Below, one piece after another: positions 1 to 64,000 of a stretch of DNA of 64,000 nt. The stretch spans positions 2,085,721 through 2,149,720 of the forward strand of contig CM120648.1 of the NCBI GenBank assembly GCA_051362555.1. The letters run 5' to 3'. Position 1 is the first letter of the stretch; the number at the start of each line of letters is the position of its first letter. A program made the position numbers and the translations under genes. The notes under the pieces are model-generated. The model worked only from the letters and a program-made list of their open reading frames with translations. It ran no database searches and was not told the origin of the DNA. Source of the stretch: Lingula anatina (lineage: Eukaryota; Animalia; Brachiopoda).

Positions 1-93
1 TCATGGGGTCACGACGCGTGACTAACACAGACGCCAACTCCCTATGTGTCTCAGTCACGTGCTGTGCTCTAGCGACTTTTGACTTTCTTAGAC
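1..93 (-). CDS. NPHP4: NPHP4 exon, truncated by the window edge
   Basis: TAAG acceptor. LRKSKVARAQHVTETHRELASVLVTRRDP matches [24 protein letters not shown]. Confidence 0.85.
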
Positions 94-250
94 CTTAAAT
101 AAATATATATATATATATTAATTTCCTGACTAATAAAAAATTAAGAAGACCTTCTGTTTATAGATATATACTTTTTAATATGCACACATAGCCACTTTTA
201 CAGAGAGGTTCGCAGACATGTAAACATTCAACCATGCAAACTCAAATTAA

Positions 251-284
<34 letters not shown>

Positions 285-288
285 CTAC

Positions 289-402
289 CTGAGTTATGTG
301 ACTGTGCCAGTCCAGCATTCAGACTTCCCCCCAGGAACCCACTGCTGTTAGCGCCCTCTGAGGCCACCACTAACCGAGACTTCTTCAGGGGCAAAGCAGG
401 CT
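289..402 (-). CDS. NPHP4: NPHP4 exon
   Basis: LPLKKSRLVVASEGANSSGFLGGSL matches [22 protein letters not shown]. Phase 1-1. Confidence 0.88.
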
Positions 403-735
403 CTGAACAGAAAGATTTGAACATTATCTTATACATAATCATCAATAAAATTTACAAAGAAAAGCTTGTCAATATGATTTGGTTATTAAGATAAAGCATC
501 AATTTCTGTAGTCAGGCAGGCAGTTAACCAACCATTTGATGAACATTTTGCTGCACACTAAAATCAGGCCATAAGTAAGCTCTGCACCTGTGATATAATT
601 TTATTTTATTATATTGTATTAATATATATATATTAATATTGTGTGTTAAGATGCAAAATGCCAAATTATCAATACATATACAACATTCATCTTGATTATT
701 ATCATTGTTATAATAATAATTATTATTATTATTAC

Positions 736-955
736 CTGTCTCTGCCAGTTTTGCCTTCTTGTCAGCAGGATGGCCCACGTTGGCAAGCCTCAGATGTAGC
801 CTCCCTTTCAGAGAGGTATTCACCCCTACTGGCCTCACACTGGCCCCCTGGGCCCCCTCCCCCCCAGTGTCCCCCTGGTCCTCTGAGTACTCTGTGATCA
901 TCACGTCCAGCTCATAGGTCACCTGGAGGGCGTCACGACCCTGACGACACAGGTG
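736..955 (-). CDS. NPHP4: NPHP4 exon
   Basis: HLCRQGRDALQVTYELDV...KGRLHLRLANVGHP matches HLLRQGRPAVQASHELEV...KGRLHLTLANVGHP. Confidence 0.97.
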
Positions 956-1428
956 CTGTCAAAATAACAACAATTAAAGTAAGTATTGGCTTTAAAATTT
1001 CACATTTTCCATGAATGAAAACTACTGATTTTACACTTTCTGGCTGAGTGCTATGATATGTTTAATTTTGAACCATAACTACATCTTGTAATGTGGTTAC
1101 AAAAAATGTTTTAAGTAAACTAACATGGCATAGGCTTCAAGAAATACTGAACAAATCCTTCTTTTATAATAATATTAAGAAACCATACACAGTTTTATAG
1201 TTTACTTGAAACAGGTTAGTTTCCAGTCTGCTTTGAAAGTCTGCTCAGGGGAATTAAAAAGAAAATACCATCCTTCAGACTTGAAAGAAGACATTTAAAA
1301 TAATCCTAAAAATGCAAGCACTGAAGGCATGCAGTTCATTATAAGTGGTCTGAGAGGGGTAGACAAAAATACAACACTCAAACCTCCAGCTATCTGGATG
1401 AATCCAGACGTTCATTTTTACTACTCAC

Positions 1429-1687
1429 ACTGAGATCTACAGCACAAGACCCAATCAGCAGTAGAGACTCTCCATCCCAGACGTCAATGTGTAGAACCTG
1501 CTGCGACAGGTGCTTCAGGAACAGCTTGGCTTCTCCTGGCTTCAGAAAGGAGGGGTCCACAAAATATTTGACCTGGTAACCAGGGGGGCCCTTCTTCACT
1601 GTGCCGTCTGCCTCTAGTTTTTGGAGGATGTAAGGGGCTCTATCTTTCTGTTGAGATAGGTCACCTTCTTGGGCTCCAAGGAGTAAC
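1429..1687 (-). CDS. NPHP4: NPHP4 exon
   Basis: PGYQVKYFVDPSFLKPGE...LHIDVWDGESLLLIGS matches PGFQLRYMVGPGFLKPGE...IDVWDGDSLLLIGS. Confidence 0.97.
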
Positions 1688-1710
1688 CTGGTGTGAAAAT
1701 ATGGCATAAA

Positions 1711-1757
<47 letters not shown>

Positions 1758-1890
1758 GACTTCTGCTGACACTAATCACTGCAATAAGTAAATGGCATCA
1801 CTGAGGAACTTAAACCAGCCTAATTCTAAAATGTAGAAGAAAATATTAAGCCAATACACCTGTGTTTACACTGGCTATACTCTGTCTCAC

Positions 1891-1980
1891 CTTTCTGAAG
1901 TGACCTGAGGAAAGCGGTAAAACTGGAATGTGAAGAAGACCGTGCCATTGGACTTGGTATTCTGCTCCTGCTCATAGTAT
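1891..1980 (-). CDS. NPHP4: NPHP4 exon
   Basis: GTVFFTFQFYRFPQVTSER matches TVYFTFQFYRFPPATTPR. Phase 2-2. Confidence 0.96.
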
Positions 1981-2213
1981 CTGTAAGAAACAGGATATAG
2001 AAACCTCTCAAAGGATTTGGGTCTGATAGGAACCTTTTACATCTTTTGATAACAATGTTATTATTTTATGCAGCTTATATACATAAAATATACTTTATAA
2101 GAAACCGATTTCTGTCACAATTGACACTGAAGGATCAGGAATGACATATTCTAGTGTAATCATCAGCACACCAAAACATTACTTTTTAACCTTTTCTCCT
2201 ATCAGTAACTCAC

Positions 2214-2402
2214 TTAGCAAATGCCAGGAACTGCAAGTAGATCTCATTGCACACCAGGGGGTCCGTCTCTTCCTTGGCAGGGTCAAAGGTCACATGGTCT
2301 GCGGGGTCAATGACCTCTGGTGCTTCACCAAACCTGTCCAGGATTGGTGGAAATCCCGCCGTGTAGAGCCTGGCATAGGCTGCTCTGGACAGACCCTGGC
2401 CA
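2214..2402 (-). CDS. NPHP4: NPHP4 exon
   Basis: LSRAAYARLYTAGFPPILD...FDPAKEETDPLVCNEIYLQFLAF matches SRASMVLLQSSGFPEILD...NEMVLQFLAF. Confidence 0.96.
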
Positions 2403-2680
2403 CTGGTATAATACATAGAAAACAGCTATCAGCAGGCTCAGTATTAAAAAAATTACTGCAGTTCTATCAAACTTATATTAATTCATCTTAAAACTGGGAG
2501 CTACAGCAAAGCTTGTGCCATATAATTCTATATACTAAACAGTCTGCATAAAACATCGATTAAAATACAGTATCCCCAAGCTGATACCCACACATCCTGA
2601 TATTTTACTATAATTTTAAATTAAAAAGAGTTGTAGCAATGTCCCTGCATGCTCTCAGAAATAGCTCTATCTTAACATAC

Positions 2681-2772
2681 CTTCTAGTATTAGGTGTTGT
2701 AGCCAGTATTGGGGCATGAACTGGAGTGAAGGGCAGCTCCTGAAGGTCTGTGCCATCTCTGGCAGACCCAGG
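2681..2772 (-). CDS. NPHP4: NPHP4 exon
   Basis: DLQELPFTPVHAPILA matches human QLQELPFTPLHAPIVV. Donor GTATGT. Confidence 0.95.
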
Positions 2773-2966
2773 CTGAAATAATAATTAATAAAAAAAATAA
2801 ATAAATAAAAGATAACAAAATAGACAGTACAGACAATAATAGACAAGTAAATAAATGTAAATTTTATGAAGGAATGTTATATCATCCATCACAAGATTTG
2901 GATAGGATACAGACATATATGAATTAAGCAACATACGTGCTCACACATACACATACATAAACTTAC

Positions 2967-3204
2967 ATCTCTCAGGTGGGAGATCTCAACAGAGTATGTA
3001 TTGGGCAGAGAATATGGAGGTACAAAGCCTGGCCCCTGTGCAAAAGGCATTCCATATCCCTGTGTATACGGGGCAGCCATCATGTAGGGAGGTTGCATGG
3101 GGGAATATGGCTGGCTCTGGTTGAAAGGCATACCCTGTGGGGACCCATACGGCTGTCCCTGGGGTACCTGTAGAGACATGGGACCTGCACCACGTGACGG
3201 AGAC
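2967..3204 (-). CDS. NPHP4: NPHP4 exon (Pro/Gln/Tyr-rich linker ending EISHL)
   Basis: SPSRGAGPMSLQVPQGQPYG...SVEISHLRD; ISHL is conserved in human (GISHLE). Phase 2-0, donor GTAAGT. Confidence 0.88.
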
Positions 3205-4130
3205 CTGGATATTAGATTAACATGATACGTTATAACATGACAGGTCATAATAAGTAAAATATGCAATTATAATGTAACAGGAATATGGAACAGAATAGGA
3301 TAGGATAGACCAGACCAGACCAGACCAGATTATGATATTACAGCAAGTAGAAGAATATTTAGTATATTTCTACTGGTAAAATTTTATATTATGTAGATTA
3401 TGTGGGGAAAAGTGAAGACTTTCTTTTTTCCAAGTTGGGACTGTTCAGTTATGCAAACTGCACAAATTATTGAAAAAAGCAGACCAAAAATAACTCTTTA
3501 CACAAATAATTAATCAGTTTGTTAATCAACCAGCAATTCTATCCATGAAATAAAAATAAGTTCACAAACTAGAAACTTGTTTTTGTGAGAAAACAAATTA
3601 AAAGTGATTAATTTTCTAAAATGGATGTTAACATCTTAATATGCCAGTCAATACTATGTATTAAGTTATAGACACTAAAGTATTCTTCTTAGTTTGAATC
3701 AGTCACTGTCCTCATGACAGGGAGGAGACTGCTGTTTAGTGAAAAAGTAGGAAAATGTGGTATGGGGCCCAGGGAGCTACCTAGGCCCATTGATTCTGGG
3801 TTCCAAAAAGTTGGAAATCTGCCGAGAGTTGGAAAAATCTCATCCCTGTCAGTGTATCAGTCAAATAATCCACTTGAATAATATTATTAACAACAAAACA
3901 TGGCCTTACAGCATGTCATATCATACTTCTGATGGCACACTAGCACATTCATTGTTTCAGCCAATGACATATTTCCAAATTAACCAATGATTGGCAAATA
4001 CACATATTCCATAAGAAAACTGATGTAAAATTGTTCATTTTCTTTAACCAAAGTATATATTGTATGTATTTAGCCGTTTGGCCAAATATAAATATAAATG
4101 TGCCAGTGCGAGTTATTAGTCAATACACAC

Positions 4131-4163
4131 CTTGTAGGGGATGGTGGGTACACATAAGACCAG
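4131..4163 (-). CDS. NPHP4: NPHP4 candidate micro-exon (33 nt, phase 2-2)
   Basis: TTTTCACCTTTGTGTTGCTGTAG acceptor, AAG|GTGTGT donor, open frame WSYVYPPSPTR, continuing into the SP-rich next exon. Confidence 0.55.
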
Positions 4164-5107
4164 CTACAGCAACACAAAGGTGAAAATGATAATTAATGCA
4201 CTCTTCAAAAACAAAAAAAGACAAAATATAAAACACTATCATGTTACATAGGTTACGGTCAAAAGTCTCTAAATAGGGCCCTTTCTATAACCAGCAGTAT
4301 ATTACTTAACTGATGGTCTCTCCTGGTTCACTTTGAGAGAATGAAAATAACCTGGCTATTATGAAAAAGAGTCACCAAAATGAATCCTCTGTGATCAACA
4401 TTGGTATAGAATGAACATAACAGATCTATAGGGGGTGAACTTTTGGAGGGCTTTTTGTTATATGGTAGAACCTCTTAAAGTGAACTGGTGCAGACTTCAT
4501 CGGTTAAATATGTGTCTCGGAGTAAAAAGGGTCAAACATGAATCTTGTTACTTGGGTATTACTACACAGATATACTAACTACCACACAAGGATTCTAACT
4601 AGAAGTTCATGCTACAAGTAGACCACCCCGTTTACCAGATATAACTAGAAATTGCTCAAGTGCTATATGTAGACCATCCTGTGTATCAGAGATAACCGGA
4701 ACCTAACCTCTGTCACCATCATGTACTGACTACTGTATACTGGAGTCATGATGAGGATGACAGGGGCCAGTTCCCAGTGACCTTCCCAAACCCAGGGTGA
4801 TCCAGACTGTTCACAAAATACAGATGAAACAAGAAAATCATATATCTATCCATTTTTTAGCTTCAATCAGTAAGTGTACTCAAACATCAAAACTACTTTT
4901 CACAAGGCACACATGCAGTTCTACGTCTACACACAATGGCTACAGTTAGTTTGTATCTGAACAACACATTCACGTAACTACAGGGAAATAGTTAAAAAAA
5001 GAAAAAAAACATTAAACTAAGATCCCAGTTAAAGCAGTAACCAGGGAAGCAGTTATACTAATCAGTTATAACATAATTCTGAAATGGTAAACAAGCTAGA
5101 GGCTTAC

Positions 5108-5209
5108 TGGTCCTGATGCACAATAACGGTATCATTAGTGGCCGCAGAAGTCTGGAGACTAGGGGTTTGAATCTTCCCGACATCACGCGATGAGGCTTGA
5201 AGCAGAGAT
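5108..5209 (-). CDS. NPHP4: NPHP4 candidate cassette exon (102 nt, phase 2-2)
   Basis: Long polypyrimidine tract plus TAG acceptor, GTAAGC donor, open in the required frame (SLLQASSRDVGKIQTPSLQTSAATNDTVIVHQD). Confidence 0.6.
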
Positions 5210-5833
5210 CTACCAAAGCAGCGAAAAAAGGCAGAAACAAAGAAGCAAAACAGAAGCAAAATAAATAAATAAATTTAAATAAATAAATGACAATAAGATA
5301 CATTATCTTTTAAGAAAAAAGGAAGCATAAAACCAAGCAATGAAATACAAGCCAAAAATATCTGCACATACATATTTGCAAAAGAAACTATTATCTATTA
5401 ACCTGATTTTTCTACCACTTAAATACATAATGTACATGGTTTAACATTCTAATGCTAGGCTGTGTAAAAATGCTACCTCCTAACTAAAGGCTGACTAATG
5501 CAATTGGCAAGATGCAACAACTGCACCTTTCTAATTACATTCTATATTCAATACATTTGACATATATTATACTACAAAAATGTACTTCTTTGTTTTTCTT
5601 TCTTTTCTCGTTAACTTTAATGCAAAGACAAGCAACTATACATGCCATATCTAAGCACTGCCCAGCTTTGTCACACAGATTTCATTCAAGACAATTCAAA
5701 TGATAAAACTAAAATTAGTATGTCAGTTGATAAAAAATGCAACATATTCAGACCATACAGTCATATACATGCATAAACTGGAGCTTATGCCAGCATTAAA
5801 AAAAACTTCATAAAAAGTTACTTTAAAACTTAC

Positions 5834-6012
5834 TTTCCCCCTCTACCAGGCAGCGGTGGTCTTCCACTGAGACCAGCAGTGGGCAGGGCCTGTAGCACAG
5901 TGCTGCCATCTTCAGTTGTGTTCACAGACTCCATGGAGTGGCCTCTCACCAAGGAGGAGGTAGGATACTGTAGAGATACCTGGCTGCCTGCACCAGAAAT
6001 GCCCTCAGCCTT
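5834..6012 (-). CDS. NPHP4: NPHP4 exon 10 (low-complexity linker)
   Basis: TTTCAG acceptor, open frame KAEGISGAGSQVSLQYPTSSLVRG...GRPPLPGRGG, GTAAGT donor. Phase 0-2 fits its neighbours. Confidence 0.8.
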
Positions 6013-6189
6013 CTGAAATTATAAGATAATATCTGGACTCTACAGATACCATGCTCAGTTGCTATTATTTACTGAACATTAAGCATTATTAGCATTGCTG
6101 ACACTTGTCTTGAGGTTGAATTTACTTATTATTTTATATTTCTTAAAGTTATCTTTTACAGCAGAATAATTGATGAAGCAAGCACCAAC

Positions 6190-6414
6190 CTTCTTGTTGA
6201 CCACAAAGTTAAATGCCAGATTCCCAGGTGCATTCTTCACATTGCTGTCCTCCAATGAAACACCTTTATACATGAACACTTCGTTAGGCATGGGTGTGGG
6301 TCCACCAATCAGAGATATTGTTACTTCCTGCTGACCCCCAGCAGAGAATGGAGACCAGACCGCCCACCTGACAGCCACCGTGTGTGTCTGGGACTTCACC
6401 ATGCTGTGAGAGAG
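6190..6414 (-). CDS. NPHP4: NPHP4 exon 9
   Basis: VRWAVWSPF...VTISLIGGPTPMPNEVFMYK; matches VRWAVWNP...VTLPLQGG. Phase 0-0. Confidence 0.95.
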
Positions 6415-6706
6415 CTGGTAGAAAAAAGTATCTGATATTTATTAATCTTATACACTATTCTCTAGCAGGTGCATAAGTCAAAATAAAATCCCTTCAGTGA
6501 CACCCATTTGTTGTCACTTTCGTATAACCGTTTCCTGCCCTTATTCATTTGGGGACAAGCGCAAAATAAAACAATCAAATAAAACACCTTGTTTAGCCTT
6601 ACATAAGTGGAATAGAAATTAGATAATGCTGAACAACATTATAGCTTATAAATTTTGATGGAATTAAGATTATATAATTATTAAGATTGAATAAGCCATA
6701 TTTCAC

Positions 6707-6842
6707 CTTCCTGTCCTCAGCATTCATTGGCTCAGAGACCACATACTCCAGCATGAATATTATGGACATCATGGGGTCCTCCACCATACCATCTAGTGGG
6801 ATACTGTTCCTCAGGACTAGAGACACACAACTGGAACTGCCA
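6707..6842 (-). CDS. NPHP4: NPHP4 exon 8
   Basis: GSSSCVSLVLRNSIPLDGMVEDPMMSIIFMLEYVVSEP; matches [31 protein letters not shown]. Phase 2-0. Confidence 0.92.
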
Positions 6843-7046
6843 CTACAGTGGATAATACAGAGGTATGAATTAATACAACCTAATATCTAATTATACTGTT
6901 TCCTCAGGACTAGAGACACACAACTGGAACTGCCACTACAGTGGATAATACAGAGGTGTGAATTAATACAACCTAATATCTAATTATACTGTTTCCTCAG
7001 GACTAGAGACATACTAGTACATCTGGACAGCCACTACAGTGAATAA
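6802..7046. repeat. 93-bp tandem repeat (~2.5 copies) spanning the NPHP4 exon 8 acceptor
   Basis: TACTGTT(T)CCTCAGGACTAGAGACACACAACTGGAACTGCCACTACAGTGGATAATACAGAGG... repeats at ~6802 and ~6894, with a diverged copy at ~6988. Confidence 0.9.
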
Positions 7047-7151
7047 AACAAAACAGAAAAGAAAAGACATGGATAAATACATATTGATATCTCAATTAAA
7101 ATGAATATCTTTAAAACTGAAAAATTAAGAATCCAGAGAAGCACAACTCAC

Positions 7152-7282
7152 ATAGAGCCAGTAGAAGCAGAGCGCTGGTGTCCTCTCTTCAGAGTTGCTC
7201 CTTTCTTGTGAGCCTGAGAGTCGGGGACGAGGTGCGCCACCTGGGGGTCCTGGACATAACACCAGCCATTGTGGACACCAAC
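7152..7282 (-). CDS. NPHP4: NPHP4 exon 7
   Basis: VGVHNGWCYVQDPQVAHLVP; matches [20 protein letters not shown]. Phase 0-2, donor GTGAGT. Confidence 0.95.
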
Positions 7283-7292
7283 CTGACAGTTG

Positions 7293-7295
<3 letters not shown>

Positions 7296-7336
<41 letters not shown>
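7296..7336. repeat. (TAA)n microsatellite next to the NPHP4 exon 7 acceptor
   Basis: Perfect AAT run. Other simple repeats include (AAAT)n ~22247-22283, (ATTT)n ~24665-24726 and poly-C ~22583-22614. Confidence 0.9.
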
Positions 7337-7339
<3 letters not shown>

Positions 7340-7506
7340 GTGTAAATAGTTTCATTGAATCTTAGATTTATACAGTTAAAATTTTTCGTTACGATAGACC
7401 TACATATTTGATTAACCTGTCGACTGTTTCATCTGTTTACTCTGACAGACTTGGTCACCACTTTAAAAGAACAAACAAAAAAAAAAAAAACATCCTCAGC
7501 ACTCAC

Positions 7507-7700
7507 CAGTAACCTTCTCTCTGACACAGTGACATTGCTACCGTCTGCCACCCTGTGTTCTCGGTTAATTCTGTCCTCGTTACAAAGACGGCACAGCTCC
7601 TCCTCAAACTTCTCCACGTTGGGATACAGCATGATGTTCACCTTGTCCACATAACACTGGACTTGTTTTAACAGTTTGGGCTTCTTGAGATTCTCCACAC
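7507..7700 (-). CDS. NPHP4: NPHP4 exon 6
   Basis: LKKPKLLK...LYPNVEKFEEELCRL...ERRLL; matches LYPSLEKFEEELL...ERRL. Donor GTGAGT. Confidence 0.95.
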
Positions 7701-7936
7701 CTGGGTAACAGAAATATACTGGGATAACAATAATACTATCTGGTAAGAGAGGAGTTTTCTGACAGGACAAGTTAACACTAATCATTCAGTGAATACAAAC
7801 AAAATATATCTCATACATTTCCCAAAGAAATTTGTTTTGTCAGTTATGCCTAAAAGAGACAATTAATATGATTTATCTTTTAATTACCTACCATATTTTC
7901 CTTTTATTTCTATCTGGTTTAGCATTATTTCCTTAC

Positions 7937-8107
7937 CTGCCCCTGGGTTCTCGGGGTCCTTGACTCCCTCTGCTATACCAGGTACTACACTGTTATTTCC
8001 CACTATGACATTTTCAGGCAGCAGGTGGAAAACTTTCTGCAGAGCCCTGTGAGTTCTAATGGAATATGACAACTGGCAGCCCTTGATGAGTTGAAGGAGT
8101 TCATTGC
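7937..8107 (-). CDS. NPHP4: NPHP4 exon 5
   Basis: LIKGCQLSYSIRTHRALQKVFHLLPENVIVG...PG; matches FHLLPENLLV. Phase 1-1, donor GTAAGG. Confidence 0.93.
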
Positions 8108-8153
8108 CTTAATAAATGAATAAATAAATAATCATAAAATGCCTAGAATCAAC

Positions 8154-8188
<35 letters not shown>

Positions 8189-8194
8189 GCTTAC

Positions 8195-8253
8195 TTTCTA
8201 TAGGATCCTCCAGGTACAGAAGAGCTCTAGGAGTGCCGTGGTACAGGTCCACT
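8195..8253 (-). CDS. NPHP4: NPHP4 exon 4
   Basis: VDLYHGTPRALLYLEDPIE carries the LYHGTPRALL motif. CAG/GTAAGC boundaries, phase 2-1. Confidence 0.95.
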
Positions 8254-8637
8254 CTGCAAAGATTCAAGGGAGTAATCAATGAGGACATTCCTCATATTTC
8301 TGAGCATAGTTCACTAGTAAATCATCTTAGAACTGCTCATAAATAATGAATTAAAACATTTTTCTTTATCTTATTCTATTCAGCAATTGCTCATTTGAAG
8401 TATCATAATAAATACCAAAAATGATTTAGCTTTGTAAATCAAATATACTATAATTTAAAGGGACAGAATCATAGAGAACAATTAGATGTTGCAAAAAAAA
8501 ACACAGAGGCAGAGATTACTGGTATATGCAATCAGAACAAAAACATGAAAAAAAAAAAATAATAATAATAATAATATCCGTATATATAAAACCATTCATA
8601 AAAGATTACCCTGATCTGTTTTAATTTAAATACTCAC

Positions 8638-8822
8638 TTTTGCGATGGCCCCTGTTTTCCGCTGGACGTATCCTCCATTTCTCCCTCGTACTTAAATATC
8701 CTGACCATTCCCCAGCCACAGGACCTGTGTTTCTTGTGGCCATTTTTATCATAACTCACGGCCACCAGTTCCACCACCAGGACAATACTCAGGTCATTGA
8801 GAGTGGTGTGGAAGTAGACATT
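8638..8822 (-). CDS. NPHP4: NPHP4 exon 3
   Basis: NVYFHTTLNDLSIVLVVELVA...SCGWGMVRIF; matches [20 protein letters not shown]...SCGFGILRIF. AG/GTGAGT boundaries, phase 0-2. Confidence 0.95.
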
Positions 8823-9175
8823 CTGCAGATATAAAATTAGGTTAAATTGTTAAAATTTTGAAGTGATTTATTCAACTACAGGGAAAATGGTTCACATTTA
8901 CTTGCCCCAAAATTATCTTTTCTCATGGTTATGTGGTAATATTATAATACTTTAAAATGCTTTAAAATGTGGTAAAACTTACAAAGAAAAATGACATGAG
9001 TGATCATTCTTGAAATTATCTTATAATATAGCTTGGGCATTATAAGAAACAAATCATGAAAATGAGATGAACAAAAATATAATAATCTGTTGTGATAAAT
9101 CATAATAATCCTGCAAATTTCTTGCCTGCAAGCTTAATTTTTCAGCAGTCAATTAAAGAATAGTACATACAATAC

Positions 9176-9319
9176 CTGATTAAAATTAACTTTAAATTTC
9201 TGTCCTGTTGACTTGGCTGTGCTCTCTGGTCCTATCCACGTCCTTCCAAAGAACTGCTTGTACGTTACATCAAACAGACTGAGCCGTAACTGGTAGTGGA
9301 CGCCCTTTTTATCCTCATC
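9176..9319 (-). CDS. NPHP4: NPHP4 exon 2
   Basis: TTTCAG|DEDKKGVHYQLRLSLFDVTYKQFFGRTWIG...NFNQ|GTATTG; matches NPHP4 LRVSFFDVTYRHFFGRTW. Confidence 0.95.
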
Positions 9320-9469
9320 CTGAAAGCAGAGAGAACAACAAGCTTCTGATCAGAAATAAACTGGTAAAACTACTCTGTAGCCAGGTAGACTTCTACTAAA
9401 TAATGCAGAAACAAGTTGAAAGAAATAACTGACAAATAAGAAAAAAAAAAAAGACGTTGAAATACCAAC

Positions 9470-9745
9470 CAGGTTCATCTCCTCCAAACCCTGAACATTT
9501 TTCAAAGTCAGTTCAAAGGGAGCAGAGTCCTGGGGGTCTGCTGCATTAAAATATCTCCTGAAGTTAGGCTGGAGCTGACGTTTCGTCTCTAAGTAATCTG
9601 CAGCCACTTTCAGCTGCTCTTCCGCAGACTCTCTCCAAGGTTCAAAGAATCTTATTAGTTTTTTGCTGCTTGTTGAATGTGACTTGGTCTCGTTAAAACT
9701 TGGCACAGTCAGCCATGTTGATGAGTTTGTGATGGCGTCATCCAT
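9470..9745 (-). CDS. NPHP4: Candidate alternative first coding exon (1b) of NPHP4
   Basis: 92-codon open frame from ATG 9745 to a phase-0 donor CTG|GTTGGT, 150 nt upstream of the exon 2 acceptor. Its C-terminal part (RRYFNAADPQDSAPFELTLKNVQGL) aligns by eye with exon 1a (DRQKRAEEDSYPFCLSIKIIDGI). Confidence 0.65.
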
Positions 9746-12700
9746 TTTCAATCTATATCATTTTTTTGCTATATAATTCAATACTAGTACCTTAAAGTGG
9801 ATACAAAACCATAAAAGCACTGGTACATTTCTCAGTGTCAGTGTCATAGCGTTCATTTTATTCAGCCAGCTATCATTATATTTAGTGTTATAAACACAAT
9901 GAGAATACACTGTTCCCGCTTTACATTTCATCTGTCAGCCATTATCTCATTATCTCCCACTTCACACAGGAACATCATAACATTATCAGTATTTAGCACC
10001 CCAGGTTTCTTTCACCAGATGCTTTCAACGAGATATTTGTACCTCAGCAGGCTCTGTGAAAAGAATATATATATATATATATTCGCCGATCAAAATTGGT
10101 TTTAGAAAATGCCATCCCATCCCATCCTGCCTCCAACAATTCATGTTTGAATCCTCACAATTCATGTTCCTTTCTCATCTAGAAAATCATATCTCCATCA
10201 ACACTCAAATATGGCTGAATTAATGCTGAGTATCATTAATATTCTAAGAAAAAAATCAACTAAGTTAATGCTTTTGAATCTACTCCCACCTTAACAATCA
10301 TAATATGATAATAATATTTAGTAACATAAAAATAATAAAATTCTGCACTAAACAAAAGCTCCTGCAATTTTCCTCAGAGCACTAATGAAATCCAAACAAA
10401 AAAAAACATCATGAAAACAGCTCTAAGCTGCATCAGTCACCTTCAGCTGTTCCTGCCAGTGTATTAACCCAACAACGCAATATCCTCTGGTAGTTTTCAC
10501 AGTACAATACCCCATTAAGCAAACAAAGAAAGAAAAAAAGTAATTCCATTACTAGTAATCCTTTTAAAGCTTTGGCACCTGACAGTCGTGACTGATTGAT
10601 GTATCTCCCTCTATTGAGTGAAATAAAAATATTCTGCAAGGCACGCCTCACTTCAGATCCATCATGTTCCAATATACTAAAATAAGAGAAGGAAAAAAAA
10701 AGAAAGAAACAGACCATTAAACCTACACAGTGTGTGCTCTGTGCTGTTTATTTCCTGTCTGGTGAGCGTCCTTACCTACACACTATAGTCATAAATCTCC
10801 AGGTGAACAATTCAAGTAATTGAAGATGTATGTTTTCTGCTTAGCCTCATAAATCAGGGCTTGCACATAAATATCAACCTTTTGGTAATAGTGTTTTCTT
10901 GGAGTACCTACTAGTATAAAACCTAAAGTTCTACATCCTGATATACAACTCTGTAAATAATATACAAGCTCCTTCCTCACAGGCAGTTTGAAAAACAAAA
11001 TAACTGTCTCAGTAATACTAATACACAATCAATGTAGAATGTCTCTTCTGTTTAGTCACTTACATTTTTTCAGCAGACTACTACTACTACTACTATCTTT
11101 CAAACAATGACAGATCTAGGGATGGGTGTGGGGTTGGGGGGGGGGTGCACAGTGGACATGTGCCTCTCACTTACTTTGTGACTTGTGAGGCAGTACGGTA
11201 CCCCAACCTCCCTATCAAAACCAAGCAATTTCCCCATCACTGTGCCCCACATATCACAGTTACATTGCCCTAACTTCAGTTGTTTCATATCATACTCTTT
11301 ATTTTTGCCTCACCCAATCCTACTTAAACAAAATCCTGAATCCAGCTGTATAAAACTCAGCTTTTGAAATAAAAATGATTCAACTCCCCCTCAAATGTAA
11401 ATTCCAAACTGCAGGATGAATAGAAAACATCAAAACTGATATACTAGTACTTGCACACTACTGCTCAGATGAGAGGCTTTAAAAAAATACCAAAACAGAC
11501 CTTGGTACTGAATCAGCTATTCCACACCCTGGCCTTGAAGAACAATTCCAAAATTAATATTACATTTATCATCCCTGCATAATACATCCCAAGTACAAAA
11601 CTTTGAGAAAAAAACCACTATGGACCCTCCGGGCACTGCGCTGGCTCTTCCACGCCTTGGAGGTTGAGAAAAATATCCAAACTGATACTTGCACTGAAAG
11701 TTGTCTCTCTGGTCTACAGACAGCTTAAAAACATGGAACTGATGATGCTTTGAGTAATAAATAATGAAAATCAAAAACCCTGCCACATCTACTAGTTGAA
11801 GATGCCGTGCCTTTGCATTTCCACAGTAAGCAATCTCCCACTGGATCAGCACAAACAAATTGGTTGTCATGGCAATCTCACAAACCACAAGAGAATGATT
11901 GAGAACTTTGTGCCTGACAGATTTTAAAATAACCCTAGCTGACCTTTAACTAACAGCCTCAGGGTTAAGAAATTGAGAAGTCATTGCTGACACAGGTAAG
12001 TTTTTGTAATTTTAATTAAAATTTGACCTTCAGGCAGAGTATATAGTGCACACTTGTGGTTACTAGTAACTGTTTTCAAGTCAATTTTGCTGAAGAGAGA
12101 CAGAGAACAATTTGAATTTGTTTTGATAATTTTTTTCCATTTTGCTACCAATTTGAATGACTTCTAAAAAAAACTGCTTTTGTTAGAGATTGGTGAATAT
12201 TGATCGCAACCTTAGGTAATTGCTGCATTACAGCAGTAGCCCATTACTTGATCTATTGTTTCTCCTCTGTAATATCACACTCACGTCTACTGGATGAATC
12301 AGAAAACTCACCTTCTGCTTTTGTTTACCTTTCATTTCTCATTAATTGGATAAAAAAATAATGCTGGACTCAGTGAGCCTAAAACTGGTCACAAAAACTA
12401 AAAATACATCTCTGTCATGTAGTAATGCTGTTACTTAAAGATATAAATTTAAAGATATAACATGTACTAGTATCAAGTAGGGACTTAAGCATACTAGTAC
12501 TACTACTAGTAGGCAGATCTACTACTAGTAAGTAGTTGGTTAAAATTGTTACCATTATATATACAAAGTAAATCTACCAACGTTTACTTTTAGTCAATAT
12601 TTAACTGTCAGCAACATGTTCTTGTTAACTTCAATTTTCTTACATTGGTTTATTTCCGTTGACTTAATACCATTTGTAAAGAAGTTTACCCTGTATTTAA

Positions 12701-15700
12701 AACAAACTTTACTTACTGCAAACAACAGGTCAGTTGAATTTCAGTGGACTATACAAAGACCTTCCCGATAAGAAAATAAATGTGTTCTGCTCCTATACAA
12801 ATTTCAATGTAAAATGCCGATACTTGGAATATACCCAGGTTCATAATGGACAGAAATTGTGTTTTTTTTCTCAATATTTTATGGCTATGCAATAAGTAAT
12901 TATCTACCTAATAAAACTAAGATAAATAAAAAAATAAGCTGTTACAATCTAAATAATTTTTTCACAGAGGTTACTTTGTGGTGGTTTTCCTCAAATATAA
13001 TTCTAGTACATCATGTCAAGATAGTAGCTGGCATCTCTTGGTTTTTCAATGAAAAGGAGCTGGACAAGGTTCCCTTGAGACAACACTGCAATTTATTGAT
13101 TTCTTGGCCTATCATAAATAATGAAAATGACACCAGAGTCAAGATCTAATTACACCAAAAGCCAATATAGAACAATGAATCAGCACATTACCTGTAATGA
13201 TGATTTTCTGGCTTAATTAAATTATTACATGAGAAGATGTGTAGAAGAACATGTTGACCTGCTCAGAATCCACTCAGTGTAACTGAAATAACCTGCTAGC
13301 TTTATGATTCACTTTTCCTTGTGCTAGTACTAGTAAATCAGCAGGGGCAGATGGAAACCGTCTTCTGGAAGACAGTCATAATTTTTAACTTAACTAGTAC
13401 ATTAATGGGCATGTAATTTTGAAAATGTCAGAAAATATATCTGGATCAGCCTCTCAACCGGGGTGGGTAAACTACAGCCAGGATCTAGGTGTGGACCACA
13501 AACGTGCCTCTTACCATGAAGTGTTTATAAATTAGCTGTTCTCTTCTGATATAACTTAATCTGCCTTGTCACTTAAAGTTGTAAATTTTAAAACTTTGTA
13601 ATCTTATCGACTGTGGGAGCTGCTGTAATGGCCACAGATTTAGTGTTGTGTAAACTTGTACTCTTTACCGCATAATGTGGCCAATGGAGAAGCTGTACAA
13701 AACTTAATTCAACTTTCAGTTTAGATAAAACCCTTCAATGACAAGGGCTGAATGCAGATAATTGAACAAACTACAACACTGTCCACTAACACTTGCACTT
13801 GAATCCAGGGATGGCTAACCTTTTCACCTATTGCTAAATCACTTGCAATAAATATCTCAAAAAAAAAAAAAAAATCTAATTCGAAAGTAAAACGTCTTTA
13901 AAAATCACAACACAGTACATTAAAGTATGATATAGTTTCAAAAGCCTAATTATCACTTCACCTTGCTTTATACACATTCACCATAGTATAACATATTAAT
14001 TTAGCCTCATATTGTGAAAACTGAAAACATCAAACTTCCAAATGAATTTACTGACAATTCTCTCCAATTTCCACATGATTTACTATTTCTGTGTCACTGC
14101 TTTCAGCTCATCCATCTTGGAACATTCAACTGATTGTAATTGCAATTCCCACCATCAGTTTTAATCCAACCGGCTACGCTACCATTAACATGAGAAAGAA
14201 AGGCATACTAGTTACCAACTCGTAACAAGATGAAACCCTTCTAAACTCCTATTTTTTCCAAACCCCATCAATTAAATCCAATTACTGTAGGTTGGTGAGC
14301 ATCTCCCTGAATCCCTGTATTCCACTCTGGTGAATGTTCTCTCCTGAGCCAGCTTCTCGTTAGTGGATCACATTGCCTAGAAGAAGGTAAGGCAGCAATG
14401 GGCTAATCTCATTGGCTCAGGTAAACGTTCCCCGCCAAACGTGTACTAATCTCCTCATAAAACTGCGATGCTGCTGTATTAAGAAATGACACTGGCTAAT
14501 AAACAGTCAAGCTAACTCACACACTGTGTATGTGTGTACAGTATGTATACGGTTAGACTGGGGTTTACCTGGGTCCAACACAACATGAGGATGTATTTAC
14601 ACTTAACCCAAAGACATCACTTCTAACTTCATACAAGGATGTAAGGACCTTTTAGGGGCTCTGCTTAGACTGTACGCTGTGTAGGTTTCATTTTAGAAGC
14701 AATCTTGTCAACAAATTTAGGAAGACTCAGAAAAACCAGTATTGGCTTGCATTTCTCGTCTGGTTGATGCTTCTCTGTTTCACCTTGCCAGGTATGTTCT
14801 TTTTCTTCTTTTATCCTGTTTTTTTCAGAAAAAAAATAGCTTCCAGCAGCTTTATGTTCTGTTCTCTATGCAGAAGTGATCTTATTAAATGTTGAGTGAA
14901 CTGCCAATGGAACGTTCCCCTACTAAAGAGTGATCCTATTAAATGTAGTGTGAACATGCCCAGTAGAGAGTCCACCAAGTCAACAACCTGTGTTGAGAGG
15001 CATAACAAGCAACTGATTTAAGCAAACAGACTGTAGTTGATAAACAGAAGTTCTTTGAATCACTATCAAACTACAATCAAACCATTTGTTTTTTTATGTT
15101 GACTTTCCATTTAAATGGGAGAATACAAATTTATACAATTCTTTTTTTTCCTGAGGCCCTAATTCTTTGCATGTATTCAAATCCAGATATTCTATCCCAG
15201 TCAGGTGTTTACAGGTAACTCTAGTTTAATCTGTTGACTGCAATCTAACACCTCATAATATTTATCAGTCATCCTGGAGACGCAGTTGACTTTGAGAAAT
15301 CAGGTCACTGTGAGGTCACAATGACAAAAGAATACCGCTACTATTTGAAAATCTTGTTAACACTGAATTGCTACTTAAATTGCTACATTAAAAAAAAAAT
15401 ACTTTTCTACAGGACACTAAGTAATGTTTGGTTTGAATGTGTGAACTGAAGGAAAACTGAATGAAATGCCAAGATTTAGAAACCAAATACTATTCAAGCA
15501 ATGAATGCAATCTGCTAGTGAAGGTAACAGTTTGAAAACATTTGATTAACAGAATTAGGCTGTTTTCATTTAAAATTTATTTTTGAAACTTATTCAGTAT
15601 ATAAATTTCTTATATTTATTTCATTAAACTATTTACAGTAAATCATAAACATTTTCTGTGCATTACAAACAAAATTCTGAGATAGAAAATGCCCAACTCA

Positions 15701-17530
15701 TGTTGAACCCATCTCATGTTGAAGCTGAGGTAGACCTCTACATGGTTTTAAGAGGCCTAGGGCTATAAAAAACACAGCAAAACAAGTGTAGGTCGTGGTC
15801 CCACCCAGAATTAATACCATTTTTATTATGGTTACACAGCCAAACAATGCACTTAATGTTTTATGATACTAGCTTCTGGCACATTTATAGAAATACAGGG
15901 CTTAATTTTACAATGCATGATGAAAGAGTAACACTACTACACACTGTCCTTTTAAATCATTGATTTCCATTTTTTCATAAACCTACTAGAACTAGTACAG
16001 ATTCAGATATAGTTTAAAAACTTTGTTAGTCTTGTTAAGAATTTAAAAATGGTTTCCACAAGAAATAAATATGCCCATATGCAACAACCATGCATACAAA
16101 GGCACACACTGATACACACACATGCACATGTACAGTATGCAAAATGTTAACAGATTTGCCACGCAGTTTACAAACACTTAATTTAACAACAGCTCCAGAC
16201 TGTTTGTTTACTCCAGTAACGTTATCACTAAGCAGACCTGATAGCACTTCAATAACTGAAACCTTATACAAAACATTAAATCCAATAAATCTGCTTAGTA
16301 TTCAACTCCATACTGACAGAGATTAAGAATACCTTGAACTCAGCAACACAGAATGTTTTAGATTGGATTTGCTGGAACAGCTCAACTATCACACTCTAGT
16401 GTGTGATAGCATGAAGCTAGAGTGCTTTAAAGATTTTGGACTGCTTTGCTAAAGATACAGGACTACTGTACCAGTAACTGCTTGCTAATATAATAATAGC
16501 CACAAAATTCAATATGAAATCTCCAATAATTAAAAATAACCTTGTGAGGCCCATTTTGACAATACATGACATTTTTTCTAGTCTTGTAATGGATTGCTAC
16601 ATATAAATGTGAAATTTGGAATACATCAAGAGATCTTGTGTATGATCAGTGTATGACTGTGTAAAGGCAAAGGCGAGTGATTTGTAGATTTGATAGTAGT
16701 GTTTCACATCAGTTGGTAAGTTGTAACTGTGGGGCGACTGATGCCACTTGCGCAATACCCAGTGCAACTGCCTCTATGTGCACATTGCTATAAACTAAAT
16801 TTCTACCTTAGCTGACTTTTTTTTTTTATGGGACCGCATAGCCACACATTTTCAATATTGCTCAATTTTCACTTCCAAAATGATCGGATTCATATATGAA
16901 GTTTTAAAGCCAAAACTGTACTTGTGTGACAAAAAAAAAAAAAATAAATAAATAAAAAAATAAAAAATTGCACATCAATGTACGCTTGATATCATCAAAT
17001 GACTTAAGCATTGGAAAAACATCTGGTTATTTATACAAAATGTACAACATGGGTTGTTTTTCAAAATGGATTCTGTGAAGTTTAGTTATGTACTACACAC
17101 AGAAAACAAACCCCTTTGTTTGGCCCACTAATTACACGTAAAATATTTTTTTGTACGAATCTTTTTTTCTTCTGTGTGATGAAACTCAGATGCTTGATGC
17201 CTGTACTTTTTATGTTCCAGTAATTTAAACATTCAATAAAAAGCCAGAAATACCACACCATTGTGCATGCAGTTATTGGTTAATTTGAGTATGAGCAATC
17301 ATAAAAGACTAAAGGATCACCAAAGAGTGGAGACGGGAAAAACGGACCCAAGCTTACAGGGGTGTGGGCACTTATCTCGTGCAATTTGTAACATGGACCT
17401 TCTAAGATCTCTAAACCTGCGAAAACGGAAAGAGGATATCAAACTTAAACAAGAGTTATAGCAACTTGGTTAGAGAAAGAGGAGAGCCTGCCGACAACAG
17501 AGGCAGATTACACACGCCGCTTTTACTAAC

Positions 17531-17662
17531 CTTGATTGGAATTCCATCGATAATTTTTATGGAAAGGCAAAACGGATAACTATCTTCTTCTGCTCGTTTT
17601 TGCCTATCATAGGGTGGCGGTATTATGGGGTTTTTCTTGATAAAATCCTTCCAAGTTGCCAT
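17531..17662 (-). CDS. NPHP4: Nephrocystin-4, first coding exon (1a)
   Basis: ATG at 17662. MATWKDFIKKNPIIPPPYDRQKRAEEDSYPFCLSIKIIDGIPIK resembles the human NPHP4 N-terminus ([20 protein letters not shown]...ESTAFQCVLKWLDG). Ends AAG|GTTAGT, phase 0, in frame with exon 2. Confidence 0.9.
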
Positions 17663-17991
17663 ATTTCATTTTGTTGCAACGGACGCACCGGATGTAAATA
17701 ATAACACAAAAGAAGTGTTGCTCATTTATATATTTTAAAATTGTAATGCAACCGACAAATTTATTATTTGAACGGGTTCTTAATGCTTAATGCAACAAAA
17801 AGTAAATTTTACTGACAAATGTAGATGAAATATTTGCAATAAATCACGGTTGTCTATTCTATTTTAGGTGAGCTATGACTTTGCGGTTTGCTATTTATGC
17901 TGTTGGGTATGTGACGTCATCAGTGGAATTCCCTCAAAACAAAGAAGATGCGTGTGTTTCGTCTCTATTTTGGCTGACTTCACGATAGAAG
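17663..17991. promoter_or_regulatory. Bidirectional promoter between NPHP4 (-) and PIGP (+)
   Basis: Head-to-head ATGs ~330 bp apart. Contains an ETS-type ACCGGATGT (~17687), RFX-like GTTGC half-sites (~17656-17685) and a perfect CRE TGACGTCA (17912-17919). Strand composition skew flips here. Confidence 0.75.
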
Positions 17992-18073
17992 ATGCCGGAG
18001 CAAAAACCTAGCCCCTCTCCTGAAAGAGCCATTTATGGTTTTGTGTTGTATCTAGGGTCATTTCTAGCACTAG
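17992..18073 (+). CDS. PIGP: GPI-GlcNAc transferase subunit P, exon 1
   Basis: MPEQKPSPSPERAIYGFVLYLGSFLAL carries the PIG-P N-terminal motif PSPxPERAIYGFVL. Donor G|GTAAAT. Confidence 0.95.
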
Positions 18074-18368
18074 GTAAATTACAGATTAAGTAAAGTGTAC
18101 CGATTTCTGACTTTCATTGTGTTTGAGTCTGTCTGTAGTGTATCATCGAAGATGACATCTAGATCTAATTATCTGCTGGTACAATTAAGTAGTTTTGTCT
18201 GCTGCTGCTACTGTTACGACTACCAGTTCTAGGCCTACCTTTTAACTAACTCCAAAGTGTAGATCTAATAAAATAAATCTCAGGATGCACAACATTATAT
18301 GTTTATTATAACAATTGCATAACCTGGAACATTTTATTATGTATAATTTTTGCTCTTATAAATTATAG

Positions 18369-18441
18369 GGTTTTATTTAGTGTGGGCCTATGTGCCGGAT
18401 CCTTGGCTGGAATCTATAGGACTCACATACTTACCACAAAA
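18369..18441 (+). CDS. PIGP: PIGP exon 2
   Basis: FYLVWAYVPDPWLESIGLTYLPQK fits the PIG-P motif YLxWAxxPxxWLxSxGLTYxPQK. Phase 1-2. Confidence 0.95.
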
Positions 18442-18924
18442 GTAAGTAGAAAAAAATAAAATCATTGAAAAAAATAATAGTAAAACAAAAGAAAAGAAAA
18501 GTAAAAACAGGCTATTCAAAATTGAAAGAAATAAATTGCCCATGAAAGATCAAAACACTTTTTAATTATTTATGAGGAATGCATAAAACACTAAATTTGA
18601 GTGCAACATTTCTCTCCCACAAAAATAATCTGGAATATTTTTAATATAAATATTTGATTTTGGACTTGAAAGAATGTTACTTACTCCATGCACAGTCCTT
18701 AATCTTACCAGTGATCTTAGCCAAATGCCTATAAAATTTTGTAAATTTGTTCATTTATAGACCACCATTTCTTCTTTTACTCAGTCTATTCTTAGATAAC
18801 TTAGGGTTTAACATTGTTTCTACATGTACTAGTACATGATTTAGGGTTTTGAGTAGGATTTCCTGTTAATTATGTAAAAAATATTATATAAAAGTTTATA
18901 TGCAGTGCAAATGTTTCATTACAG

Positions 18925-19043
18925 ATATTGGGCCATAGCAGGGCCAGTGTTCTTGTGTGGGATGGTTGCCATGGTATTGTGTTTGTATATTGGTTACAGC
19001 TTCCTCATCACAGCTCCTCTTGACTCAATTCACACTATCAGAG
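18925..19043 (+). CDS. PIGP: PIGP exon 3
   Basis: YWAIAGPVFLCGMVAMVLCLYIGYSFLITAPLDSIHTIR: second TM helix and the PLDSIHTI motif. Confidence 0.95.
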
Positions 19044-19374
19044 GTTTGTATACTCACCAGAAAGTACAGTTTACGAAGTTTGAGTGTGTTAGAGATTGGG
19101 GGCAGTTTAACTGATGAATTGACTTATGAGGAAAGATGTAAGTTTGCACTGGCAATCATCAGAAACCCCCCCCCCCCCCAAGTAAATAATATTAATAAAA
19201 GAGGATCGACCTGAATGCCCAACTGTTCTTGTAGTAGCACAAAACACAACAATGAGTCTCTTGAGAAAATAACTGCCATTTCTATCATCATTACACAAGA
19301 GACAATAAAAACCAATAACATAATCCATGATTGTAATATCTTCTTTTAACTTCTTATCTTCTTTTAACTTCTAG

Positions 19375-19484
19375 ACAAGCATTCTCGCCCAGTGATCACC
19401 TCAGGTCTTCCAGATGGAGCAATAAAACCAATAGGAGACATAGATATATCAGAAGTGAATAGACAGCTGTATGGGGACAGGTGA
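19375..19484 (+). CDS. PIGP: PIGP exon 4 (stop codon)
   Basis: DKHSRPVITSGLPDGAIKPIGDIDISEVNRQLYGDR* fits the PIG-P C-terminal AIPxxxDIxISEVN motif. Total CDS is 384 nt (127 aa). Confidence 0.93.
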
Positions 19485-19489
19485 TACAG

Positions 19490-19731
19490 GTAAGTTACTA
19501 TAATTAACCTCGAATGTTTTTTAGACTTAATCAAAGGAGTTCACTTAATTGAAATAATGGTATAAACTATTTACAGATTCCTAAAAGCATAACCAAACAA
19601 AAGCCAAGTGACATTCTGATATTAAGTTAAAAAAAAAAAAACTTGAGGGACCAAGAGAGACATACATGTAGATTTACAAATGATTGAAGTGAAGTTGCTT
19701 TAAAAAGGCAAATTTTCAAATCTTTTTCCAG
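19490..19731 (+). other. PIGP: Candidate 3'-UTR intron of PIGP
   Basis: Consensus donor CAG|GTAAGT 5 nt after the stop; acceptor TCTTTTTCCAG at 19731; AATAAA at 20432-20437 downstream. Confidence 0.6.
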
Positions 19732-20694
19732 GAGTTCAGCCAGTGCCAGGAGTTGCAATGATCAGCTGATCAATTCAATGATGTTGGTGACATAATCTGT
19801 AACTGCTGGGAGATAATGTCACTAAAAAATCAGAGGCTAGCATGAAGCCAAATCTGCAGTTCTGTGTCAGTCATTTGACCTGCCAGTGGCACCCCCTCTT
19901 GACAGAGAATGTGTTCAAAATGCACTGCCAGCTGACCTAAGGCAACCATGAAGCCAAACCTGCAGTTTTTGGAGAGACTATCATGTTATCCAGAGAAAAG
20001 CCTAATATTATACCAGTATAAAGAGCCCTTGAAGTCTTTATTTACAGTATATTGTTGTCAAATTATGAGTTCAACCCAGTGCTGACTGTTAAATTTTGCT
20101 GTCTTTGTGATTGACAACAATTACAAAGGTTATATACCAAGTGACATATAGGAGGTTAACAGGAAGAACAGTCAACTTTCAGGGTCAGATGCTGATGTAA
20201 AGTTTGATTTTAGAGTTGCCAGCTCTATGCATTTACACATCTTTGGCATATTATGTGCATTGTTCACAGATGACATTCTGCTGTTTATAAGACTTAAGAT
20301 GATAGATGTACACATTTTGAGGTTTGTCATGTTGTGAACTCTGTAATTTGGTTACCAGTGACAACTGAAATCTTCAAAAAAGTATTGTTACAGACAGTAT
20401 GATATGAGCAAAGCAGATCAGAGATTACAGAAATAAAATGTTTGTTATATTTTTGAGACAATATTACTCTCCTGACTTCTGATAATTTCGACTCACACCT
20501 GAAAAATAGTGTATAGTATAAGATAAATAATTGAATAAACCAAATTTTTGGAACTTTCAACTTTTCATTTAGATTTTCTGTGGCAGCTTTTTGTACATTA
20601 TTTTGAACATATTTAAAATAGATAACTCAGTTTGCATCCCATTCTTGGCTGTAGATTGTTGTAGTTGTGATTGTGTTGGTTGTGACAACTGATC

Positions 20695-20870
20695 ATCTGG
20701 CGGAACCGGAAATAATCCATTTTAGCAGGTTATGGATTGTGCCTCCTGATTGGATTATTTGAAAGGCAAATGAGAATTGTCCAATGAAATGAGTTGATGC
20801 ATTGTTCTTAGGCAGTAAGCAGTAGTGTTTGGGGTCGATTGCCAAGCGCAACATTCAAAACAAACAGGTC
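20695..20870 (+). promoter_or_regulatory. Promoter and probable non-coding first exon of the unidentified gene
   Basis: ETS-like CCGGAAAT (20706), two CCAAT boxes (ATTGG ~20749, CCAAT 20781), X-box-like ATTGCCAAGCGCAAC (20838-20852), donor CAG|GTCTGT at ~20866 and acceptor TTTCAG at 21009. Confidence 0.55.
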
Positions 20871-21037
20871 TGTATTTTACCGCTCTAAATTGAAATCCGT
20901 GTTCTCCTTTCAATGAATGTAGAAATTTAATGGCAGTGACACAGTCTTTTGTGTGTGATGCCTAAAGCATTTTAGAAGGTAAACTGTCGAAAATGCTTGT
21001 AGATTTCAGGGTTCCGCGCTCGGATGAAGCGAGGAGC

Positions 21038-21226
21038 ATGTCGGAGTCGGTACAGCCTCGGCTTCCATTGCAAGAGCAGAAGAGCCAAAATCAAGAGAAT
21101 GATCCGCGTGCCGAGAGGAAGAAACGCCATGCTGCTGAGTCTTTTGTAGTAGACGTAGTGGCGAAGAAGTCCAGTTCTTGCCCGAATCTCCAAGAGGCTT
21201 TCTTGCGGTACAGGAAAAATCGACAG
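21038..21226 (+). CDS. First coding exon of an unidentified protein (MSESVQPRLPLQEQ...SCPNLQEAFLRYRKNRQ)
   Basis: CpG-rich, GC-elevated 63-codon frame with good ATG context (AGCATGT) and a perfect phase-0 donor CAG|GTGAGT. No downstream coding exon recognised in the window. Confidence 0.7.
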
Positions 21227-22248
21227 GTGAGTCGACTACCCCCCCTCTCCCCCGCCTTTACTCCAACTTGATTGCAATACCCTGTCCTGAATGAAGTGTT
21301 GTGAAATATTGTGTGAACACATTGCTGTATTTATTCTACATGAAATATTGTGTGTATACATTGTTGTACTTTATCTACATGCTTTAAAGTAGATGGAAAA
21401 CGAGGTTTATATCTTATAGCATTTAATTTTGCTTTGGTGTGTTAAATTAACATACTTCTTAGCTGTCATTCATTTTTACTATCATTTTCACAAGGCTGGA
21501 AAGGGTAGACTTTTTTGAGACCCTTCCCTTTCAAAGATATTAGAATATAATGTCAAATACTAAAAGTGATGACCTTGGACACATTTTGGATCATCTTTTT
21601 TATTATTTGCAGAGGGCCCTAATCCCCCCTCCCAGTGTACAGTTTGTCAACTCGTGAAAATTATTCTAAAAATGGATGACCCCTTAATACAAAGCAGAAA
21701 ATATTATAGATACCATGTCAATATACTCCACATACCTTAAAATAGATCAAAGTCCTGCAGCAGTGCTACACACATTTTAAGTTTCTTATCACACTTTCTT
21801 TCATGTAGCTAAAAAATCTGATCTCAACATAAGAAAGTGAATAACATTCCCTGCTTATCTGAATCTGTTGGAAAGTTGGTAAAAAAAAAGTCTCCATATA
21901 TATTCATGGTACATTTGGAAGACATTTATCTTTAATTGTTAATTTGGTGCCATACCAAAAAAAAAAAGTTAAAAAAATAATAATAAAATAAAAATAAATA
22001 GATAGATAAAATTAAAAATAATAATAATAAATAATAAAAAAATTAAAAAAATGATAAAAATTCTGGTACTGTAGACTCATTTCTAATAACTACTGGTAAT
22101 TCCTAATACCCTGACATATTCCAGGATTTCTTCAGACATGTGGACATCTGAGCTTGTGAGTTGTGAGGCTGTAGAAATTATTCATCCCTGTGATTAGGCA
22201 TGCTATATTGGTTTACCTTGTAGCTTGTGCATTAGACCTATATAGCAA

Positions 22249-22283
<35 letters not shown>

Positions 22284-22581
22284 GTAAATAAGTTAATACA
22301 TGGTTTTAAACAAATCAGTTAGTTGAATAAATAGTATATAAATTTTAAAAAAATATTCATTCAATTTAAAAAAAAATTATTTTATAAAGGCCTGAATATA
22401 TCTGACAACCACTGCAGTTATATAAACATGTAGATACTAAAACTAAAATGGGACACAGACATGAATGGGATAAAATACAGATGTACCACAAAAGCTAAGG
22501 TATTGAGATATAAGAACATCTTTTAAGGCAAAAAATTTAGTCATTTAAGCTGTATTTTTCCTTATTACCCCTCCTCCCTTG

Positions 22582-22616
<35 letters not shown>

Positions 22617-24682
22617 AAAAAAATCAACTCTTGATTTTTTCAATATTCATCAATTTTATTCTTCCACAAATACACACTCCTAAAAAAATAGTCCATAAAA
22701 CTTTTTTTTTTTTCAGTTTTTAAATCATCCTATTCAGGTATAGTACTAATTGGAAAAATTTGATTAATCCATTTTGTTGAAATTTCAAGAGAAAGTCTTC
22801 TTATCACCTAGCCAGACAAGTACACAAGTAAATAAGTGGACACTTAAAACATCATTAAACTCACTTATCTTGTGCGTCTCTGCCGCACAGTGACCTCTTT
22901 CACCATTATCTGATAAGGTCGCCATGGTCAAGAAGGACGCACGGAAACAGTTAATACACCTCCGTCTTATCACTGGAGTGGGTTAGTGACTTAGCGTCAC
23001 CTATCACCCTTAGTTTCAGAGTATTGCGGCTGACCTGGAGAGAATACTATCTATACATCAGGGCTCCCTTAAACTTAAATCATAGCCTTGCTTGCATAGC
23101 AATGACAGTACTGATGTATATATATGGAATTTTATGATTGGTGTTGATGTTAGAAGATGTTAATTTTTGTTGTAGTGAGAAAAGTTGTCTGAATTTTTGA
23201 ATTGGTCTCTTTGAAATGATGAACTAAATTCTAAGTTTATTCAACACTTAATGTAGGTCTCAGTTATATTTATGGACTATTTTTCTAGAAAGCTTTAAGA
23301 TGATTGGAATTGCTAAGTTTGTATGCAATCCATAACGATATTCATAACCCATCAGCTCATTCTCTGAACTGACAGTTTAACAAGTAATTATATGATTTTA
23401 TGCCATTTCATGCCACTTTGTGATATGTAAGCTGGTCAGTGAATGAAAAAGATAATTTCCTTTCGCTTTAAAAATATGCATATATTAGAAAAATTATTTT
23501 CTTTTCACAATCTATCATTGAATCAATACATAATTTGATTTGACTTGCCCATTTTAAGTCATTTTGCTGTTACATTACTTACATGAGGATAAGCACATGC
23601 AATGGCAGTAAATGCATTGATTTTATCCATTAATTAAATATTCTGTTTGTGCAGTGTTGTTTGAAGTAGTTTAATGACTTCTCTGTAGACGAAAGAGTTG
23701 TTAGTAGTGGTCATTTATAAGATGTCTCAGTGGAGAAGGTTCTGGTCACTAGTGGTCAGATAGAAATTTTCCTAGACATCAGAGATGTACTGTAGTGTGG
23801 TGTATCTGTGTTGATCTTCTTGTGAGTTAAACCACTTGACATATGTGTTTTAAAAATATTTTTAAGATCAAAGATAAACAGTACGTTTGGTAATAATGGA
23901 AAAATTTGGGATAGGAATAGAAAATAGGGATAATTGATCCAAGACACAGAACAATTTAGATTTTACTCTGTTTAACTAATAATCCCTTAAGTAATCCCAA
24001 CGTTATGCAGCAAGAAATGAGATTGCTTCAGTTGTTCTGATGATTGTGTTTGGCTTTGGTGTCTCAACTAACACAACAGGAATTGAAAGTCATGGTCAAA
24101 TACCATTTCTAATTGAAGGAAATCAGACCCCTCTCCTCCCCCCTCCCAAACATCAACACAACACACACTTTTGATGATTTTTATAATTAAAGGTAGATAA
24201 AGTAAATGGATCGAGAAAAAAAAAGAGGAATGAAACCAAAGAAACACTAAGAAAAAACATGATGATAACAATAATAAGAAAAATAACAGTTGTGAAATGG
24301 GTGTAAACAAAGTATGATAGTTCAGTTAGGTTTTCCAATTCTTTCTTAAAATGTAGATTTTTATGAACTTGTTGTTGCTTGTAAGTACTTCCAATTTGTA
24401 CTATTTTTGGGAATCCAAGAGGTCATTAGAATCCACTAGAACACCATGCATGTACATATGTGTGTGATTAGGGAGGTTTAAACTTGGAGTAATTTACAGG
24501 TCCATGTCTTATGGTGACTCACGAAATTTAAACCTAGACAGGTCTAGAAATTGGAATAAAATAAATAATTTTCATTGAAATTTATTATTCTTACTCCTAC
24601 CTTATGCTTTTATGGTCCTTAGGTATTTAGCTTAAGTTCATCTGATATTAATAAATTAATTTTCATTTATTTATTTATTTGT

Positions 24683-24725
<43 letters not shown>

Positions 24726-27700
24726 TGAGGGGGGAATAGGGAATTCTCGGTGATAATCACATGCGATTTTCAAGTCTGCTTGTTGGTTGCATGTAACACA
24801 GTGAAACTTGTTCTTCCCTCCTTGCGCAAACTGCGAAACGTTTCGTGAAAGCTGGCCCTGGACTATTTTTTACCCTTTCGTCTCAGCGCCCTGGCCCTAA
24901 AACCACACATTGATCAAAAGCTGCCCCCCGTGACCCTGCCTAGTGCAGCGGCTCAGGACCCAGCTATTTATAACCTCTTTCTGAGAGCTGCTGGCTTATG
25001 GGAAGAAATAAATCTATTTTAGATGTCATTTTTCCTGTTTTTCAAAGTGTTGAGGCAACTTCAGACATCCTCAAAGACATGCTAGTACTGTAGAATTTAA
25101 AACCTCCTTTTACTTTGCTCGTTAGGTTTTAAGCACTCCAATCGGCCATTTGCCAAATTTATAACCTATACTATGGCTGGGCAATGAAATGTTGAAATAA
25201 ACTTATTGCTTTGGCCAATTTATCGTTGATTATAAATGATATGAGATATTTAGTTGGCTGAGTTTAATAGCTGTTTGGTTAAAACAATTTGTGTCAAGCA
25301 AAATCCAGCCAACAGATTTTTCTTTTAGAATGCCATTTATCTGTAAAATCTACGTGTTAAAAGGCTCATGGAACAAGTACCATATGTTACAATCTTTGAA
25401 ATGAGAATTTTATGGATTAGGATATGCATAAAATTAAGTACAGAAAAATAATTAGAAAAAAAAATACATTTGAAAGAAAATTTCTTTAGAATGTTACTTG
25501 AAGTTGTACACTGAATGTATTCTCACAATTTTGGTTTAATTTTTTTTTCAAAATTCTTATTGATTTGCTTCAGAACTTTGGTTTGATTTGTTTAAAATTT
25601 GAAAGGAACCTCACATCGATCAAACCCATCTCATTATATTACACCTAGTTTTGGAGATACGGAGAACAATAGAAAAAATCAGCTAAAATTAAAGGGAATT
25701 GGTATGAAAATATATGCATAGTACGAAAATATAGAACTGGCATCCATGACTCCCTTGGCTGAATGTTAGATTAATATAAATTTGCTGTAAATTAAGTTGC
25801 CCTTAATCTGTGTTTCTGAACCCAGACAGGTGTACCATACTGACTGCCTGGGGGGGTTCTACCTGTATGAGGAATATTGGGTTTAAATTAGTGTTTTTTG
25901 TCTGCCAGGCTGGCTTGCCTAATGGGTTTATGTACAAATAAAGTGTTTATGTGACCCTATCCGAAAAAAAAAAAATGAAGGTTAAAAGTGCTGAAGGAAT
26001 CAAATTACAAGCATTAGGGCCAGAAGATTGACAAAAATTTGAGATCTATATATTTTGAATATACTGAGTATTGCAGGTGTATAATTTAGTTTATAATTTG
26101 GCCATCAGATGGCAGGCCAGTGCAGTGCATTAAAAATGAACCTCAGTATTATTGAGCTTATGCTGTTACTTTCATGGATGTTTTTGGTGTTGAATTCTAA
26201 GTTGAAGTTAAATAACATGTTATTATTAGTCATATTATCTTTCAGATAGGTATTAAAATGTGAATAGAGTAGATCTAGCAATTTTTAACTTGGCCAAATC
26301 ACTACTCATAATAAGTTATTCATCACTTTTCTCCAAATGGTTTAAAATGGTCTAAAACAAGTCAAATCTATCTTATAATAGTAGTATTTTGTTTAGCCAA
26401 TTTAGGTCCGCTTTATCACTCGGCTATATAGGCGAGTGTTAGTGTTACCCCAGCTAAGACAGTGATCAACTAGTCAGTGACAAGAGCCAGGATTGCATGG
26501 CAGAGGCACATTTTGCTGGGTGACATGTCTTTGGCGCGTCACCTGCCTGACAGATTAAGATGTCAGGCTCTTAATTCCTGTCTTCACAAGTCAACGACCT
26601 AGATGTGTTCACTCTTTAATGAGAAATAAAATAGAATATCATTCAGATCGAGGGGAGAGGGGGTGCATATTGTAGGGGTTTTACTGTCTTTGAATTAAAA
26701 GGGAGCATTAGTACTTGACAAATCTGAGTTAGCTAAAAGATTAATTAAAAATAATAAGAATGGGTTGTTTTTTAACCAATTTTGTAAATTTATTTCGAAG
26801 AAAAATGAAAAATATGGGATGTTAGGAATTAAACCAAGAAAATTGGATACAGTAGAAGAGAAAATATACAATTTATTTCTCTCCTGAATTTTCCCTTTGA
26901 ATGTATATGAATGCTGTGTAGTCATGGAGCATACAGATTATATGGTAAAAGGTGTGACTTTGTGTATGATATAGAGAAAAAACAAAGGAGTGCAACTTCG
27001 TACAAACATAGATTCAGTATGGCAACCAGCATGCTTTAGAAATGGCACTGGTAAAACTGGTTTTCACATCCTGTATTTTTTTCTTTTTGTTTGTTCAAAG
27101 TTTTCATTACATAAAATTCCAGCTCTTTTCTATTTTTCTTACTTTCTTTTTTTTATGACAAAGGAGGTTACTGTTTCATGTGCTATAAACCACGGCAGTT
27201 TGCAGAACTGTCTGAACCTCGTAATGTTTACGTGAAAACCGGTTATGAGATTCACAGGGGTTTACTCCTATAGTGAGGTGGTTGAAAAATGAGAAAAATA
27301 GTAGTATTCCAGCTGAGTTACATAATACTGAGTACTGTAACAGAAGTATTACAGTCATGACAAAGCTGAATAAAATTCCAGTACGGTACTGATTAGCAAT
27401 GCTGATGGTGTGCTGGCAGTTTTTAATGAAAATTGTACATTAAATGTCCCAGATGGATTTACACCAACCACTCTGATATAGACATGATTTGTAGTTGTCA
27501 GCTTCCTACCATAATTTTTTTCCCTGTAAATTACTGCAAAAGTTTTTCAAATGAATTTTGGCTATGTAAAAGATAAATAATAATCATAAATGTATGCAGC
27601 CGAAATTCCATCATTGAATTTTATCTCAGGAGAATATTTTTGCGTGCAGTATCTAGATTTTTACAAGTCCTTGAGCCTGCAATAGCTTCAGAATTGTCAC

Positions 27701-28785
27701 TCTGATATCATGTCGGATAGAGCAGTATGCAGTTTTGCAGATTTCAAGATGTACTATATCACAATGATATATATTTAATGGGCTTATTTGGCAGACGCAT
27801 TTCTTAATCCAGTTCTTACGATTCCTGAAATTCGTCAAAGTTAGGTGTTGGGTCCCATGATAAATGTTCAGAGGTTTTTTAAACCTAGTACTTTATGTAA
27901 AAAAAAGACTAAATATCTACCTATTCAACATTTTGCTTAGAAGCTCCCTAGTCCCTGTTAGGTTAAAAAAATACATGAGTTTAAATGAAAGTTGCTTGTG
28001 TCTGACATATATTTAGGCACATAAAAGGGCAGACAAGGTACCAGGCACTTGTCATTTATATTTGATGTACAAAAAGGTTCCTAATATACTAGTCTGGCTC
28101 ATGTGAAACGCGGGGAAAACTTGACTATGACCAAAACATGAAATATTTAATGAACAATAAACAGACGATAAGCATTTGACATATTACACTGCACACAGCT
28201 TCTGTCAGCTCATACAACATTGAACAAAAAACATTCTTTTGACATCATTTTTGTAGAGAACTGTTTCATAAATTTTCACCAGGTTACCAGGTCCTGTAGC
28301 TCAAGCTGGAGTTAAAGATCCTCCTATCCCCAGATGACAGAGTTGATAAAGTTTGGCTGAAGAAAACTTGACACATTTAATTATTTTTTCACCAATTTAA
28401 TGGATCCTTTTGAGTTATTTATAGGGTTTGTTCTGTCTTCTGATGGGATGGAGATGAAGGCTAAATATGTTTGGCTGGCTTTATAGGGCAATTTCTTTTT
28501 TTGTCTTTATTTGCTTGATTCATACAGATAGTAATTCAGTACATTAGAGGGAACTGACAGTTAAATTTCATGAACAAATGAAAAATCTATAAAAAGCATG
28601 AAAACTCTCACTTTAAATAAAGAAGGAAGAAGGATAGAGAGATAAAAGAGAAAAAAACATAAATGAATATATATAGATGAATATACTACAAATAAATGAA
28701 AAGATAGATAGATAAATATAAATAAATAAATAAATAAAGCACATCTGCCATGCCTGAGTGGGCTGAACTCTGAGTGACACCGAAA

Positions 28786-28950
28786 GTGTCACCCCATGTC
28801 ACCAGGGGGACAAACGAGGGAGTCGGGGAAGTGTCACTATATGTCACCAGGGGGATGTAGGAGTCATGGGTAGTGTCACCCCATGTCACCAGGGGGACAG
28901 AGGAGTCGCGGGTAATGTCACCCCATGTCACCAGGGGGATGGAGGAGTCA
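28786..28950. repeat. Minisatellite, ~42-45 bp x4
   Basis: GTGTCACCCCATGTCACCAGGGGGA...GGAGTC units at 28786, 28831, 28873 and 28915. Confidence 0.9.
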
Positions 28951-30005
28951 CAGCAGCCAGAGGAGGAGATAGTCCAGGGTCAGGACACTGACAACAATGG
29001 CTATTATTATCTGGGCGGGGCGGCTTGTCATTGTCTGCTGCGTCCTTTATTGCTTGTTGACAGCCTACACAAGAAGGGAGACAATGACAGTGGTATTGGA
29101 ATGTTCTTGGCCCTCAGTGCCAGTGGTTTCAGTTTCTCTGTGCTATATTTAGTATAGCTGCTAGCTGGGGTATGAATATGATATTGTTTATTGGCGAGGG
29201 ATTCCCTCAAGCTTCTCTATCAGTCTGCCTTCGCGGTTAGCATAATTTTTAGCTTCCACTTTTATGAGATCTTTTATTTAACTATCAGCAGGAATATCAA
29301 CTATCTTATTTATTTATTTATTTATACAGTGAGTTTATAGGATGATTATGTATGTCACACAAAATTCAGACTGGATGTACAACAATTAATGTCAGTGTCA
29401 TTTGGTTTGACCGTCCAGTAACCGCTGTAAATTGTGTCAATGCTATTACCACCAGACATATGTCATATCATTTATTATATGTGGTCTGTCCTAATGGTCA
29501 AACTGAAATGACCACTGCCATATACAACTGTATTACTGGACCGTCCATTAAGCAGACAGTAGATTGGACAGCCCTTAATGGATTAAGTGATCACCTCCTT
29601 AATGTGGCTGACACCTGGATAGGTGTGAGTTTGAGAGAGTTTTGAAATGATAATCTTGATGATTGATGTTTGGGATTGTAGTTAATGTGAATGGTGGACG
29701 AGGCAAGAATCATTCAGAAGTGTGAATATGGCCAGGCTTAGGAAATGGCATTATACCACCAAGATCAGATTTTAATTCAGAGAAGACCCTGTCCAGTCAA
29801 AGGGGTGGCTCTATCTTTTCTGTACTCCCTCCCCCCCCCCACCCCCCGAGCCTATAGGCCTTACATATGGAGAAAAGAGTTTAAGTTTTTTTCACAAATT
29901 TATTGCTGTTTTAGCTCAAATTTTGATTGCCTCTTGCCTTGGTAAGATATAAGTTAAAAAGGTGGAACCATGCATCCTAGAAAGTCTTCATTTGTAAAAT
30001 GATGT

Positions 30006-30007
<2 letters not shown>

Positions 30008-30088
<81 letters not shown>
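30008..30088. repeat. (CT)n microsatellite
   Basis: Long perfect CT run. Similar GA/CT runs at ~1715-1754, 8155-8184, 50912-50951 and 52315-52372. Confidence 0.95.
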
Positions 30089-30091
<3 letters not shown>

Positions 30092-31566
30092 AGGATAATC
30101 GTCAACAAAAATAGTTCTTCATCTACGCCAAAAATGAATCCACATCTCCTTCATCACATTAGAAATACTAATAATGAGCTCCTATGTTTTCCACAAATTG
30201 AATGCCATATTTCTGTCATAATGCCATGATTCATATATATATTTCAATAAATAAGTAATAAAGAGCATCTCTGAGTCAAAGGCCACACTCTGTCTGCCTG
30301 GTGAAACATTTGCAGTTTGTTATTGTTATAGGAAACATGACTTTTGTGCACTAATAGACATAGGCATGAATATTTTCAGATTTCCTGACGTGACGTTGCA
30401 GAAAATACCTTGCCTTTATGAGAAAACATATATATATATATATAGTATTGAATGGGGTCAGTCACCGCTGAATTATCAGTGTCATAGAGATGGAGGTTAT
30501 GTGTTTTGTGACATTAAAGTATTTTCCTTTGTTTATTTGACCATTAGGTATTTTTCTCTATAATTTTAGTCATATTTATGATATGTTGTAAAAGGAAAAG
30601 GAATAGGATGAGTCAAATAAATTGCTTTTATCAAAGGTAATTTCTTATATATATTTCTTTTCCATAGGAGGGTAATATGATATAGTGATCCTTATATTTT
30701 CTTCCATATTAGGGTAATATACTTCATGGTCACTCAGTGTCCATATAACTTGACCGTCAGTGAGGAGGCAGGTGAGGTGAGTCCCCAGAGGTCAGAGACT
30801 GACCCCTGTAACCGACCCTGTTCCTCTTATCCCTTCCCTGCCTCCCTCTCCACTCATATTTCACCGTCCTGCCAGGTTTAATGGGCTTGAACCCAAAGTT
30901 AAGTGGCCAAGCAAATCAGATTATAGGTTTAGTCCAGTGAGTTAACTAACAGAGACAGCTATCAGATGGACAATCTGTGGCCAGGATGAGGTATTTAGTG
31001 TACACCTGTGACTGCTGACCTGTGGATATGTATTGAGGAACAGCTCTACAAAAGAACTCAAATTTAAGACTTTTTTCTTTTGTAGTTTGAAAATAATCCA
31101 GTAATAGTTTCTACAAGTGAAATATTGCACTAGATTTTATTAAAAGAAAGACTTGACCCGTGTTTTATATCAATAGTTACTTTATTTAAGTGGACTATAG
31201 ATATGATTTATCCTCAATAGAAATATAATAAAATTTTGGCTCTTTAAGTTAAGAGTTACTTTGGTCTGAAGTTATTTTTCCTAAGACCAGTTTGAAACCT
31301 TGATGATAAGTTGAATTGAAATAGTCTAAGATTTTGGCTCTCTTGTCTGAAATCGCAAATCTTGTGATTAATTTAGCCCAATAAAAAGTTTGAGTTAAAT
31401 GCTGAATAAGTGAAATATTTTCAAAGATTTGTGATATCTTTCTGTGTTTTTTAGTCAGTAATGTAATCCATTGATAAGACATTTAGGTTGTGCTATGGGT
31501 GAGATGTCCACTTGCTTACCATGAGATCACTTTGTGGACATAAAAATGAAAAAAAAGTTATTCATT

Positions 31567-31599
<33 letters not shown>

Positions 31600-34578
31600 T
31601 TATTGAGCACAAAGAAATGGTTTACATGTACAGGCTCTCAAACTAATACAAATTTATTACTGGTTTGATGAATGAAAATATTAAAATAACAGTTAAGTTT
31701 CTTAGCCTGGTATATTTGATAAATGAGGTTATCGGGTCTGTACACTTAATGTCTGTCAGACATACAGACAGACACACAGACAGACATGGTGATGTCCATG
31801 CATGGGGTCATTACTGGCTGTAGTGACCAGGGCTATGTACATGTAGAATATAGGAATATAGACAGTACAGCTTATCTGATTGAAACCAACCAGTTAATTG
31901 TGTATTTTATTATTATTTTATTATTAGATTATACATCGTTGTTGACAAATATTTTAAATGATACAATACCTATATATATATATATTGCAAATGACAGTGT
32001 CTCTTTGTGAGTGAGTAAGTGAGAGAGTGAGTGAGAGTGATTTTTATTTAGTTATTTATCAATTTTGTATTAAAAAAAAAAAAAAAACAGTAAATTGTGG
32101 TGCACCAAAGAGAGACATCTGATATGAGCATACTTCAACATGTAGCATGGATCTTGCCTTTCTTCCCCCCCCCCCCCCCCCCCAAAAAAAAAAAACTTTG
32201 TCTGTGTATGTTGCTGAAAGCATGAAAAAAAAATTGGTGAAAAAATGACGAACATTTATTACTTGGATTCTTTAGCAAAATTAACTGTGATGCATAAAAG
32301 TGAAACATTCATTTTGGGAATATGGCTTTTATCTGACTTCTTTTGAAAAAAAAATGCATTTGCGTGCACAATGCAAAAAACATGATAAAAGGGGGGATAT
32401 AATTTTTGGCAAAGTTTAAGTATTTTATTTTTTAGTTTTTAGTTTTAGTGGGCATTGATATTGTCACAGAAGTGGTTGAAAATCTTGAAATTATTTTGTT
32501 ATTTGTGGAAAAAAGACTTGGAAATATTCTTATGCCTTTGACAAGGTAAATTATTGTGCTGTAGAGATGAATTAATATATGATAAGACAGCTTGTCTAGA
32601 GAGAAATGTGTGTCTGTCAACATAGGAATTATGAAAGTAAATGCTGGTAAATAAATAAGTAGGGAAATAAGTTTTCAGTAGATTGGAATTGAAGAGAATG
32701 ACATTGATGAAAAATTATTCTTTTCGAAGTGGTGTGATTAGTTAGTCAATATGTGGGTGGGTCGATAAAAGAATCAAAGATAGAAATAAATAAATGAATA
32801 AGATAATTAATGCTTTGAAAAAGAGGAAAAAAGAAGAAAGGTAAAAAAAAGGAAAAAAATATTCAGAAAAATGTATAAAAAATTCAAGAGGAAACTGAGG
32901 CAGTGATATATGGCTGAAAATAATTTATTTTGATTCTTTTGTTGGTGGATTTGCAGTGATATATGTCTTCTTTCTACTACAACAATGCTCTTTCCTTATC
33001 TGACTTTCTGAAAAATTGTTTCGGTAATGTGTTGGTGCAAGATGGATCTGATAACTAAAAAAAACTTCTTGAAAAGAAATCACATAAATGCTTGTGGGAG
33101 ATTACTAAGATGCTTTCTCTGATAAGTTTGAAAAAGAGATGTCAGAAATATCCCCTGTCAAATAAATGAGAGAAAAAGTACTATCATTTCATCCTATATC
33201 CCCCTGCCCCTCATTACTGGGTTTTGAAATTATGCTTGAGGTTTAACTTGAAAAATGTAAGATGATCATGAAGAGATAGAGCAGCTGCATCAGCTATATA
33301 TGCCAGTGCTGAAATCATCTTTGTTAGTTATCTCGATTTTATATAAATATTTCTTATAATTTATATTATTAGTTTACCTGTTTAATGTGTTTAAATTGTA
33401 CTTTGAGCATTATGAATTGAAAGTTTAAAAAAATCTTTTAAACATGGTTGTCTTGTAATTAATAACATTAGTTGCCTTCTATTTATAAAACTTTTGTTGT
33501 GCAGTACAAATAGACTAAAAGAAAGTGAATTCATAGTTTAAAATCTCCAGTCCGCACAATACTCCTTACCATAATGCTTTACAACGATGGCAGTTCAGTG
33601 GTGAACAAGAAATCTGACTGATTTAGGGTCGTGAACTCACTGTTTACCGGATAAAGAAGTAATCAAACAACGTTAAATTAATCTAATCTATAAACATACC
33701 AGGCTGATATCTCAGTCGGCAGTAATGTCTTTAGGCGGGGGCAGGTTAAGGGTGGGGCATACACCACTACACATTGATAATGCTGAACTGAAATCTATAT
33801 ATGAATTATAAAGATTATGTACTGGTATGGTAATTGGAAGGAGCAATTGAAAAAAAAAAACATTTAATTTGAAATAGAAATAGATGCCTCGGCCTTTTTT
33901 TTGTCAAAATTAGCAGCATTGTTGCCCTGAGATATGGATTATGTAGATTATGTGCTGGTGGGATAATAGATAGATTGTAAAAGCCTGGTTTATGTGACTG
34001 ATATTATTTTTAAAGTCGTATACCAAAGCTGATGGCTTGAAATCCCACATAACAAAGGCAGAATTCTTTGGTTGCTAAAAATATTTACCCATTGAAGAAT
34101 TCATCAATAAAACGTGTGATACAGGAAGGAAATTTCTTGTTTTATGTTTTTCAGATTAAAAAAGAATGAAGAATGTGGATTTTTTTCTGTTTGATGTATT
34201 TGTTGAGATTTGTTTCATCACTAAGAAGTGCACTTAATAGAAGCGTTACTAGTACAAGTTAGCATTGTTCTGTTTGATCAAGAATAGAAATCTTTGATTG
34301 CTGATAGGAGAAAGCAGATTGTACTGAATAATCATTTTTACCTTATAGTAAATTACAGGTTGTGACTGAGCTTTTTAGATCAAGAAGCTGAAAATCTGTT
34401 TAACTCCCCAAATTTTGCCTTAAAACCGTCATGTTATGTAGCATTCCCCCAGAAATCAGTTCGGTAGACTTTTTTTCCCCTGGGCTCTATTCAGACTGCA
34501 CAGCTGGCTATGCTTTGCAGGTTTCTTTTACTTACACACTGACAAATTATTAGAATTAGCCTTGCATCAACAACTGTT

Positions 34579-34740
34579 GTTCTGCTACAATGTAACAATC
34601 TCCCTGCTATTATATATATGTTCTGTTACAATGTAACAATCTCTCTGCTATTATATATATGTTCTGTGACAATGTAACAATCTCCCTGCTATTATATATA
34701 TGTTCTGCTATAATGTAACAATCCCCCTGTTATTATAAAT
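34579..34740. repeat. Minisatellite, 41 bp x4
   Basis: GTTCTGCTACAATGTAACAATCTCCCTGCTATTATATATAT repeated. Confidence 0.92.
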
Positions 34741-36568
34741 GTCTGTCCTGGGTCATATGCTAAAGTGTGGTGCATGTGAACAACTTTTGTCGCCACTGTA
34801 GATGTTGATGGCTCTAATAAATATTCCCAGATAGGTGAATTATGTGTGTGCTATATATATTTTAATGACAGAAATATGATATTGCATCATTGTAAAAAAA
34901 TAATGATAATAAAATAACAAAAAAATAAATAAATAAAATAATAAAATAATGATAATAAAATATATAAAAGTAGACTATACTGCTGTGTGATATTTATTTG
35001 AATAAAAGAAGTCTCACGTCTACATAATTACATCTGTGAAGAGAAGAAAAGAAAAAAATTAGATTTGGCTGTGCTAAAGTTGAAACTTCTAATCTTTTAT
35101 AATTTTATATAAAAAAAAAGAAAAGGTGGCCAACCCGCATACTGGGTATGAATTACACTGCGGGGCATTCTGTTAATGGGAAAGACCTGGCAAACCTGTC
35201 ATTTGTGTGGGGCTGTATATGGTGAGGGCTGTATAAAGTGTCATGGACACACTGGGGGGAGATCTACAGTCCCCTCTCATCACCTTGTCAGATGTTTGCT
35301 GAAGTCACAGACACTGTTGTGGAATTCCTGAGATAATAACCCTAATTTCATTTTTTAAGAATTTTTTTTCTTCTTTTTCTGCAAAGTTTGTAAGTTGGCT
35401 TAATAATTAAGTTGTTTTAAGTGGAATGTAGAAATTTGGCCCAAATTAGTATCAAAGATTTTAAGATCTCAGAAGTGTTGGCTTTTCGTATCCATAGTGA
35501 ATTATTTCAAAGGGTGAATTGGACTTGGAGAGAATTGGGTTCCCATTTAAAAATGTTTCTGTTAGTGAGCTCAATGTCGGCACAGGCGCCTGTGTTAGAG
35601 GGTACGTTCTCAGTCTACAGGCCATATCCTTTTTTTATTGCCTACCTTATAATTCAGAACGACAAACAACCCAAGCACCATAATAGCAGGCTGGAAAATT
35701 ATCTGCAGCTGCATTATGATTGGGCACTGGGTTGGAAACAAGGGAAGGTCAGGGGTCAGGATGAGGTCAGAGGTCAATCTTCCCATCACACTGTTGCCAT
35801 ATGAACGCATGCTGAATCATCTAGCAAACAGTTCACTTGAAGAGGGTTGTTTGCCAGCGTGTTGTGTTGTGTGTGCCGAGAGGTTAAGGAGGAAAGGGAG
35901 ATAAAACCTGCTTGATGAAAGATTCCACGCCCACGCCTATCAGCACACCAGATGCTAGGGGCACTGGACAATATTTCGGCGGGAAACGTCAGCAGCCTGA
36001 GGAGGGCACAGTGACTGCCTGGTGACTCAAGACTGTGAATGGATTTTTTTCCTCCTCTTTTTCTCTTCTTCTTTGGAATGAACTTAAAGCATACGGTATA
36101 ACTGCATATTGAGTTTCTTGAACATTTTTTTCCCACCATTTAATAATTATTTTGACTGGCAGCAGCAGAGAGAACTGTGGGTGCACGGAAGAATGGGACA
36201 TTTTGCTTTGATTCCGAAAGTGCTACCACATGCATGTACGAGGCACAGGACTTATAACCGGAGAAATGGTCAAACTGACCACACTTGAAAACTCCTGGTA
36301 AAGTGGCCACTGTCCACAGGAGGAACAGTGAAGCAAAGGTGGACAGGCAGTGGTTAGTGTGTCATTGGTCAAGATGTTTAGTAGTCCTCTGATAAACCTA
36401 AGAGATTTGGCAGACTGGTGATTCTGTCATGTTATAGATATAGAGGTATTTAGATAGCTACAGTAGATACTAGACAGAAAGACAGGCAGGCAGACAGTCA
36501 GATGAATGGACAAAATATTGAGTAGTCTTTGGTTTGCAAGTCGGCTTCCAAAATTCTCAGTAGCCATT

Positions 36569-36680
36569 ATTGATGACCATCAGATAAATGACCGTAAGAT
36601 AGATGACCATAGGTTAGATGGCCACAGAATAATAGATGACCACAGAGAGAATGATGAACGTGGACTTAGTTATGACCATT
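36569..36680. repeat. Degenerate ~15-bp tandem repeat (GATGACCAT core)
   Basis: ATGACCAT/ATGACCGT/ATGGCCAC/ATGACCAC recur at ~15-nt spacing; this explains the DDH repeats in a spurious ORF. Confidence 0.6.
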
Positions 36681-39600
36681 CTGTAGTTATCAGTCGTAAG
36701 CAGTATGTCCAGTTTTCAAAATCATTAGTTGGAATTGTCTTGATTAGTTTCCACGAAAATGATGGGCTGGAATCTGTAATGGAATGAAGAGATACAGAGT
36801 GAAAATAATTACATATTTGTAGGGATTGAGGCATGTACTGTTCATGTTTTTTTTTTTTTTTTTTGAGAAATGGTCTCTTTTTGAGGGAAATTGTCATTTT
36901 TTTTTCATTTAGAGAACCACTTTTCTGTTTATGAGCATTTACATTTTTTCTTTTTGTCCATTTCATAATAAGCAAATCAGAAATAATGTTGAAAATTGTT
37001 ATTGGAAATACTTACCAATTCAGTGAAGACTGTTAAGTTAATACCAAAGCAAACTACTCATTACTGCTAAACAAGATAAGAATACTAAAAATAACACTAC
37101 AACAGACATTGTGTTTCATTAAATGATGCACGTAAGTAAGCTAAATGAAAATTTTAAAAATATAAATGTCAGCCTTCAGTGGTCAGTGTCCCATATTGCC
37201 GTGTCCATTCAGAGGATGACAGTCAAGCTGTACCTGGGTGTGTCCAGTTTAACATGTGGTCAGCTTGAGACAGCTGTCATCGTCCACAAAGATGACCTCG
37301 GTTCACTGGTGGACACTCTTGGTCAGATTGTGATCAGGGCGACAGTTGCAGGGATGAAAAAAATTACAGGATTTATGGTAAAGAATTAGCCCTTTACTGT
37401 ATACACTGATAATCTTCTGTTAGATCTGCGTAAGTTTATGATTGGATATTGAAATATATGAATTTAAATTGGATAAACATATTAGCTAGAACATGACTAA
37501 CTTAGAAGGAAAATGGATCTGTATGTGATTTATTTATATTTTTGGTGGTCAGCAGTTTTAAGAGGATACTCACACATTTAATTTCTTATTTCAAAAAAGG
37601 TTTCAGTGTGGTTAGTAAGATGTTGTGCTGAGGACATATTTGCAGAAGCATCAGTGCTGGCAGTTTTAATATGAAGTCCTACAAATACCATCAAAATTTA
37701 AAATCAGGTCAATTCAATTCAAGTTGAATGCTCTCAATTTCTTCATAAATAAATTCATAGCAAGCGAGCAGTGCTCATGTACTGTTGGATAATTTCTCTT
37801 TTTCTGACAACTTTTAACTGTTGACCTTCTGTGCCTAGTATGAGTTGACCCTCACTGTTGACCTTCTAAACCTAGTACGAGTAAAAGGTGTGCAGTGATA
37901 GAGGTGCAGTACTCTCTAACAGAGACCAGCTGGGTTGTGACAACTTTTTTCCTAAATTTCTTAATTCGCACTGCACAGAAATGAGCACAGAATCAGCCAG
38001 AGAACTTAAATATCATGTTAGGAAATCTCCCCGTGGTTCTGGTAGAAGGTAGAGCTTCAGCGTCCAGCTTGTTTAATAATCTCAGGGGTGGATTGAGGCA
38101 GTCTTCTGGGTCTTCCAACAGACGGTCAGATTTTCAAGTTTACATTAATAGGTATCTTATTTTTTTCTGTCGGAAGACGGTCAGAAATGGAGGATGGATC
38201 AACAAAGATAATTTGGAAGACTATCAGAAAATGTTTCTGGATCCACTCCTGAATCTGGTCATGATGTTTTGATAATGTTAATGTATATAACAAATGTCTT
38301 GAGAAGGTGAACATATATTTAATGTTAAGGTGTGTTGTCTGGTCAGATGACCATTAGTCTGGACAGGTGACCCTCACTGACCCTTGTATACTTAACTTAC
38401 CTGTCTGCTCAAAGGCTAGGTGATGGGTCTGAAGATAAAGGTAATTATTTTTGATTTTATTGTTTCAAGTTTAACGGGCCCTGGTTTGCTGCTTTTTACA
38501 AAGTCCCTGAGGATCATATTAAAATTGATTGCAGCAAGAGGCTCAGTTTTGTAAAACAAAGATTTGGCATAATGTGTTTAAAATGGCCTGAAGTTAATTT
38601 ATCAATTTCTCGATTAGAAAAGATACGCCATACCTGTACCGGTATTTTTCAAACATGTATAGATTTAATTTGATGGTTTAACTGCTGTGTTGATGTGATG
38701 GCTGCCCCGAGTTTTGGAGACGGTTTATTTTAAAGCTGTATATCAGCTCATAATATCACCTGTATTTCACCTGTGTTTCCAGTATTAAAGTTGACCTCTT
38801 GACTTCCCTCACAGTGTACAGAGTCTGTCAGTTTATCACACTCATCCTGGGAGTGAAAGATTTGCATATTTTACCTGCATTGACAGTTTTATTGCGGTGC
38901 AGGTGAAATATTAGAGAGAACCGTTATACCTGACTGAGCAGCAGCAGCATCCAAGTTGTTTTCCATTTTGAGACTGTTTGTATAAAAGGATAAACCTCAC
39001 CTGAGTTGACAATAAAAGCAACGGGAATTGAACTCTTTGAATAAACAGATTAAAAAGCACGGCTGAAATCCCTTCACTAGACGTAAAATGTGTTTAAATT
39101 TAAGATTTTGTTTGTCTTATTTGCTTATGATATTTTTCTTGAGGTTGAGGTGCTCTTAACAAGATCTCAAAAATGATGCCATCTTGAAAGAAAACTGGTC
39201 TCAAAATCTTGATTATTCTTACGGTATCAAAGAAAGAATTGAAGATGCAATTTTTTTTTTGATACAGGGGTAAATAAAAAGAAAATTGCAAGTTCCCTAA
39301 TCCATCACCCTGTTTGACTCCATATAAAAACTACAATATATTTTTTGTATCTGAATTTTTTCTGGGCCTCTGCAATTTATTTCCGACCCAAGTAGTTCTT
39401 ATAATTTGAAACATCTTGAAAAATTTAATCAGAGCAGAGTATCAACCAGGATATACTGAGGTAGCAATTCCAAAGTTCTGAACTGAAAGATTTCAGAACA
39501 GTGCTTTTTGTGTTAAGATCACATCCCGTGTTTTATTCTTTTACTCAAGTTATGATTTTTTTTTTTTCATGCAAAATATTTTTCTATGCTGGAGTTCATA

Positions 39601-42045
39601 CTTTAAGGTTGATACAATTTTTTGCAAGTTTTTTTCAAACAAGTTTTATGTTAATAAAAGTAACTGTGAATTTTAAACTGTCAACATTTTCGATTCCAGA
39701 ATTTTACTTTAGATTTGGATGGCAAAATATATCTGCAGTAAAAAGTGGCATGTTTTAGCTACTACCATATGGGTCGATATTTGAATAGCTTCTCCTCGTG
39801 CCGTCACATCGCCAATTTCACGTGTTAGGTTATTTAACCCTCTTCTGTATTTCTTGTCACTCATGTTTTTAACAAGGGAAAATTGTCCTGTTTTTTTCAA
39901 CCAGCCTGTTAGCTTAGATAATCATATTATAAGGCTTGTAGATTAAGCTAAGGGGGCCCACCATAAAGACTGTTTATCTCCTAGATCAAGAACATAAATG
40001 TTTTATATGTCTGTCTGTGCTCGGAGAAATGCTGTTTGTGTTTTAATGAATGGTTTTAGTTTAAAGTGGATGTTTAACTCCTTACTTCTTTTTGATGGTC
40101 ACCAAATTTCCCAGCAATTTGCCTGAGTTTTACTGCTATTTTTTAATCATTCTAAAATGATTTTAAAAGACACAATTGTTGTTTTAATTTTTTTCCATTC
40201 TTTCACCTGCTTGTTTTAAACTGTTTATTTCCTAAGATTCTCCAATTAAGCTTAAATCCTAAATTTTCTTGTATTTCCTCATTTTTTTCTTGGAATAAAT
40301 TGTTCATAGTGCTTCAGTGCCCTAATTCAATTGTTTTGTGCTGTTTTTACTCATCTTTTTTAAACACCGATTTTAAATTCAATCAAGGTTTAAATTACTT
40401 CAAGCCACACTTAAGCCATACAAGTAAGCCCTTATTTTCTGAGAAAAAATTAGGGAAGAAATGACCTGTTTTAAAGCTTGCCAGCAGAGAGGGCAATTTC
40501 TCCATTAGCCTAAAAACTTAATGTTCCTACTTTGAATGTAGAGAGAAAATTTCTTCCATGAAGTGCTTCATTAAACTATAGAAAAAAAAATACTGTACAT
40601 GTATTGGGTATATCCGTGATACAAGTATTCTATGTTCATGAATTTGATTATGAGTAGAGGGGGGATCTCTCAGATTTTAAAAGGAAGTTTTCTAAAAAAG
40701 TTTACTTTTAAAACATAACAGAAAAATGGTAATAACCTTGTAACCTTTTTCCCTAAAGAATACCCTTGTCTATTTTTAGTCTGCTTATCTCCATTGGAGA
40801 ATCTGAAGAATGATGGAGACTCCTGAAACTTTTTGCGAGATTAATATGTGGGAAAATACTGCTGCACCCCTGCTGTGTCTTCCTAACTGCTGTAATGAAA
40901 TGACCTCCTCTCCAATGAAATGCTCATTGTCCATGAAATGCAAAGTTAAGAGAGTGAGTGATAGGGCGGGTAGTTTCTCTGTGATTTTGAGCTAAAAAAA
41001 TTACTTATATTTCCCTTAATATACTGTAGTTAACAATACTAAAAAAAAAAGGAATTTTTAGGAAAGCTAGTTTGGTTTATACCAGAAAGCATGTTTTTGT
41101 TAGCAATATAAAATGATGAATTTGAAGTAAATTATGTCCTTTTAATGGAAAAAATGAGGCGGTCCAAATTTGCTGAAAAGTACGGTACTCGAGATTTTTC
41201 ACTCATTCCCTTCAGCAAGTTTTCAGAAGAAATTTGTATTGCCATGTTTGGGAAACAGTGACAAAGAATGACAAAGTGAGCACTGAGTGCAGCAGAGGGG
41301 TGAGGGTAGCACTGGGTCCAACTGGGTCCAATAATGGGCACTGCTGGAAGAAAGCAGATTACAGTCAATACAGGGGGATCTTTGTTGAAAACTGCCCCGT
41401 GCTTTTTTTCTGATACCTTTGTTGTATGGGATTTTATACACAGCTTGTCAGTGCCACTCATTATAATTTTTGTGAGCAGTTTTTTTACTGCTGATTTTGT
41501 AAGAAATGTGGCTCATCTTGTGGATGTTGTATTTTTCAACCTTTTTGCAGTGCATGATAAGCTGTGGGGAGCCACCGCTGTTAAGATGTTAAAACTTCAG
41601 TTTGATGCAAAAGGTGCAGTTTTTTAAGTCTTCGGCAATGAAGTACTTTGAAAAGAGGACAGTATGCCACAGCTGTTGAGCCAGAAGAAGGAAATATAAT
41701 GTTACTTAAATCCAAACTAGATTCAGATTTCATTGAACTTGACAGGCAGCAGGTCTGGCATTCAGTCTCCCCAAGATTGCCTGCCTGGTCATTGCTACCT
41801 TAACCTAGGTATTTTGGCCTTTGACATCCCCCCTCCCCTGACCAGCTCTCGTCCTCTCTATCTTACTTAGCTGTTACATTATTAATTTAAGGGCAGTATT
41901 CAGTGGTTCTTCATCTCAACTGTCAAGTTATTATCAGAAATACCAGTCTGACACACAGACTGTTAAATGTAGGAACATTGGATAAGATAAGGTCATCATC
42001 ACTTTTGGTTTGTTGTTTAAGGTCAGCATGTTCATGGTGACTGGT

Positions 42046-42406
42046 GAAGGTCAACAGTGGTAAAGGTCAACAGTGGCTAGGTCAACAGTGGTTAAGGTCA
42101 ACAATGGTTAGGGTCAACACAGTTTAGCATACCAGATAAGATCATAATCAAGTTAAGGTTCAAGATCAACAAAGCACAGTTTAAGATCAAGGGAAGTTTA
42201 GTATATACCATTTGAGGTAATATTCAGGTCAAGGTCAGCCAAAGGTCAAACCATATCAGCATACCAGGTTAGGATATATTGAGGTCAAGGTCAGTCAAAG
42301 GTCAAACCATATCAGCATACCAGGTTAGGCTATATTGAGGTCAAGATCAATCAAAGGTCAAACCATATCAGCATACCAGGTTAGGATATATTCAGGCCAA
42401 GGTCAA
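42046..42406. repeat. Compound minisatellite rich in AGGTCA: 15-16 bp x5, then 56 bp x3.3
   Basis: (A)GGTCAACAGTGG units at 42046-42120; TATT(G/C)AGGTCAAGGTCAG..AAAGGTCAAACCATATCAGCATACCAGGTTAGG units at 42221, 42277, 42333 and 42389. Confidence 0.9.
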
Positions 42407-45400
42407 TTATTTTTCGCTGCTGTTTTTGCACATGTTATGTAATTCTTTTCAATTAGATATGAAGACATTTTTGATAAAAGTTTGTTATTTTTTTTATTTA
42501 TTTTGAAGCGAGGATATCCATTGGTGTGACATGTTATTTGATTAACCAAGGCCTAAAGGCAGCACATAGATTATATATGGTTCTAGAATAATGTTTACAG
42601 ACAGCAGGCATTTAAAGTGCAATAATTCTTTTGTGTGAATGGGCTAATGTCCTATTTTCAATTATAATTCTGAGTTGTATTACACAGTAAACTCAGCCAT
42701 GCACTTCTGATAGGGGCACCATAACTGAATTATTCATATGATAATTTTTAAACTCTATGTTCGTAGAATTTTCAGAGGGTTTACTGATGCAGTCCTGTTG
42801 GGCCCAGATGCACATTTTAATCCTTTAAAAATTTTTGAGAGCATTATAACAGTTTGAGATGATAAAGGGGAGATAGTTATAAGTTTACCGTTCATATATG
42901 CGCTTATCATACTCTCTGTTTTTTCTTTGTGTGTGTTCTCTTCAAGACACCCGCATTTGGCAGGTGTCATCAGAAATAATTTGATTTAATGATGCAAATA
43001 GGAATAATGTATTATTTTATGTCATATTTTATCAAGCACCTGCTATGGAGATGGGTGCAAAGCCACATTGCCATATTTTCTTAAAGTTTCATCTTTGTTG
43101 AAGAAACAGGTTTTATTATTAGGTGCCCTTTGGACATTTTTAATCATTTTTTTCATCTTATAAAGTTGGAACCTGCGTAGAACATCTTAATCACTTTGCA
43201 GTATAAGCGAGAGTTTGGTATATTATTTAATTGTCATATTGTCTTAGACATTGTAGGATCAAGTTGTATTACCTTTGGCTACATCTGATATTGTACATTT
43301 TGATTGCTGAATCCTGAGATGTCAGGAATTATGATTTTAAACACAGATTCTGCCAGATATACAAGAACATATAACAATATTTGTCTTGAAACTAAATGAA
43401 ACGATTGTCAAATAGATTTTATGGAAAAGACTATAAAATAAAACAAAACATTAAAAAGGATGTAAGAAGTTTAAGATTAAGTTATATATTGACATTAAAG
43501 ATGCAATTTTGCCAGGAGCAGGATAAGAATACCCATCACCATGTTGGTTGCCAAGAGTCCTCAGTCTCTCTCTCTCTCCATCTCTCTCTCTCTCTAACAC
43601 ACACACACACACACACATGGCTTGCCATGACCCTGCTCAAGAAACTCCAGACCTGTTCTCACCCTCCCTCTCTGTCTCTCTCTCTCTCCACACCTGGTTG
43701 CCCCGTGCCTTGACCCTCACCAATGGAGCCTCCCTCTGCCTGTAGAAACTGTGACAATACGCCCATCCCACCGTGCCACTAGCTCACTGGAAACCAGTGT
43801 GAAACCAGTATGAACTACCCTAGCATCACATGTACCCTATGTTGCCGACACGTTTCACAGTCTGGGGTCTCTACGGTCTACGGTTCATAGTCATTGTCCT
43901 CTGGAAAATGGTGTTGTTTCTTCTTTGTGCATGGCTAGAAAACAATTTAAAGCATTTTGTAGAAAAAAAAGAGTTTGCAGTAGAAGTGCTTTATTGTAAC
44001 AAAATGCAGTGATACTGGTTAATATGTTACTTGTTATGATATTTTTGATATGCTTTATTTGTTGTGTTGTTGTGTTGATAAGGACCAAAGGAATTCTTGA
44101 AAATGCACTTAGTTATAGTTTATATTTGTAAAAGGGAGATATCCTTCTATCTCACAAAAATGGCACAGTATGTGGTTAAAAAACATCTGATGAAACTAGC
44201 CACAGTTAGCCAGTTCGTTCTCATGGACGTCTTCTTGTCTTTTGTGACCAAATCGGAGAGTGTTTGATGTCCTGCTGACCCGGTGAATTTTTTTATTAGG
44301 TGCAAACAATTATATTAAGTTTTTATAATAGATCTTTCAACTTTGTTCAATTCATAGTAGAAATCAGCATGCTTCTTTGCTCTGTTTGAGCTTTCAAAGG
44401 GAAAGGTGTTTGAGGGAGAGGGGGGAGGACAATTCACAAACCATTATACCTGATGACCAGGTGGTCATTTTATTTTCAATCCTCCCTCAGGTTTTAAAGA
44501 GTTTTGGTCAAAGAATCTGGCTGACCTTACATCTAGGGTCAAGTGACAGTTTTGATAAGCCTCCACTGTGGCTTGTTGGTTTGATAAGTAAATTCAAGGT
44601 ATTGTTTGCAATTTTCAAAGAAAAAGGAAAAGGAAACTTTGTGTCACCACAGGTGTTGGTGGGTGGAAAAAAAAACAGAAGTGAAGGAAAGTAAACATTT
44701 TGATTTGAAAAAGGGTAGGTAATACGGCAGAATGACATAGGAAAACTTTGTTGCTTTACTTGGTTTGTTTTATATACAGGTTTCAAACAGAGACGGAACG
44801 TTTCAATACAATATTGAAAGGATATCTAAATGCAATGTGTTTTTCATTATAAGAGTAGTTGTAAATGAAATAAAAGAAAGAAAGAAAATTTGGCAAAACG
44901 AATAAGAGATATATTTATAAAAAGATGAATGAAATGACAAAAAATGGAGGATATTAGGCCAGAAAACCCGTCAGGACATGCTGAGAAGCAGCGGCTGCAT
45001 GAAGATTTAATATTTTGTGTGTTTTTTCATGGCGCCTACTGGTTGGATACGATACCAATCAGGTCACAGAGTGCTCGTGTGTCATGTGACATTTGACGTC
45101 TGCTGAAGGTTGCGAGGTTCCTCAGGTGCAAATACATTCAGCTGACTGTTATTGTGATTTGTGACAGTATTGTTTTCGTGGGCTTAAAAACTAGTTGTGT
45201 CCCTTGAGTACTTTTTGCCCTCTTATGCATGGTTCTGAAAATGTTTGTTATGTGTAATTCTGAACAACGACAAGTGCTTCATTTTGACAGTGAAGAACAC
45301 TAGATGAGTTACAACATTTTTCCAGTATGTTTTCTTCTTTTTATTTGTAAAGTAAAAAGCCTCACTTATAAGAGGTCCCAGGGAAATATATGCCTTCAAA

Positions 45401-48011
45401 TAAGTCACTATTCATATATATCTGATTGTTTTTTGCTAAGTCCGGATCAATTTTTTTATTGACATCCGCTGTAACAGCATCTCGTATGACTGGATTATTT
45501 CAATTCCTCAGCATTAGGCATTGCTGTATTCTGAGGCAGGCGAAGTTCTTACAGTTCACTGACTTTCCCTGAACTTTTTCATCACAGGACATGGACCTGG
45601 TGAACTCCACAGTCAAGTATTTACGATACTGTTTTTATTGAGTGCATGTGTGTGTTTTTTCACAATTCATGTGTGATATTTTCTGAAACAGATTTTTATT
45701 TACAATTACCAAAGAAAAAGAAAAATTAATTAGTCTTGTTGCACTCATTAATTTAAGTTAGTAAAGGTTGAATAGAAGAACTTCATAATGGGAACTGACT
45801 TCTGAGCAATAGAGGAACTTCGTAATAGGTGCTCCAAACAGGAATTTTCAAACGATTTCCAAGCATCGCTAATTCTTCACCCCACCCCTGCACCCCTATC
45901 CCCACCTTTGGGTGTGGTTCTGAGCGACTTAAAAAATTAGACGTTTGAAATTTGAAGTAACCACTTTTAAATGAAGAAATGACATTAGAGGCGTGTCATG
46001 TGTTTCATATATATGCGGTGGAACTGATCAACTGTCAAATCAATTCCTGTCGTCCCATCCCGTTTTTAGAAGGCACGCCCCACAGTCACACCTGGCAACC
46101 CTTGTTTGTGAATATTAACCATCCCTGTCTGACCTAACTCCTTGTTATATGGGCAACCCACCAGTAATATTTTAGATATCCTGAATAATGTCCACATTGT
46201 ATTATAATAATGTTTGAATGAATAACATGCTTTTTTTGATGGATTGAACTTTCATACCAGGATCTCTTTTTTTGCGTTATTTCATGACTTTGCAAGAAAT
46301 ATAGATAACCCTTTGTTTGAAGGAATCCTATGTGAGATATTTGTGCAAAATCATTTTGATGTCAAGACAAAAGGCATTTTTTCACTCCCTAATAATGTCA
46401 CAGTCTGTCCGACTACTTGCATTCGATGCCTTACCATCACTCATTAAATAATTTGGTTTTAAATGCCTGGCTAAACTTTTAGACCACCATATCTTTCTGT
46501 ATACATTTGGTAGGTACTTAAATGTGAAGGGTTTTATCATCTTTAGGGGGTGTGCTGGGAAAGGTTTAAAATAACTTTGCAGGACATGTTATTAACAAAG
46601 AAAAATTGGCATAGGGACATTTTGAAATATACGTAGTAAACCTTTAGGCCAATTTTTTGCACCACCACTACGGATCAGAAGTGTTGGGTCCTTGATTTCA
46701 TATCTCATTTTTCTGTCTGATATCCATAATGATACTGGATACGTATGGTACGGTGAATAGTAGTATTGGTATTCATTTCAGAGAAGATTGGGTATACAGT
46801 TTATAAACTTTATATCTATGCAAGCAGTGCAAATTATTTTCCAGCGCAGAGTATGCTGCAAAGATGGTTTTATTTACAACTGTAAAAAAACATCAGAAAT
46901 AAATAATACTGGCCCTGATGAGTGTACAGTGGAAATGTCATGATGCAAGACAAGCCTCATATCAGGTGCTGCCCCCTATTAGGACACACCCTGACTACAA
47001 ACCTGATTGTGGGGGCGGGCAAACAAAAAGCTGGGCGGGGACAGGAATGCGGACCATAGAGCAAGAATTCAGAGGTTTTTTTTTTTTTTCACCCCCACAA
47101 CTTGTCTGAAGCACAAATTATATCAGGTGTTGGGCGTTGGTGTCTTAGAAATATATTGGATACGTTTTTGAAAAAAAATTCTTTTTTTATTGATGAATAC
47201 TTTTATAGATCTATAAATGTAAACAACTTTTTTCCTAATTGTTCAAAATTTGTTTTTTAGAAGTTAAACAATCCTTTGTGCCTTTTGCAAAGAGTAAGGC
47301 GTTAACTGTTCATGCAGATTATTTTTCCCATGACTAGTCAAAAGCTGAGACTTACTAGCCGTCTGAGAATTTGATTTATACTGGTTTCTGAATATTTTGA
47401 ATGAAGCTGGAAACACGAAACTGCATACATTTCAAACACGTATGGGTATAGCCTATCTAAGCTGTCTACAGTTAAATTGAAATACTTCAGTGATCTCATC
47501 CAGATTGTAATAAAAGGAAGGTGTAGGCTTCAAAAAGGTAATAAATGGAGAAATGGAATGTAATAAAATTTGCATAATTATGAATGGGAACATTTTTATT
47601 CACCTTTCATAATATTTGACACTTTGAATAGAACATTGCAATATAAAAAGATATTTTAAGGGCATTATAGAAATAGAGAGAAGAAAATATGAAGCTCACT
47701 GATGGGACACGTGCCTGGTTTAAAAGTTGAAAGTTTTCATCCTTCCACATTTCTCCTTGTTCATTGTCCGCACAGGAAGTTTAGGGAAGCAGTTTGATGG
47801 AGATCAGGGGCTGTGTCTGTCAGTCCTCCTCAGTTCACACGTATGTTCATCTTGGTGGAAATTCTTCCCATATTAGATATTCTTAATATCAGATTTTGAG
47901 TCTCTTCTGGAAGAAATAATTATTTTTATTAGCACCACACATTTTCATTTTCTTTTCTTTTTTCATTTTTTTTAAATAAAAAATTTTGGGGGTATTAGGA
48001 ACTAGTGGAAT

Positions 48012-48045
<34 letters not shown>

Positions 48046-48107
48046 AGGCTGATAACTCGCCATCATGACAGCGGTATTATCAATTATTTGCTCAGTATAG
48101 CAAATAA

Positions 48108-48175
48108 AGGTGAAGTACTTGCCCAATGACACTGGTATTTTGTGGCAAAGATTGAACCTTTCACTTTGCATAGTG
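48108..48175 (-). mobile_element. Decayed tRNA-derived SINE fragment (CORE/MIR-like head)
   Basis: GGTGAAGTACTTGCCCAATGACAC...GATTGAACC resembles the reverse-strand pattern AAGTGxCTTGCCCAAGGxCAC...GATTCGAACC (B-box) of animal tRNA-SINEs. Confidence 0.4.
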
Positions 48176-50905
48176 ACCTTTTTTCTCTCATTCAGTCTGA
48201 ATTTAAATGATGGTAGATTTTTGCAACTTGGTCAATTACATAGTATAATATGACAATTAAAATACCATGTCTGAAATACATTTTTTATGATAGATAGAAG
48301 GTTTGGCATATGTTAATGGATGATACCAGACATCGTTAAGCTTGTACTGGTGTCAGCGGTTAACAGGAGTCCAATTGTAAAGGGATAATCATAGTAATGT
48401 AGTCAGCCATCATTCATGCTCGAATGCTTCCAAAGATAGAACCAGCAATGGCAATAAATTAACCCATAATAAATGTCTTGTCTGTTTCTGTAGTAATTCA
48501 ACGGCCATCTTGAATCCGCCGTCCAGATGCCACAGCCAATCAGTTTCCTTACAAAACAGTTCTGCACTCAAGAGAGGCCCTGCGCCCTTATTTAGTCAGA
48601 CGGCTGCCGAGGGTTTGTCGTAGATTTATGTGAGATCATAGTAGAAGAGAGTGACCGAAAAAGATTTGTGTACAGCAAGTACCATGGGGATTTACGGCTT
48701 TCTATATTCTGCAGCACCTGCTGGTTGAGGCACATGCCAAGATGTGTAGGCCCCTTAGCCCAACTTCAAAAAGGATCCCTTAATGGTCTGCCTGACTTTT
48801 CTGTGAGAACTCTACAGTCTGTTCAGTTTCCTATATATATTTTTTTGTCCTTTTTGTGGTAAGAGTTGGTGCACTTTGGAGTGAGAGTTTGAACTTGATT
48901 CAAAATGTTCTATTTTAATGATTTATGGCTTTGTGAAAAAATACTTTTAAAAGCTGCATTGGAAATACTGATATTTCACTATTTCAAATATCAGTATATT
49001 TCTATATGAGTTGACAGGTAGGGGAAGTTTGTTTCACTAAAAAGTGAAATTTTGGGAGTCTCTTTTTTCAAGGTGGTAACCATACATTTTGAAGAAAAGA
49101 TGGGCCACAAAATTTCTCAGCTTGACTTTAGCTCGTAACTCATGTTACAAACCTCGAATAACAGTGCCAGAAGCGATATCTGGTATAATTGTGACGTTCT
49201 TTCAGCAAACTACCAAACCACTTATGAAATTAGTGTTTAGTTGGTTGTGGAGAATTGTATCTCTGTGTGCACAGAGTCCTTTGTGATCTGGAGTCTGGGG
49301 CCCGGGATGATTTATAGAGGACACGGTATCCGCAGCTCCATACATTTTTCATCACTTATGACAGGGATTTATGAGAGCGCGCTAATGTATGACGGCAGAT
49401 TATATGTATATTATTTTCAGAAAATAGGCGAGGGTGAAACATGGCGTGCCAGGGCACTTGTTTTGCTGAAGGGGAGAGATGAAGATGGGAAAAAAAAAAA
49501 CGAAACTTGTTTAGGATGCTTTTTTTTTTTTTCACATATTTGGCTGTCATTTATCTCTGCCCACTCTTAACACTTGAAATTGAAAAAAAAAAAAAAAAAA
49601 AAAAAAAAAACAGAAAATATATCAGGTGATGGTTAAAAAGTGGCATCTTTTTAAAGTGTATAGCAAGTGAAAAACTCCATTTCTGAAGAGAATTTTACAT
49701 CACACATTTGGTATACTATTCGGTCATCTGGTGGCATCTCTTAAACTGTTCCTTTTAAAGATGTACATAAAGAAAAACATCTGATTACTGTCCATACTTC
49801 TCCATATTAATGGTATCACACAGTGGCGGGGGCCGAGGTGGGTGTAGGTTTCAGCGGTTGGAGGTATTATCTCAATGCAGTCTATGGTCAACATCTACCT
49901 ACATCCTGATTTGTGGCGTACCACAAGCGTTGGTGCCGCTGTTAAGTTAGGAACAGGATATCGCGGAGGAAGGGCCCCGTTAACAGTCAGTCTCACCTGA
50001 CTGATTTATTGTACATGCAGCTTTTTTTATATATAAATGAGTTTTGTTCTAAATACTTGGCAGTAGGGTTTGTCAGTGGTTTATTTATAGTGATTTGAAT
50101 TTTATACAGTATATATATTTTTTACAGGACAAACTTGTGATTATTTTTATGAAAAGTGCATTTAAAAAGTTATCGTGGGACATCTGAGATGTGTTCGCTC
50201 CCCTTGGAGCTGTGTGTCACACAGCAGAACTTTGATCTCAGATTCTGTTTGGAGATGCTCTTCTTGCCTCTACACATACATTTGGTTGCCTTCACTTATC
50301 CTTTCATTGATAAAGAATGGGTTATCAGTTAGATCTTATTAAGCTAGATTTCTTGAGATACAAGTATGACTGTATCCATTTTAATTATTCAGTTGATAGC
50401 TGGTGTATGGTTTTGATTCTGTACATAGAATTCTTTTTCCAAAATGCTTTTTTTTAAATTTTATCAAATAAATGATGAAGTCATATTATTTGGAAAATCA
50501 ACATTTTGACTTGTTTGATATCTTTAAACTGGGAAAAACCAAGTAGTAACTGCAAGGTGTCAGCGGCATATGCCCAGATGATAAATTCAAAATTAATTGA
50601 AAACCAGTATGATGCATACACATCTACATTTATACATTAACCGTCATATTTTGCATTTCCTGTCACTGAAAAAAGGCAGTTTATCATCATCATGGTGTTT
50701 TGGCTGGTGTCACTGTGGAGTGTCTTGGTGCTGCTGACCACTCTATTCATTACGACTGAACACAGGAAAATCAAGATGATCCCTTTCAATGGTTTGGTGG
50801 ATGGTCGAGGAAACACCAATGTTGGGATTATGTGTGTGGCGTAATGTGTGCTGCCTTTCTGAAATATTCAACATTTGAAGGAAGATTGTGTATCACCTGT
50901 TCTAA

Positions 50906-50951
<46 letters not shown>

Positions 50952-52323
50952 ATTGAACACACACACATGCCTGATCGAAAATGAATATAAGTTTTAAGAT
51001 AAAAATATAGATAAAATTGAATCAGAATAAAAAGATGATACTTGGCTTGGCAGTTAAAAAAAATGTCAGATTCTGTTAAAAAGAAAAAAAAATACTGTAA
51101 CTGTGCCTCTGTGGTACTGTACCTGATTCAGTAACTGCCTTTTGGATACTGCTTTCTGAAAGCAACAATAATGATAGAGTGATTAGTTAAAAAATACACA
51201 AATTTGTTGATGGAAATTTGATGTTATTTGAACCAGACCATCTTCTCACAGGAATCGTTATTCTGATAAAAATGTTCTTTTTATAATAATCAGAAATAAC
51301 AGATAGATAAATAATTAATATCGTTTTTATGTGTGCCGATCAAAATCAAACAATAAAAGAGATCTGAATGTGTTATTTGATGTGAGAAATCTCAGTTACA
51401 AAGTATAGGAAACTTGAGATGTTCTGTTCAAAGTGAGCTCCGTCTTATGCTGGCTCACCTGTATGCTACGTGTCTTGCCTGGTAAGTGTCATATATATGT
51501 ATATAATCAAGATTTACCTCGCATTCCTCGAATAACGCACCTGTCTCAGCTAGCTAATATGACTGAAGTTAGAGGGTATATATGCTAACAGTAAAAAAAA
51601 AAAATCAAAGAGAATTTTGGATGCCTGGTTCATGTTCTTGAATAACCATGGGGTTCATTCATCTCTGTAAAGTGTTTTTTTTTTCATTGATTTTTTTCTT
51701 ACATTACATTATATATAAGAATTTTTATTGGACATTACAAAAAAGTTTCTTTGTAAAAATCACAGTTAAATAAAAAAAAAAAAAAGACACACTGTTGCTA
51801 GTCTTAAACCAGAAAAACAGACAGAGATTCTTTAAAGATGCACATGATTCAAAGTTTCATTGCCTTTATATGAGCTTGACTTTATATGAGAAGGACTGTT
51901 TAGATAAAATAGGGGCCTTTTGTGCAGAAAGCGTACAGTTAATGCAAATTTCAGAGTGTTGCATGGTTTGAACACTGCTGTCACGTAATGTTTGGCACTT
52001 TTTATTAACAATTCAAAAGCAATTTATGGAAAATCAGTCAAAAGAGAGCAGGTATATATATATGTATATATATTTTTTTTTTATGTTTGACAAAGAATAT
52101 AACACATATGTCTACTTGATTCTGGAAGTACTTTTACTCGGGGGATGAATAGTATAGTTGCCAAACAGCCAGAAATGAAGGCAGAAAGTGACCTGGTTTG
52201 CCTGGTATGTACATTAGGAAAGAGATCAAAGCTGGCTATATTTGTGATGGCACCCTGATTGCAGAACAGGAACAAGTATGGATAAAACAGACAAGGAGAA
52301 TTCTTCTATATAACTGAGAGAGA

Positions 52324-52374
<51 letters not shown>

Positions 52375-55300
52375 CAGGGGGTGACCCTCTACTTGATGAT
52401 GTGGATATATTTCATAAATTATTTTCATGGAAATGGCATAAAGAGAAAACTAGATCCAAGTTGAGAAGGACAAAGAAGAAAAAAGTCAAGAAAAAAGGGT
52501 ACTTTTTAAAGGGTGTTTGATTTACCATTTGCCAGATATTATGTCTGTATACATTCAGATATATCACCTGTTTGTAACCTTAGCTTCCTTACTTTAGAAC
52601 TCTAAGGAAATGTGGAGGCCAAGTGGGGTCAGTCAAGGTCAGTCTGGGTCAGTCAAGGTCATTGTGGGTCAGGGTCACCAGTGGCAATAAGGAAAACATT
52701 TTGTTTTAAGGAAATGATGATTTTTATGTGTTGTAGTTTGGGGCAGGGTAGCCAACATAAAAACTTTCACAGCATAAAAAAAAATATGTTTACATCTTAT
52801 GTTTATGTTGTTAACAAAAAAAATAGTTGTCAAGAAAACAAAGAAAATCAGAATGCATAATCTGATAAAATTGGGTTTTCTCTGAAATGGCCTTGGGCCT
52901 TCCAAAAGATGCAAATTTTTTCCTACAATTTGTTGCCTCAGTTGTAAATGATGAATAGGCCCGTTTCCAATTTCCTAGCAGCTAGGGTTTGTCACTGTAC
53001 AAATATTTTTTAACTGTAGGAGGATATTTCTTAGCTTACCTGCCATTCTATAAATAGTCTTGTAAAGAAAAGTGGAAAGTTTGAGTCACCTTGGGTAATT
53101 TGTGGTAGATGTGAGAGTTAAACTTGAAATAGGATATGAAAGAGGATTTTTGTGATGCATGACTGAATTATGTTGAGGAAAGTTGTAATGATATATGAAG
53201 ATGATGTTTTTTTGAAGTGTATACCTTTTATTTAAGAAGATAGAAAGGGTAGATTTTCAGCTACAGGAGATAGAAGGTAATGTTATGTAGGTGGCATTTA
53301 CTTTCAACTGAAGATACTATCTGAAATACTTGTCCTTGGTCTTGAAAATGGAAAAAAATGATACACAGCACATTGAGTGACATTTATTTTTATAATTCTG
53401 AGAAGAATTATATCTAATTTCGGCACACTTCTCAAAAATAAAAAATAAAAAAAAGGAATGTTTGTATGTTGCTTTTTTAAAAATATTACCTTAAAATGTG
53501 CAAGGAAAATCTAAAAGTTCGCTTCAGTCTGATGGCAGCAGTCAGTTGACACTTAAATCTGTATGACATTGCCTGTGACATAGGTGCCATTTTATGTGCA
53601 TCATCATCATTTCTCATCTTAACACCTTGGATCACTCCCTCACATTTAACGCAAGCAGAGAAAGTGGTTTGGTCTCTTCACATCACTGCGAAGTATGAAT
53701 TAAACAGGTGCGGAGGATTATTTATGGGGAGAATATTTAGATATCATTTCCTTTACAGTTACATTGCAGTTGGTGTCACTGCCACATGGGGTCAGGGTAT
53801 AGATACGCATGTTTTGCTTCGAACAAATAGCTAATTTCTCACCTAATTTAAATAAAAACAGGAAAATTTGATTCAGAACTGATTTTTTAAAGTCCTTAAT
53901 TCTTATGCCAAGTGAGGTATGTTTGCATGATAGCTTTTAGAGAAACATTTCTGGATTTGTGCTGAGTAGATAAAAATGTGTATATGCTCTACAATATTCT
54001 GGTCATTGTTGATGAAGTTTGTGAAAAAGTTGTGAAATATGCTGTTTATCTCCCTTAATTAAAGTTTGTAAAAAATAGTGAAATTGCTGTATATCTTCTT
54101 TTGTTAAACTGAAAGCATTTTGCTAAAATTTTACATATTATTATTATTATTATGCTACCAGGAGCCCAAACAACCTTGAGTTGTGCTATCTTCATCCTCT
54201 TTAAATTTTTTTTTAATGTAATAATCATTCATTTTGTTATGAGAGTTAGTGCTCTTATCTGACTATATGGGAGTGCAGATATTCAAAAATAATCATTAAT
54301 GACTTGCATCCATAAAGTACTATGGAAAATGACACCATTTTGGTACTAGTACATAACTGTAATTCTATTGAATATTTATGGTTATGATTAGTTTCTAAAA
54401 ATATGTAGTGTTTTTTAAAATTTATATTTAATGCTTTCCTGTCTATAGGCAAGCATATCTAATATCTAATATAATTATCTAAAAGTTCAGAGAATACAGA
54501 GCCCCTATATATATGTGCATTCATATTAATGCACAATTTAATAATTGAAATGCATGTATCAGGAGAATTAGGTTGAGTAGAATTTCCATTGTGCTGCTTG
54601 GCATGTTGAAGTCGGACATTGGCAGCCATATTTTCCCTGTGGCGAACTCTTCCTTTTTGGTAATCTGCATGTGAAAGGGGCCACGGTGCGAGTGCAGCTC
54701 GCGCACCATTTACAACTAAGTTATGGCACACCATTATGGCTTCCCAAAGGATTAGGAGAAAAAAAAAAGACTGTGGACATTTATCAATTTTATTGAGCTA
54801 TGGTAATGGAGATCTAGATGTAAAACCCTTCGGGATTGGACGGTTTGTCCATCATTTCTCAATGGCTACCATCAAGCATGAAGAGGCAGTGTGAGGGTGG
54901 AGGAGTAACCTGGTGCTGTGCTGGGCTAACGTGGCACTTTGAGTTGAGAGGAGGAGAGGTGCAGCTACACGAGAGTCCCTCTGGCAGATGCTCAGTTGTT
55001 GCTTCTGTCCACATTGTGGAGGGCGTAGGGCTTTTTTTACGCTCCCCAAGGGCTCACTCTGTTGACAAAACGTGCCTGATTTTTAGGACTAATTTTGCTT
55101 TAGAAGAAGACAGTGAAGTGCAGTTACTAATGCACTAAAGTGTGAGCAGAAAGGACCAGGAGAAAGAGCAATTGCTCCTGTACACACCCTACCACGCCCA
55201 CAGGGAAGGAAGTGACCCCATGTGGCAGGCCCTGGTCTCAGCCGGCCCGGCCATGGTTTGGAGCCACACCCTACAGTGTGAACCAGGCCACTGCATTCAA

Positions 55301-58300
55301 ATAGCAACAAGAGCCGCCGCCGCCGCCTCCTTGCTATGGCTGACTGCTCTCTCAGGTCACCTTACCAAAAATAATCATGCACGCCCCCAGCATCCTGAAA
55401 AAGAGACACCTAGTAGCACAAAGACATTGGGGCCACGCTGACAAAGCCATAAGTATGAATGATAATTGTAATTTGTAACCCGGTTCTGGCCTGTTTCACT
55501 GGCGCACAATAAGGTACACCTCTCAGGGCTGTTTTTCATCATCATCATCAGGTTCATCACCATTATTATCATCCGGTATGTATGTATTTTAGAACACCCA
55601 CCCAAAAAGTGATCATAATCGGAATGCAGGGTTGAGTCATCCTTTATAAGTGTGTTGTGTGGAGTGTGTATATGCTGTAGCTACTAGTGCTCTAGTGCTG
55701 CCCTAGCTGGCGGCCCAGCCTACTTAAACTAACTGCTCTGTGTGCTTTAGCTTAGTAGTCGCCTTGTACACCTTGAGAGAGAGTGTGTCTCTGTATGTAT
55801 GTGTGAAGTACTCGATGGATTGACCTACTGGCATGGGACGTCTCTGGTCGTCGCCACGCTAGCAATACCTGGTCCTTGGTCCTGCTCACGTGGAGACGGC
55901 ATGAAAGACAGGAATCTGGGTAGAAAGTGACCCAATGGCAGCAGTCAGTCCTTAACACAGGGAGTTGCCGGGCTGGCTGTTAGCTGTGTTGTTAAGGGAT
56001 TTTTTTAAGGAGGGATTAACACACTATGACTAGAACCGTGAGTGTTAGCTACAGCTGGATGATGAGGTTGAAAAAATGGATAACTGCTTTTATTTTAGAA
56101 AGGAAAAGGTTTTTTTTTAAAGTCAACATGGTACTATTTAAGAGCTGAAGTACCACAGTGGATTTGAGTCAAGGGAACCGTTGATTTAACAAGACTGCAC
56201 AAAGTGGACAAGTTTTTTAAATTCTCTATTATTTTAAGGTAATGTAAGACTTTTGCCTTATCCTCCCCCAAGGTAAGAAGATGTTAAATTCAGGTTAGCA
56301 TTGTTAAGCTTTTTAAGCAGGTTCACAAGTAGAGAATTTTTTGGTAAGGCTAGTATGGTGTGACCTGACCTGAATCAGTTAGCCAGCTAGAGCAGGGGAG
56401 ACTAGGGACTAAAGACTGTCTTTGTTTTCTGTAGCAAGAGGGGCTGAATTAAGTTGGAGAAAAAACTAACTGTGGTGGATAAAATAATATGGTCTTGAAT
56501 TTAGGCAGATTATGTGTCGAGATTGAACTAGAAGGTATAGGCAAGTAGTGCTCTGTGAATCCTTTTTTAAAATTATTTTAGTGCCTGCTGTCTTGTTTTA
56601 CCTAATGTGAGTTAACAAGATATATGCCATATGAAGCTGCTTGTTTTTTATATCTTTGATGCAGTTTAAAGTGTATAGTTAAATAATCTTCAAGAAAAAA
56701 AAGCCTCCATATTCTATGGTGAGGTAGTAGGGAATTTTGAGGTATAAAGTTTCTTTTTCCTTGACAGTGTGCTAATTCATAATATTGATACAGGATATCT
56801 GAGAAGAGTTATTATTCAGTGGAATTGTCTGTTGGACATATCGGGTGGGTAATAGAGATGCCCTTTCTTTGCTCTCTAGTCCAGGATCTTTTTTAATGGC
56901 AAACCTTTCTAACCTTCTCACTTTTTTGTAAGTGTTCTTACAGATTTGCTAACTGCTAGTAAGAGCTAAACCCATTTCTTCTGCACTCTTGTATTTTCTT
57001 TTAATTGTAGAAAAAGTATATAGGTTTTTTTGTGAATATTTGTGCTTAGGAAAAAAATATTTAGCAAATAAACTCAAAGTTATGGTCATTGTGATAATTT
57101 TTTGCCAGGAGGAATGATGGATAGTAAATATTTCAGGCAATTGATAAAAAATCCATCTTAGTAGGATGAAATATGAACCATAAGCTCAAGTACTCGGGGT
57201 TGTAGTTTTTAGGTTCTTGATATAAAATTATGTCTGGTAGTTTAAGAGTGAAAAAAAAATGAACTTTTGGTTCAGGTGCTCTGAGGGCAAGCTACACTTC
57301 CACTAATGACTTAGGCCTTTATGATGGATTGCCTGACAGGCAGTGGATATAGCCGCGCCATGTGTTTTATGAAATGAAAAATATTGGCGCATTGGTTGTA
57401 ACATAAAATCTATAGGGAGTAGGTGAAGACTTATGGCTCTTATTACAGTTGTGATTTTTTAGCAGAAAATTAATTCGTCATGTAAAAGTTAGTAGAGAAG
57501 GTGAGTCAGAGCTCTCATAATTTCCCCTCCCCTGTCTCATATAAAAAAGGGAAAAAAGATGGAGGCAGGTATGTGCTTCAGCATTTTAACTAGGAGATAA
57601 AGAGAATTGTCAGATGTATTCTTGGAGAAGGAAGTTGCCTGTTTGTTTTCAACTTTTATTTTTTCTTTTGTGAAGATTGTGAAAAATTGTTTGGCCTATA
57701 TTGAAACAATCCATTTTAGTCAAATATTAAGTCTGTCAGGAGGAGATAAATCTTCCATAAATTGTGCCTTTAGCTCAGCAGATCCTTTCACTTCCAATAT
57801 GTGTATAAATCTCTCTCAAGTGCTGCTTCCATCTTTGCCATGGACTCCCCGAGTCATTATTTTCATCTGATGCTCGCTGGCAGAAGATCAGGGTGAAGTC
57901 TGCGTTCTCATGGGCCAGGTTACCTGAGATAAGCACTGTAGCAAAATGGTGGATCAGTTTACAAAGATGGCCACAGCTTGGCCCTAGGACTTCATTGCGT
58001 TGTTCATGGCCACAGAAAGGTTAACTCCTGAATTGTGTCAGCAGGGTCAGCTTGCCAAATAGCCCCAAAGGGTTACTGGGACCCCCGGCTTGATGCTCTG
58101 TGTGTTTAAGTAATCATAGTTGTTTTTAGACAACACCATTTTTTTTGTTGTTGTTGTCATCTAATTGGGAAGGTTAGCTCTTAGTTTTAAATTAGAAACT
58201 GTTAGATGATTTGTCTGCAGTATATTGTCAGTGAAACTATTTCTGCTCCTTTTGTTGAGGCCATGTGGTTCTTAGTGAAGACATTCTTTAGAGTTACAGG

Positions 58301-58646
58301 CGTAAGATATCATGTGTATCTTTTTTCATTTTCTTTTTTTTCCCCTCTTGGTTGGTAAAATGTTTCACGTGTAAAACTCTAGATAGTAAATGTGCATTTG
58401 TAAATAATTATAAACACTGTGCATGATATTTTAGGTAGATGTGTGTGTGTGTAGACCCAAGGAAGGATTTGTTAAGCATATGTTTGTTTTATGTATACTA
58501 ATGTTTGTTTTGAAACACTGATGTTTAATGTGAACTGATCATGCTATTATTTAACACAACAACAACAAGGAAAAACGTTAGTTTAATAACAAAGCTTCTG
58601 TTTGCTGAGGGGTGTATGGAGCTTTTGAATGTGACATTTAGATTGC

Positions 58647-58678
<32 letters not shown>

Positions 58679-58785
58679 GTGATTTTTAAAGTCATTTTGG
58701 AACTGTTTCCCGTGGACAAAATGTACTGCTTGTAAAACAACTTATCAACCGTCCAAACCAACAATCAACCCGCTTTGAGTGTAAC

Positions 58786-58864
58786 CCACGGCTACTGCTA
58801 CTACCAGTGTAACCATGGTAACAAAAACCACGGCTACTGCTACTACCAGTGTAACCATGGTAAC
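58786..58864. repeat. 42-bp tandem duplication containing an X-box
   Basis: CCACGGCTACTGCTACTACCAGTGTAACCATGGTAAC occurs twice, 42 bp apart. Confidence 0.92.
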
Positions 58865-61800
58865 ATAACCAAGTAGCCACAATTCTTGTTGGGGAAACCG
58901 TTTCACTTCAAAGGAGGCCAGCAACAAAAATTGTGGAAAATTTCTAAGCACCTATAAGAAATGCTCCGAGCGAAGAAAAAGCCTTGAAAAAACTTTTCCT
59001 TCGGTAAGAGAGGCAATTGTAATCAGAGATTTTTGGATTCTGAAGGCATCTTACGTGACAGCATTAGATTTCAATGACAAAATTCTAATACTGTCAGGTA
59101 AAGATGTCAGCAGAGTTCTGTTACGACATGGCAGCCATCTTGAATACAACTTCGAAGATGTCAGCCAGGATGACGACCGACCGTATCCCAGGAAAGGTAT
59201 GACGTTGCGAAACTATGCCAAGAATGCAGTCTGTGACATAAATGGGATTTCCGTGGCAACAGATGGGAACATTGAGCAGTTACCATGGCAACGTCAACAA
59301 CAGTGGAGAGGAATTGGTTTTTGGAGTCCGTAATGTGCGTGGCAATGGTTCTTCCCCCTGCTGGTTTTCACATCCCAAGTGTCAGACCTGCGGCATTAAA
59401 ATGAAAAAGTAATGGTGCATATGGCGCAGTAAAAAGGGAGCAAATGCCCAACCTGACAGGCTTGGACATCTCCAACCAACTGTGCCGAATATATTTCCCC
59501 ACATCGTGCAAGTGTGAATGCATAATGTAGCAATCGGTGGAAATTTACGGCCCGTTGCTGTCTGTGGTCTGCTTTTGCATTCAGTGCACTGGCCTCCGGC
59601 ATCAAAGAGCCTCGAGGGCTCCCGGCTGATTGATTTCAAGCTGAATGGCCATAACCTGGACCATAGATAATCCTCCTCTCTGCCCTCCTCGCCGCCACTG
59701 CTATATTTGTGCTCTGAAGCATTTGTGTTGCGGGAAAGGACGTTTATGTGGTTAACCAGAGGAAGAGTTTTCTATTTCATTGATAGATTTGTGTGCTGTG
59801 GTTTCTTACTGTTCCCTCCATGATCTGTTTACAAAGAGTGATATTGGTAAACGGGCCCCCATGGTGCTTCACCACCTACCAGAGGATCTGTTTCTATCAG
59901 AGTTCATCGACTCTTTTCCACCGTGTCAAAAACTGCACATTTTTTAAAATGTGCATAAACATTTTAAGTGTGGGACCAGCATTTATGTAGTGAAATATTA
60001 AATAATTGTGTACAATAATGGGCTGCAAGAGAGATGGAAAAAAAGAGAGAGAGAGAATATGTTAAATTGTGTCAAATTCATGACATTCGTACATATGCAT
60101 ATTAACTTTTGCTTCATACTTGTATTGGCTTCGTAATTTACAGCCTTGTTCTGTTTTTTCCTGCACTTTTAATCTGCAGTGCATAAATTTCCCAATGGAG
60201 CAGTTACACGTTGTCGGTCTCCATGTGCATGCATCTTGCTTATTAGTTCATTGGGGTTAGGCAGGTTAGGTGCTTCTCTATAAGTCCATGTTACACTGGG
60301 AGTGGGGAGTCAGACAAGTTTGCTATAAATGATGTAGCACATTATGGTCAGAAATAATGCCACAATATACATGGGAGAGTAATACTGAAAAACAAAAAAA
60401 CAAAAAAAAAAAAACTGAAAGATGCTCTTACTAGTAGGTAGAATACACATCAGTGTATATACAATTCCAGGGCAGCCTAGCCAGGAAACATTACTCTACC
60501 TGTAGCAGTAAAGACATGGCTGCCCTTGTAATATCAAGTTGGGACCCCGAGGGAGCAATTCTGTTTCATATTCACTCCTGAAGCAATTAGTCAAGATGAA
60601 GTTAACATGTAAACCATTAAAATAATGCGTGTAGTTTTCTAGCATGTCTGTAGTTGTGTGACCTAACCTGGCACGACCCCTTCAGCTGACTACGATTAGC
60701 TCACCACTGGGCACCAAGCTGATCATATGTGATTTTCCCCAGGTATATTGGCTATAGGCGGGATAACAGAGAGGTTAGATAGAACACCTGTGGTTAGACA
60801 CTATGATACATTGTCTAATGTATTAGTACATATTAAATTAGGGCTCTTGCCCAATAAAACTATCGGTCAACATAGATTGATCCTTGCTGAATGCAACCAG
60901 ATTAACGATTACACGCCTACTTTTGTTTCCAACGTTCTACTGTAATCACCAGATTTTCTGTTTTCTACACAGAGCGGAGAGGAGTTGTGTTAATCTGACT
61001 GTGTACAGCGCGAGTCCCTGAGGAGTTGGATTGCTCTATGTAGTCTGTTTGTTTTGTTTTTTTTTGAGAATGAGCCCTTAGTCTGTTACGATTGTATTTC
61101 TACTGATAGATAACCTGACCTTACCCCATGAGACTTTTATATCTGTTACAAAGTTGGTGGGTGGGCAACAGAAAGAATAGATTTGCCACCTTTGGTGGTT
61201 TAATCGTAAACACAATGTGACAAATGACTGAAGTGTGTAATACTAAGTAAGGCAGGCCAATATTAACTAGAAACACTTCTTGAATCTCCAGTTAGAATAA
61301 GATTGGGAATTGCACCTGTCTTGGAGGAGGCTAGATGGATGCATTCCACCTGTTTAGTGCTTAGTACTTGATGTAGGAACAAATGGGCGGTGGCAGTCCT
61401 GGAGGTGAACTTGAACATGATGTAAAGGGAGGGTGCGGCAGCCATCTTGGTCAAGTTGTTTCCAGAATTCTGCTGAATAATTTTTCCAGCGAACATTGTT
61501 GGGCAGGATACATGTTAGGATATTAGAATTGTACTGTTTATTATTTTTTTCTATTTCTTCCATGGATATTATGAATTGATGAAGACATTTCGCTGTAGCA
61601 GGATGCATAGCAACAAAATTTGCAGCACTTAATAGAAAATAATGAGTTTCTTCCTTGTAGAGTTGTGACAAATATTATATATTGGTGAAGAAAATTGATG
61701 CTCTCATGTTTTATGAGGTACTTTGACTATGACATTTCCCTGTAAGCCTTCAAGTAGCCAGCAGCCCATGTGCTGGAATGTATAATAGACTTGTATTAAG

Positions 61801-63150
61801 CGACTTGTGCTAACGCTGAAAAAACAGGTTTTGCGACTTGTAATGTGCACCTATTGCGGAGTTTAGGCGGGAAATGTAGAGTGTGGGTTTGCACGGGAGG
61901 GCCAAGGTGTTTTCGTAATCGGTTTGATAGCCAGTTAATTAGTCAATTATGTTGTGAGTCAGCCTCAGTTTTAGATTATCAGAAAATTTGTTAGATGACC
62001 AGGTAATTAGTCAGTTTGTCAGCTAGTCAACCATGTTATCCTTGCAGACATTGGTCAGAATTTTCTTTTTTTGTCATCCGTAGTATATGATTTCATATTT
62101 TTTGCTGTAAAATGACATAGGAAAGAAATTAAGGTCATGATATATAGAAGTTTAGTCATATGACATGAATTAATAATTAAAACGGGCCTGTAGCTTGGCA
62201 TCTTTCCATCATAGCAAGAGATGGGTTGTATATCAATTATTCACCAATTTGAATATCAGATTGGGCCACGGACACTTCTGCAGATGGGGGTTTTGTCCCA
62301 GCAACCTACCAAGGCTTTCCTTTATTGCTTCGCTTATTGATATGAAACCAGAGTGCGGAAAGGCATTAGGGCTGGACTTATAGTCGATTAATACATGTAC
62401 TAGTATGCTGCAGGGCTACTGGCCCCTGGCTTGATGAGTTTCATTATCATGGGTCAGGGAAAAGCTGGCTGCTTTTACTAAATTGATCTGTGTCTCTTGT
62501 TGTTCTACACGTAAGTGCAATTTAAAACAAGGAACACCAGGCATCGCAGGTGACAGGCCCGCGGTGTTTATGGTCATTATGGGATATCTGGCAATATATG
62601 AGTAAATGAGATTTTGTGTGTGTGTGTGTGTAAATTATAATTTCTTTTAGTCATCTTTATCTAAATAAAAGACATAAGAATGGTCTTCTTTTCTTAGAAA
62701 AGAAATATTTTGATAAGCAAGAAGAAAGTTGATATAATTGTACAAAAAGGGTATTTCTTTGGGATGCAGTAATATGTCAGCAAACCCATCTTCCAGTGAG
62801 TAAGAGCCCTTCATTCTCAAGTCTGTGAACTATATATTAACTTCAGTTAGTAATCTGTAAAATATTTTCATTGCTGCATACATATCCATAAAGAGCCAAG
62901 AAGGAGAAATGAAAAGAAAAAAAACATGCCATCCATTGCCTTCATACTGAAAACCCATGCAGTTTTACGATGATTTAACGTTCATATTGTTCAGGAATAA
63001 CTGCAAGAGTGCATACCCCGCAGTTAGCAGAGCAAACGGATATGAACATGATCCATGATGCGGGCGCCTTTGGCTACATTGTATCTAGTTTACTGCAGCA
63101 TGTACTCCACCATCTATAAGACCAAGAACCCAGCCCCATGGCTGTCTGAT

Positions 63151-63365
63151 TGTTAACAGCCGAAGTGGGTATTTATGGCTGTTGTAGAAATTATACCTGT
63201 TGAAAAGGAGAACAGATATCGTCATTATTATCCATTATACAAGTTCCATGTTGTAAAGTAGTGGAGAACACAGGTATAGCCAATAGTTCTAAGCAAGCTG
63301 TGACCCTTGTGTTAACAGCCTAGGTGTGCATTTATGGCCGTTAAAGAAATTATACCTGTTGGAAA
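63151..63365. repeat. Diverged ~55-bp direct repeat, 159 bp apart
   Basis: TGTTAACAGCC...ATTTATGGC.GTT..AGAAATTATACCTGTTG at 63151 and 63310. Confidence 0.75.
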
Positions 63366-64000
63366 GACGGACATAAAGGAAGATGGATGAGCGTCGTTGG
63401 TTTCACACTCTGCTTGGTGCTCAGGGATGCAGAAACCAAGAACTGGTGATTGTGTGGCCGCATTCACATTGGGTCAGGTGCGGAACGGTTCTTTGTGGGT
63501 TTTGGAGAGTTTGGTACATTGGGGTAATAAGGTTTACTTTGGGTGATATTTTGTGGTCATGGTTCCATTCTCTGCCAAGTTCTAGGCTGGTTTTGGACTG
63601 GTTGGTACTCAGGGATGTAGCAACTGAAAACAGTGTTGTTGTAAACAGTTCTGGTTGTTGAACAGTTTTCAAGAGATTGGTACTTGGGGATAAGGAAGCT
63701 AGCTTGCTTGCTTTGGGTTTCCATCTTCTGCCAACTTGAGAGTTGCTCTGAGCTGGTAAAGAATCAGTTAGGACACATGGACTTGGCAACTCATTGCCAG
63801 CAGCTTATATGAATATACAGAAAGTTTCTGGACTAGTTCCGAGTCTGGAGCATGCCTCAGTTCTCTAGGCAAAAAAAAAAAAAGAGAATCAGTTTTTACT
63901 GGTCCAGGAAGATGACCAACTGCCCTTAGGTCAACAAGCCAATGGTTCCGCCTGTATCACTGCCTTAAAGAGACATGCTATCTGAGGTCATCAGTTCACT

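Follow-up and report, generated by a model that had tools for sequence, protein, structure and literature searches.

Two first coding exons at the NPHP4 locus

The window, a 64,000-nucleotide stretch of Lingula anatina contig CM120648.1, contains NPHP4 on the minus strand. Within the window, two exons with start codons, here called 1a and 1b, lie in the same gene, strand and phase and are arranged in tandem before a single exon 2 (Table 1). Exon 1b sits inside intron 1 of the 1a isoform and comprises an extension of about 48 amino acids followed by a diverged copy of exon 1a. Its frame closes in phase 0 at 9470 with the donor GTTGGT, a hexamer that is also used at the end of a constitutive NPHP4 exon at 6189. 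An earlier note on this DNA had described a 92-codon ATG frame with a phase-0 GTTGGT donor 150 nt from exon 2, and these coordinates were confirmed. Its description of 1b as a first coding exon also stands, but 1b is probably not the first exon of its transcript.

Table 1. Exons, introns and candidate upstream elements of NPHP4 in the window
Feature	Position	Strand	Remarks
Exon 1a, coding part	17531..17662	-	44 codons; phase 0; donor GTTAGT
Intron 1 of the 1a isoform, harbouring exon 1b	9320..17530	-	8211 nt
X-box-like palindrome	12059..12070	.	Candidate RFX site of a 1b promoter; weak
Sense RNA patches upstream of exon 1b	10170-10319, 10420-10619, 11306-11639	-	X4, X5, X6; exon edges putative
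Exon 1b, 5' untranslated part	9746..10053	-	Sense depth to 10051 in X1, X5, X6
Exon 1b, coding part	9470..9745	-	ATG at 9745; 92 codons
Intron between exon 1b and exon 2	9320..9469	-	150 nt; GT..AG
Shared exon 2	9176..9319	-	48 amino acids; acceptor ctttcag; start 9319
Shared exon 3	8638..8822	-	Splice joint 9176-8822 in RNA reads

The gene matches NPHP4 over its full length, with 685 matches at E≤0.001. Most of the 120 matches listed are named nephrocystin-4, and among those listed the closest NPHP4 proteins are from an annelid (54%) and two nemerteans (49% and 47%), with molluscs at approximately 38-44%. The seven precomputed Pfam accessions of P0003 (1514 amino acids), the database model of the 1a isoform, are also those of named nephrocystin-4 proteins. 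A Pfam search of 1a, 1b and P0003 returned nothing above the cut-off, and no solved NPHP4 structure was found by sequence.

An automated database model, P0006 (1562 amino acids; NCBI, UniRef and nr), already represents the 1b isoform and belongs to the cluster of P0003. In P0006 a 1b part that differs from that of the window at four residues is joined to residue 45 and all later residues of P0003. Such automated models usually rest on RNA alignments. The mutual exclusion of the two N-termini that had been proposed is borne out by the models: P0003 and P0006 are identical past the swap, and none of 215 full-length models carries two exon-1-like stretches of at least 8 bits.

Other features were observed in the window. 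A recent 93-nt tandem repeat at 6801-7011 (2.3 copies, 98%) includes the acceptor of the NPHP4 exon at 6842 and the beginning of that exon, so that further acceptor-like copies lie upstream. A head-to-head transcript on the plus strand (17900-18441) starts near the exon 1a promoter, and the loose ends of reads at 18074 correspond to sequence beginning at 18370. A plus-strand frame at 20966-21271 has a donor-like site near 21227 and no Pfam match. Farther along, a perfect X-box-like site at 59279-59292 clusters with two near copies (58809-58822 and 58851-58864), hinting at the promoter of another ciliary gene; this site and the one in intron 1 were judged against an X-box consensus.

Exons 1a and 1b encode homologous peptides

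In the following, a-type denotes the short conserved start of NPHP4 and b-type the divergent start. Exon 1a encodes a conserved a-type N-terminus, scoring 53.7 bits on the a-type profile. Exons 1a and 1b encode homologous peptides: residues 50-87 of 1b align by BLASTP to residues 6-41 of 1a, with 11 of 38 identical (E=6e-5), and the 1a/1b similarity score was equalled by 4 of 20000 shuffles. Among 2952 six-frame segments of the window, 1b was the top non-self match to 1a (score 44, next 36). An HMM was built from 33 exon 1a peptides, all from other species. On this model 1b scored 22.3 bits, which was reached by none of 1000 shuffles (maximum 8.4), and ranked second of 2172 window segments, behind 1a itself. 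The profile similarity to 1a on which the earlier note had made its reading depend is thus present. A profile-profile alignment of a-types with b-types, made without the rows of the window, gave a probability of 95.9 (E 5.8e-9). The 27 b-types were also scored on a profile of the 34 a-types, from which the phylum of the b-type in question was not removed; 23 of them outscored at least 297 of 300 shuffles, and the four that failed to beat shuffles were those of Aplysia, Bulinus, Antedon and Lytechinus. Most b-types lack, in the corresponding column, a tryptophan that 33 of the 34 a-types keep.

At the DNA level the similarity of 1a and 1b was at chance, with 1852 of 2000 shuffles scoring as high; the copy is therefore old. 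Together with the profile score, this supports the old duplication of exon 1 that had been proposed. The parallel drawn at the time with the last 30 or so residues of 1b was real, but spans nearly all of 1a; the unrelated first part is about 48 residues long instead of about 60, as homology begins at residue 50. Searches with 1b by itself were negative: none of 32 candidates from a word search was a relative, HMMER against 1.84 billion representatives gave no match at E≤0.001, and the Atlas gave no usable match. This is explained by divergence and by clustering, because P0006 falls in the cluster of P0003.

Predicted structure of the two N-termini

AlphaFold models were obtained for the first 460 residues of the 1a isoform and the first 508 of the 1b isoform, with 71 aligned rows each. 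The 1a model has helices at residues 3-10 and 18-23 and a strand at 29-39. The 1b model has the same order, with helices at 37-54 and 62-65 and a strand at 75-85; pLDDT is 85-91 in the strand and under 50 for most of residues 1-59. When compared with dysferlin C2A, the C2 domain of the 1b model aligned from residue 73 (Z 12.6, rmsd 2.4, 125 aligned) and that of the 1a model from residue 28 (Z 13.0, rmsd 2.2, 124 aligned). Since solved C2 domains align from their first residue to model residue 73 or 28, exon 1 is predicted to supply strand 1. An alternative start would therefore need a copy of this strand, which would account for a conserved strand next to a free extension. The models support the earlier proposal that the opening strand of the N-terminal C2 domain can come from either exon; it is predicted at residues 29-39 in 1a and 75-85 in 1b. 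In passages of PMC3495828 and PMC5290278 a single N-terminus is described, with the N-terminal C2 spanning human residues 53-140, whereas the present models set strand 1 earlier, in exon 1, and in two alternative versions.

The same swap in other animals

Twenty clusters of NPHP4 proteins were picked by hand because they had multiple members or unusual N-termini (15 of 56 members were listed for Mytilus), and a- and b-type labels were assigned by eye. All other species are known here from protein models rather than DNA. Both types of start were present in 15 of the 20 clusters. At least 21 other species have both: two nemerteans, 12 molluscs, two echinoderms and five vertebrates, the last being the basking shark, bichir, reedfish and two lampreys. 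The isoforms part 20-25 residues ahead of an FFG motif (22 in the window), and after this point paired isoforms agree at 119-120 of the next 120 residues. No a/b pair was present in the remaining five clusters, namely Lytechinus (b only), Chiloscyllium, Scyliorhinus, Heterodontus and sturgeons. Among 59 tetrapod and teleost cluster representatives there was no b-type (54 a-type, five truncated or unscored), which is weak as evidence of absence. Both teleost representatives seen were a-type.

Conservation of the arrangement in relatives, which had been set as a test of the frame, is thus found in the protein models of at least 21 species. The earlier note had known of no such isoform in vertebrate NPHP4, and the same arrangement occurs in lamprey, basking shark, bichir and reedfish models. 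The novel extension that it described is not the conserved part, b-type first parts ranging from 53 to 261 residues.

The b-type extensions of shark, reedfish and lamprey (P0059, P0064, P0190 and P0105) have in common the N-terminal motif MD-x-(A/T)-x-(F/L)-x-A-(L/F)-S. By eye, this shared motif suggests orthology of these b-types, and it may possibly be a functional element. In Chiloscyllium punctatum (P0206) and Heterodontus francisci (P0219) the protein models begin only two residues before the end of the shark b-type exon, which suggests 1b transcripts with a broken or incompletely annotated frame in these sharks.

One duplication or several

A tree was built from 34 a-type and 27 b-type rows over 49 columns, which resolve the origin poorly; it omitted the rows of near-duplicate congeners (H. 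rufescens, M. edulis, M. galloprovincialis and L. planeri, and the a row of the reedfish). The free tree unites only 21 of the 27 b-types, with branch support of 29/84, and long b branches may attract each other and so inflate this grouping. Constrained histories were set up after the free tree had been seen. Of three such histories, a single duplication was best. A single b clade was not rejected (p-AU 0.099), and one duplication per phylum was rejected (p-AU 0.020 and 0.033). Independent origin in every phylum is therefore weakly rejected.

A functional second first exon could nevertheless have arisen repeatedly, for instance with one origin in lophotrochozoans and another in deuterostomes. 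This alternative carries an appreciable probability, though one well short of even. Two duplications were not rejected (p 0.16 and 0.29), nor was a clade uniting 1a and 1b of the window itself (p 0.55), whose likelihood was above that of the free tree. Profiles made with each phylum left out in turn sorted 14 b-types to b and 13 to a, leaving b-type orthology unsorted, and the grouping of b-types on the tree is weak. The extensions could not be aligned across phyla by eye, and 1b by itself found no relative. Any new promoter in intron 1 would have to bring a copy of C2 strand 1 for the protein to fold, and convergent tandem exon events are common according to excerpts of PMC9741552. Against repeated origins stand the rejection of one duplication per phylum, the two changes that the a/b label needs on the tree as compared with 20 for shuffles, and a swap boundary that is identical in every case. 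Vertebrate and echinoderm b-types moreover retain a P-[FY]-C motif that is replaced in vertebrate a-types. On balance we lean, by a little, towards a duplication that occurred once, near the base of bilaterians, with 1b likely lost in tetrapods.

Transcription of exon 1b

Seven of nine listed RNA runs with the same species label (X1-X7) were used, of which X1, X2 and X4 are stranded and X7 is unstranded. Exon 1b was transcribed on the NPHP4 strand in four of the seven (X1, X4, X5 and X6); its reads share mate orientation with exon 3 reads and are therefore sense. In X2, X3 and X7 depth over 1b was zero though exon 2 or 3 was covered. Sense depth in the exon 1a bin was 0.57, in X2 only (one of four runs), and X1 and X4 had depth over 1b and none over 1a; first-exon use of NPHP4 varies between RNA runs.

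In 50-nt bins, sense depth at 9470-9519 was 1.62 (X1), 6.82 (X5) and 4.08 (X6), and it dropped to 0.02, 0.12 and 0.04 in the next 50 nt past the 1b donor (9420-9469). This bin held 1, 0, 6 and 2 letters in the four runs binned in this way, and sense depth over 9320-9419 was zero in all four. The residual letters would correspond to one per crossing read, because the intron and exon 2 both begin with G. Opposite-orientation depth at 9420-9469 (X1 0.84, X3 0.42) coincides with a run of T and is probably stray. No splice joint 9470-9319 was found above the listing threshold in the RNA runs, where 1b depth is low (about 1-11), and likewise none was found for 17531-9319, which joins 1a to exon 2. 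Depth dips over 9270-9319 in all four runs, and reads from conserved genes may be dropped in mapping; the missing joints were therefore treated as non-decisive. The join of 1b to exon 2 is seen only in the database model P0006.

Upstream of its start codon, 1b has 13 ATGs in 308 nt, none of which runs into the 1b frame. An acceptor-like ttcttttcacag lies at 10054-10065, at the upstream edge of the untranslated part, and a repeat mask at 10052-10089 conceals the upstream edge of the sense depth. The patches within 10170..11639 are likely untranslated exons of the 1b transcript, and a donor-like AAG/GTGACT is found at 10441. In the stranded runs X1, X2 and X4 sense RNA reached at least 10619 upstream of 1b, the patch at 11306-11639 was present, and no sense RNA was present at 11640-17317. 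A promoter of its own within intron 1 and a spliced leader are therefore probable for exon 1b. The X-box-like pattern, which was chosen after the site at 12059-12070 had been noticed, matches the window only there, and 5 of 100 shuffles had a match. Elsewhere in intron 1, at 14312-15313, X7 (a more diverged allele) shows depth up to 1.65 that is absent from X1, X2 and X4. The X7 depth raised the idea of a third coding first exon at 14.3-15.3 kb, which was set aside; the sole ATG-to-donor frame of at least 15 codons there has 22 codons and ends at 14521.

Reads over the 1b frame contain 11 variants, eight synonymous and three non-synonymous, with no indel among the variants listed. This corresponds to a pN/pS of 0.10 (p 3e-4, with individuals pooled and transition bias ignored); in exon 3, for comparison, 15 of 16 variants were synonymous. 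Exon 1b might still be a decaying copy, in which a leaky promoter yields spliced RNA and, owing to the upstream ATGs, little or no protein. The 13 upstream ATGs, the low depth and the two shark models that start only at the last methionine of the b-type exon would fit such a copy. The low pN/pS, a frame that is intact though DNA similarity to 1a is gone, depth over 1b without depth over 1a in X1 and X4, and open b frames retained in 21 species speak against it, and we consider it improbable. It is very improbable that the frame arose by chance within the intron and that the isoform in the database is a gene-prediction artefact: the joint 9470-9319 is absent from the joints listed and another ATG frame, of 83 codons, ends at a GT-like site in the same intron, but the profile score, the depth edge at the donor with the empty intron beyond it, the synonymous excess, the predicted strand and the recurrence across phyla all contradict it.

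Discussion

Exon 1b is best read as a transcribed, diverged copy of exon 1 that likely has its own promoter and, substituting for 1a, is likely spliced to exon 2, a reading to which we give a probability of about 0.8. The product would be a second full-length NPHP4 with its N-terminal C2 domain predicted to be intact, in which either 1a or 1b provides strand 1 of the C2 sandwich together with the short helices that precede it. Use of one exon would exclude the other through promoter choice, because each brings its own start codon and because 1a joined to the 1b acceptor meets a stop after 13 codons.

Portions of two studies report that NPHP4's C-terminal half suffices for basal-body targeting in Xenopus multiciliated cells (PMC4674276) and that KIF13B binds the central, not the N-terminal, C2 domain (PMC5290278). 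The swap therefore likely alters contacts and not localisation, and basal-body targeting would be spared. The swap would change the surface of the first C2 domain, drop the tryptophan of the a-types and add a flexible arm, and in some cell types it would thereby alter which partners are bound or how the membrane is contacted. A literature search did not turn up the region of NPHP4 that binds NPHP1.

That the cells using 1b are sperm or motile-ciliated cells, as had been suggested, is a guess which we rate at just under even. Sperm is a fair candidate because mouse Nphp4 is needed for sperm count and motility, according to parts of a review (PMC7921155). The fuller scenario, in which a single bilaterian duplication gave a fast-evolving sperm or motile-cilium isoform that tetrapods lost and that nemerteans, molluscs, echinoderms, lampreys, sharks and bichirs kept, is conceivable and rather doubtful. 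If true, transition zones would be tuned to cilium type by swapping one strand and an arm of a core gate protein.

NPHP4 belongs to the core proteins of the transition zone, and the gene is implicated in disease of kidney, retina and sperm. To our knowledge, it has been studied almost only in species with seemingly one N-terminus. A second N-terminus across phyla offers a concrete route by which one gene could build differing ciliary gates in different cells. A zebrafish line with a frameshift in nphp4 exon 1 has mild phenotypes and mostly normal pronephric cilia, as described in parts of PMC9759334. If zebrafish had retained 1b, the frameshift would be bypassed, which may be one explanation for the mild phenotypes. 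A second first exon or isoform of NPHP4 was not described in the literature searched, which included PMC3495828, PMC10771650 and PMC12109206, though supplements of these and subscription papers could mention it. NPHP4 1b is likely an old, overlooked isoform.

A duplicated 5' coding exon with an alternative promoter is a known class. In excerpts of PMC8373072 and PMC9741552, N-terminal substitutions derived from tandem exon duplication account for 39-40 of 236 human events and are mostly ancient and often tissue-specific. NPHP4 1a and 1b resemble this class in having homologous N-termini from a duplicated 5' coding exon. The supplement of the human catalogue (PMC8373072) includes FYN, GNAO1 and DYSF and does not include NPHP4. 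Unlike the events of that catalogue, the NPHP4 swap is seemingly retained outside tetrapods and missing from the tetrapod models examined, and 1b is unusual in its taxonomic breadth and apparent loss in tetrapods.

The closest parallel to NPHP4 1a/1b is the duplicated first exon of dysferlin, where C2A and C2A variant 1, as in NPHP4, arise from two homologous alternative first coding exons that open an N-terminal C2 domain. The dysferlin C2A variants differ in calcium dependence. C2A variant 1 (4IQH) was among the top structural matches of both NPHP4 models, and the supplement of PMC8373072 dates the N-terminal tandem-exon event of DYSF to Vertebrata. Dysferlin C2A binds calcium (PDB title 7JOF). 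The DYSF exons encode 29-30 amino acids and have no extension, while NPHP4 1b adds about 48 amino acids and is far more diverged.
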